A DNA stretch of 64,000 nucleotides, taken from the NCBI GenBank assembly GCA_010909165.1, contig VJWM01000025.1, forward strand, positions 1,674,001 through 1,738,000, in the 5' to 3' direction. A model generated the notes under the pieces. The model was given only the letters and a program-made list of their open reading frames with translations. It had not been told where the DNA came from and did not search any database. Made by a program: the position numbers and the translations under genes. This document shows, piece after piece, positions 1 to 64,000 of the stretch (position 1 is its first letter; each line of letters starts with the position of its first letter). This DNA comes from Anthoceros angustus. Taxonomy: Eukaryota > Plantae > Anthocerotophyta.

Positions 1-2
1 GA

Positions 3-357
3 GGAAGTTCCACGGGTCGAATTGTACTTGGAAAACATCTTACAACCAATCGCCCAGTAGCAATCAAGGTGCTTGATTATACGGAGGATGAAGATGATTT
101 AAAAGAGCTATTATTTGAAGCTTGGTGTTTAGAAGTTTTGGACCATCCGAATATATTGAAAATTCATAATACATATAAATGCAATGATAAAATATATTTG
201 ATCATGGAAATGATGCAAGGTGGGTCCTTATGGATGTTATTGTAAAACAATGTGGTTTAGATGAAGACACTGCAAGACATTATTTTAGGCAAATTATTTA
301 TGGTTTAGAATATTATCACAATAAGAGCATTTTCCATCGTGATATTAAACCAAAGAA
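3..357 (+). pseudogene. CAMK/CIPK-like Ser/Thr kinase fragment, frameshifted
   Basis: Manual translation GSSTGRIVLGKHLTTNRPVAIKVLD...LDHPNILKIH...IYLIMEMMQGGSL, then a frameshift, then LDEDTARHYFRQIIYGLEYYHNKSIFHRDIKPKN. AT-rich; 5' end cut by the window edge. Confidence 0.8.
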
Positions 358-424
358 TTCACTTCTAGAACACATTCGTAGGATAGTTTCTTAGCACATG
401 GCAGTGCGTACTCACTAACCACAA

Positions 425-835
425 AATCATCCTTCTCCTTCTCTTGAATTAAGAGATCTTTCCCAGTACCATCTCAAATAAAGATACTCCAGCAGACCAT
501 ATATCACATGGCGCTCCTTTATAATTTGATTCTGAACGAATTTCTGGAGCCATGTATACTCTTGTTCCGGCGTAGTCGTCGTATTATGTTTTTAAGTCTC
601 CTTTGAAAGCGCATCCAAAATCAACAATTTTTAAAACCTTGGATTTATCTAGAAGTAAATTCTCTGCTTTAATATCATGATGGAAAATGCCCTTATTATG
701 ACAATATTCTAAACCCTAAATAATTTGCCTAAAATAATGTCTCGCAATGTCTTCATCTAAACTACGTTGTTTTACAATAACGTTTTAAGTTTCCTTTGAA
801 AGCCCGTCCAAAATTAACAAGTTTTAAAAGATCGG
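425..835 (-). pseudogene. Second CAMK/CIPK-like kinase fragment, inverted relative to the first
   Basis: Minus strand reads [71 protein letters not shown]...CDIWSAGV, with in-frame stops. The DFG segment is repeated at about 781-835. Confidence 0.8.
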
Positions 836-999
836 ATCATGGCAAACACCGTGCACAACACCATCTGGTACATGCCATTTGGTTCATATTCGTTGTCTGC
901 ATGACACTGGGCGATCAATATGATACTGCCCATAGTTGAGGGCCATCACTTATCATGCGTCTACAGCAGCTTGCTTCTAAAATGTTGGAATCAGAGATT

Positions 1000-1240
1000 T
1001 TGCATCTCAATTTCAGGGTAGGATGTGCTGAAGTTATTCCACAAAGAGGAGTGGAATAATACTCTGGATCAATGTAGCCCACGGTGCCATCGATTCCCAT
1101 TGTAGAAATATGAGTAGTTGCCTTGCTGGGAGCTAGATTGGAGATGCCGAAATCTGCCACCTAGGCATTCAAGTCGTCATCCAGGAGAATGTTGCAAGAC
1201 TTGATGTCTCGGTAGATTGTGCGGATGTATAGTATGCCAC
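1000..1240 (-). pseudogene. RLK/Pelle kinase fragment (subdomains VIb-VIII)
   Basis: [53 protein letters not shown]; in-frame stop just before VADFG. Confidence 0.8.
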
Positions 1241-1330
1241 GGAGGGGACGAACACATTTGGTACATAGCATTCTGATCATATTCGTTGTCTGCATGATAC
1301 TACCCATAGTTGAAATCCATCAGTAACCAG

Positions 1331-1660
1331 TATGGTTCTCTGACACTTTGTCTTGTCTACATCCCTCCACATGCCAGCATCTGCATACAGATTCCCAAGT
1401 ACCACATACGCTGCTGCATTTTCAGGTTCCAATTTATAACAAGCTCAAAGCATTGAGCCTCACGCTCAATATCTCCATGGCTTTGGCACGCGTTCAGCAA
1501 GGCTTTCCACCACACGACGCAATTCTCCCTGCCGCCCTGTAGGTCGCCCAAGCCAGCACGCAATGGAAAACTATCAGCTAACGTAATGGCCTCCAATTGC
1601 ATACATATGTACCAAGGGCTGCTTTGCGAGCCCTTGCTGTGCAGACCTAAGACTAGCGGA
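1331..1660 (-). pseudogene. Internally deleted copy of the neighbouring PPR-DYW gene
   Basis: 1331-1520 aligns by eye to about 3620-3805 (E1/E2 motifs). 1525-1640 aligns to about 4545-4690. About 740 bp between them is missing. Confidence 0.8.
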
Positions 1661-2267
1661 CAAGTCTCATTAGTGCTATGCATAGGAGGAAATGTGTTTT
1701 GTACATAACATTATGATCATGATACTCACAAATCCATGAGTCCATAATGTGTGTACGGACAGCTCGCGGTTAGAACATTGAAAATCAGAGAAAAATTCAG
1801 TCCAAGATGTGCCACAACTATGAGGTACAAAGAGAACCCGTGGGGACATTGCCAGGACATACAAAAATTAGAAAACGTTGACGAACTACCTCTCTTTTAT
1901 GAGAGTTGTTTTACTCCAAGTTGTAACAAGCTATTGTTCTCCATTTTTTTTACAGCGCTAAATTGAAGCTTTATATCCAGGAAAAAATAAGATTAGCCAC
2001 TGAGAGTAATAAACCAAACAAAAAAAGAAAACACCCTTCAACTAAAAACAACAAACTAACCTAGAAGGGTAAGAAAAGCAAAAACCACACTGTAAAGAAA
2101 AGCTAGAGAACTTCTCAAACGAAAACTTTAAGTTCTCATGGGAGGGAGCTCCAAAACGAACAGAGGTCGACTCTCCAAAACAATCAACTCGTAATAGAGC
2201 TCTACAAACGAAACCAGACTGTCTTTTATATACCCTACCTCGTTCTCCTCTTTATCTGTAATCTCTG

Positions 2268-2408
2268 ATATGATCTCGTTACTAACGTAAGCCTTGTATT
2301 TCTAATTTGATTTCGTCACTAGCATAAGCCTTGTATCTTTGATATGATTTTGTCACTAGTGTAAGCCTTGTATCTATGATATGATCTCCTCACTAGCGTA
2401 AGCCTTGT
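2268..2408. repeat. About 37-bp tandem repeat, about 4 copies
   Basis: Unit approximately gatatgatctcgtcactagcgtaagccttgtatct. A separate 30-bp doublet follows at about 2462-2517. Confidence 0.8.
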
Positions 2409-3194
2409 TGAGATTTATGAAATAATGTACATAGATCTGGGTTTATCATATTCATCGTTGAAGTGATAACAACAACCCTCTGCCCCTCATAGTGATAACA
2501 ACAACCCTCTGCCCCCTCGTGCACTCCACCATTTGTTCCATGTTGTCCATTGTTTGTTCATAGTCTAAACTATTATAATGCGCCATCCATGTCGATTAGG
2601 CCATCAAATGTTCCTCAAAGTAGTTCATCAATTCTTCCTCAAAGTCGTAATGTACTTGGTCATCAACAGATGTATTCTCTTCCTCAATAACGAGTGTCCA
2701 AATCCTAGCTCTCTATTCAAAGCAACATCATATATGCGTGTGAAGGAGGAGTGTTCAAACTCGTCCCTAGCATTCTTGTTAACGTTTTTTTATACTTGCC
2801 AAGTACATTTGGTGAAGCTCGTGCCGTGGTGTAGTTGGCAAGCCTGAGGAGCCGACGGTGAAGAGGACTAACAGTAAATGCAAATCGAAACTGACGGTGA
2901 CGAGCGACTACAAGTTGATGCCACCCGCTCACGGCGGCAGGTCCTGAAAGCTGAGGACTGAAGTTGAATCAGACAACCTTTGGCTTTAAGGTGGACACCT
3001 GTGACTGAAGAGAACAAAGAGCCTGTGAGCAGGCCAAAACGTTCAAAGCACAATAGGCTTGACGTAGCGAGTTGCCGTCCTTGACCGTATAAGGGCTAGA
3101 TTTCAGAGAAACTTGCTGCTGATCTGTCAGGCTGCTAGCTCAGTAGTGGGGATTCTGTGACTCGTGCACATGTAACATCTCTTCTGGTTACTCC

Positions 3195-6100
3195 TCAATG
3201 ACCGTCTCCGCAAGAACAAAAGCCGTTCACAAAATGGTGAACACGGTGAGCATCTCTCACTATGATCTCCCGTTTTTCGATCCGCGACAGGACTTTGGTA
3301 CCACTATGGCAGTCATTGCACATACGAAGATTTTTAGTGACTAACAAAGCTGTGCCTTGAGGGGTGTTCAAAAGCCCGTAAGCCAAAGCCAGCTTCTCAG
3401 CATGTCCACATAACGCGTCTTCCTTCTCTCTTTCAGAAACTTGTTTTAGCACCAATTGCGTGTGTGGCACATGGCCTCCATCGTCTTTCAACAGACAATT
3501 CAAGCTGCTTAGCTTGACCGAAATGTCGTCCCTGTCTTCTCCCACAACGAATGTGTGAACCTGGCTGTTCACCTCAATCCAGGCCCTTGCAGCCTTCTTG
3601 AATGCACCTGAACTCTTTCTCAGGTTCTCTACCCTCTCTACATCCCTCCACCTGCCTGCATCCGCATACAGATTTCCAAGTAGCACATATGCTGCTGCAT
3701 TTTCAGGTTCCAGTTTTATAAGATGATCAAAGCATCGTGCCCCACGCTCGGTATCTCCATGGCTTTTGCATGCATTCAGCAGGGCTCTCCACCCCACAAC
3801 GTCTTCCTCAAAGGGCATTGAGTACAACAACTTCTCTGCCTCATCAAGACGCCCTGCTCGCCCAAGAATGTCAACCATGCAAGCGTAGTGATGAACCCCA
3901 GGTGTTATCCCATGCTCCTGCACCATGCGTTCAAAATACTGCTGACCCTCATCTACCAGTCCAGCGTGACTGCATGCAACAAGAAGGGAAAGGAAAGCAG
4001 CACCATCAGGCTTGATGCCATGCTGCTCCATCTCGTGGAAACACTGGATCCCCATTCTGCCGTTGTTATGTTCAGCATAACCATTGAGTAGAGCCGTCCA
4101 TGCCACCACGTTTTTTGTAGGCAGGCGGTCAAATACCTTGCGGGCATCCTCAATAGTGGCACATTTGGCATACATGTCCACTAGGCTGCTGCCGACAAAC
4201 TCATTGGCTTCCAGTCCTCTTTCCTGTATCTGTAAATGAAGCTCCTTTCCTTGATGTAAAGCTCCAACACTAGCACATGCTTTCAGGAGGCACACAAAGG
4301 TCACAGCGTCAGACGGTCTCATACCCTCTATCTGCATGCGTGCATGAAGAGTCAGAGCTTCTTGACCAAGCCCTTGCTGAACATATCCTGTGATCATGGT
4401 ATTCCACGTCACCGAGTCTCTGGCAGGCAGTCTGTCGAACACTCTGCGAGCATCTTCTAAGCTACCACATTTTGCATACATGTCCACCACACTGCTACCA
4501 ACCACCAAATCAGCTTCTAGACCCCTTTCTTGTAGCTGAAGATGGAGCTCCCGGCCCTCCTGTAGATTGCCCAAGCCAGCACATGCATTCAGGAGGCAAA
4601 CAAACGTAAAACTATCAGCTAACGTAATGGCCTCCAATTGCATCCGTCTGTAAAGACTAAGAGCTTCTCTGCCGAGCCCTTGCTGTGCATACCCTGCAAT
4701 CACAGAATTCCATGTGACGCCATCTCTTGCCGGCATCCTTTCGAACACTCTACGAGCATCCTCTAAACTACCACATTTTGCATACATGTCCACCAGGCCA
4801 TTGCTCACAGCGATGTCGGCTTCCAGCCCATGTCTCTGGATCTGGAGATGAAGATCCTTGCCTGCATGTATGTCACCAATACCAGCACATGCTTTCAAGA
4901 GGCACATAAATGTAACCCGATTGGGAGTTATTCCTGGCGGCATTCGTGCAAACAGGGTAAGAGCCTCTTGACGAAGCCCATGTTGAACATACCCTGTGAT
5001 CATAGCATTCCATGCTACAACATCTTTGGCAGATATACTGTCAAATCACTGAGCATCCTCTAAACTACCACATTTTGCATACATGTCCACCAGGCCATTG
5101 CTCACAGCGATGTCGGCTTCCAGCCCATGTCTCTGGATCTGGAGATGAAGATCCTTGCCTGCATGTATGTCACCAATACCAGCACATGCTTTCAAGAGGC
5201 ACATAAATGTAACCCGATTGGGAGTTATTCCTGGCGGCATTCGTGCAAACAGGGTAAGAGCCTCTTGACGAAGCCCATGTTGAACATACCCTGTGATCAT
5301 AGCATTCCATGCTACAACATCTTTGGCAGATATACTGTCAAATACGCTGCGAGCATCCTCTATGCCACCACATTTTGCGTACATGTCCACCAGGGCAGTG
5401 CCTACTGCCAAGTCCAGTTCAAACCCTCTCTTTTTGACCTTCAGATGCAGCTCCTTACCATGCTGTAGAGCTCCCAAACTAGCACAGGCTCTAAGGAGGA
5501 TTACAAACGTAACATGATCAGCTAATTCGCTTGCCTCCTGCTCCCCATCGGCAAAAACATCGAGGGCTTCTTGCCCAAGCCCGTTCTGAGCATATCCTGC
5601 TAAAATAGCATTCCATGTCATCGCATCTCTTGTTGGCATTCTGTCAAACACTCTCCGTGCATCCTCTAAGCTCCCACATTTGGCATACATGTCTACCAGA
5701 CAGCTGCCAACAACTAGATCTGTCTCCAGGCCTTGTGCCTGGATCTGACGATGGAGTTCCTTCCCTTCGCGTAGGGCACCACTGCTGGCACATACTTTCA
5801 GAAGGCATGCAAAAGTGCCATTACTTGCCGGACTCAATCCTTCTTGTTGCATACTTGCAAAAAGAGAAAAGGCTTCTTGAGCAAGTCCCTCTTGAGCGCA
5901 CCCTGCAATCATGGAAGTCCATGTAGCTGCATCTCGTGCTGGCAGTCTTTCAAACATATGCCGAGCATCACTTAAGCTGCCGCACTTGGAATACATGTCC
6001 ACTAGGCTCCGGCCGACAACCACATCACCTTCTAGCCCTCTTTTACAAATCTCGAGATGAAGCTCCTTCCCCTTATGTAGATCTCCTATGCTGGCGCATG

Positions 6101-7154
6101 CCTTCAAGAGAGATGCAAATGTAAAATTGTTAGCTACAGCAAGGCCCTGCTGTTGCATGCTTGTATAGAGGCTCAAAGCTTCCTGACCAAGCCCACACTG
6201 GACATAGCCTCCAATCATAGCAGTCCACGTCACAATATCTTTGCTGTGCAACCTTTCAAACACCTTTCTTGCATCCTCAACGCTTCCACATTTTACATAC
6301 ATGTCAACCAAGCTGCTCCCAATCACAACATCAGCTTCAAGTCCTCGTTCCTGAATCTGAGTATGAAGTTCCTTTCCTTCAAGCAAGGCTCCAGTGCTCG
6401 CACAAGCTTTCAAGAGGCACGAAAATGTGACATGATTTGCTAACATCCTGCCCTCTTGTTGCATGCGGGCATACAAAGAAAGAGCTTCTCTACAACGCCC
6501 ATGTTCCACATAGCCCGCAATCATGGATGTCCATGTCACGACATTTTTGGCCTTCAAACTGTCAAACACTTGGATAGCATCCTCCAAGCTCCCACATTTT
6601 GCATACATGTCCACCAGAGAATTGCCTACAAACAAGTCAGGCTCGATCTTACTCCCTAGCACCTCAGCATGGACCTGCTTCCCAGATTCCAAGTCAGCTG
6701 TACTTGCACATGCCTTCAGGGCTGCAACAAATACATGATTGTTAGGCTTCACAGAAGACCGTCGCATCTGTTGATACAGTCGTATGGCATTCACTGGCTG
6801 TCCATGCTCAACATGTGCCGAAATAACGTAAAACCAGGAGAAGACGTTTGGTGTGGCCAGTTTGGCGAACACCTCCATGGCGTCCTGCAACCTGACATGG
6901 GAAGCATACATGCGGATGAAGTGGTTAGCCAAGAACGTCGTACACTCGTAGCCACTGTCGAGAGTGAGAGCATGAACACGTTTGCCAACAGTGAGATTCC
7001 TCTCCAGGATGCAGCCTTTGAGCAAACGGTAAAAAGCTGCGTCAGGTACATAAGATCCTTGCCCCACAAGAACATGTAAGGCCTCCACAGCCTCGTTGAG
7101 CTGCCCCTCTTCGCATAACTTGCTCCACGCCCCGACTTCTGACGGACTCGCCAT
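3195..7154 (-). CDS. PLS-class PPR protein with E1-E2-DYW:KP deaminase domain (candidate U-to-C organellar RNA editing factor); one in-frame TGA at 5046-5048
   Basis: ORFs 5046..7154 and 3195..5003 are in the same frame, joined by FDSISAKDVVAWNA. About 29 P/L/S motifs (32 counting the duplicated triplet), E1/E2, then FKKAARAWIEV, CGHAEKLALAYGLL, KNLRMCNDCH and C-terminal HHFVNGFCSCGDGH. Confidence 0.92.
4754..5343. repeat. Tandem duplication of one PLS triplet (293 bp x2, offset 297 bp)
   Basis: 4754-5046 and 5051-5343 appear identical, with a 4-nt junction (cact). Confidence 0.9.
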
Positions 7155-9044
7155 TCTGGACAGGCCAGGCGAGTGTCATCACACATTTCTGCACGTCCAG
7201 AAAGAGCTTGAGGCACAGCGGAAAGAAATCTACCTCCCAGACTGCTCATGTTGACTTGCTGGACAGAACACAGGAGGATTCGGAGCTAGGTCAACGCCGG
7301 CACTCTGTGCGGTTAGAAGCTTTCCCTGAACCCACGCGAGTTGGGAGTCAATCCACAATGCCCCCTTCCCAAATTCGTGCGCTGAGTCACGGCTAGCGGA
7401 ATCAAACTCCAATGCTGTGCATGGTTCCGCTGCAGCCCGCAAGGACGACATGTATCTCCACCATCTCTCCCCTGCTCTGCTTGGATGACTGGAGCTGTTT
7501 TGGACCAGACTTCCGACAACCAACTGGCCCCCAACTTTACCGCCTTTCCTCATCAGGTGCGCGTTGCAGTTTCACCGAAATGCCGCTAACCTAAACAATC
7601 CACAGGCAGAGTGCTGGGCATCTCGATCCATGCCGAATGTCTCTGCTGTATGTTGAATCTCATACTCCGAAGCGGATCTTCCAAACTGAGATTCAAGCCA
7701 GGTGCTGTGACCGAGCTCGACCAGACCTGGAAACGACATGGTTACCCAAGGTTTTGATTGGATCTGCGTGAGTCGCAAATCCTTCAACACCTTGCAAGAA
7801 TCCGGTGCCTCTTGCAATCATAGACCATCAAATTCGGATCCCCTGAGTAGGATATTTGCATCGGTTGAACGTTTCCAAGGAAACAGAGCTAGCTGTTCAA
7901 GGTTTCAATGAGAGATCAACACGGGATCTCTTCAACAGCACATCACACCGGATGTGTAAAGTCACGCTGAATACCATGACAGCTCCACGATCATTAGTCC
8001 AGAAACGGCCACGGAACTCAATTTGAGACTTTCACAGGAAGAGAGAATTTTTAAAGCGTTTCTAACAATGCATGGCATGGGGGCGTTTGTTTGCGCACCT
8101 ACACTTGTACGAGGAAAGCATTAAGTGGTGTCATTGGAAAGCCCCTGCGGCAAGGAGCAGTGGAGCACGGCACTACCTAAAGGAGAAAGGTTGGTTTCCC
8201 TTTCGATTCCTGCAGTATACAATGAAGGAAGCCGCGGCTGATGGGCTTGGACACTGAAAGCACCAGTTCCCGGAGTTCCGCTGTTTGAGCAAACTTTGTC
8301 TCAGGTTCCTCACACACTCTTCTCCCTCCACACAAAAAATCAGCATGATCAGAGCCCTCCTGAGACATCAAACTGATTTCCAAACACAAAAATTGATTGT
8401 CAAAACATGCCTAGGGCTGACTGAGCAACCCCCACACCCTCACAGTCCCGTCGGTCACGGGCCTGTTTGGGACGGCTACTCCCCTACCGGCTACATCCCG
8501 TGGGAAGACCGCCCGCTGCAGGTCTTCCTGGCAAAACACGTAGAATGGTACGGTCCCGGCAGTGGTCGGCACCGGTGCAACGGGCTAGGAGAGGGCGGAA
8601 CCGGGAGATAAGCCGGCTGCCCTCCTTCACATTCGTCCATACCATTTTACCGCAATCTATGTAGTTATCCTATTTCAGTCCCATGATGAAAATCTAATCT
8701 TTAGTGGACTTAAATAAAATTTTTCTTTTTATCTTCCTCCTCAACGGTTTCCATTTCGGAGAGCAGGCACCTCGAGTTCTATGAACTCACTGTCCCGACC
8801 TCTGGTTTAGAGGCATCGGATGTCGAGGCACTGAATTGAATTTTGTTTTTCCATCTCAACAATTATAGGTGTTGATCATGCTTTGAGCATAGATCGCTCA
8901 AGAGTTGGGACTATTTAAAAAAAAGATAAAATCCTCCCTTTCACCAGTGACATCCCTTCATTAGAACTCTATAATCAAACGTCCTTGGGGATGGATCAAT
9001 CCTTGGATGGGGTGTAATCCATTCCCAGCTTGATATGAATGCCC

Positions 9045-9345
9045 TAGTCTCCGCAGTGTGTGGGCCCTTAAAATTACAAACTCTAGTTGTTAGTATCCTA
9101 GGGAGTTACTCTAGGCTAAAACTTCCGGTGTGGAATTTTAATGACTACTTTGAAACCCTATGAATATATAAAACCCTATGAATTCTCAAAAAAAAAAAGA
9201 TAAAAAATATACACAAGTAAAATAAACAACCCCACCAATTCCAAATGAGGCTATTCGTCCTTACAGGCCCCTTACGATTACAAACTCCACTTGTTAGTGT
9301 TATACAAGGTTAATCCAGTCTAAAACTTCCGGTGTGGGACTTCGA
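9045..9345. repeat. Degenerate copies of the GTTAGT...GGTTACTC...AAACT dispersed repeat family
   Basis: ctctagttgttagtatcctagggagttactctaggctaaaacttccggtgtgg and a second copy near 9290-9340 resemble units at 46485-46890 and 49115-49565. Confidence 0.6.
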
Positions 9346-10691
9346 TGCATACTTCAGAATATCTAAATAAAAGTCTCCAAATTCTCCAAAAAAAGATAAA
9401 AAGTACATAGATAAATGTAGCCTTGCCAATTCAAAATGAGGGACTCGTCCTTTTGGGGTTAGCACATTGAACAAATCGTTTTTAACGGTAGAGAGTGTTT
9501 GTTTCCAACGCACGTATTGATGGCAACAGGTGTGATTGTTATTGAAAATTTAATACAAAATTAAATTTTTAAAAAATTGAGCTTTATCATTTCTATGACT
9601 AGGGTTGCTTAGCAAAAGTTAACACCTCTATCTTTGCTCAGAGACCATCTTGGTTTGGTTTGCTGAGAACTTTGGATTATAAATCTATCATATTTATTTA
9701 TCTAGCTTATACAAGGTCGAGGAGGCCAAAGACACATACCATAACCAACGGTCAAAGAAGAAGAAGAATTCTATTTAAGTCCACTAAGGACGGATTTCCG
9801 TCATGTGACTTGGTACTTAACAACTTGTACCATGGTGTGCCTAAGCTACTTGCACCAAGGGCATCCACTCCCTTCAGGCACCCTATCTAAGTACCGATCT
9901 AAGCTCAGGATGCTTAATCGTGCCGTTCTTATAAAGGTGTGTGCATTTGGCCTAAGCCATTTGGTCCATAGGAAAATACTATCAACACATGTAATGTCCA
10001 TAGAATGACTAGTCATACAGCCAATGGCAGTGACTCCAAGAGTCCTTGTCATCTTCACCTCCTTCTGGGATAAACTACCCATGAAAAAGCAACTTGGTAT
10101 ATCTTCATGTTGTACTCTATATACTATACAAGTATGTACTATATAGGGAAGCTCTTTATGGACTCTACATGTTGCATTGAATTCAAGATAGATAACAATG
10201 AATATTCCTGTATCAGTACATCGAGGCTGACGAAAATGATATTCCGGTTTTAATCACCAATCTCTCTCTCCGCCATCCGTGACACACTGGGGGATCTCAA
10301 AGATCGTCCTCGATCCTCCCTCCAGCTTTTTCTTACAAACTGAATACGGACGCCGCATTAAGCAGTGGGGCCCACGGGCCACCATCTGGGAGCTCGCCCA
10401 AGACCGGCGCCCTCCGGTTCCGGTGCCGCCAGGCCGAGCGACATGGGCATGAAGCTATGGCATGTGCTTGTTGACGACACCGGGAACCGGACAGCGCCCG
10501 TCTTTATTTATTATTACAATATATGTACAGAGGCTTCCAGCTGGGGCCTATCCCACAGGCCGGAAAGGCTGGCACTGGGAGAGTGGCGGCGGGGAGGGAG
10601 GACTAGTGGAGTTGATGCATTCCACGGGCAGACTATTTCAATTGCATGTACATGGCGTTCCAGGCGCATTTGCCACCGCCTGCTCGTGCAA

Positions 10692-12182
10692 ATGGCGGGG
10701 CTGGACCTTGCGTTCCTGGTGGACGCTACACGGAGCATGAAACGTGCCTTTCCTCTGGTGAAGAATTGTGTTGTTTCTACGCTGGATCACATCATCAGCC
10801 ATTGTCCTCAGTGCAAGCTCCGTGTGGCGTTCGTTTCGTACCTGGATTACGACGACCCCCGTTGCGAGGAATGTGACTTCACCCCCGACCTGGTCTCCTT
10901 CAACCTTTTTCTGTCGAAAGTGAGGGCACTGAGTGAAGGTGGTGAGGATACGGCGGAAGATGTGTTCAGCGGCCTCGAGCGTGTGGCAAATTTGAGCTGG
11001 GAGGCTCCGAACCGTGTTTTGATTCACATTGCTGACGCTCCTTGCCATGGTACACAGTTTCACGACGGCGTCGAAGACAGGTACCCGCGCGGGGACGCCA
11101 AGGGGCGGGACATTGGCGTTCTGCTTCGGAGCTTGCGGCAAGGTTGCGAAATCTCCACCTATTACTTTTTTCATCTCAACGACACGACGAAGAAGATGGT
11201 GCGGGAGTTTGAGGAAGTGGTGCCAGGGGGAGGCTGGATTCAGGAGCACATGTTTGAAGACATTGGAGTTGTGGCACAAGTTGTCGCGGAGTTGTGCATT
11301 AGTACAGTGGTGCGTAGTGCTTTCAGCGTGCTTCAAGTTGGCCAACCCGAAGTGAGGCCTGGGACTCCTAAGTGGAGCAAAATCCCTCCTCGTAAGGCAT
11401 ATCGATTCAGGAATAAGCGCCGAGAGACCTTGGATGGCCTTTTGCGGGATCTGGCTGCCGGCAGGAGGTGGAAGGTGTCAAAAATGGAGGAGCCGATTGA
11501 GGTGAGGATAGCACGACACCCCTTCAGCGGTGATGGAAGTGGTCGGTGGCCTTTTTTTGCTCTGGTGACGTCAGAGACAAAAGGAGATCGTGTGATGGTG
11601 GTGAAGAGGTTCAAGAAGCAGTACGAGGATGATCCCCGGAAGGAGCAGGCCAAGTATGAGGAGCAGATGGAAGTGCAATCAGTGGCTGCACACATGGCCC
11701 GTAAATTCAACCGCTTGCTGAGGAATTATGAAGGGGCAAAACGAGTGAAATTCTACACGGTGACAACGCTTAAAGTGCGCTCCCATCGAGGTGCATCCGA
11801 GGAGCCTCGATTCTACAACATGGAGAAATATCTCGAAGGATCATGGATAAGGTATTCGAACAATGCTGGATATGTGAACACTAAAGATTACGCTGCTACC
11901 TTGCAGGCCTTCAGTCACTGGACGCATGAGAGGTCCCAAGGTTACCTGATGGTGACTGACCTGCAGGGTGTGCGAAACCCCGATTCTCGCAACAACGAGT
12001 TTTTACTCTGTGATCCAGCAATTCACACCGAGGATTGCAAACGCTTCAGCGATACGAACTTGGGACGATTAGGGTTTCAGCGGTTTTACCAAACCCACAC
12101 TTGCAACAATGTTTGCCGAGCTCTAAAGCTGGAGGTAGGCATTAATGGCTATAGTTCGACAGGTACAGTGCTGAGGTACTGA
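10692..12182 (+). CDS. Intronless vWA domain + alpha-kinase (eEF2K/MHCK family; VwkA-like architecture), about 496 aa
   Basis: vWA: LDLAFLVDATRSM (MIDAS-like DxTxS), LRVAFVSYLDYD, GGEDTAEDVFSGL, VLIHIADAPCHG. Alpha-kinase: VVKRFK, YNMEKYLEG, YSNNAG, QAFSHWTH, MVTDLQGV, LCDPAIH, NLGRLG, HTCNNVC. Start at the ATG at 10692 is inferred. Confidence 0.9.
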   Translation: MAGLDLAFLVDATRSMKRAFPLVKNCVVSTLDHIISHCPQCKLRVAFVSYLDYDDPRCEECDFTPDLVSFNLFLSKVRALSEGGEDTAEDVFSGLERVANLSWEAPNRVLIHIADAPCHGTQFHDGVEDRYPRGDAKGRDIGVLLRSLRQGCEISTYYFFHLNDTTKKMVREFEEVVPGGGWIQEHMFEDIGVVAQVVAELCISTVVRSAFSVLQVGQPEVRPGTPKWSKIPPRKAYRFRNKRRETLDGLLRDLAAGRRWKVSKMEEPIEVRIARHPFSGDGSGRWPFFALVTSETKGDRVMVVKRFKKQYEDDPRKEQAKYEEQMEVQSVAAHMARKFNRLLRNYEGAKRVKFYTVTTLKVRSHRGASEEPRFYNMEKYLEGSWIRYSNNAGYVNTKDYAATLQAFSHWTHERSQGYLMVTDLQGVRNPDSRNNEFLLCDPAIHTEDCKRFSDTNLGRLGFQRFYQTHTCNNVCRALKLEVGINGYSSTGTVLRY

Positions 12183-13121
12183 TGTCCCTGAGGGGCTTGT
12201 ACGGTTGTGGAGTTACGGTTCTAAGAAGGCTGCCGCCGTTATGTAAATCCCAAAATTTCCAAGCTGCTGTCCGCCGATTTTGGCGGACAACTGTGAGACA
12301 ACATTACCAAACGGTTGCGTATGGACATGGAAGTGCCCTTCCCGACGTATCTCTAACGGAGCGTTCACCGACCTGTTTAGACATCCATTTGGTATCATTT
12401 TGGTGTTTGTCTAGGTTGCTGCTCTTGTCGTTTTGGTGTTTCGTTCAGCTTGTTGCTCGCGCGCTTTCGGCGTACGTGCGCCTCCAGCCCTCCTTGCGCT
12501 CGCTCATCCGTGTCTGTTTGCGAGTTGTTTTGTCATGGCTCCCAAGTCTGATGAGGAAAAGGCGGGCAAGGGCATGGGCGTCTTTGGTTGCGAAGCTCTT
12601 CTATTCGTTTTATCGAGACCAGATTTGCCCCTCGAAGTGTCTAAGATCCTCCTTTCTTGCCACAAGTTTCCGGTAAATGCCACCCAGTGCCATTTCGATG
12701 GAACCTGAGAATCCCGCAAGAAAGTGAGCACCAGCGTATCCGGCAAGAAGGTGGATTAGAAGAGTAGAAATCAGGCTGACCACTTATTTTCCCTTCATTA
12801 TCAACATTCGAGTCGAGCAACCGCTTCAGACCAATGCCTGCATTGCTTCCATCCACAGCGTCCTGTCATCATTTTGGAAGAAGCAAGAGCATGAGTTGCA
12901 GAACATGTTATGAAGTTGCTGAGTTTCGAAATCGGAGTTGGAACCCAGACACACAAGTTGCACAGTATGCTAAGTAGATGTAGAATATGAAATGCATCAG
13001 ACAAACACACACACACCCGGATTGAAGTCCTCAAAACAGTTGGTCTCTCATGAGGGCGCAAAGCCGGTGGACTGGGTTGAATTTTTAGCTGACGCTGTTC
13101 GTGGAACCCAGCAGTGCTGCC

Positions 13122-16100
13122 TCATAGTTGCACATTACCGTAAGCTATCTTTTGCTTCACGAGCATTCTCCGTTCCATTTGAGGGTCGTAGGAGGGCCTG
13201 CTCTGCTTGTACAAGCCGCGTCTTGGGCAACAAGTGATGCCTTTACTATCCAGAATCTGCAGCCAGTCAGCTTTTGACAAGGTGGGGAAACACCTGAGGG
13301 GTGGTGTATTCTGCATTTCGTCCAGAAGGTTTCTCTGCAGCCTCCGCACAGCTTTTGCCCTAGCAAACTGATGTCTGGAGAAAGCCCCCGTCAGCTCTGA
13401 ATCATACTTGTGGTCAGACCTCCACGGCTTTCTCGTTGCAAGCCTCTTTTTCTTCCTTCTCCTGCGGTTTGTGCTCTCCATTCCTAGTAGCAACTCCCTA
13501 TACCTTGCAGAGGGTTTTAACAACGACGTTGTTCCCGGGGCTCCTGAGAAGGCATTCTCATCGGTGTCCGTGGCCAGAACTTGCTCCAGATCTGGCTGCT
13601 TCTCGTTTTGTGTGTCATCAATAAGTGATTCCAGCTCCAGAATTGCTTCTTTCATAAGACTAAAGCAGTCCTGCTTTCTGTCCACCCGACTGGCCGAGTG
13701 TACCAATTCCAATCCATGTGAATCTAGTTTTGCCTCTAATCTCCGAGTCCTTTGACTGTTGCAGATGTCCCTCAAATCCACAGGAGGGCCACCTGCATCC
13801 GGCTCCTTGAGAGCAGCTTGGGGCCTCCCGTTCCTTGCTGGTTTTTGGACTCTGAAAAGATTGGGCAAATATAAGATACAATGGCGTACCTGGCAACTAA
13901 CGTGACTTCCCGAGTTGAACCCTTCCAATACCTCTGCAGGGAGACCTTGGGCAGATCCGAGCTCCCCTCAACTGCATCATCTGGCAGAGATATGGACACT
14001 GGGTAGCCAGCATCCATACGGTTATATGCTGGTAGCTGCCGCGGCTGTTGCCCTGCCTTCGTCGTTGGAATCTGTATCCTTGAGCTCACAATGTCTCGAC
14101 TAAATTGATGCGCAGTGTCATGGAGGATTGGTGGAGAGACCTCACAGTCACTCGCGACATCAGTGTGTTCTGACGACACTGAAGCATTCCTCAAACCAGA
14201 GATCCTCGAGGAACTGATTGGCACATCCTCTTCAATACTTTGCTTGTTGGCTACGAACTCTCGAGATCGCGTAGAGGTCTCCGAGATGTCCCCAGAATAG
14301 TCGAGACTAGTGTCTGACGGCTGTGAAGGAGGCGACTGAGCAGTAGTCAGAAGAGCTTCAGCAGAGTTACCTGTCTGCTCGACGCTGGGCTCCATCTCAT
14401 CCACCACTGCTTCCCCCGAAGAGGAGGGTATTTTTCCAAGGCCACTGCACTGTGGTGCATGAGATCCTCCCAAGGACTCATCTGGGTCAATCTCCCTCTT
14501 GTCATGAGAAGCACCGCGGTGATGGTCATTTACCCCTGCATCAACGGAAGCAATATCAACAGAGATGATACACGAGTTGATGTTTCCTTCAACATGTCTT
14601 GATTTGCGTCTTGCAGAGCCTCCCCCCATGCATGGATACAGTTGTTTGGTGGGTTGGCGACAACTATCTTCCCTTCTTCATTACCAGGCAACTGCTTAAT
14701 GCGTAAGACTCTGGTACTTGCCTCTCCAGACTGGACTGCTGTTGAAGGAGGTTCCGCACTTATGATCCCATCTGCCTGATTTGTAACATCTATTCCACCA
14801 AGCTCCAGCAATTTACCTTTAAGAATACCCAGCAGCTCCTCTGCCGCAGCATGAGGAGTGGTAGGAGTCTCAGTGTCAGGGGAATGTTCTTCTGGAGTTG
14901 GAGATCGAAGTGGCTCTTCTAGTAACCTCAACAGAACCTCCTCAGGTGCATCTTCATTGGCTTCAATCTCATGTTGAGCTTCCAAGGCATTTCTTGATTC
15001 TACCGACAGATCGTTCACCAATATCCTTTCAAGTTGTGCTGTTCCGTCTTCTTGAGGAACTAAGTACCTAAGGTGCAGCTGGTCAGGGCTCTCGTCAGTG
15101 CTCGAAATAAGAGGAGCCATACCATATGATGTTTCTCCATGAAATGAGTTCACCTCATCAGCTCCCATGGCCAAGTAATCTACATTCATTTCAGGCTCTT
15201 TAGACGCCAGTTGTACCATTTGATGATGAACTATGGCTGATGTTGGCGACGAGGGCACAATGGCTGATGATGTCGGCGATGAGGGCACATCATCCTCGGT
15301 CTCTAACACACCTCCATTCAATTCACTTCCCCTAGGGCTGGCATGATCTGAGTAAGCTGCCCCTTTCGGTGTTTCTGTGGTTGATGACAACGACACAGCA
15401 GCCTCAGTCTCCAAAACTCCTCCATCCAGTTCCCTTCCCCAACTGCTGTTCCTATGCATGTAGACCTCTTCTTCTGGTAAACTTGTGATTGACAGTCGGT
15501 GACCTGGAGTTTGGGCAGCTGGAGTTTGTTGCCCAAAGCTGCTTTCAGAGGACACCTGTCTAATGGGTGAGATATTGCCAATCTGTGACTCCAAAACAAC
15601 TTCATCCAGTTCCCTTCCCCAACTGCTGGTCCTATTCATGTATGCCTCTTCCTCTGGTACACTTGTGATTGACAGTCGGTGACCTGGAGTTTGTGCGGCT
15701 GGAGTTTGTTGCCCAGAGCTGCTTTCAGAGTACACCTGTCTAGTACGTGAGATGTTGCCAGTCTGTGGCACTCGACGTTCCCACGCTGCGTCTGACGCGT
15801 CAGAAAGCTCCCGACTATTCACAGCATCCAGGGTGTAATCTACACTTGACACTCCTTCCAAATGTCCCGACTTCGAGACTGTCAGCAACCATGTTTTAGG
15901 CTCGTCTTCCTTTCCAGCAACTCTTTCCTCTCCAGACTCCTGTACTTTATGCTGCCTACTTATTTCATCAGTTGATTTTCCTCCCTTCACATAGACTGAT
16001 GGTGTGGGATCTGCTAAGCGTACTGCCTCCTGAAGAGCTCTACTTCTTCCCAAGTCCTTGCTTAAGGTAGCTTGATTCCTGCCAAGCTCTTCAGGGACAT

Positions 16101-18189
16101 TAGGCTCATATGGTCCTTGAGGACCCCACGTTCCCCAAAGACTCGTTTGGGTGGAAGAATCTTTGTGTGCCGTGTCAAATTCCCTTTCATCCCCAGAACC
16201 CGTTGGACCTCCTGATGGCTGTGGAGGCCCCTTATGGTCACCATCCTGCGTCTCTGGACATTCACAATACTTCCAGGTTTTAACTATCCGCTTCCCACAA
16301 TCTTGGCAAACGTACTGGTGTTGCAAGGAGCCTAGTTTCGGCTTCCCACAAATGTTGCACAGTAGCTGCAATTGTCTATCAGCATATTGGGCAGGATCAG
16401 AACCAGATTCGTCACGGGCACCAGAGGGGCACACACAATGTGATTCCTCATCGCTCTCAGTGGCTATCTCTCCAAGGTTTGGACTGGTTTCCATTGAAGG
16501 CGGAGCAGTATCAGGTTGAACTACACCTCCTACTACAGGTGAATCCCTTCCAGCTACAAGGCCACCTTCTTCATAAGACACCCTCATTGGTAAACTGCTG
16601 GAAGATGACTCCATGCTGTGTTGGTCATAGAAAGAGTCTGCTTGCCCGCCTATCTCTGTAGCTGCTTGCGATAAGCCTTCACTGGCTCCCTGATCCCAAT
16701 GATGGGGCACAAACAAAGGATTGACAATTGTAACATGTTGTGATTCATCTTCCGCTGTTAGTAGGACCTCGGAGGTTTCGTCTTCTTTAATGGGAGCATT
16801 TGAGCTTCTCCCACACTTGTAGCACAGTTTCCTGAGGTAGTAACCAATTCCCTTGGTCTCATCGGTTTGAGTCAACTCAAATAACGCACTCTCTGAAAGC
16901 GAAGGGCTTGTCAAGTCCTGTTGCCCTTCTGCCATGACTAAATCATGGTGAGACAAATCGCCATGTTCTTCAACCATCATGGGGGACACGTCCGAGTTTG
17001 CATGTCCTTCCTCCTCTGATCCAACGTAGGGTATTGTTCCTGAGCTGATAGTCTGTGAGTCGGGTCCCCAGATTGCATATCCTACCTCCTCTGATCCAAA
17101 GTAGGGTATTGCTCCTGAGCGAATAGTCTGTGCGTCGTGTCCCCAGTCTGCATGTCCTACCTCCTCTGATGCAACGTAGGGCGTTGTTCCTGCCCTACTT
17201 GGCCGTGACTCACCACGGTCAGCATCCTTGGCATCTGCCAAGGCAATGCCTAGCTCAGGCGGATCACCCTGCCCTAGTTCTCCAGATGAATTGCCAATGT
17301 AATAAGGAACTGCTCCAGCTGAAGTGCTATCGTAGTAGGAAACTCCTCCAGCAAAATCAGCAAAGATCTGAGGCTCCTCCGTGATGAGTATATCAGTAGA
17401 AGTTTGCCCATCAGGCAGTACTCGGGAATGCCCGCTCTGCTCCACTGAAGACCGTGGTGGATAAATTCCTGCTAACAGACTAGAAAAAGCCAGACCGAGA
17501 ATGCCAGAATCAGAAACCACACCAGACCTTTGAGTTGTAGTTTGATGTTGTTCATCAAGATCAGCTTCCGTCTGTGAAGCCTTGTCGTTAACTGTTGGCT
17601 GCAGCAACCCCACTTCAGGCTCCGACACTTTAGCCTTCTTCCGTAAGTTCACTCCACAGGCTGCGTCATATGAATGCCTCCTTTTCATCATCTCAAAGGA
17701 TCTCATCAGAGAGAGTTCAAGGCTTGCAATACGAGCTGCCTGGCTAGCAGATGCTAACGGTTGAGATTCGATGTCATTGCTGAGAGTCTGAGGTTCCACC
17801 CTTCCATCCACTATCTGAAAAGCAGCTAGAGACCCGGCTGTAGGATGTGATGACGGGGACCACATGTCGAATCTGGACGCTGTGGACGACGATACAGAGG
17901 ATGCAGTCCTATGGCTACATTCGGCAGTACTATCAAGGGTACTGGTATATTTGGTCCTCGTAGAAGATCGCCGAAAAGGAATCTCAGCGTTTTCCACCAG
18001 AGGGTGAGCTGTTGAGATCTGCACTTGAACACCAGGATTGCCGGTGGCCTGGTAAATGAGGTTCTCCACGTGATAAAGCGAGTCCAGGGTCTTGCACAAT
18101 TCTCCTTTCAAAGCTTGATTAGCAGGGTTCTCTTCAAGCATCTTCTTGAGCAGTCGCAGAGCCTCCAAGTGCTCATTCTTTCGCTTCAT
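13122..18189 (-). CDS. Large low-complexity protein of unknown function, probably multi-exon; Ser/Glu-rich, CxxC-CxxC motif, internal repeats
   Basis: 1279-codon ORF 14530..18369 (first plausible ATG 18189). Coding-like ORFs continue at 13772..14629 and 13122..13928. Exon boundaries and 3' end uncertain. Confidence 0.65.
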
Positions 18190-19144
18190 CAGAGAGTCCT
18201 GGTGAACAAGCAGTTGCAGCTGGGAACACAATTTATCACTACAAAAGGAACCCACTGCGGAGACCAACCTGGTTGGGCATCGCAGTAAAATGCCGAGTGA
18301 ACTCTCTTGCCATTTGTCTTCTGTTGGCCAGAACCTGCTGATGTTTCTGATACCACATATACAAAACAAGAACAGCTCCCCCTAGCAGCGCCAGAACCAG
18401 CGGAAAGGCTACGGAATACGAAATGAAAGGCTTCTTCGTGGCTTCTGCGGAATGACCATGACACCTTGCCTCACTTCTCCCATGCTACCAATTCCAAAAA
18501 AAAGGTCCAAAACTTCCAAACTAACCTGATAAAAATCTCGCATGGCGACCGACGACCTCTGCACTGTGGCCTAGGACATGAGGTCGTGTCACATTCTGCA
18601 GCTGATGCTGTGCAAAACCCTGATCGGACATCCTTCACACATTGGCATGGAAATTTTACCCTGCCTTTGCCCCACTGTTTACCAAACTCTCCTTCAATGT
18701 CACAGGATCCTTTGCAAGCTCAGTTGCGCATTCACTCTACAGACGCAGAGTGGAATTCATTCCACTCTGCGGTGGTAGCATGAACAAACAAATGAACGAA
18801 CTCACAATCTGCAGAGGAAAAAACCATAGTACCAAGATTCCCGCTGCCACAACAACAGGACAAGGTGCCGATGAGAAACATGCAAGCCAGGGCCCGTGCG
18901 ACCGAAACCAGGGATCCCCATCTCTGCCTTCACAATCCAGCCATGGCCTCACGAACTAGGCTTTGGGAAGAAAGAAATATGAACGAACCTTTCCACGTTT
19001 CGTACCAGACCGATTCTATCCAACCCTACCGATTCTGGCGATACCTACCGATTCTAGCAAACCCTAACAGGAGCTCATATTTAGCTTCAGCCTCTTGTTG
19101 AACACAACCTTTCTCGACGGGCGTGGTTTCAGTCGGCGGCCGCT

Positions 19145-20141
19145 ATGGGTATGCTGCACTCTTTTCGGCTCGATGGAAACAGGAGCCGCTGTGCGGAAGG
19201 TTGTGGTGTTGACGGCTTCGTGGTGGTGCAGGTGCCTACAAGTACCTGGAGGAACTTTGGAGAAAGAAGCAGTCGGATGTGCTAAGGTTTCTCCTCCGTG
19301 TGAGGTGCTGGGAATATAGACAGCTGCCGGGCATTGTTCGGATCACTCGTCCTTCTCGCCCCGACAAGGCTCGTCGTCTCGGCTACAAGGCTAAGCAGGT
19401 GCTAACCTAATCCTCGCAAGGGGTTTTCTATCCCTCTCCGTCTGTTAGTCGGGCATGGTTTAGGTGCCTTTATCTTGGACTGTGTGTTGTCATCTATAGT
19501 ACCAGATCTATCGTGCTGGATCATGGAGGGTTTGCCTGATGCTGCCTTTTGAATTTCACGTCTTTAATTCTAAGCATTCTCCTCATCTGATGTGGTCCGA
19601 GCAGGGCTATGTCGTGTACCGCGTTCGCGTGCGCCGTGGTGGCAGAAAGAGGCCCGTTTCCAAGGGTATCGTGTATGGGAAGCCAAAGAACCAGGGTATC
19701 ACTCAACTGAAGTTCCAACGTAGTTTGCAGTCGGTTGCCGAGGAGCGTGCTGGACGCAAGCTTGGCGGCTTGAGAGTGTTGAACTCTTACTGGATAAATC
19801 AGGTCTGTTTTCCAAAGTGCGTTTTTGTGTCATATTTCCTCCTCCCCTGGCAAGTGACAAACGGTGACGAGTAGACAATTGTTTGGTATTGGCAGGATTC
19901 GACATACAAGTACTTCGAAGTCATCCTGGTGGATGTTGCTCACTCCGTCATCAGGAAGGATCCTCGAATCAACTGGATCGTGAATCCAGTTCACAAGCAT
20001 CGTGAACTTCGTGGCTTGACCTCCGCAGGCAAGAAGCACCGCGGCTTGAGGGGCAAGGGTCATTTGTTCCACAAGAACCGGCCTTCTGTGCGGGCAACAT
20101 GGAAGCGGAACAACTCGCTGTCGCTCAGGCGATATCGTTAA
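19145..20141 (+). CDS. RPL15: 60S ribosomal protein L15 (eL15), copy A
   Basis: Exons 19145-19148, 19232-19398, 19605-19802, 19896-20141 (GT-AG introns) give 204 aa, [32 protein letters not shown]...SLRRYR. Confidence 0.97.
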
Positions 20142-21073
20142 GGCCGTTTTCCCGGCGGAGTCGGTTTGGGAAAGTACGTTTGCAAGTTTTGCTCTGAGAA
20201 TCAGAACTCTAATTTCTCTGTACATCCGACAAGGCCTTCTAATTGCAGTCTCGTTGGATGCACAAGTTGATTGCGCGGTCCTCGTTTTGTGACCATGGAA
20301 TCCAAGGTTAGGGTGTGCCTGGGTTCCGGCCAGCTTTGATTTCGGGAGGCCCTGTGCATGCTGTCTATCGGCCTGTCATGTGCCTTCGAGCTCTTGCGAC
20401 GTTGAACGTCGCTGGCCGGCTTACCAGATGCGAAGATCCGCGAGTCCGCATGCCTGCATCAGGCCATTGAGGAGGATCTGCCCCATACGAGGACGTTTTG
20501 TGAGCTTTGAGTGTCACGAGCAGTGCACAGTACACAGGACAATGCTTTTGTTTTGGCTTCCTAGCTCTTGTCGAGTTAGGAATGAGCAGGTTCTCTCGCC
20601 GTTCTCAGAACAACCTGGATGCCGGGTGCTGTTCCGGCTGTGTTATTTAACACCACTGCATCGTCCAATGCCACAGGATCCTTGGCAAGCTCAGTTGCTC
20701 AGTCACTCTGCCGTGCTAGCATTTGAACACAAATGAACGGGAGACAAAAATCATACTATCACGTTTCCCGCTGCCAGAAAGTGACAGGGAGCCGATGAAG
20801 AACATGCAAGTCACTGAGATAGGAATCGAGGCATACGCGTTTCTGCTTTCACAATCCTCTCAAGCTAAGCTGCTTTGGGTAAGACAGAAAAAGAATCTTT
20901 CCCCGTTTCGTACCACTGCAGATTCTATCCGTACCCACGATTCTTCTAAATCAACGGTCCGTACCTACCGATTCTATCAAGCCCTAGCACTGCTGCAGTT
21001 TATATGTAGATTCTCGTGCACATCTAATTCTCTCTTGGCAGACGTGGGTTTGAGCAGGGCGGCGGCCGTGGCC

Positions 21074-22070
21074 ATGGGTATGCTGCAGTCTCTTCAGCTG
21101 AATAGAAGCAGAAGCCGATGTGCGGAAGGCTGTGTTGTTGACGGTTTCCTGTTGGTGCAGGTGCCTACAAGTACCTGGAGGAACTTTGGAGAAAGAAGCA
21201 GTCGGATGTGCTAAGGTTTCTCCTCCGTGTGAGGTGCTGGGAATATAGACAGCTGCCGGGCATTGTCCGGATCACTCGTCCTTCTCGCCCCGACAAGGCT
21301 CGTCGTCTCGGCTACAAGGCTAAGCAGGTGCTAACCTAATCCTCGCAAGGTTTTCTCTATCCCTCTCCGTCTGTTAGTCTGGCATGGTTTGGGTGCCTTT
21401 ATCTTGGACTGTGTGTTGTCATCTACAGTACCAGATCTATCGTGCTGGATCATGGAGGGTTTGCCTGATGCTGCCTTTTGAATTTCACGTCTTTAATTCT
21501 AAGCATTCTCCTCGTCTGATGTGGTCCGATCAGGGCTATGTCGTGTACCGCGTTCGCGTGCGCCGTGGTGGCAGAAAGAGGCCCGTTTCCAAGGGTATTG
21601 TGTATGGGAAGCCAAAGAACCAGGGTATCACTCAACTGAAGTTCCAACGTAGTTTGCAGTCGGTTGCCGAGGAGCGTGCTGGACGCAAGCTTGGCGGCCT
21701 GAGAGTGTTGAACTCTTACTGGATAAATCAGGTCTGTTTTCCAAAGTGCGTTTTTGTGTCATATTTCCTCCTCTCCTGGCAAGTGACAGACGGTGACGAG
21801 TAGACAATTGTTTGGTATTGGCAGGATTCGACATACAAGTACTTCGAAGTCATCCTGGTGGATGTTGCTCACTCCGTTATCAGGAAGGATCCTCGAATCA
21901 ACTGGATCGTGAATCCAGTTCACAAGCATCGTGAACTCCGTGGCTTGACCTCCGCAGGCAAGAAGCACCGCGGCTTGAGGGGCAAGGGTCATTTGTTTCA
22001 CAAGAACCGGCCCTCTGTGCGGGCAACATGGAAGCGGAACAACTCGTTATCGCTCAGGCGATATCGCTAG
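21074..22070 (+). CDS. RPL15: 60S ribosomal protein L15 (eL15), copy B
   Basis: Exons 21074-21077, 21161-21327, 21534-21731, 21825-22070; same exon lengths, and the protein appears identical to copy A. Confidence 0.97.
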
Positions 22071-22663
22071 GCCCTTTTCCCAGGAGGCGATCTGGGAGAG
22101 TATTTTTGGAAGTTTAGGGTACCTTTTATTCTCAGGTTTCAGGTCCATGTACATCGGACAAGGCCATTTAATTACCGTCTCGGTGGATGCTGTGAACATG
22201 GAAGTAAATTTATGGAGTGCTTGAGTGGCCTACGACATTCGGTAGCAAAGCAAGCTTCTCCACGGTTCCCTACGTATGTACATGGTTGTCGGCTAGCCGT
22301 GTGCCTTCGATCCCTTTTCTTTTATGTGTGTACATGACTGCTTTCACAGACGCAGAGCTGCGCGCGTCCGCATGCCTACATCGTGCTCGACATCAGCTCA
22401 CAGGTGCACTCGACATCGTTAAGTCCATTGCCATATGGTGCTGCTCTGGACAAGGATGTTTCGGATGTCTCACTTTGCGAGCCATGAGGAGTTAGTTCCA
22501 AGACAATTCCTGGTTGGACCTAGACAGGCTTCGTGGTTGGACTTCCTAGCTGTAGTCATGTTAGAAAAGAGCAGTTTCTCTCGCCCTTCTGTGCACAACC
22601 AGCATGCCGGGTGCTGTTCCGTCAAAATTGAATTGAACACCTCTACATCTTTTAAAAAGTTGC

Positions 22664-24295
22664 TCAACTCTGCCCGTAAGCTCGCTTAGCAGCAGTCAAT
22701 GTGTTGGACAAGAGCATCGCTATGGTCATAGGTCCCACACCGCCTGGAACAGGAGTTATGGAGGACGCCACTCTCACCGCCTCTTCATAGCAAACATCCC
22801 CAACCAGTTTGTAGCCTTTCTTGGAAGAAGGGTCCTGAGCACCAGACAAGAGAGACGGTGAGATAAACGCAGATTTGAAGAGGGATTTCAGTTAAGCAAG
22901 CGAGGAACATGGTATCCGACGTGCGTACCTCAACTGCGTTCATTCCCACATCTATAACAACAACCCCCGGCTTCAACCAATCGCCACGGACGAGGTTTGC
23001 TACCCCTGCTGCAACTATCACGATGTCTGCAGTGCGCACCACTGCTGCTGGATCTGGAGTGTGTGAATGCACCACAGTGACGGTCGCATTATGTCTCTGG
23101 CAGAAAGTAATTCGTGAGAGGTGTCAGAAAGAATTTGCCCAGTATGCAGGGAGGACAGCGAACAGCTATTACCTGTAACAGCATGGCAGCAGGTGTGCCG
23201 ACAACCTTGCTCCGCCCAACTACAACTGCCCTTTTTCCAGCTATTTCAATGCCAGAACGGAGGAGTAGCTCGATGCATCCTCTGGGAGTACAGGGCACAA
23301 ATAACGGAGTCCTGTCACTCATGGCCAGTTTCCCCAAATTGATGGGATCAAACCCGTCAACATCCTTCTCAATTTTCACTGCTCCTAGTATCCTCTCCTC
23401 GTTTAGATGCTGTCAAGCCATTTAGCACAGTGAGGGACAATATACAGTTCCACATGTCCACTCAGCAGGGAAGAAGGATCAGGACTCATATCACGCAGTA
23501 ATAGCTGCACCAATGCACATGTACCTACCTCCCAAAACATGCGAATAAAATCTCAATCCGGTGGCACACACTTACACGAGGGAGGGGAAGCTGCACAAGA
23601 ATTCCATGAACTTCAGGATCCTCATTATACTTGTGAATGTGACGCAGCACTTCATCTTCTGACACATCCTCCGGCAAGTCCACACCGTAATTCACGATCC
23701 CAACCTCCGTGCAAGTCTTCTTCTTGCTCCTCACATACGTCTGGGAGTCCTTCCGGGTGCCAACAAGAACAACAGCTAAGCCCGGAGCCTTCCCCACGGC
23801 ATCCTTCAGCCTGGCCACCTCTTCACCGACCTCTTGCCTGACCTGCTTCGCAATCGCCTTTCCATCAATAATTGCGGCCTGCTGCTCTGTTCTATCTACA
23901 AACAAAAGCACGAAACCACATTAGGGTTTCCTGCCATCACGGAGATCCCGCAAAACCAATCCAACGCACATACTGGCACTCACAACAAGCAGCAACCTGG
24001 AATCGTCTTGAACAACGGCACCAGCTCGGGCAGACTCCGAACGAACGTTCCACGACTCGACATGATCCCATCCCAGCAGCACGGGCATCAGCCATTGCTT
24101 CGAACTGCAGGTGGAAAGCCCCGAATCAAAACCTATCCTAGACAACGTGCTCGGCCGGGCCACAGAAGCAGAGCTGCACGCGGCGATGGGGCTTGTGCAA
24201 AGCGCCTTGACAAAGAGGTCCGGGTGCCTCCGTGTAGACACGGTGTGGTAAGCGGACAGCATCGCCACACCCTTCAGGCCCGCGCTCATCGGCAT
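22664..24295 (-). CDS. folD: Bifunctional methylenetetrahydrofolate dehydrogenase/cyclohydrolase (FolD/DHC), with probable organellar transit peptide
   Basis: Exonic pieces [14 protein letters not shown]...[10 protein letters not shown]...[81 protein letters not shown]. Multiple short introns. Confidence 0.95.
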
Positions 24296-24809
24296 CCTTC
24301 CTCTCTGCGCCAAATGCACATGGAACTCCAATTCCCCAGCCAAAATAACTGCACTCTTTCAAATAAAACGTCGAGACAAAACCAGAAAGTCGTGAATGAG
24401 ATTTTATAGCGATTCAGTCGTGAATGAGTTTTTCGAAGAATACACATGAAACTCTGCGCCGCTTTGGTTTCTCTGCTCGAAGGAACTAGAAAGTGAACGG
24501 GCCCGATTCCCAATGACAAACGTGTTCCAGTCCTACTACGAGCCGCGGGCGCGCGCGCGCGCGGAGGGGGGGAGCTGCCAGGAAGGTTCTCCGTTCTTCG
24601 GACAGGAAGACGCGAGAGCCAAACCCTAGAGTCCAGGGCTCGAGGTTCCGTCCCAGGCAGCTTCGCCTCGAAACTCATATCATGAAAATTGTGACCCCGT
24701 AGAGGCCTCCCTTCAATCAAGCTCCCTTTCAGTGCTCCAGCTGCATTTCCAAATTCCAACAACCTCATGCGCCAGCAGCATGCATTGCAGTAGCAGGACT
24801 CACATACAT

Positions 24810-25421
24810 TCAAGGTGACAGCATTCGGATCATGTAAGAAAGGCAGAACAGAACACGAAGCATCATGTACCGTCGGAGTTGCCTCTCAGCCTCTCTCCGA
24901 AGCATTCGCTGGTGTTCGCGGAGGGAAAACGATTCATCCTCCGTCGGGATGGAAGGAAGCATGGAATCAAACAAGCTTTTGCCACAAGAAAGGTGTAGCT
25001 CTTGCACCACGCCATCTGAGGGAACTTCAAGCACCAGCTTCTCCTCCCCGTCGTAGACAGGAAGCATGCCGCGCCTCCTCCACCGCATCTTGATCGCCTT
25101 GACGACGGGCTGTCCTCTCACGCCCGGTGTCTCAGCAGGCGAGGCCGTTTCATCCCTCTCCCTACACAAATTCCTGACAGAAAAGGTATAGTCGTCCTCT
25201 ACCTCCACCGAGCCAGCCGAGCTTGAGACAGTCTCCTCCCCGCCAAAAAGAGGAATCATCCCCCTCCTCTTCCACGCCACCTTACTTCTCTTGGCCAACG
25301 GTATCCGCTGCGGATTCCGTTCATTCTCAGAAGCAAGGGAATCATCGAATTCAGAAAAACCGATCCTTGCTCTGGCCCGCAAGTCAATCACACTCTCTCT
25401 CCAGAGACGTCCAGCTCGCAT
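24810..25421 (-). CDS. Hypothetical protein, about 203 aa, with a duplicated W[KR]RRGM[IL]P motif and hydrophobic C-tail
   Basis: Within ORF 24810..25490. Motifs KVAWKRRGMIPLFGGEE and KMRWRRRGMLPVYDGEE. No family recognised. Confidence 0.5.
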   Translation of the reverse strand: MRAGRLWRESVIDLRARARIGFSEFDDSLASENERNPQRIPLAKRSKVAWKRRGMIPLFGGEETVSSSAGSVEVEDDYTFSVRNLCRERDETASPAETPGVRGQPVVKAIKMRWRRRGMLPVYDGEEKLVLEVPSDGVVQELHLSCGKSLFDSMLPSIPTEDESFSLREHQRMLRREAERQLRRYMMLRVLFCLSYMIRMLSP

Positions 25422-26101
25422 CACGCCCGATGTTGCTCCATTCAGGCTGCCAACTCCTGACTGGATTCCAATGCACAAAGAGTGTGACATGATGTTTGTG
25501 AATCTGATACGGGGTCGTGGCTGGATGAATGCAACAGGCTCGTGTACCGATGAACGCCGCTACGCAATCTTCCGATCCTGCAGCAACAACAAAGAAGCTC
25601 TGGATTGAGCTCCATGATTTTTTCCAAGATATGTATAGTGCGCGCACACAAGTACGCCGTGCCGCCTAGAACCAGCTCGCTTTCTAATTTGATCTTCCGC
25701 ACGCGGCAGCTCAGTCAACAACTCGTTGAGAGGCCGGCTTCCCTTCTTCCAGGCATAAGCGTAGCCAGCGCCCTTCCTTCGGGGAAAGTCATCAACAAAT
25801 CAATATAGGTATTATCATTTACTACATCTTATAAGTAAAGCATACAGAACACTCTCATTATAAAACATATGCTTAAAGATAATATAAGATTATGATATAA
25901 AGTAAAATATAAGATTATGATGATTGAATATGTAACAAGTTTGAAGATCTTTTAAATTAACATCAAACTACATAGTCTAAGCAAGGAGTTTCTATCATAC
26001 CTCTTGCACGCATCCTATCTCAATTCCATGATCGATATCCATCCTTGAATTATTTTAATACAGACTTTTACCTATATAATATTAAATAAATTTTTATAAA
26101 T

Positions 26102-26719
26102 CTATTGCTTGTATTTAAACGTCCATGGAATACGTTCCGGCGGGGGTATCATATCACAGTATCGCACAAAGCAATCTGTAGAATATACATAACCACGCAC
26201 TTTGTTTCTACATATGACCCTATGAAGCTCCTCAGCTAAGACAGAAATACAATACATGCAATTCTCTTGTGTTTTCATGGTTTCCGAGTACTTGCAACCA
26301 GCTCGAGCAAAAACACGTTTTTCAATATTAGCATTATATGGCATATACCGTTGTTGTACCATATAATTAACAAATCTTGTGTGTGTTTCATGTGCTACAA
26401 CAGACATAAGTCGTTCCAGTAAGATATCATATGAACTTCCGGATACATAATCGTCAGAACTGCACCATTTCCTACTTATAACAGTGTCTGGAACACTTGT
26501 AAAACCATCTCCTTCACTGGTCAATGTAATATCCAATCTTGTATGTAAGGAGTCCATTGCATCTAATTGTTCTATCCGCGAGTAGCCATCACTTTGCCAA
26601 GGCTCACAATAACTACATGAATCTAATTCCGATGTTAGTTCTTGAGCTATGGTGAGAATGTATGCATATGTACTAATTACTATGTATATAAATACTAATT
26701 GTGCTAGTTTTGTTGCCAT
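26102..26719 (-). CDS. Secreted single-DUF26 (Gnk2/stress-antifungal-like) cysteine-rich protein
   Basis: Hydrophobic N-terminal signal; RVFARAGC-x11-C-x2-C, then C-x12-CFVRY, the Gnk2-type cysteine pattern. Intronless, AT-rich. Confidence 0.7.
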   Translation of the reverse strand: MATKLAQLVFIYIVISTYAYILTIAQELTSELDSCSYCEPWQSDGYSRIEQLDAMDSLHTRLDITLTSEGDGFTSVPDTVISRKWCSSDDYVSGSSYDILLERLMSVVAHETHTRFVNYMVQQRYMPYNANIEKRVFARAGCKYSETMKTQENCMYCISVLAEELHRVICRNKVRGYVYSTDCFVRYCDMIPPPERIPWTFKYKQ

Positions 26720-27309
26720 TTTTTTTTATTGAGTGAGTAATCAAATGAATCTGCACATTGCTCTAGTGCATAAGCATGGGTATCTAAATATGATTACTCA
26801 CCACAATGTCTATAAAATGTTATCTCAAATACAATCCAATTTTTACATGTTAACAAATATTATCTCACAATTCAATTCAATAAAAGTGGTCTCACACACA
26901 CAACTCGCCAGGTGAAGTCAAGCGTGCCCTAACTCAGGAACGACACCAAATCCATTTCTATTTAATCTTGTTCCCTACGTCCCACAAAAATAGTGATACT
27001 TAACACCTAGTCCAACATTACCTTCACTCTTTTCTAATAAGATCATGTACTGCAAATTTTAGAATAGATGAAAGTCATGCTTATAAACTTCTAAAATATT
27101 CATGGAAGTGGTAATAACTTGAGTTGCTTCAATTTCTACATTGATATTTGTGCCAAGTTGATCAACCATAATTTGTCAACCAAAAATTCAGCAATTAAGA
27201 AATTACTATCATTAGATGAACACTTTGATATCAATATTGTTTTTTTAATTTTGATCATTTTATTATAATTTTATTTAGTCAATGGAAAAAGCTGTTTTGT
27301 ATATTGACT

Positions 27310-27712
27310 TTTGACATGATGAGCACAAAGAACGTGGTGACATGGGAGGCCCTGATAGCGGGGTATGACATGAGGCACTTTGTTCTATGGAAAATGGAAA
27401 ATGGAGCAGGAGGGGCTGATTTTGGCTATTCATATGACCTTTGCTTGCCTTACTCACAGGGTCAGGCAGCTGCATTGGCTGATTGTTGAGAGAGGACTGC
27501 TGGATGAGATACAGCTGGCTGCCCGGTGGACATGTATGCAAAAATGTGGTGAACTGAAAGATGCTTACTCGGAAGGTCAGGCAGCTGCACTCGCTGATTG
27601 TTGAGAGAGGACTGCTGGATGAGATACAGCTGGCTGCCTGGTGGAGATGTATGAAAAAATGTGGTGAACTGAAAGATGCACGGCGGGTTTTTGACAGCAG
27701 GGCCTCAAAGGA
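27310..27712 (+). pseudogene. Decayed PLS-PPR fragment with an internal ~124-bp duplication
   Basis: FDMMSTKNVVTWEALIAGY; RQLHxLIVERGLL...KCGELKDA twice, ending DARRVFD; frameshifts. Confidence 0.75.
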
Positions 27713-27716
27713 TGGC

Positions 27717-28329
27717 ATGGCCACGAAGGATAACTGTTACTTTCCTCAGGAAAAGTCGGAGGATCAGGGATTTTGCACAGGGCCGCTTTCAGTTGTCACG
27801 ATGAGTGTGCAGAATAACACGCAGGTTAGTGGCAGCTGTAATGGATGTCTGCGTCGGGGGTGTGCTTCACACTGTCCCTCATGACAAACCTGGCTACTGG
27901 CTGTACAGTGCAGGCTTTGATAAATTGGCGGGACAATGAGAAATTTGGTGCTTGGAAGAGTGAAGGCGTTCGACATGCATGGTAACATGGTGCTGGAGAA
28001 TGTGCGGGAGACGTGGACAGAAGTACGCTTTTGAAACCCTAGCCTTTCTTGGATGAGGTCTTGAGTGTTTACTGGGTTTGATGCTCTGTGTCTACTCATG
28101 CTGATGTGCTGAGGCCCGATAGGCTGGTGCCATAGGGTGGTCTGATGGGAACGTTGGATAATGTGTTGCCTGTTACTCAGCTGAAAAAGTTGTTTTCTGT
28201 TCCAGCCTGCAGGTCCCCAAGACAGGGAAGGGGAAAACGAAGGCGCAGCCAGTGAACAAAGACCGATTCATTAGCAAGATGTTTCTTCGCGGTGACTCTG
28301 TGATTATTGTGTTGAGGAATCCGAAGTAA
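27717..28329 (+). pseudogene. SmD2: Small nuclear ribonucleoprotein Sm D2, intron-containing probable pseudogene
   Basis: Exons 27750-27824 (TGPLSVVTMSVQNNTQ), 27914-28022 (LIN...[24 protein letters not shown]; 109 nt, frameshifted) and 28213-28329 (VPKTGKG...[23 protein letters not shown]). First donor lacks GT. Confidence 0.85.
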
Positions 28330-29507
28330 TGTTTGCCCTGAAGCTGTCTTAGTCTTGGCTCGCAGGATGGGAGCACTTGCAATCACGGTTGGACAAGCTT
28401 CCTGCTGGAGGACGCCGGCAGGAGATAACTATATCCTGTTAGGAAGACTTCTGCTTCAAATGACTGCCGAAAACAGGTGAACATTCAGCTTGGAGGCGTT
28501 TGTCGTTGTACATGTGAAGATGAGACTCTGAACGAGTGCGATGCTTCGAAGTTTTGTAAGCTCTTCTCCATGCTTCTTGGGCTGCGAGTTGGACCTCCCA
28601 AGGACAGATTTTGATTTCACAGCTGCGACCTGATTAAGTCGGATGAATTGGTCTCTACACCGGACTTTATTAAAACTCTTTTTTGACTGATTATCATTAA
28701 AAAATATTTTTTGATGTAATATTAGTATACAGATATATAATAATTTGAAATTTCGCCTGTATACCTTTTCTTTTTCTCTAAACCTAAACATGGACGCAGC
28801 GAATCGCTGGGATGGGGCCTGGCCTTCCGTGGGTGAAAAAATAAATCTTGCTCGGTCCGTCCCAGTTTGCCGTGTGTGACCGACCCCCGATTGGATGGGA
28901 GATGGGAGCGAGGCCCCGAGCCCTGTTCTCATGTCCGTACTTAATGTGCAGTACGTTTGAAATAAACCGGGAAAGGGAAAGGTAAAGTGTGCCGTGGGGT
29001 AGGCGCGGAAGAAAATTAATCTGCACCGTGCGATGACTCCCCGCGGGGAGCTGGGCACCGTGGGATCGAGCCGATCCGGCGGTCCAGGAGGGCCCGGCTG
29101 GATCCTTTGAAACGCAGTAGGCGAGTCTCGCCTCAAGAAGATGGCAGACGCGAGACAGGCGGAGGATCGTGACGGCGGCCTGCGGAATTTCTGTCCTCAG
29201 ACTCGGAATTTGATGGAGGAATCGGAAGAGCTGCTCGACAGGAAATTGGAAGGAAGAAGGAAGCGGAAATGTGGTAGCTGTTGGTAGTTCTGGAAAATGC
29301 GGGAGGCAGTGAGCTGCGGGCTCGGAACGAAGGACTCGTGCAACATCCTGTTTTAGAGAAGGAGGCAGGGAGATCAGGAAGCTGAGAGGCTATGAGAGCA
29401 GCAGCATTCTGTGAGCATCTGGAGGATTGGACGATTCTGCTGCTGCGCACAGGCAGGTTGTGGTGAGTAGGTGGCTAGGTGATTTGGAATTCAGCTCTCG
29501 TTCGAGA

Positions 29508-31880
29508 ATGGAGGCTCGGGACGATCCGGCAAGCTTTCCTCCCGGTCAAGGTTTGTTCGATCTCCTGCGTTGCTTGAAGGGAACGGAGTTGGTGCAAGTT
29601 CTGGTCGCGTTGAGAATTGTTTGTGTCTGTTGGCAGGGCAGCGACAGTGGTTTGACATCAAAGGCGGCGGCGACATGGTTAATCTCAAGCTCGTCATGGG
29701 GCTTGTGCTGGGAATAGGAATTTCCGTCATCCTGCTCATCATGACAGGAGTGTGCGTCGTCTTTTGGAGGCTACGCAAAGGGCCTGTGGAGAACTTTGTG
29801 GTTGTTTGTGAGTCCGCGGCGGACGAAGAAAGGGAGGACCAGAAGTTGCGTGGTGAGCATGCTTTTGAGAAACGGCGATGTGTATGCAGGGAAGAATGTC
29901 CTTCTGAAATGTTTTGTCTGTGTGTCTGGACGACAGCATCACAGAAGCAACTTCCTGCGCCAGAGCAACAGAAAGAGGTTTCTGGTTCCAGGGGAGAGAA
30001 GCCGAAGCTTTCCAAGGAGATCCTCCTCCAGGAACTGCGGTGCATGAGCAGGGGGGGTGGTAAGAAGTCGAAGAACTCATCGAACGAGAAGCTATCTCGG
30101 GACAAGCTGCAGGAGAAAGAATCCGATGTCTGTGAGGATGCGCACTTACAGGACCTAGAAGCTGCGACTGCACCTCGACAGAACTTTTACGAGGCTCACT
30201 CTTCAACGTATCAGGCTCTGCTGGATCGAAAAGAGGCACTGAAACCGATGGGAGACGGCGACATACAGGTCTTCTCTCTAAAGTACCTCCAGATCGCAGC
30301 CAACGGCTTCGCAGACCGGAACGTGCTTCTGGAGAGAAGCTTTTGCAGGGTGTTCAAGGTGAGTCTCTCTTTCGCCAAACGATCCTGCTTCCAGATGTTC
30401 AACTCGTTCACGAATTTTTCTGGCTCTGCAGGCCTACTTGATAACGGGGGAGCCTGTGGTCGTGGAGGTGCTGTACTGTGGAGGAAGGCTGGAAGCTGAG
30501 AAGTTCAGGAGGCATGTGGAGACTCTCAGCAGGCTCCAAAGCCCCTACCTTGTCCGCCTTCTAGGTTACTGCGCTGAAGCTGACCAGCGTCTGCTCATCA
30601 TGGAGTACATGCCAAAGGGCAGCTTGAAAGAACAACTCCACGGTAAACAGGTTCACAGAACGTTTGTCGGTATGAGATCTGCTTGGGCAGTGACTGACCC
30701 ACTAGTCGTGAAGCAGGTGCTTCGGTCATTCAGCGACACGCCCTTACTTGGCAGAGACGCCTTCACATCGCGTATTGTGTTGCCCAGGGCCTCGTCTTTC
30801 TTCATGAGACTATCGAACCCTCAGTATGCCACATGGACTTAGAGTCGGGAAACATCATGCTGGACTCTTACTACAACGCGAAGGTAAGGATAGCGATCTG
30901 AGTTTCGAATCAAGCTGGGTTAGCGTGAGGCAACTGATACTCTGTTCCCTTGTCCAACAGCTAGTGGACTTCTGCGTGACCGCACTTTTGGAAGTGGAAA
31001 CAGGACGAAACATGTCAAACAACGTGCTGGGCTCATTCACTTACCAAGCCCCAGAGTTCCGAGCAAACGGTGTCCGGACCACCAAGAGTGATGTTTTCAG
31101 CTTCGGAGTGGTGATGCTCGAGCTTCTGACGGGGAGAAAGCCCATTGACACAGAGCGTCCCAAGGGCCAGCAGTCTCTCGTCTCTTGGGTAAAAAGAAGC
31201 TACACATTGGTAGCGGACATGTGCACTTCGGAGTCACGTCCATCCGGCTGACTTTTGTTCTCTCTGGCTTCCTCAGGTGCTCCCGCAGATTGAACATCCG
31301 CAGCAGCTTCAGAACATGGTGGACCCGCCTCTCAAGTTCAACGGTGTAGTAGAACCTGACTCGTTCCTGGAGTTCGCACAGATTGCCGGGAAATGCCTGG
31401 AGTACGACCCACAGGAGAGGCCCAAGATGTCAGAGGTTATGAAGTTGATAACAAAGCTCATCGCCAAGCAAATACCCCGTCAGACATCATCCACCGGTAG
31501 TGTCAGCAGCTCAGACAGTGCAGCTGTTCTGGTAAGCTCTCGCCCTCACTATTGTGAACCTCTTGAGACCTAACAAGAAGCCTAGCACATACTGATGCCC
31601 CTCACACTTGTAGAACGATGAGCAGCACAGAGCGACCAACAGTGCCAGAGGAAGCGGAAGTGGAAGCGAGAACATGGTGAACTGCGAGTCAGAATCTTCA
31701 GACCCGAGTAACAACACACAAGGGAGCAACAGAACAGCCCCATACCCACAGAGAAGTACCACAGACAGCCTGAGACTCGACCCTGCTCCCCTGAAGATAA
31801 GTGGAAACCTGGCTGGGCGCAGGAAAGCCCAAAAGGGTCTGGAAGGTGCGTTTAAAACCCTAGCACAGAGGTTCCTCTGA
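29508..31880 (+). CDS. Single-TM receptor-like kinase without ectodomain; predicted pseudokinase
   Basis: [28 protein letters not shown]. Multi-exon RLK fold: [93 protein letters not shown]. Confidence 0.85.
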
Positions 31881-32202
31881 AAACACAGGGCATGCCTACT
31901 ATGTACTGAGTTGAGGTACCTAGTTCAATGTCTGTACTCACTCCCCTTGCTCTCACAGGTAGCAAACATTGGACCTGCAACGAGGAGAGAAGTCCCGGAG
32001 GGCCTTCGCTGTATAGACCAAGCCACTGAACGGGCCTTTCACCTACACATAACTCTAAGATAAACTGCATGTCGACAGACAGTCTGTACAGTAGCATAGC
32101 ACTTGTGGGAGGTACACAAACGTGGAGATGAATGAGAAGCATAGAATCCACCAAACTTTTGGCCTGAAGGAAGCTGACCTTTCTTGTTCCGCCAACTCGC
32201 GA

Positions 32203-33291
32203 TCAGTGCTTGTGCAGGAAGGCAACGGTGGCGACGCGGCTGCCCTCTCTGCCACCAAATCTGAAAACGGGATAGTTCCGAATATGATCAATATACTGCA
32301 ACGATGGGCCATCACCATCCGTAGGACCATCTTTAGAAGCAGCATCATCCGATGCCGGCGCAGATGCCGCTTCCGCCTCCGCCACCAGCTCGTCCTTGGT
32401 ATGGTTGCAGGAGGTGACAACGAGCACGCCCCCCGGCGCAAGCAGGCGCAGCACAGACTTCCAGTAGAGCGCGCGGTGCGCGCGGCCGTCGGGGTGCAGC
32501 CCGATCGCGTCCAGCGTGCCCTTGTCCGTCACCAGCCGGAATTGCCTCTCCAGCTTCGACTCCACCACATCGTCCACGAGGAAGGTAAGGCTCTCCAGCC
32601 CCTCCCGATCCGCCACGGCTCGGGCCAGCTCCACGGCGCCATCGCTGTAATCCGTGCCGGTGAGATCCGCAAACCCTTGCTTCGCCAGAGCGTGGAGCAG
32701 CAGCCCGTTCCCGGTCCCGATGTCCAGCACGCTCCACCCGGCCAGCTCCGGCGCGGCGGCCGCCGGATGCTCCCGCGACGCCAGCGCCAGGCCGTCTCCA
32801 TCCAGCGGCAAGCCGGCTGCCACCCCGGCGCACACCCGGGCGGTCCAGGCGGCCACAGTGTCCATCACCACCTCCCCGAACCAGATCTCGCCGGCATCGC
32901 CGTGCGTGTGGAAGTTGGCCAGCTCCGCAGCGTAGGCATGGTCCCAGTGGCTCTGCAGGCCCAGGGCGGACGGCTCAGCCTCATCTTCCTCCTCCTCCTC
33001 CTCCTGCTCATGCTCATGCTCTTCCTCGGGCTCCCGCTCCCCGTCTCCGTCCCCGTCCCCGTCCGATCCGTAGTCGGAGGCCCCGCGCTGCCGGCGCCGC
33101 GCGCTGAGCGAGGCCGCAGCCAGAGCGTCCACAGCTTCCGCGTAGCGCACCTCGTCCCCGTCCAGGGTGCTGCCATACTCGCTCTTCACAGACCACGAGT
33201 CCGCAGCCACCGACCGCTCATCGTCGGAGTAGTGCGCCGTAGCGGCAGCACCAGCGGTGGCCGCAGAGAATTCGAAGTCGGCCTGCTTCAT
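32203..33291 (-). CDS. EEF1A lysine methyltransferase (EFM4/METTL10-like), intronless
   Basis: SVAADSWSVKSEYGSTLD, HWDHAY..E..NF..HGDAGEIWFG, VLDIGTGNG, GTDYS, DKGTLDAI, ITSCN-like VTSCNHT, YPVFRFGG. Very GC-rich. ATG at 33291 is inferred. Confidence 0.9.
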   Translation of the reverse strand: MKQADFEFSAATAGAAATAHYSDDERSVAADSWSVKSEYGSTLDGDEVRYAEAVDALAAASLSARRRQRGASDYGSDGDGDGDGEREPEEEHEHEQEEEEEEDEAEPSALGLQSHWDHAYAAELANFHTHGDAGEIWFGEVVMDTVAAWTARVCAGVAAGLPLDGDGLALASREHPAAAAPELAGWSVLDIGTGNGLLLHALAKQGFADLTGTDYSDGAVELARAVADREGLESLTFLVDDVVESKLERQFRLVTDKGTLDAIGLHPDGRAHRALYWKSVLRLLAPGGVLVVTSCNHTKDELVAEAEAASAPASDDAASKDGPTDGDGPSLQYIDHIRNYPVFRFGGREGSRVATVAFLHKH

Positions 33292-35602
33292 CGCGCCCGG
33301 CGGTGGCGGGGGCGACAGGAGCTTGGTGTCGTGCACTTCCGACTCCCGAGCCTCGGCCGCTTGAGACACTTCTCTGCGCGACGCGATGCTATGCACCAGG
33401 CGCCGAGTGCGGTAAAAAGGCCCGTTCACATAGCAAACCTGAGTACTGCGCAGGTTCACCGTAAACATCGGGGCGAACCCGTCCACACGACAGACTTCAG
33501 ACTGTGCAGCACCGAGCCGTGGTCGCAAGACCCGTGATGTTTTGGTATTAATAATTTTATTAAAAAAAACATCGTGAGATTCATCTCCTCATTTTTCGAT
33601 TTGATTTTCGTTTGTGTAGCTTGTTGCTTCTTCCATTCCGCTCCCTTGGCCGTGTGTGTCTTGCCCCTCTTTGTGTAGTTTTGCTGGCATGGATTCTACG
33701 TTTTTTAATATTGTATTTAATTTTTCTGTAAAATTTTATATAAAATATATTGACCAACCTATGCCTTTTAGGCCCAAGGTTCCCAATGGGATCCTTCAGG
33801 AGTGGGCAGGCCAGTAGCCTACCCGCACAATCACAAAACAGCAGGCCCAACGTCCCAAGCCAGTAGCGCACCCGCACAGTCACAGAATGGTAGGCCCAAC
33901 CTCTCGGGCAGGATCTTTCAACGCCAAGGATGCTAGCTTTGGTTTCTGTTAGTGCAGGATTATCATGTATGATGGACGACAACAGCCACTTGGGAGCCTG
34001 CGGCATTTTGTCTCCAATTTCCCAGGCTTCATCAGAGCATCACCAGCCTCGGGGACCAGGTTTCTCTTAAGAGGGGGAGAATGTCAAAGCAGTGAATATG
34101 GCCAGCTGCAACATGAGCACGAGCAAGTTTTGTATCCAGACTCGTAACCCTAGTCTGAACAGGTATCGAGCTATTTCGGATATACTTCCATTTCCCGTAG
34201 TTAAAAATAGAAGTAATTTAAATAAACAAATGAATTAAATAAATAGCCTATTTATCCAAGTAATTCTGAGATATATATTAGTTAAAAAATAAATCCTGTT
34301 TAATACCAGTGCTTTGCTATAATTGTGGGACGCTTGGTCACTATTCAAAGCGATTGCCCAGCGGAGACGGATGGGGTATGTGCCTTTGTCAAGTGTGCAA
34401 GGAATTAGGCCACAAGGTTGGCAACCGAGATGTTCATGAGTAACCGGGTGGCCGCAGAGAATTCGAAGTCGGCCTGCTTCATCGCGCCCGGCGGTGGCGG
34501 GGCGACAGGAGCTTGTCGTGCACTTCCGACTCCCGAGCCTCGGCCGCTTGAGACACTTCTCTGCGCGACGCGATGCTATGCACCAGGCGCCGAGTGCGGT
34601 AAAGGCCCGTTCACATAGCAAACCTGAGTACTGCGCAGGTTCACCGTAAACATCAGGCGAACCCGTCCACGACAGACTTCAGACTGTGCAGCACCGAGCC
34701 GTGGTCGCAAGACCCGTGATGTTTGGTATTAATAATTTTATTAAAAAACATCGTGAGATTCATCTCCTCATTTTCGATTTGATTTTCGTTTGTGTAGCTT
34801 GTTGCTTCTTCCATTCCGCTCCTTGGCCGTGTGTGTCTTGCCCCTCTTTGTGTAGTTTTGCTGGCATGGATTCTACGTTTTTAATATTGTATTTAATTTT
34901 TCTGTAAAATTTTATATAAAATATATTGACCAACCTATGCCTTTTAGGCCCAAGGTTCCCAATGGGATCCTTGAGTGGGCAGGCGAGCCTACCGCACAAT
35001 CACAAAACAAAGCAGCCCAACGTCCCAAGCGAAGCGCACGCATCCGCGAATGGTAGGCCCAACCTCTCGGGCGGGATCTTTCAACGCCAAGGATGCTAGC
35101 TTTGGTCGTTAGTGCGGGATTATCATGATGGGCGACCATGACCACTTGGGAGCTGCATTTTGTCTCAATTTCCCGAGGCTTCATCGAGCATCTTCGGGGA
35201 CCGGGTTTCTCTTAAGAGGGGGAGAATGTCAAAGCAGTGAATATGGCCAGCTGCAACATGAGCACGAGCAAGTTTTGTATCCAGACTCGTAACCCTAGTC
35301 TGAACAGGTATCGAGCTATTTCGGATATACTTCCATTTCCCGTAGTTAAAAATAGAAGTAATTTAAATAAACAAATGAATTAAATAAATAGCCTATTTAT
35401 CCAAGTAATTCTGAGATATATATTAGTTAAAAAAAATAAATCCTGTTTAATACCAGGCTGCTGCTATAATTGTGGGACGCTTGGTCACTATTCAAACGAT
35501 TGCCCCGAACCGCGGAGACGGATGGGGTATGTGCCTTTTTGTCAAGTGTGCAAGGAATTAGGCCACAAGGTTGGCAACCCGAGATGTTCATGAGTAACCC
35601 GG
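33254..35602. repeat. About 1.2-kb tandem duplication (33254-34447 and 34445-35602), probable assembly overlap artefact
   Basis: The copies match but differ by many 1-5 nt indels; the junction falls inside the 5' part of the methyltransferase gene. Confidence 0.75.
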
Positions 35603-36450
35603 GTAGCGCCAGCCCATCCAGGAGTACGATTCACGTAGCCTGCAGCCAAGGGTACGCCGCCCAATCTCGAAACTGCCATCACCGTGACGACAACACCGGT
35701 TTTAAAGGTGGAAGCGAAGTTCGATGAATTCAGCGTGTATTCAGGGATTGTGGAGGAAGGATATGAGGAAGAAATGAGTGCGGACGAAGGACTGTTGGTG
35801 GCCAAAGTGACCACCAGATCCGAACGGCAGGAGAGAGACCAAAAATCTGAGAAATGCCGGGAACGGGAGGAACACAGAGAAGGTGGCGCCCAAGTTTGAT
35901 GCCAAAACTAACAAAAGAGTAGACCCAATATCAGTATCCCCAATTCGGACATCAATAGCATATGCACTTTGTGGTCGTCCCTGGGAAGGGGCGCCGGATT
36001 GCCTCAAGAGAGTTCTTCAGACAATTCGTAATAAACTTGAAACTTGGTATGCACCACCAGAGATGTACAATGTGCTACCTTGAGAGTAAACAGACAGCCA
36101 TTCTTTGAGGATCAAGACTTATTGATTGAAGGTAGTAAATCCAGACGTGACAAAACAGCAGAGAGAATGGAACGCAGACGGATTGGTTCTGATTCTGCTG
36201 GTGCTATCTCTTTCTATGGCAACTAGAATCATGGCAATTAGAGCAAGATAGGATGGAAAGGATAGGGCCATGCCCCCATAGCTCCCTGATTTAGGAGGCT
36301 CACTAAAAGAAGAAGAAGAATGTTCACCATGCACCCAAGATGTACACTAAGCAACGGGGGTGTATATAATACTCTGTCACTTCCCGAAGTTAAGGTTGGA
36401 TGGTCCATCCCCTGGAGAAGGGCATGTTGCTTTCCCTTGAAGGAGACTTT
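35600..36450. mobile_element. Possible degenerate LTR-retrotransposon remnant
   Basis: Broken coding-like stretches (KVEAKFDEF...KVTTRSERQ on +; FKGKQHALLQG on -) reminiscent of gag/protease-adjacent regions. No diagnostic catalytic motif seen. Confidence 0.3.
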
Positions 36451-37463
36451 CAAATTAAAGTTATTTATTAAATTATATGCACTTTAAAAAGAAATAGATA
36501 TCACTAAGACTAAGTGAGGCATCTATACAACATCTAGCTCATTTGGGGTTTCTTTGGTGTAAAATTAGGAGTTAGCTTAGGATTCCCTTCATGTACAACA
36601 AAAAATCATTAAAAGTAAAATTAGAGATATCACCAAATACTGAAAGCAAATATCAACACAACATCTACTCTATTTGAGGCCTTTCTTTTTCTACAATAAG
36701 CAATTGGGATCCTGGGCAGCAGGTATAACCAAAATATCTACCACATAGAGTAAGCATACCCGAGATCATCATCTCAATACGAAAATGGGGTTTGGGTTCT
36801 ATTCGTGTAATTCGGATTCTTTATGTCCATTTAATTCGTGTAACATTTGTCCGGTGTACACATGTAATTAGAAGTATAGTACCGTTGTATAACATAGAAT
36901 ACCATAGACCATCCGTTAATATGGTTAAGTGAACTTCTCGACTTTGAACACCATGTAAGCGAGAAGTCAAGAGACCAAAGAAAGCCATTTCCTAAAGCTT
37001 TATCCACAATCTTGAAATGAAACTAGATGAAGATTTGAGAAACTTGAAGACATTACATAAGAAAGGAGATTAGAAATCTCATCATATTAAAAAAGAGATG
37101 GAGAATCTCTTTACCTCGATACAAAGGGGAACAACCCTTTGGAGGGCTCCATGCTACGATCGTCCATCCTGAAACTACCTACTACTCTAAGAATGTCATG
37201 GCCCGGGAAAAGAAAGAGCTTACCTACCATTGGTACCGAAGCCGTGTCCCCTACGTTCGCTGCCGTCCTGTACACCATTTGGCCTTGAATGGAGTAGATG
37301 TTGTGTTGATACTTGCTTTTAGTATTTGGTAATATCTATACCTTTACTTTTAGTGATTTTTTTGTTGTTGTACATAATGGGAATCCTAACTCCTAACTTT
37401 ACACAAAAGATGCTGCAATCTTGACGAGGATTCCACAAGGTAGACTGTGACTTTATCTTGTAA

Positions 37464-38366
37464 TTAAAACTCAAAATTACCTCTAAAATGCCTACGCACA
37501 TAACCGGAGGACACTCCAACAATCGGGAGATCGTGTTGGGAGCCGGCATTAACATCAAATCTAGAGAAACGACAGTTGGAGTGAAAGAGACCTGAGACCT
37601 TATAGTCTGCTTCTATTCCATCTAGATATCCTTCGGCGTTAGGAGAATCTACTTGTTGCACCTCTAACAAGTCATTCCACTTTGTTTTGTAGGATTTATT
37701 GCGCATGTTGCGGCTCGTGTTCATGTGGCTCTGTCCTAGCACCCCGTGCACTGACGGTGAGAAATGGGCCTCCAAAAATTGTATATTGAAGTGAAAAAAA
37801 GAATTAGAAGGAAGACGTAAATCCGGAATCTCAGGTCTAATAGTTATGCGTAGCTTGATCATATCTTTTGCGAAAAAGGTATAGGTGTCAAATGGTGAGA
37901 GACCATCTGTTGCACTGCTCTTGTAACTAATAGAAAAGTCTCCATTTTCCGCTGTGTAAGAGGATCCTAATGGAATAGAGATATTTTGACCATCCACTTG
38001 AATAGTTTGAAGAAAGCTTGTGACATGACTCAAATCCGCTCCATTACGCGCAAAGAAGGCAACTCTATGATATCCAAAGAGAAGCCCGAGTGATGTAATC
38101 CATGTCCTAGTGACCTTCTGTCGTAGAAGCCTATTATAAGTGACGCTCCCTTGCAACTCCATATTCATATGAATATTTGAGTCTGAAATCATGCAATAAA
38201 TAGAGCCAGGTTGGCCGGTGAAGTCAAAATTTACACCATCCCATGCAACAAAATGAGGATCTCCAAATACACTAGCAGCTTTTGTGCCAACAAATTTCAC
38301 AGATATTAAGACTGAGAAGAAAGCAATGAGCATCAAAACTCGTGTAAAACCCATAATGGTCAACAT
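37464..38366 (-). CDS. Secreted Root_cap (PF06830-like, late-embryogenesis/root-cap) domain protein
   Basis: Signal peptide, then VFGDPHFVAWDGVNFDFTG..YCMISDSNIHMN, RTWITSLGLLFG.HR, VHGVLGQ, and DY.VSGLF..NCRFSRF. Intronless, AT-rich. Confidence 0.8.
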   Translation of the reverse strand: MLTIMGFTRVLMLIAFFSVLISVKFVGTKAASVFGDPHFVAWDGVNFDFTGQPGSIYCMISDSNIHMNMELQGSVTYNRLLRQKVTRTWITSLGLLFGYHRVAFFARNGADLSHVTSFLQTIQVDGQNISIPLGSSYTAENGDFSISYKSSATDGLSPFDTYTFFAKDMIKLRITIRPEIPDLRLPSNSFFHFNIQFLEAHFSPSVHGVLGQSHMNTSRNMRNKSYKTKWNDLLEVQQVDSPNAEGYLDGIEADYKVSGLFHSNCRFSRFDVNAGSQHDLPIVGVSSGYVRRHFRGNFEF

Positions 38367-39721
38367 TGCTTGAAGGCACCACAAGCTGTTTGAAAGTTGA
38401 GAGTATAAATAATTCTTGGATTATAAAGAATACAATAGCGTCTTATACAAGAATGTAAAATCTATAAAATTTAAAATAAAATATTTAATGAAGACCTTGC
38501 AAGCTCCTGAAAATAAATAAATAAATAAATATAAGCTCCTTGAAAGGATGGACCCTTAAGGTGTACTTGAACTTATCTTTATTGTTTCACTGGGAAATAC
38601 TTGAAGGGTGAAGATGTGTCTCGCACATTTATAGGTACAGAACTAGGACATCTAATCACAGAAACTACCTAGGTAATAATACCTAGATAAATATTATGGT
38701 AGGTATTAGTACCTATTCAATAATTTCTAATATAAAAACTCAAACAGGAAAAATAGTACATTGCATTTACGTAAATTACAATGGTTACCCCGTTTCCCGG
38801 TGCGTCCCGTTTGGTGTACTGTGCTCGGTTTTAGGGTTATAGATGGTGCATCCCGGTGAGGTTCCCGAACCAAGATCATCAGCGTTCTGATCTGATCAGT
38901 CTTCCAGGCAAGCTAGCTCTTTTTTGGTGTCGTCCAATCAATGACGCCTTGCCAACATGTCAACCAAGCAGTTGCAAACAAATTTGTGAGCCTCGACCCA
39001 CTAGGACATCACACATGCACCTGCTGCCCAGTTCTCACTTCTCCCGTTGCAAAATCTTACAGGGCAGGTCCAAACACATGCCCATCCAGATTCACACTTA
39101 CGACCGCATGAAGACATTTATATGTATTGTGGTACACCAGATGAGAAGCATGTATTCGACGGATGTGGTTGCACATTGCACACGAAGAGACAGAGATCTA
39201 AAGGTACAATTGTCTGTCTGCACCAGGATTCCGAAGTCATGATGAACAGCTTCATTGACATGGCCCTTTACTCACAATTTCAGCCATGATCACCTCGCTG
39301 GAAGATCCTTGTCAAGCCGAGCTTAGGCTCACCAAGGTGCTGCGTCTGGCAGGTTCCTTGTTTGCCCATGGTGGGTCCCTGAAGTCGGGTACGCTGGAGG
39401 TCGTCCTGAAACTCCCGTGAACCTCCTCACAGCCCTCGCCGGAGGAGAGCCCTGAACCTATGGATGCAAGAGGCATGCAAAAAGGTCGCACTTGGAGCAT
39501 CTGATGTGACTGACAGTAGCATGACCTGATGGCGTTAGTGTGTTCAGCAAGATGAGTAGTTTCCATGTGCCGGTGTGTATGCCGCTCCGACATTTGGTGT
39601 TGAGATTGTGGAAGCATGGATGCTTTACTCCTCTTCAGCTGGGTGTTGGGTTCAGCAGATTCCCTTGCCGGTGATGGTTGCATGGAGCATTGCACTTCAC
39701 TCACACAGAGGGGGACAGTGT

Positions 39722-42361
39722 ATGTTGTGCCAACAGCTGTTCTGGAACCCACAGAGGCTAATTAGTGGCATCACGGGTGTTGCAGGACGAGGTTACGATG
39801 TCCTCACTTTGACGAGTCAAGAGCTAGGAGTCCAACCCGGTCTTCTGGCTAAGCAAGTTGTACAAGCCGGCTTTTTCAGGCCTGCAGGATCCGGAAGGGG
39901 CGTAACTGCTGAAATTGCGAGCAGACTGTGTCGGCAGAGGCAGGTGTCAGAAGCTGTTGAGGCTCTGGGAGTTTTGGTGCAAACAGACTGTAGTATTTCA
40001 CAGTCTCTAGTCTATGACATCCTCAGAAGCTTTGGGGTTAAGAAGGACCTGGTTCTGGGTCGCCGGGTCCATGCCCTGGCAGTGGAGAAGGGGTTTGAGT
40101 CGGACACGTTCCTGTGCAATCATATCCTGCGAATGTACGCGTCTCATGGCCTGTTGCAAGAAGCGATGGATGTGTTCACCGTTGTTGCTCAACCAGATGC
40201 CTTCATGTGGTCTTCCATTATTTCTGCGCATGTTAAACAGGGACAGGCTAAGCAGGCCATAGAGCTCTATCACCAGATGTGCAGAACATCAAGTGTGAAG
40301 CCGGATAGGTATGTGTATGTAGCAGCACTACAGGCTTGTGCAAGGGGTCAAGACTTGAAAGCCGGGCACCAGGTACATGCTCATGTTTTGGCCAGTGGGG
40401 TTGAGACTGATGCATTTCTTTCGAATTGCTTGGTTGACATGTATGCAAAGTGTGGCAGCTTGGGTGATGCCAAAAGATTGTTTGAAGGGCTTCCATCCAA
40501 AGACGTGGTCACGTGGACCGCTCTGATAGCAGGGTATTCCCAGCAGGGCAGGGGTCAGGAAGCTCTTCGTCTTTATGGTGCTATGCGAGAAGAAGGTATT
40601 GTTTCACCTGATTCCGTGACATTTGTGTGCCTCCTGCAGGCGTGTGCAAGTGTTGGTGCCCAAGCTTTGGAGATAGGCAAGCAGCTTCATGCACAGATCA
40701 GCGAACGAGGACTTCAGCTGGATTTGGTTGTGGCCAACAGTTTGGTAGATATGTATGCAAAATGTGGCAGCCTTGAGGGTGCTCAGGGTGTGTTTGATGG
40801 ACTTGGTCACAAAGACGTGATTACGTGGAATGCCATGTTAGCAGGATATTCCCAGCAGGGCCTGGGTGAAGAAGCTCTTCACTTATATGCTGCCATGCAA
40901 GATGAAGGCATGGCAACCCCAGATTCTGTTACGTTTGTTTGCCTCCTTCAGGCATGCGCTAGTGTGGGTCCCCCGGCTTTGCTGACAGGGAAGGAGCTTC
41001 ATGCACAGATTGAGCGTGGAGGGCTTCAGTGTGATGTGGTCATGGGTTGCAGCCTGGTAAACATGTATGCAAAATGCGGCAGTCTACAGGATGCTCAAAG
41101 CGTGTTTGATGGACTTGGCCAAAAGGATGTGGTTACGTGGACAGCGCTTATAGCAGGATATTCTCAGTGCGGCATGGGTCAGGAAGCCCTTCAGCTGTAT
41201 AGTGCTATGCGAAACGAAGGCATTGTAGCACCTGATTCTGTGACTATTGTGTGCCTACTTCAGGCATGTGCAAGTGTCGGTAACACAGGCTTTGAGACAG
41301 GGAAGGAGCTTCATGCACAGATTGGAGAGTGGGGACTTCAGTGTGATCGGGTTGTAGGTTGCAGCTTGGTAAATATGTATGCGAAATGTGGCAGTCTGGA
41401 GGATGCCCAGGCCGTATTTGATGGACTTGATCAGAAGGATGTGGTTACGTGGAACGCCATGATAGCAGGGCATTCTCAGCAGGGCATGGGTCAGGAAGCC
41501 CTTCATGTCTACCGTGCAATGCAAGACGAGGGCATTGCTGCACCTGATTCTGTGACATTTCTGTGCCTCCTGCAGGCATGTGCAAACGTGGCAGCTTTGC
41601 GTATGGGAAGGCATCTTCATGTTCAGATTGAAGAACAAGGGCTTCAAGCTGATGTGTCGGTCGGCATCAGTTTGATAAACATGTATGCAAAGTCTGGGAG
41701 CATGCCGGAGGCACAGCAGGTGTTTGATGCCCTTCTTGAAAAGGACATTGTTGCTTGGAATGCTCTGATTGCAGGATACACCCGTCAAGGAGACAGTGAC
41801 ATGGTCTTCGGCCTGGTTCACAGAATGGGAGAGGCTGGCATCCAGCCAGACAGCATCACATTCCTCAGTGTGCTAACAGCCTGCAGTCATTCAGGTCTAG
41901 TGGACACAGGGCAAGACCTCTTTGAGGCCATGAGCAGGCAGTATGGCATCCCTCCGAACGGAGAGCACTATGCATGCATGGTGGATCTTCTGGGTCGTGC
42001 AGGCCAACTTGACGAGGCGGTAGCAGTTGTGAGGGACATGCCTGTACTTCCCAACGCTGCAGTTTGGCACACTTTGTTGGGTGCGTGTCAAAAATGGGGC
42101 AACGTGGAGGTGGGATGCCATGCTTTCGAAGAAGCCGTCAAGCTCGACGAGAAAGATGCCGCAGCATACGTGTTGATGTCGAACATATATAATAGCATTC
42201 AGATGTGGGAACAGGCACAGAGGACTCACCGGAGGAGGTTAGAAATTGGAGCATGGAAGGAGCCAGGCCGGAGCTGGTGGACAGACATGAGTGGACTAGT
42301 GCATAGTTTTGTAGGTTGCGATATAAGCATGTCGAAAGTGAAGGCATTTATCCAAGGTTGA
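39722..42361 (+). CDS. PLS-class PPR protein, E1-E2 plus truncated E+ with WW-type PG box, no deaminase domain
   Basis: L-S + 5 PLS triplets + P2L2S2 + E1E2, then AWKEPGRSWWTDMSGLVHSFVG. No HxE or CxxC downstream. ATG 39722 is inferred within ORF 39575..42361. Confidence 0.92.
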   Translation: MLCQQLFWNPQRLISGITGVAGRGYDVLTLTSQELGVQPGLLAKQVVQAGFFRPAGSGRGVTAEIASRLCRQRQVSEAVEALGVLVQTDCSISQSLVYDILRSFGVKKDLVLGRRVHALAVEKGFESDTFLCNHILRMYASHGLLQEAMDVFTVVAQPDAFMWSSIISAHVKQGQAKQAIELYHQMCRTSSVKPDRYVYVAALQACARGQDLKAGHQVHAHVLASGVETDAFLSNCLVDMYAKCGSLGDAKRLFEGLPSKDVVTWTALIAGYSQQGRGQEALRLYGAMREEGIVSPDSVTFVCLLQACASVGAQALEIGKQLHAQISERGLQLDLVVANSLVDMYAKCGSLEGAQGVFDGLGHKDVITWNAMLAGYSQQGLGEEALHLYAAMQDEGMATPDSVTFVCLLQACASVGPPALLTGKELHAQIERGGLQCDVVMGCSLVNMYAKCGSLQDAQSVFDGLGQKDVVTWTALIAGYSQCGMGQEALQLYSAMRNEGIVAPDSVTIVCLLQACASVGNTGFETGKELHAQIGEWGLQCDRVVGCSLVNMYAKCGSLEDAQAVFDGLDQKDVVTWNAMIAGHSQQGMGQEALHVYRAMQDEGIAAPDSVTFLCLLQACANVAALRMGRHLHVQIEEQGLQADVSVGISLINMYAKSGSMPEAQQVFDALLEKDIVAWNALIAGYTRQGDSDMVFGLVHRMGEAGIQPDSITFLSVLTACSHSGLVDTGQDLFEAMSRQYGIPPNGEHYACMVDLLGRAGQLDEAVAVVRDMPVLPNAAVWHTLLGACQKWGNVEVGCHAFEEAVKLDEKDAAAYVLMSNIYNSIQMWEQAQRTHRRRLEIGAWKEPGRSWWTDMSGLVHSFVGCDISMSKVKAFIQG

Positions 42362-42558
42362 ACAATGTATGACAAGATTAAGTTCGATAATTTTATGTTT
42401 TTATATAATTATTGTCTTGAAGACGTTTTAGGTACCTATACATTTTCACGCTAACCTTATATGACCGATTTTCACGGAGTTCACTTCACCGGTATGTGAA
42501 CTGTGTGAACTGGTATTGTGTGAACGAATAGGTCTTCACCACAGTCTTTGTTGTTCAG

Positions 42559-43292
42559 GAAGGGTATGTCCTCGTCCGCGTTGCCTTACAAGAGGAATCC
42601 TCCCTCCTGGTTGAGGATCACTGCTCCAGAGGTACGTTGCAGCCGGTTCGTAAAAGAGTTTCTATGAGCAAGGTGCTGGAGGGCAGGAGTTAGGGTTAGC
42701 TGTTAGCTGATGGCCTTTTTTTCAGGTCGTGGAGCACATCTGCAAGCTGGCGAAGAGGGGATTGACACCATCTCAGACCGGTGTTAACCTTCGGGATAAA
42801 TATGCTATTGCTCAAATGGGTAGCGTCACGGGCAACAAGATTTTGCGGATCCTGAAGGGCAATGGTACCTGCTGAATGTTGTCTTTTATTACCTGCTGTA
42901 TGCCGCACTGACAAGCTCCTCTAATCGGTGAGGGCTTGCGCCAGTGAGCTGTCAGGGGTGTATCCTGGTAATCGGTGTCACTCCCCTATTTCCTCGGTGG
43001 CTTCCTCGTTGGCTCGTTAATCGTAGGGACGAGACGGATGTGTGTTTTGATTTCACTTGAACTAATCCGACAGCCGCATCTGTCCGCAGGTCTTGGCCCA
43101 TACATCCCAGAGGATCTGTACCACCTGAAAAAGAAGGATGTCGCCGTGACAAAGCATCTTGAAAGGAGTCGTAAGGATAGGGGTTCGAAGCTGAAGCTCA
43201 TCCTCATCGAGAGCCGACGTCACCGGCTCGCGCGTTACTACAAGCGGGCGAAGAAGCTTTCATCCAACTGGAATCAACTCGAATCGAATTAA
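42559..43292 (+). pseudogene. RPS13: 40S ribosomal protein S13 (uS15) internal three-exon fragment
   Basis: KGMSSSALPYKRNPPSW | [24 protein letters not shown]...KILRILK | [25 protein letters not shown]...[16 protein letters not shown]. Introns retained, no first or last exon seen, substitutions at normally invariant sites. Confidence 0.85.
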
Positions 43293-44529
43293 GTTCAGTT
43301 CGATTTGAATCAGTTCGGCCTTTGAACCGGCGCAAACGACCCGAGGATCGACGAACTGTGAGGTCAAAATACATAGTTTTACGGCGTACACTTTACATTT
43401 TGAACACCAGCTCGCTTCATCTCGTATAGATTTCTCTCGTACAAATTTCTCCTTCCTACGTTGGTGGTGGCCGGCTCACGAAAGGTGGGCTTCTGCGGGC
43501 TCCGCGATTTCCTAGGAACCAGGGATCAAAGCTATCTCCGCGAGGCAGCGCGTCTCCAACCAGGGCTCAAAGCTATCTTCGCGAGGCAGCGCGTCTCCAA
43601 CCTCAAAGCATGCGAATCCGAACACGCCCAGATCATGTGTTGCTTCTTTCTTTTACCCACCAACCTGAATCTTGGCATAGGGAGATATATTCGCTGCCAT
43701 CATCTTGTGCAGCTGATTCATAGACGTGAAGAGATGTCTGCCTCAACCTAGAACCTCATCATTGTCATCATCATTCCACATCTTTCTCCGTTTAAATCTT
43801 AGCCTAACATAGCCAAATGGCCTTTGGAAGTTAAACAGAAGCTTATGAATGCATATATGCAAGATGTCCGCAGGAGTATGCGGGTCTAAGCACAGTATGG
43901 TGACCACAACTTCTGGAAACGCAGAAACCGTCCCCAGTTGGCATGTTCGAGTTCTGTGGAATATGTTTTATGCAAAAATATCGTCAAATTGATCTCAATT
44001 TTAGTGTACAATACGTTTTGGGAGGAGAATTTTGTTGAATTTTTCTCCATAAAACATGCATAACATATATCATTGCCATTATTACAGATTAGCGGTGGGA
44101 CAAATGACAATTTTCGTTGACTAAGTACCCTTGTCCACTGAATCGTGTGCGTGCGACCGACCACATGTGTTGATTAGGTCTTTGGTTTTGCAAAGCGAGT
44201 GTTTTGGGGGCGGACTCTTCATGTGAACAGACGTTTGTGACGTGGGCGCGTCGTGGAGGCCAGCGCTTACTGTGTGTGCACAGAATCGATTGCACGCGTG
44301 GCGTGGAAGCTGGAAGTGTGGCAGGCTTAGATTCGTTTGTGGGTGGCCGCGGGGCGTAGGAGCTGGATTTCGATCGATTGGAGGCTGCTTGCTTTTGGAG
44401 GTCGTTTCTAACACGGTTTTTGTTTGCTACCTAGGAGGGTGCTAGTGTGGCGCTCGGTGAGGCGTTTTGGGTGCTCAAGTGCTAGTTTGGGTTGGTGGCT
44501 GTTTGTGTGTGGGCGGTGTGTGGGCGGAA

Positions 44530-45832
44530 TCCATGGGTGAACCACTTGGCGGGGTGGAGGGAGGCAGTGGCTGCGGGGAGGCGGCGTGCGGCTATGGCGG
44601 CATCTGCGGTGAGGATGGTGGCGGGGAGGCATCACGCCCAAGGGAGAGTAGGAGCGTAAGGAGGCAACATGCCAGGAGTGACCGCAGCCTTGCAAGTCGA
44701 CATCTCTTGACGAGCCGCCGTGGAATTGGCACTCGGGGATGCGGTTCTATCCATTGGTGTGAATGTGCGGGATGAGAACACAGCAATTGGGCTTAAGGAG
44801 GCGTGTGGGTGGGTCGGATGTTTTGGCTAGGTACTTTGGAGGCCTTCACGGAGCAAATGATGGCTACCTTCTAGGGACTACTAATTTCATCGTGGAAGAA
44901 TGGAGGAACATCGATGACTTGGTGTCACAGTTATGCAGGCGGCCTAGCTTGTCTTGTTGCCTGAGAGGGTTCCTCGAAACCTTGTTGGTGTGTTGGTGGA
45001 GAAAGCGCTCGGTAAAAGGGTGAAATGGCAAGCTTATTGGGACAAGCTTGGATGAAGAAGAAACAACGGAAGTGTAAAGATGGTAGTGGCGATCTTTGGG
45101 GACGAGGAAGGTGGAGGTGAGGAAGATGAGGGCTCGGATGCGGTGATGATGCTCCACCGGTATGAAGCTTGGTGCGGGGTGGCGTTCCATGTCGGAGGAA
45201 ACTCCCTTGAGAGCCCACGGAGGCCACGGCAGTCGTCCCAACAAAGTTTGGAGCTGCTCTCGCCAACAAAGGCAGTGTGATTGACAAGGAGCCATTGTCC
45301 TCGTCGAAAGTTGTGGCGAGCTTCGGAGAAGGACCACGTCGTCCATTGAAAGGTAAGACATATGGCCGTGAGAAAAGTGGCCTCGACCATGGGCTCCAAT
45401 GGAGGTGATTTGCTCGTGCTTGTGAAGAAGGACTTGGGCGTCTTGGCGGATGAGGAGTCAAAGCTTGCTAAGGCAGGGGAGGATGCCTTGAAGGATCTGG
45501 ACTTGACGAAGGTCCAGCTAGCAGACCTTGTGCTCAATGGCGGTGGGTTGGACTCAGAAACACAACGATGCACCATGGAACTGGTCCGCCAAAGTGTGAA
45601 GGCCAAGACAGACCACTGTAATGTTGTGAATAAGAAGTTGGCCGAAAACCTGGCTTGTAGGAGCAAGTTGCAAGAACATGTTGCTGGGTTTTTGGATTTT
45701 GAGCAGGCGATCCAGTGGATTCACCAGCTAAGAGTGAAGAAGTCTACGCCGGCCTGGACAGTGGCTCCATGCCACTCCCACGAACCACACTGCCGTGATA
45801 ACGACATCGTATACGCACGTGCGTTTTCATAG
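44530..45832 (+). pseudogene. Degenerate long ORF, possibly TE-associated
   Basis: One frame reads as protein-like through several isolated stops (...MEEHR*LGVTVMQAA*LVLLPERVPRNLVGVLVEKALGKRVKWQAYWDK...) and leads into a 156-aa coiled-coil-like ORF. Family not identified. Confidence 0.35.
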
Positions 45833-46484
45833 TCCGACATCACGGGTCATTCGCAATTCTCAATGGTCTTTGTCTCGAGGGAGTTTTGATTTTGTGTCCC
45901 TTGATCTCATGTGTGCACATGTTTGTTATTCTATTTGGAATATGCGGAGGATGTTTCTGAAGGTCAGGGGTTGCTGCAATGAGTGTGCAATGATTGCTGC
46001 CTACAAACAGGTCGGCGTGTTTGTTGTTCTCCAGTAAGTCCTATTTCTAAGGGTGGTAGTGAAGGCTGGTAGGGAACCGGAGCACTTGCTTTTACTCTCT
46101 ATGATCTGAGTTGATGCTGCATGCAGATGCTGGCTTTTTGGCGTGGAAGTCCATGTGTTTGATTGTGGTGTGTGAAGATGCATGCGCTCTGTGCGGAGAT
46201 GGTGCACTAGTTTGCATGCAAAAGCAACATGATCAACAATTTAGTTTGTAGCTCCATCGGATCTGAAGGTATGAACCTCTCCATCTTCAGCACTAATGTG
46301 GTCAAACAAATTGAGAACTAGCTAACTTGCCGAGATTTTGGGCACAAAATCCCACAAGCAAAAAAGAGTCGAGATTTGGCCTCGGCTACAATGGAATATG
46401 TGGAAAGAAAATGAAGATTGTAGTCGGGTCTCAAATGGGTGACTTGGGGTAATTTCTATCCAGTTCAGTTCGATGGCCTGTGTG

Positions 46485-46890
46485 TGGGAGCCACCGGTTG
46501 TTAGTTACTCCAGATTAAACTCCAGTTCTCTCTATAATGTGCGGGGCCACTGGTTGTTTAGTGCCTATCGGGTTACTCCATATTAAACTCTAGTCCTCTC
46601 CATTGTGTGGAGAGCCAGCGGTTGTTAGTTACTCCAGATTAAACTCCAGTCCTCTCTACAATGTGCGGGGCCACCCGTAGTGTGCGGGGCCACCAATTGT
46701 TAGTACCCTACGGGGTTACTCTAAATTAAACTCTAGTCCTCTCCGCTATGTGCGGAGCTAGCGGTTGTTTGTTGTAGATTAATCTAGAGTGTAACTCTAC
46801 ATTAAACTCCAGTCCTCTCTGCAGTGTGATGGGCCACCGATAGCTAATGCTCTACGATTACTCTAGATTCAAACTCCCAATGCGAGACCT
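46485..46890. repeat. Minisatellite array, about 57-70-bp units
   Basis: Recurring ggttgttagttactccagattaaactccagtcctctct...tgtgcggggccac. Confidence 0.85.
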
Positions 46891-47076
46891 ACGATAAATT
46901 AATGAAAAAATTATGTTGGAAGCGGTTCCATTAATGTAGATAATGATCAAAATTAGATCGATATTATGTTATTTTTTAAGTCTATATATGCATGAGGTCC
47001 ACACAATACTTTTATGCTCATACATGTCGATGTAGTTTTTGTACTAGAATTACTTTATTGGTATTGAGTTGATGCG

Positions 47077-48688
47077 ATGCAACCCGGTGATAGTAGGTGC
47101 AGGTTGGACATGTCTTCCATTCAAGGGGAGCGAGGGTCCCAGATGGATGCAGAGGACGAAGTTGTGTGCAGCGAGGTGCCTGAATATGTGGAGGCCAAGA
47201 TCCAGGTTCAGGCTGCAAAGGACGAAGTTGTATGCAGCCAGGTGCTTGATGAAGATGTGGAGGCCAAGATCCCGGTTCAGGCTGAAGGGGACGAAGTTGT
47301 ATCCAGCCAGGTGCCTGAAGATGTGGAGGCCAAGATCCAGGTTGTAGAGGACGAAGTTGTTTGCAGCGAGCTGCCTGTGCCTAAAGACGTGGAGGCCAAG
47401 ATCCAGGTTGTAGAGGAGTTGTTTTGCATGATGCTTGTACTGAGCGTGGAGGCGGGTTCCAGCTACAGAGGATGAAGTTGTTTGGGGGGAGCTGCCTGCA
47501 AACGTGCTGACCAAGATCCAAGCTCGGCTGTCGGTGGTGAGCCTGCTGCGGTCAAGTCTGTTGTGTAGAGAGTGGAATGTGGTGGCAGCATCCCTGTCGC
47601 CCTCATTGTTGCACGAGCGGTTGGAATCTCGAGCAGGAGCACGGGACTGTCTGCTCTTCGTAGTAGGATCCCGTGAGTGGCCGAGCATGGGCTCCTGCGT
47701 CTACGACCCCGAAGCCGACCGTTGGTATGAGCTGAAACTCCCACCGTGGGTGCGAGACAACGGGGAGTGGCCCCCCAACTATGGGTCGCAATCGGGCGGC
47801 GGCATGCTGCTGTCCACCATGATCGAAACGAGAAGAGGGAACATAATGTTCCCGTTCTTGGTCAACCCGGTGGCGAGCTCTTTCACTTGCCTGCCGCCGC
47901 TCCCATCCCCTGACTTGGACATCCATCATGTGTTGGGCGTGTATGCGGACACCGAGGCACGCCGCTTCAAGGTGGTGGCGGTGCGTGTTGCCAGGTTTTT
48001 CTTCGGGTTAGGCGAACCCGTGTCCACCTTTGTCTTTGATTCCGCGCTAGGCAGGTGGAGTGAGATAGCCCAGGAAGTGCCCACCATCGACGACATATAC
48101 TTTAACGACACGCAGAGTGACCACGGGGTGTTTGTTGGTACCGTGCTCTACTGCGTTGCCGGAGTATGCATCTATGGAGACTGCGATCTGCTGGCCTACG
48201 ACCTGGAACGGGCCAGTTGGAGCCGGTTGGGCTTGTCCACGCCTTCGAGTCACTTCGAAATCTTTTATTGCAACCTCATCAACGTGCGAGACCGGCTGTT
48301 ATGCGTGGCTTTAGGCCAAGAGCGCGAGCAGAGATGCAAACTATGTCTGCAGATTTGGGAGTTGGATGTCCAGCGCATGACCTGGATTTTGGTGGATGCC
48401 ATGCCCGCTCACATTTTCACTGACTGGTACAAATGCTTAAATTCCAGTTACCGCATCATGGTTCAGGCCGGGCAGGACTTCCAGGTGTACATCACACACC
48501 CGAAGCAGGACAAGATTGTGGCTCTAGATTTGCGGAAAACGCCTGGGGCTTGGAGGTGGCTTCCCTCCGGACCCTACAAGACATTTGAGATTATGAGCCT
48601 TCATTGCCTGGATCCTTGGCTGGACTTCAAAAGTTGGCCCAGATCTGTGGCTGGACTACTTCAGCACTTGGTGGAATTGGTTGAATGA
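47077..48688 (+). CDS. F-box protein with kelch-like C-terminal domain and acidic N-terminal tandem repeats; frameshift near 47455-47465
   Basis: WGELPANVLTKIQARLSVVSLLRSSLLCREW (F-box), then YDPEADRW, NPV...LPPLP, FDSALGRW, AYDLERASW and IWELD...W repeats. The N-terminal repeat ORF 47077..47475 is in a different frame. Confidence 0.85.
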
Positions 48689-49114
48689 GGTTTAAGACAT
48701 GTATGGTTTCCACTACCCGTAGCAAATCACTTGTAGACTCGGGGGTGTGTGGTGGATCCCGAGGGCCGCTTGGACTGATCATTTTTGGTGTTCTTTCCAT
48801 TTTCATAGATGCTCAGTGATTGTTGTAGCTAGGGATTCTGCAAGCCAATAATTTTCATGTTCGGCCTTCATTTAGCCATGCAGACTCTCTAGACATCAGC
48901 GCTATAGCTTGGACTTGTACATGTACTTTCATTGTCATGGATTTCACTATAACATTGCTGCAAGTTCACACCATTCTTGTGATTGCATCTTTTCATGAAG
49001 CACCATGCCTTCCGGGGTTGACAATGCGGTTGCTCTAGTAATTCCACGGTTTGGTTACGTTGAAGTTGCTTAGACTTAACGGGGCCCACACTTACTATGC
49101 GCTCCAAATTAAAA

Positions 49115-49565
49115 TTCTACTGTTTAGTGCCCTATCGGGTTACTCTATATTCAAACTCCCGCAGGTTACTCTATATTCAAACTCCCACTGCGGGATTTAC
49201 GAGGTTACTCGAATTAAAACCCCGCGGGGTTACTCCATATTCAAACTCCCACTGCGGGATCTACCACGTTACTCCAGATTAAAACCCCACATGGTTACTT
49301 CATATCCAAACTCCCACTGCGGGATCTACGAGGTTACTCCATATTAAAACTCTACGGGGTTACTTCACATTCAAACTCCTACTTTGGGATTTACGAAGTT
49401 ACTTCACATTAAAATTTCAATTTGTTTAATCTCCTACGGGGTTCCACGAGATTAAAGCTCTAGTTGTTAGTGCCTGTTGTCTAGTGCCCTACGGAGTTAC
49501 TCGAGATTAAAAACCCAGTTGTTAATGTGCTATGAAGTTACTCCAGATTCAAACTTTTAATGCGG
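49115..49565. repeat. Higher-order minisatellite (alternating ~39- and ~26-bp subunits), same family as 46485-46890
   Basis: ggttactcyatattcaaactcccactgcgggatytacga alternates with ggttactc..attaaaaccccrcgg. Confidence 0.85.
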
Positions 49566-50264
49566 GACTTTGCTGACCTGGAAATCTCTATATTTATAAA
49601 GTGTTTGAATTTTCTTTAAAAAATTAGTTTATAAAATTATGCACTTCAAAAAATTATGTATAATTATGTATATGATATATACTTACAACACATAATTTGC
49701 AATGCGTTAATTTAGAGAATTTCAGCATGGGCCCATATGATATTTATATTAGTAGGAAAAAGGAAGAAAAAATTATTTTTTTTTGAATGAAAATATATAC
49801 TACAGGAGTTTAGTTTGATAGTTAGTTAGTGGCTTTTGCCATTTTTTATCGCTTAAGGGTACTCTTATTTTTCTTATGGTATGAATCATTTATCGTGACA
49901 ACAAAGGTCTGTCTAGGGCTGAAAAGATATAAGAATTCATCTAAATAATATTTCCATTAAAAATCTTTGTTTGGCGATTGCCCACTAGATTTAATGTTCA
50001 GTACATAAAAAAGTAAATATTTAGTACAAGATAAACCTATTATCATGAGATAAAGGAATACACTTATCTAAACCTAAAACTAATAAGGATAAATTTATTA
50101 TCATGAGATAAAAGAATAAACTTGTATAGAACCTAAATCCTAATAGTCTAGCACATTATCCATGAATAGAAGTGAATCCATGGCATTCAGAAATAGAGCT
50201 AGACGCTCTTCATCCTATATTCCACCGTGTTAGATTCCATCAAAAATCTTTATGACTATATCTG

Positions 50265-50410
50265 CCTGTTGTTATCATCATTATCATTGTCATCATCATC
50301 ATTATCGTTGTCATAATTGTTATTATAGTGATCGTTTTTGTCAATACAGTTATCATCGTCGTCATAATCATAATTATCCTTGCCCATTGTCATTATGATT
50401 ATCGTTATCT
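50265..50410. repeat. Degenerate trinucleotide (ATC/ATT/GTC) microsatellite
   Basis: ttatcatcattatcattgtcatcatcatcattatcgttgtc... Confidence 0.8.
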
Positions 50411-50739
50411 AGTGCTTCTTCTAGTAAACCATCACCAAGTGAACCTACTCCCAAGTACCAAGTCCATGATTTGAAAATTCTTTCCAAGTGGACTAAAATA
50501 TATTCGTCTTCTTCTCTACTAGTATTAAATAGGAATTGAGAAATGCTAATGCAACACCCACTCCATTATGATTATCGTTATCTAGTGCTTCTTCTAGTAA
50601 ACCATCACCAAGTGAACCTACTCCCAACGCTAATGCAATACCCACTCCAGCTCTTAGCCCTCCATATATATTTGTCATATGTCGCTGTTGAATATATTGC
50701 TGGTGTTGTGAGTACGTCTCACACCTTGCAGCAAGCAGA

Positions 50740-51270
50740 AGTTGGGTATCCCTCACAAAGCCCTCTCTAGCCCTCGCAAAGCCCTCTTGGAGGCCTTTGG
50801 GAGGGCACTTAAGTTGGGTATCCCTTGCGAAGCCCTCTTGGAGGCCTCCAGGAAGGCACTTAAGTTGGATATCCCTGGCGAAGCCCTCCTGGAGGTCTCC
50901 AAGAAGCAACTAAAGTTGGATATGCCTCGCAAAGCCCCCTTGGAGACCTCCAGGAAGGCACTAAAGTTGGGTATCCCTCGCGAAGCCCTCTTGGAGGCCT
51001 TTAGGAAGGCACTCAAGTTGGATATCCCTCGCGAAGCCCTCTTGGAGGTCTTCAAGAAGGCACTAAAGTTGGATATGCCTCGCAAATCCCTCCTGGAGAC
51101 CTCCAGGAAGGCACTAAAGTTGGGTATCCCTCGCGAAGCCCTCCTGGAGGCCTTTAGGAAGGCACTAAAGTTGGGTATCCCTCGCGAAGCCCTCCTGGAG
51201 GCCTTTAGGAAGGCACTAAAGTTGGGTATCCCTCGCGAAGCTCTCCTGGAGACCTTCGGGAGGGCATACC
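50740..51270. repeat. 60-bp tandem array, about 8-9 copies
   Basis: Unit gaaggcactaaagttgggtatccctcgcgaagccctcytggaggcctttag-like; open on both strands (ORFs 50742..51275 and 50753..51280). Confidence 0.9.
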
Positions 51271-52172
51271 CGTGAAGCATGTTACAGCATTGTGGTAAGA
51301 TGCCAATAGTTGTTCATTTGTGGTTGGTGCTTTGGTCTTCACCTTTTGCAACTTTCCATGTGCTCTTAGAAGCTCCTTCCCCAACCGCGGCTTTGGCACT
51401 ATTGTTGTCATAAGGAGGACTCCATATACATTATTATCCCTTTAGCATACATTGGCAGAGAAGAGGCAATTTTATAGATTGTCCAAAGAGGCCAAGCCAT
51501 TTTTTGGTGGACAGCAAACTCATTTGCACTAGGTACACTCGGCTTATACTTAGTCAATCTACAAGCATTGGGAACAAAGGAGATGGCCAAATTGACGACT
51601 CCAAGTGATTCAAGAGTGATATCCAAGTAGTTTGGTAAAAGAGTATATCCATATAATTTGTTCAAAGAAGCACTTTGGAAAGTGCCTCTTTGAACAAATT
51701 GCATAGTTTATTATGAGCATCTTTTATATTGATTATAATAATTTAAGAACAATATTTTTTCAGTGAATGCATGCTTCATATTATTCAAAGTTTGTCCATA
51801 TTACGAAAAATTCTTTTTTCTTTTAGATTAGTATAACTTGTTATATGACCACTTTGTCAAAACATGGAATTGAGATCTATTAGGAATTTTGCATCTTTAG
51901 CCTATTAAAGGCTCTAATGCGACACAAATCTTGATTTAAAGATTTTAATAAACAGCAATGTGCGACTAAAATGATGCTAACACAAGGTTCAAATGTAAAG
52001 CGCAATGAAAGCATACACGAATGCATTTTTTACTCTAGAATCTGTGCCAATATGTTTTATCATGTCACATGTATGAATAGATAGTAGACCATATTCTCTA
52101 TGCTTTGGACATAATATGTTTTGTATAGAATGTACAAATTGTAATATGACAGTATCCAATCTCCCACCAAAA

Positions 52173-52610
52173 ATGATGTTCATATCATTGTTAACAATAT
52201 TTTTTTGTTTTCTCAAAGTAGGGGATTCATCGCAAAATTTTACTTCCATCTTCCATGAATGTGGACCTCTACTACCTCCTAGAGATCCATTGGCATACTT
52301 TATCATTGATACTATAGACAAATTTGTTGGAGACGGTGCACAGAGATTTGGAGAACCTAATGGACATCCATATTTTCAAATATATGTTGATGATGATGGG
52401 CACAAGTTGTGGGGCGCTTTAACATGCTATAAGACACTTTACAACAAAGATCAATGCTTAGAATGTCTTCAAAAAATCAGTGACGATATTGTATTTTTTA
52501 TTTGTGGGGGTGTAACACGAAAAGCATCAAACCTTGTATCTGATTGCTTTGTGCGCTACACGTCAGACACACCTGATATTTGTATAAATGTACCACAAAG
52601 CCCCTTGTAA
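52173..52610 (+). CDS. Second secreted single-DUF26 (Gnk2-like) protein
   Basis: Signal MMFISLLTIFFCFLKVGDS; LWGALTC-x9-C-x2-C, then C-x13-CFVRY. Intronless, AT-rich. Confidence 0.7.
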   Translation: MMFISLLTIFFCFLKVGDSSQNFTSIFHECGPLLPPRDPLAYFIIDTIDKFVGDGAQRFGEPNGHPYFQIYVDDDGHKLWGALTCYKTLYNKDQCLECLQKISDDIVFFICGGVTRKASNLVSDCFVRYTSDTPDICINVPQSPL

Positions 52611-53190
52611 GTAACATGAATAGTTATATTTTATATGTTCGGAATAAGTAACAAACAATATTTACCTCATATAATTATTGATGAACATAGTCGTTGGAGA
52701 ATTGATCCTATAATGTTTGCAGGTAATATATCAAAATACAATAAAAAATAGTTTGCATGTGTAAATATAAATTTATGCGTATGTACATATTCTTTCCATT
52801 CTCCAGTAAATAGAATTTTAGGAAGTTCAATTTCTCATCATGGACATAGTTTCTTGTAAGAAGTCCAGACTTGAAGACTTAAGCTTAAGTCAATATTGTT
52901 GATATGCATGCTTCTTAAGTTTAGCTTTACACTAGCAGGTACATATCTCATACAATCTCATTGTCATCATATGTATAGGTCAAAATCCAACCCCTTGAGG
53001 AGCATGATCCGTTTTTAGTGGACTTTAATATATTTTTTCTTCATCTAAGTTATAGATGTGATTAATAAATAAAGCAAGGAAAACAAACTCTATCCATCTC
53101 TAGAATGTTCATCTTTATTGTTTTTAGTGATTATGAATGTTCATCTTTGAGCCAACATGAATCTTCATCTTTATGCGTGAGGAAAAAAAT

Positions 53191-55746
<2,556 letters not shown>

Positions 55747-56589
55747 AGTGAGCCAGTAGAGCTCGCAAACTTGTTTTTCTAAATGTTGAAGAAAATTGTG
55801 ATATATTTCTATTGATGTGGGTGATTTATTGGTTAGTATACTTGAAAATGGTATTTCTCTGTAAATTTAGAATTAATAAAAATATGAATTATGTCCTCTT
55901 GTTTTTTATTTCTTCTAAATTTTAAATTCTTGAATTAGCTTGTCCAACATGCTCAAAGCCTTTTGACTTTGAACAATAACAAAAAAGATGAAATCTTTCT
56001 AGACATGAAAGATGAAGATTTTTCGAGTCAGGAAAGATAAAGATCTTCCAAGTCCTTTTTTTGTTCAATGTTTTGACACTCTATATTCATTAAATTAAGT
56101 CGAAGGTATGCTCCAAATGCAAATTCTTTTAAGTATGTTTACCACTTTACACTTATTAACCTATTGATGGAAGGTTTCATGAAATTCTTCATTGTTATGT
56201 GATACATTATATGTATTTATTCTGGCAAGAAACAATATACAAGGTCTAGAGTTTTGTTTGTGAAGTGGTCATGATGGCTACGCAGCCTTGTATTTTTCCT
56301 CTTGCAAACTAAGGAAAGCTCTACGATATGAGCTACATCCTAGCACTAACAAAATTACACAATTTTTTTCTTCTTTTAAGTTGGTGAACTTGATAACTTT
56401 CTCTTTAAGTTTTTTATATTAATCAAGAGAAGATTTTACAGATATCAAATTCATATTCATTAGGTTATTCTTAAAGATACTAAGGTACACTACATAAAGG
56501 ATTTTATTCAGGCAAAAAAATAGATGGGAAAGTCCATCTTGCAGAGAGAAACAGAGAGACTTTGAGGGTTGAGGTGAAAAGGAGCAACT

Positions 56590-57470
56590 AAGCTCTTAGG
56601 AGGAAGTCACCAACTACGCCTACAATGTCGTATGCGGGAAGAGCAAACGGCTTACAAACTACGGAGGATGAGGAGGATGCGTCACAGCTGTCGCCGCTTT
56701 GTGGATGATCACCGTGGAGAGGGCATGCTGAAGAGCAATTGAGACCTGCTGCTGAAGAACGCCATAAAGTAGGAAAGGCACAGGCCCACGCGGTGCCTAC
56801 GAGCATGATAAGCCTTGGCACATGACTTAAGAAATGTATCAAAGTCCTCAGCCAATGCCACATACGTTTCACGGGAAAGCGGAATGAATTGGTGGCCCGC
56901 TTGCATCTTGCTATATTTCTTAACTTTGAGAGCCCAACCTAGACAATTAGTGATCACCTGAGCAGAGATGGTGTGGAGTGCAAGGTCAGTGACCACCACG
57001 TCCGCCACCGAATTTGAAACTTGGTCGCCGTGAACGAGGTACATGTAAGCCCTGATTGACCGACCTGTACGAAGAGTGTACCCCCGCTCCCTCCAAGCCA
57101 TGTAGTCACTTTTGCAAGCTATGGCAAGCATGACATCATGGATGGTATCATGGGTGGCGATGGGATGACCCTTGTGGGGACAAGGGGCAAGGTGAATCCT
57201 GGAGTCGTCGAGGGCAGAGCCACACTCGCAGATAAAAAGGGAAGAAGCCAAAGGCTAGAGTAAGCTAAGACAGAATCGCATCGCAGTAGAGAAGATGGTC
57301 AGTGCGATGTGAAAATCCCGAATACATGGACGAGCTAATAGCTAGGCACGTGCGCCCTTCCCAGAGCAAGAGCGAAGCTGAGCTCTTGTGGACCTAGGCA
57401 TGGAGAGGTCCAGGAGAACGAACTGGAAAGCTTAGTTAAGCTGCTTCTCGAGCAGGGACGCTTGCAACCC
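56590..57470 (-). mobile_element. CRE/SLACS-like non-LTR retrotransposon 3' remnant (zinc knuckle + restriction-like endonuclease)
   Basis: RAQLRSCSGKGARA*L, FSTAMRFCL, CECGSALD...HLAPC...IATHDTIHD, RE..., ADVVV, KVKKY...FIPLSRETY; contains stops and frameshifts. Confidence 0.75.
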
Positions 57471-58809
57471 TTGCAACACTATATCAAGTTGTTTGTGTGT
57501 TTAATATGCTGTTCAAAGAAGTCTGCAGCCTTTTTCACATTCTATATATACGGTTATGTTATGAATTATCTCAAGATGAACTACTATGTTTTTGGAAAGA
57601 AACGGACTTTAAGTTTTTTTTTTCTATTTTGAGGAGATTAATCACTAAATTCATGAAAAAATACCTGCGTGCAGCTCTTCCTTTCCTCTATTGTTGGAGA
57701 TTAGCATTGTCCGAAATAGATGTGTGAAGTATAAGATATGAACCCATTGCCTTGCGCATGATGATTCCTCAAGTGGATACATGGCACCAAATCTCTCTAT
57801 TGTTGAATAGAGAAGGCATCAGGGTGCTACACGTCCTCAACGAAAATTGCAAAAAACCATAATCTCATGGCTTTCAATTGTAATTAGAAATGTCCAGAAT
57901 CGTCGGATAGGAGACCTGGCACTGTTTGGAATGAGATTTTCCCAATTTTTTGATTGATTTATTTTTAAAACAATGAGCCGTATGTAGATCATAACGTGAG
58001 AAACAAAATGTTTTGGGGCTCACTTGAAAGAATGCTATAATTTAAAATATCTGGGTAAATCCTAATCCCGCGAACAGTGAAAAGCGTTCTCAGCCACTTG
58101 GGATACTAACAACAACTTTGGTAGGGCCTTTTGACTTTATACGGGGGAATGTAGACATAGCTTTGAAGGAGGACTTGGCCTTCCTACTTCGCATGTCACC
58201 CGGGGTACCTTATTTGAACTATCCCTCACTCTTCGGCTTTTCTATCTAGCTTGACGGACTTCAATAACCAGGTCATGCAGGGTGATGTCGCTTCGTAAGG
58301 TAGCATAGCTGTCAATGGCCACATTAGGTCACGGCTCATGTCTCACTCCGTGAAGCATATGCTTCAGGGTCTGAATAAGCCTCCAAAATAGGCTTATCAC
58401 TTAAACAAGTATTTAATAAGCCTGCAAAATAGGCTTATTGGCTAACTACCAAAGTGGCAAAGCCTTTGGTTGCTCCTTATCTCGCTACCATATTTCCTTT
58501 ATATTGATATCAGCTTGCTAGATAATATTTATATTCTTCTAGATATCTATTCTAAATATCCCTTGTCCCTTTTATATTAATTTTAAGACTAATATCTATG
58601 GACAAATCCTTATGTCCACGCCTATCCACATGCCACATGCCAGATATCCATCCACATGCCACATAACATATATATCGCTCACATGCACATACACATACCA
58701 TGCACCCATGGCATGATCCATCATGCCATCCTAGCTACACAGCCTACAGCTTTATTGTATATAGAGCCTCTTGTCAGTCCATGCCATGATAGTGACATCG
58801 TCGAAACAG

Positions 58810-59345
58810 GTACCTTTGAGTGTATTGCTGGGGATATGGCACGGCGGCAAGTGTCCCCACCTATCACATATGGGGGCACATGTCTACTAGCCACGGAGGC
58901 GTCGGTGCCGACGGCCTTTCTTGGCAGCTGGGCCCTCTCTGCCCCTAGCTTGGCCTCTTGCTTCTTAATCAGCAGCTGGGCCCTCTCTGCCCCTAGCTTG
59001 GCCTCTTGCTTCTTAATCAGGAATGACCAAGGTTCACAAGTACACCCTCATGCAGGAAGATCATGCTTTCATTCCCCTTGCTACTGAGACTCAGAGGACC
59101 ATGGGCAAGGACTTCTCGAGGTTTATCAAGGCTTGCGCTAAAGCATACCATGTCCGCAAGAATGGGGTAGGTCTCCCTCTTTCATGTATGGAGGCTTTTT
59201 TATGGCAATGAATATCCATCACCATACAGAAAGCATTGGCAAATGCAATTTTTAGGACAGCTTTGAATGCGGGGACGCAACATCTTCAAGACCAGTAGTA
59301 AGTAGCGTGCTCTTCCCTATTCCAGCCCATGACATCTTGGGAGTG
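58810..59345 (+). mobile_element. Second CRE-like remnant: RT C-terminal region joined to the RLE C-terminus
   Basis: ARRQVSPPITYGGTCL...PTAFLGSWA, then KVHKY...FIPLATET...KACAKAYH...ISITIQKALA; homologous to 56590-56950. Confidence 0.7.
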
Positions 59346-59374
59346 GTAGGTAGCTTCAGGGTAGACTATTGGGA

Positions 59375-59960
59375 GGGCTAGTCCCCCTTGGCCTAGGGCC
59401 CTCTAGAGGGTTGTTCCCGTCGCATTGGGCTAGTCCCCCTTGGACTAGGGCCTTCTAGAGGGTTGTTCGTGACGCCCCAGGCGAGTCCCCCTTGACTTAT
59501 GGCCCTCTAGAGGGTTGTTCCCGTCGCCCCGGGCTAGTCCCCCTTGGCTTAGGGCCTTCTAGCTTCTAGAGGGTTGCTTCGCCTCGGGCTAGTCTCCTTG
59601 GCTTAGGGCCTTCTAGAGGGTTGCTTCGCCCCGGGCTAGTCCCCTTGGCTTAGGGCCTTCTAGCTTCTAGAGAGTTGCTTCGCCCCGGGCTAGTCCCCTT
59701 GGCTTAGGGCCTTCTAGCTTCTAGAGGGTTGCTTTGCCCCGGGCTAGTCTCCTTGGCTTAGGGCCTTCTAGAGGGTTGCTTTGCCCCGGGCTAGTCCCCT
59801 TGGCTTAGGGCCTTCTAGAGGGTTGCTTCCGTTGCCCCGAGCTAGTGCCCCGAGCTAGTGCCCCGGGCTAATCCCCCTTGGCTTAGGTCCTCTAGAGTAT
59901 TGTTTTGCCCCGGGCTAGTGCCGGGCTAGTCTCCCTTGGCTTAGGGTCCTCTAGAGCATT
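59375..59960. repeat. About 44-48-bp GC-rich tandem array, about 13 copies
   Basis: Unit ccccgggctagtccccttggcttagggccttctagagggttgcttcg. Confidence 0.9.
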
Positions 59961-60892
59961 GTTCTCGTCGCCCCATTGTAAACTTCCCATCTCTACAGAT
60001 TTATAAAGTCTCCACATTTTTGCTATTGAGGAAGCAGGGATATATTGAGAAAGTAGTGTTTGATATACATTCAATGAAGTGCATACAAAACTTTCTAGGT
60101 GGTAAAGAGGTCTACTCTAAAAATGAATATCACCAACTAAATTTAGAAAGAAAATCTTAATTTATAAACTATTTACCATTAAATTAACTAAAATACAATT
60201 TTATTATATTTAATATTAGTATGTCTGAAAGTGATTAGTTATCAGCGGTAGGTCTCTAAGTGATAGGTTATGCATATATACTCAAGTTTGATCAAATCTA
60301 CATGACAGGATTGAGTGATTCAGTTTGGGCCGCTGTGTACTACTAATGTTACAACAAAACGTTCCCCTAGGTGAGGGAAATATCTTCCGACTAACCAGCA
60401 AGGCCCACGAATACAGTCCTATACACAGCCAAAACCTATGAAAATGTGGAGAGAGGATAAAATGTGTAGAAGGGAGTTTTCCCAAAGAAGATCAACCTTG
60501 TGTTTCTCCGAATAGGCTAAACCAAGCTTGCCTGTCGAGAGTGTGATAAGTCTCCTCAATGAAGGAGGAAGAGTGGTTCCGATGGACTCAAAATTCTTGG
60601 CACGTCCTGCAGATTTCATGTTTTCTCTTGGTTGTCAAGAAGGTCCGACGATGGGCACGGAGAGCCAACATTAGTCAGTTAGGGTCACGATACGCACCTC
60701 ATCACATTATTGTGCCCACCTCGTTCGCGTGAGCTAAAACGTTGGAAGTGGAGCTCACAGCAGTTGAGAAAAATGGTCAGCCTGTCCGGTGAGAACCACA
60801 AGATCAGTGTGTAACTGGACAGCAGGATTGGTACCAGCACTCAAGAATGCATCGTGCTAATACCACTACTAGTACCTGAGAAGGTGGAGGGG

Positions 60893-62795
60893 CTATTGGC
60901 CCCGTCTTGGAGAATCGAGCGTGGGTTTTGAGCCTGCTGTTGGCGACTTTGCGGACTCAGCTGATCCAGGATTAACCTTGTCCCCAGAACCTGCCTCCCA
61001 AGCATCTCTAGTTACCCGTGCTGCTGCAGGCAATCCAGGTACTCCGGGGCTGCTGCTTACCGCCACAGACTGTTCTTGGCGCTGCCTTTCAGCTGAGCTG
61101 CTCGTGAGTCCTTGGGCAGGGGCTCCATGGGCTCCTCCAGCCGTCTGCGGCCTGGGACCATTGCTGGAGATGGCAGTGGCCAGTGATATGGGCATCAAAC
61201 AGAGTCCCTTGCTTTGCAAATACTGCATGGCAGAGCCCATGTCCTGCTCCATCAAACGTGCCACCTCCCGTTCTGTCAAGGCAAGCCCCTCCGAAGCTGG
61301 ACCCGAGGCTCCACCACTGCGACCAATGCTTGCAGCCACAAAGCTGCTGGGCCCCTGATGACAAACAAAGTGGGAGCAGGTGTCAGCGAAGCTCACATAG
61401 CCCGGATCTCTCAGCAGGGATGCACCCCCATGGTAAGTATACAACTACCTCGGAAGGGAGATCTGCGACGAGGGGAGCCACAGCACCAGCTCCACCGAGC
61501 CTGCTCATGCTCAGCACCTGCGAAAGTCGGAAGCAGTACATTTCATTTCATTTCATGTCATATAATGAAATGCATGTCACACCTTCACGCAGATCCTCTA
61601 GAGACCTGCTATCACTTTGGGTCAGAGGCAAGTCAGTCATTACCTTGACTTGCAGCTGCAGAAACTTGACGTAGTCTATGATCTCGTCAAGCATCGAGGC
61701 CTTATCAGTCTGCAGAACGTGAACACAAACAGACAGTGAAGAAGCAGGAAGCAACATCCCATGCGAGCAGAGAATGCAGAAACAACCACAAGGCGCTACC
61801 TTGTTGGAGTTGGGGACGAGGTCTTGCAACGCCTTCATCCTTTCAGCTATCCTTTCCTGCGAAGCTGGTGACCCAACACGACAGGTTATCCCACGCTCTC
61901 CAGTCCGGCCAAACAGCTGCACAGGTGCGATACAGCAGCGAAAGCCATACCCGCTCTGCAATGCTGTGCGGGTCCGTAGCTTGACCACGCCGTGCACGAA
62001 CCCGAGGTCTCGCAACAACTGGAGCCGCAGGCTGGTGGGGAGCAAGGCCAGGCGGGGCTCCGTAAATCTGCCCCCCTTGCATGGGCGGTGAAAGCCCTTG
62101 CGATGGAGCATTCCCGTGCTGCACATTCGGCCAACGAGGAAACGTCAGATTTGACATGGTACTCGACTCGCCCTTCCTCCTCCCCTCGCCAAAGGCACAA
62201 AGCATGCAGAAATGCATGCAAATGCGGAACAACTGTGGGATCTGTGCTCACCGTGCTTCCAGCAGAGCGGCCGTCCCGAGACATGTCTTCCTCATCCCTG
62301 CCTCTCTTCCCCAGCAGAGCTTCCGAGGCGGCGGCGTCTCCCAAGCTCGCCATGGGGGGCGGGGAACTCCTCCCACATAGGGTTGCCGCCATGTGGGAGC
62401 GATGGGCGGAGGAGACTGATCCCGAGGAGCCTGCTGCTGCTGGCCCGGGAACCTTCGCTGCCACTGCTCCCGACGGAGGAGATCTCTGCAGCCTTCCGGA
62501 ACCCGGTGCCAAGGCTGCACGTACCACAAGGTGAGGCCAGGAAGAGGAATCGGATGCCGATGCGGGCTCGGCTCCGGGAAGCGAGATGATCTTCACTCCA
62601 GGAGAAGGAGGAAGAAGGTAGAAGAAGAAGGAGAAGGTTTTGGAAAGCCATGGTTTGTTTTATCTCGTACCTGGAAGGTCTTGGTGATGGAGTTGATGCT
62701 GGTGCGGGAGCCGGGTGACCATGCTCGGGTCGTGACGCCTGTCCGTGCCGTAGTGTAAGCTTTCTCCTGGAGGCAAGAGGGACATGGTGAAGAGC
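60893..62795 (-). CDS. LRL: bHLH transcription factor, LRL (subfamily XI) class; 5' end cut by a duplication junction
   Basis: [19 protein letters not shown] | (LR)[20 protein letters not shown] | [22 protein letters not shown] | ...[37 protein letters not shown] (LRL domain). Confidence 0.92.
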
Positions 62796-64000
62796 TTGGG
62801 CAGGGGCTCCATGGGCTCCTCCAGCCGTCTGCGGCCTGGGACCATTGCTGGAGATGGCAGTGGCCAGTGATATGGGCATCAAACAGAGTCCCTTGCTTTG
62901 CAAATACTGCATGGCAGAGCCCATGTCCTGCTCCATCAAACGTGCCACCTCCCGTTCTGTCAAGGCAAGCCCTCCGAAGCTGGACCCGAGGCTCCACCAC
63001 TGCGACCAATGCTTGCAGCCACAAAGCTGCTGGGCCCTGATGACAAAACAAAGTGGGAGCAGGTGTCAGCGAAGCTCACATAGCCCGGATCTCTCAGCAG
63101 GGATGCACCCCCATGGTAAGTATACAACTACCTCGGAAGGGAGATCTGCGACGAGGGGAGCCACAGCACCAGCTCCACCGAGCCTGCTCATGCTCAGCAC
63201 CTGCGAAAGTCGGAAGCAGTACATTTCATTTCATTTCATGTCATATAATGAAATGCATGTCACACCTTCACGCAGATCCTCTAGAGACCTGCTATCACTT
63301 TGGGTCAGAGGCAAGTCAGTCATTACCTTGACTTGCAGCTGCAGAAACTTGACGTAGTCTATGATCTCGTCAAGCATCGAGGCCTTATCAGTCTGCAGAA
63401 CGTGAACACAAACAGACAGTGAAGAAGCAGGAAGCAACATCCCATGCGAGCAGAGAATGCAGAAACAACCACAAGGCGCTACCTTGTTGGAGTTGGGGAC
63501 GAGGTCTTGCAACGCCTTCATCCTTTCAGCTATCCTTTCCTGCGAAGCTGGTGACCCAACACGACAGGTTATCCCACGCTCTCCAGTCCGGCCAAACAGC
63601 TGCACAGGTGCGATACAGCAGCGAAAGCCATACCCGCTCTGCAATGCTGTGCGGGTCCGTAGCTTGACCACGCCGTGCACGAACCCGAGGTCTCGCAACA
63701 ACTGGAGCCGCAGGCTGGTGGGGAGCAAGGCCAGGCGGGGCTCCGTAAATCTGCCCCCCTTGCATGGGCGGTGAAAGCCCTTGCGATGGAGCATTCCGTG
63801 CTGCACATTCGGCCAACGAGGAAACGTCAGATTTGACATGGTACTCGACTCGCCCTTCCTCCTCCCTCGCCAAAGGCACAAAGCATGCAGAAATGCATGC
63901 AAATGCGGAACAACTGTGGGATCTGTGCTCACCGTGCTTCCAGCAGAGCGGCCGTCCCGAGACATGTCTTCCTCATCCCTGCCTCTCTTCCCCAGCAGAG
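62796..64000 (-). repeat. Near-identical second copy of the LRL region (offset about 1683 bp), probable assembly artefact
   Basis: Matches 61110-62315. The differences seen are homopolymer length changes (ccc/cccc, aaa/aaaa). Confidence 0.8.

Follow-up and report, generated by a model that had tools for sequence, protein, structure and literature searches.

We found that a 64-kb window of the Anthoceros angustus genome (the whole stretch of DNA analysed, 64,000 nucleotides) holds an intact gene that joins a vWA domain to an alpha-kinase and is transcribed. It is likely to encode an apparently functional land-plant kinase of the VwkA type (KinBase 'Alpha/VWL'), inherited vertically in the green lineage. 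As an uncharacterised gene of a kinase class that is already known, it is neither foreign nor a new system. The frame, the transcribed region and the coding sequence are as follows:

10365-12182, plus strand: single open frame holding the vWA-alpha-kinase gene.
10654-12196, plus strand: transcribed region, unspliced, as given by an RNA contig whose ends are not proven transcript ends.
10692-12182, plus strand: coding sequence of the vWA-alpha-kinase, 496 aa and a stop codon; ATG context gcaaATGg.

The ATG at 10692 is the first in the homologous part of the open frame and also the first of the RNA contig. This contig (1543 nt; run X2, record 15) aligns to 10654-12196 without a single mismatch, gap or joint, so the gene is both transcribed and intronless, as an earlier note on this DNA had claimed; that note's reading of 10692-12182 as an intact vWA and alpha-kinase gene likewise agrees with the single open frame of 496 codons and with Pfam. 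Run X2 is recognizable as RNA by a spliced contig over the leader of a neighbouring PPR gene and by its absence from intergenic DNA. Expression evidence for the kinase gene comes from this one RNA data set, made from the same sample, in which its transcript word-depth resembles that of the neighbouring PPR gene. We considered whether the protein might begin further upstream, in another exon or an N-terminal extension, and rejected this: ahead of the ATG lie 109 in-frame codons (10365-10691) that have no similarity to the extensions of the relatives, and the RNA contig begins at 10654. Rfam detected no structured RNA at 9000-13000, and a scan for bacterial promoters and terminators, which is irrelevant here, was empty.

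The surroundings identify the locus as plant DNA, because PPR/DYW genes flank the kinase gene on both sides within the 64-kb window. PPR-E-DYW deaminases are a marker of land-plant organelle RNA editing. Two of these neighbours are:

3195-5003, minus strand: PPR-E-DYW deaminase gene (DYW_deaminase, E=6e-37).
5046-7154, minus strand: PPR gene, the upstream neighbour (Pfam PPR matches; a plant hallmark).

The 5' leader of the PPR gene contains a 78-nt GT..AG intron at 7156-7233 (RNA contig record 9, joint 7155/7234). The earlier note had asked for read continuity to the flanking plant genes, and this was obtained in part: DNA contigs of run X1 span 9890-10739 and 10715-13000 and beyond, thus passing from 9890 through the gene, and a repeat at 9183-9755 is left unbridged by the short DNA contigs, so that no single contig joins the upstream PPR gene. 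That gap is what a contaminant or an assembly chimera from outside the plant genome could appeal to. We give this explanation a probability close to nil, given the flanking PPR-DYW genes, the X1 contigs, the identity of the same-sample RNA to the gene, the stretches at least 90% identical inside the gene in a related organism (run X3), and a phylogeny that puts the sequence among land plants (see below). Against the window, the X1 contigs have many 1-nt gaps inside the open frame; we read these as noise of that run, the RNA contig being exact, and they are still a caveat.

The protein divides into two domains joined by a linker, and every motif named in the earlier note (DATRS, VVKRFK, TDLQG, CDPAIH, NLGxxG and the zinc ligands) was found at its place:

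10692-11336, plus strand: vWA domain, aa 1-215, integrin beta-I-like fold (VWA_4 PF25106, family profile, Foldseek).
10722-10736, plus strand: MIDAS loop D11-A-T13-R-S15 (DxTxS); D11, T13 and S15 invariant in 45 sequences.
11025-11063, plus strand: H112-I-A-D115-A-P-C118-H119-G...H124, the MIDAS Asp115 with a nearly invariant His/Cys cluster (invariant or near-invariant columns).
11337-11531, plus strand: linker and N-terminal extension of the kinase lobe, aa 216-280 (model pLDDT by block).
11532-12116, plus strand: alpha-kinase catalytic domain, aa 281-475 (PF02816, E=8.3e-48).
11604-11606, plus strand: K305 in VVKRFK, predicted ATP-binding lysine, corresponding to MHCK-A K645 (HMMER alignment to 3lkm; invariant).
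11916-12116, plus strand: predicted zinc module, H409 (11916), H469 (12096), C471 (12102) and C475 (12114), invariant in 45 sequences.
11958-11966, plus strand: D423-L-Q425 in TDLQG, predicted catalytic Asp and Gln, corresponding to MHCK-A D756 and Q758 (alignment; invariant).
12012-12014, plus strand: D441 in CDPAIH, predicted metal-binding, phosphorylatable Asp, corresponding to MHCK-A D766 (alignment; invariant).
12057-12074, plus strand: N456-L-G-R-L-G461, glycine-rich N/D loop (family alignment, residue check).

The kinase half matches Pfam Alpha_kinase PF02816 with 163.4 bits (cut-off 21.3) over profile positions 2-185 of 185, and its zinc ligands H409, H469, C471 and C475 align to H742, H794, C796 and C800 of MHCK-A (HMMER, 3lkm). 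By sequence it matches EhAK1 (4kuj, E=6.5e-25), MHCK-A (3lkm, 4e-20) and also eEF2K; by fold, Foldseek matched EhAK1, MHCK-A, eEF2K and ChaK (4kuj TM 0.79, 3lkm 0.78, 1ia9 0.67). PDB titles describe the D756A and D766A forms of MHCK-A as inactive, and a phosphorylated aspartate. Judged from the alignment, the predicted ATP-binding, catalytic and zinc residues of a compact alpha-kinase domain are complete. All 31 residues that are invariant across 45 family sequences are kept in the 496-aa protein, together with near-invariant ones. The AF2 model (pLDDT 90.5, pTM 0.72) is confident in both domains, with its sole low-confidence stretch around aa 211-220. C-terminal of the kinase domain 21 aa remain, and Pfam reports vWA and Alpha_kinase only.

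The vWA domain scores 29.4 bits against VWA_4 PF25106 when searched alone (cut-off 27) and 26.6 bits in the context of the whole protein, and VWA_4 is matched by all 43 family members. A family profile of the domain reaches the vWA domains of integrin beta-8, -1 and -6 at E about 1e-6, and also those of collagen VI; in Foldseek, integrin beta chains are the match to the N-terminal half (E about 1e-10). The MIDAS set D11-x-T13-x-S15, D86/E89/D90 and D115 is invariant across 43-45 family members, and the DxTxS form, in place of the canonical DxSxS, occurs throughout the family, including Dictyostelium. The His/Cys cluster beside Asp115 may form an extra metal site.

The best matches of the protein are in Physcomitrium, Ceratodon, Sphagnum, Adiantum, Riccia and Calypogeia (39-51% identity over 89-99% of the query), and chlorophytes come next after land plants. 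The family is large (351 clusters at E<=1e-30 in a representative search), and a cluster look-up of the relatives returned Sphagnum, Calypogeia and Rotaria and no further taxa. In both trees that we built the nearest outgroup to the land-plant clade is Chlorophyceae, and the split that sets land plants apart has SH-aLRT 98.6 and UFBoot 100 under LG+F+G4, and SH-aLRT 98 in a quick LG+C20 run. The terminal branch of the Anthoceros sequence is long in both (0.6-0.76 substitutions per site), which could reflect relaxed constraint or a changed function.

Four introns are common to the orthologues in Physcomitrium, Sphagnum and Riccia. Numbered on the Anthoceros protein they fall at aa 17 (phase 0) and near aa 242, 300 and 342, and the first and last of them recur in the chlorophyte Edaphochlamys, the first again in phase 0. 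Intron sites common to bryophytes and a chlorophyte indicate an old family that descended vertically within the green lineage. With these introns taken as ancestral, the intronless state of the Anthoceros copy, which has none of the four, is best read as a secondary, retrogene-like loss. The earlier note had offered horizontal acquisition, with the lack of introns as its sign, as one of two alternatives, and this one is not supported. Transfer from a non-plant donor (an amoebozoan, fungus, rotifer or alga), with the intronless structure as the mark of foreign origin, would also account for the missing N-terminal extension, the long terminal branch and a GC3 of 0.59 against 0.43-0.49 in neighbouring ORFs. 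However, the split described above places the sequence with land plants, identity peaks with mosses, ferns and liverworts (42-51%) and is 29-37% with non-plants, and the plant introns occupy sites shared with a chlorophyte, so that a transfer could only have been from plant to plant; we thus regard acquisition from outside as highly improbable. Composition was rejected as a signal of transfer, being uninformative: GC and GC3 exceed those of the neighbours just mildly, and amino-acid composition confounds the codon-frequency correlations.

Under vertical descent, the ancestral introns would all have been lost, most simply via reverse transcription of the mRNA (as a retrogene or by cDNA-mediated conversion), and the intronless copy would since have been kept by selection. 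There is no A-tract 3' of the stop codon as a poly(A) remnant and no direct repeat flanking the gene as a target-site duplication, marks that may have decayed, and tblastn located no second copy within the 64-kb window. The case for retroposition is therefore made from the missing introns. The Anthoceros protein also has no counterpart of the coiled-coil-like N-terminal extension (100-350 aa) of the other plant orthologues. A retrocopy that is transcribed and decaying, or a pseudokinase or scaffold no longer signalling as a kinase, would fit the long branch, the loss of an extension that all other plant orthologues have, the retrogene-like structure and the single RNA data set. We consider this unlikely, as it sits poorly with 496 open codons, with the retention of the full set of 31 family-invariant residues (every catalytic and zinc ligand among them), with a confident model of both domains and with a transcript word-depth like that of the PPR gene.

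No seed-plant homologue was among the 120 + 21 matches listed from the protein databases, and the same protein database includes Cryptomeria, Ginkgo, Pinus, Taxus and angiosperm proteomes. Since non-seed land plants have kept the class and express it, the seed-plant absence is best read as a loss: the vWA-alpha-kinase family apparently disappeared from the seed-plant line and, to judge from the searches, from some other vascular plants too. The earlier note's alternative of a retained ancestral module absent from seed plants therefore fits the data, given the land-plant clade next to chlorophytes, the common introns and the lack of a seed-plant match. Streptophyte algae were not identified among the relatives, so an 'ancestral in Viridiplantae' origin rests on chlorophytes and land plants.

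Most descriptions of alpha-kinases concern animals and amoebae, and 'higher plants' are said to lack them. A literature search on alpha-kinases and bryophytes returned PMC3019232 only, which noted alpha kinases in Physcomitrella in 2010, and "Alpha/VWL" was listed among ancient eukaryotic kinase classes in 2011 (PMC3218828). Two small corrections to the literature follow from our searches: the moss alpha-kinase proteins do carry a vWA domain, and some metazoans, namely rotifers, nematodes and a flatworm, possess the vWA-alpha-kinase class. The claim of novelty in the earlier note was overstated, since the orthologues are widespread in non-seed plants and annotated as alpha-type kinases. It had named orthologues both widespread and already characterised across land plants as a finding that would count against it; in non-seed plants they are widespread, and our searches turned up no paper on what any plant vWA-alpha-kinase does. 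For that reason the class lends itself to reverse genetics in Anthoceros or Physcomitrium. The gene and its orthologues in mosses, liverworts and a fern document that non-seed land plants retain and express the VwkA-type class. It is otherwise ordinary, with a known family, vertical inheritance and an annotation that already exists in public databases.

As to mechanism, the vWA domain probably uses its MIDAS face for metal-dependent docking of a partner or substrate by an acidic residue of the latter, and the tethered alpha-kinase would then phosphorylate Ser/Thr on the docked partner, or on itself. A broader reading, which we advance tentatively and hold to be rather doubtful as a whole, is that non-seed plants retain a metal-dependent, possibly Ca2+/calmodulin-dependent vWA-alpha-kinase pathway that seed plants have lost; that it acts on a plant-specific substrate, with a role in, say, the cytoskeleton, osmoregulation or membrane traffic; that in this lineage the gene has been replaced by a truncated retrocopy lacking the N-terminal coiled-coil region, with its regulation rewired; and that the His/Cys cluster is a second, regulatory metal site peculiar to the class.

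Among known systems, the N-terminal domain is matched best, by structure as well as by profile, by the integrin beta I-like (vWA) domain, which has the same metal-dependent adhesion-site topology. In contrast to the integrin domain, the Anthoceros vWA domain is cytosolic, with neither signal peptide nor transmembrane part, is fused to a kinase and has, next to the MIDAS Asp, an additional conserved His/Cys cluster. EhAK1 of Entamoeba histolytica (4kuj) and MHCK-A (3lkm) have the catalytic fold and active site of the Anthoceros protein (TM 0.78-0.79) and differ from it in accessory domains, an SH3 domain in EhAK1 and a coiled coil and WD40 repeats in MHCK-A. Titles of publications give actin as the target of EhAK1 and myosin II as that of MHCK-A.

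The likeness of the kinase domain to eEF2K and MHCK-A (E about 1e-20 by sequence, 1e-17 by fold) would suit a plant eEF2 kinase or myosin heavy-chain kinase. Yet eEF2 kinase has a calmodulin-binding N-terminus and C-terminal SEL1-like helical repeats, neither of which Pfam detects in the Anthoceros protein, and the WD40 and coiled-coil parts of the MHCKs are equally missing. Furthermore, it is established that plants have no myosin II (see also PMC4083560), so the substrate cannot be the myosin II heavy chain. We regard either identity as very unlikely, and the immune, eEF2 or myosin role suggested in the earlier note gains no support.

The land-plant 'Alpha-type protein kinase domain-containing proteins' (Physcomitrium patens P0001, and those of Ceratodon, Sphagnum, Riccia, Calypogeia and Adiantum) are orthologous or co-orthologous to the Anthoceros protein and form one clade with it, with the same two domains. 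They have 4-5 introns at conserved sites and N-terminal extensions of 100-350 aa, whereas the Anthoceros gene has neither and sits on a longer branch.

To our knowledge, vegetative cells of land plants have no contractile vacuole. VwkA of Dictyostelium phosphorylates itself, and its action on its pathway is indirect. Its further biology, described in Dictyostelium only, comprises regulation by calmodulin, localisation to the contractile vacuole and Golgi and an effect on myosin II (PMC2827801, PMC7072818), the pathway that VwkA perturbs and that plants lack. The Anthoceros protein also differs from VwkA in having no N-terminal extension, and deep branches separate the two. The VwkA architecture proposed in the earlier note nevertheless holds from end to end: Dictyostelium discoideum VwkA (KinBase PKL/Alpha/VWL) has the same order of vWA domain with MIDAS, linker and alpha-kinase, and the VwkA-like proteins P0072 (30% identity over 97% of the length, E=2e-53) and P0085 (29% over 97%, E=1e-49) align throughout, with the same DxTxS MIDAS and the same catalytic and zinc residues in VwkA as in the Anthoceros protein.

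We found a single long ORF in this region (10365-12182, + strand), and similarity to relatives begins at its ATG 10692, which sets the protein length at 496 aa. In a PDB sequence search this protein matched the alpha-kinases EhAK1 (4kuj, 6.5e-25) and MHCK-A (3lkm, 4e-20), as well as eEF2K, ALPK1 and TRPM7/ChaK. Pfam profiles delimited an alpha-kinase domain and an N-terminal vWA domain, the latter close to its cut-off of 27 bits. Active-site residues were assigned through a HMMER alignment to MHCK-A, and each was confirmed in the translation.

Domains and active-site residues of the window protein
aa 281-475: Alpha_kinase (PF02816), E=8.3e-48, complete (profile positions 2-185 of 185)
N-terminal: vWA domain (VWA_4), 26.6 bits in the whole protein, 29.4 bits for aa 1-215 alone
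D11-A-T13-R-S15: MIDAS loop
K305: ATP-binding lysine (MHCK-A K645)
D423, Q425: catalytic Asp and Gln (MHCK-A D756, Q758)
D441: metal-binding Asp (MHCK-A D766)
N456-L-G-R-L-G461: N/D loop
H409, H469, C471, C475: zinc ligands (MHCK-A H742, H794, C796, C800)

Every motif listed in the earlier note is thus genuine and correctly located. By analogy with established alpha-kinases, K305 and D441 would hold Mg-ATP, D423 would catalyse the transfer and zinc would stabilise the C-lobe; MHCK-A mutants D756A and D766A are inactive according to their PDB titles.

An AlphaFold2 model built from a 45-sequence alignment was confident (mean pLDDT 90.5, pTM 0.72, no segment below 50), with both domains complete and confidently folded and 31 out of 31 family-invariant positions kept. 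In Foldseek searches the C-terminal half resembled solved alpha-kinases (4kuj, TM 0.79; 3lkm, 0.78; also eEF2K and ChaK), and the N-terminal half integrin beta I-like vWA domains (E about 1e-10). Searched with a profile made from the N-terminal domains of 43 members, the PDB yielded the vWA domains of integrin beta-8, -1 and -6 and of collagen VI (E about 1e-6 to 1e-5), and Pfam VWA_4 was matched by all 43. Seven vWA residues, D11, T13, S15, D86, E89, D90 and D115, are invariant family-wide and make up a full MIDAS set of the DxTxS form. Beside MIDAS D115, all vWA-alpha-kinases carry a near-invariant H-x2-D-A-P-C-H-G-x4-H motif (aa 112-124; 11025-11063), whose H112, C118, H119 and H124 may constitute a second metal site.

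The stretch is present in two public runs from one sample, the DNA run X1 and the RNA run X2. Three neighbours of the gene belong to families characteristic of organelle RNA editing in land plants.

Neighbouring genes (Pfam)
3195-5003, - strand: PPR-E-DYW gene
5046-7154, - strand: PPR gene
39575-42361, + strand: PPR-E gene

The RNA nature of X2 was initially a guess, and the run behaves as RNA: one contig skips a 78-nt GT..AG intron (7156-7233, - strand) in the 5′ leader of the PPR gene at 5046-7154, and coverage is nil over intergenic 8401-9600, 10001-10600 and 12201-13000. A 1543-nt X2 contig, in which the first ATG is 10692, covers 10654-12196 without mismatches, gaps or joints. It follows that the gene is transcribed without splicing, which bears out the earlier description of it as intronless. 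X1 contigs span 9890-10739 and 10715 to beyond 13000 with many 1-nt gaps, including single-base deletions inside the ORF (10697-11226); these are probably noise of that run, since the RNA contig from the same sample matches the window perfectly. None of the contigs reaches across the repeat at 9183-9755. X3, a run of a related organism, contains segments of the gene at 90% identity or more. Contamination, raised as a possible objection, is not tenable in view of the PPR flanks, the X1 and X2 contigs and the X3 segments.

Two further features flank the gene. The segment 8698-9790, with 33-nt terminal inverted repeats (88% complementary, 1027 nt apart), resembles a TIR/MITE-type element and lies 0.9 kb upstream of the kinase start codon; its right end (9755-9965) is extremely high-copy (word depth 2e4-2e5) in DNA and RNA contigs of the organism and a relative. 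Just downstream of the kinase lies a 1279-aa ORF (14530-18369, - strand), then two same-strand ORFs, with 13122-14629 (- strand); the 1279-aa ORF gave neither a Pfam family nor a usable ESM-Atlas look-alike.

A word-indexed search placed Physcomitrium closest (49% identity, 99% coverage), with Ceratodon, Sphagnum, Adiantum, Riccia and Calypogeia. Chlorophytes ranked next (Haematococcus, Edaphochlamys, Dunaliella, Chlamydomonas eustigma, Ostreobium, Gonium), followed by bdelloid rotifers, nematodes, Dictyostelium (29-30% over 97%), Balamuthia, a brown alga and a fungus. An exhaustive search of representatives returned 351 clusters at E<=1e-30, headed by one from Adiantum (46% identity). Seed plants were absent from the 120 full-length matches listed (all E<1e-43) and from the 21 kinase-domain-only matches; the same database demonstrably includes proteomes of Cryptomeria, Ginkgo, Pinus, Taxus, an angiosperm, Diphasiastrum and Ceratopteris. 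In a 68-row tree, which leaves aside the remaining unnamed word-search matches, a quick LG+C20 search united the land plants, window protein included, in one clade (SH-aLRT 98) that joins Haematococcus and Edaphochlamys (support 96). An independent LG+F+G4 run separated land plants from everything else (98.6/100). Branching order within the clade is without resolution, and the window branch is long (0.6-0.76). Copies with adjacent locus tags in Riccia sorocarpa and Adiantum capillus-veneris (P0016-P0019, P0008/P0056, P0010/P0015) suggest tandem duplications, and Riccia P0018 carries N-terminally fused ubiquitin-like domains (PF00240, PF11976).

We located introns by exact exon matches of four orthologues on their genomic loci, and used the family alignment A2 to place them on the window protein. 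Physcomitrium, Sphagnum and Riccia have four positions in common.

Common introns (window numbering)
Intron 1: after aa 17, phase 0, just past DATGSM
Introns 2-4: near aa 242, 300 and 342

Of the 11 introns in the chlorophyte Edaphochlamys, one coincides with the aa-17 intron in position and phase, and another with the aa-342 intron to within one codon. The Adiantum gene takes 2680 nt for 631 aa, and so has introns too. Because positions are common to bryophytes and a chlorophyte, the ancestral green-lineage gene was intron-bearing; the window copy has therefore lost every ancestral intron. It also lacks the N-terminal extension of 100-350 aa found in every other plant orthologue. The most economical explanation is origin from a processed mRNA (retrogene or cDNA conversion); a search for a poly(A) remnant or target-site duplication flanking the gene found neither. 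Intron loss explains the feature behind the earlier proposal of horizontal acquisition, which is not supported, given the land-plant clade (98; 98.6/100) and the secondary loss of ancestral introns. The alternative proposal, ancestral retention with loss in seed plants, is supported by a land-plant clade beside chlorophytes, the common introns and the lack of a seed-plant match.

Moss, liverwort and fern proteins already bear the database name 'Alpha-type protein kinase domain-containing protein'; neither the family nor its occurrence in a non-seed plant is therefore new. What is added here is the single member described, its truncation and lack of introns, and evidence that it is transcribed. 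Two published statements are corrected. Moss alpha kinases were described as lacking a VWA domain (PMC3019232); however, the alignment of the Physcomitrium patens orthologue (P0001) extends across the whole vWA domain with its DATGS MIDAS loop, and the protein matches PF25106, so that the domain is present in moss proteins. The class Alpha/VWL was listed as absent from metazoans (PMC3218828), but VWL-type proteins are present in rotifers, nematodes and a flatworm. These full-length vWA-alpha-kinases are P0034, P0035, P0044, P0049, P0050, P0055, P0076, P0090, P0097, P0107 and P0119; in the tree the rotifer group stands apart from the nematode and flatworm group.

Full-text searches found no function paper on any plant member. 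Among assembled public runs, the transcript of the Physcomitrium orthologue is found in 113 blocks, which suggests broad expression in this moss. From what is established for vWA domains and alpha-kinases, a partner protein's acidic side chain would be bound at the MIDAS face via a divalent cation, and the tethered kinase would phosphorylate Ser/Thr residues either of this partner or of its own chain. Of the roles suggested earlier, eEF2 regulation fails on the domain architecture, which is not that of an eEF2K, and an immune role would be purely speculative. The kinase is neither surprising nor a categorically new system, and the gene is a reasonable reverse-genetics target in bryophyte models.

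Dictyostelium VwkA autophosphorylates, alters the level and assembly of myosin II, and localizes to the contractile vacuole and Golgi (PMC2827801); it is listed as the only verified calmodulin-regulated kinase of that organism (PMC7072818). The Dictyostelium relatives have the DxTxS form of the MIDAS, like the window protein. Myosin II is, to our knowledge, absent from plants, so the myosin regulation proposed earlier lacks support, and the plant substrate must be another than that of VwkA's myosin II pathway.
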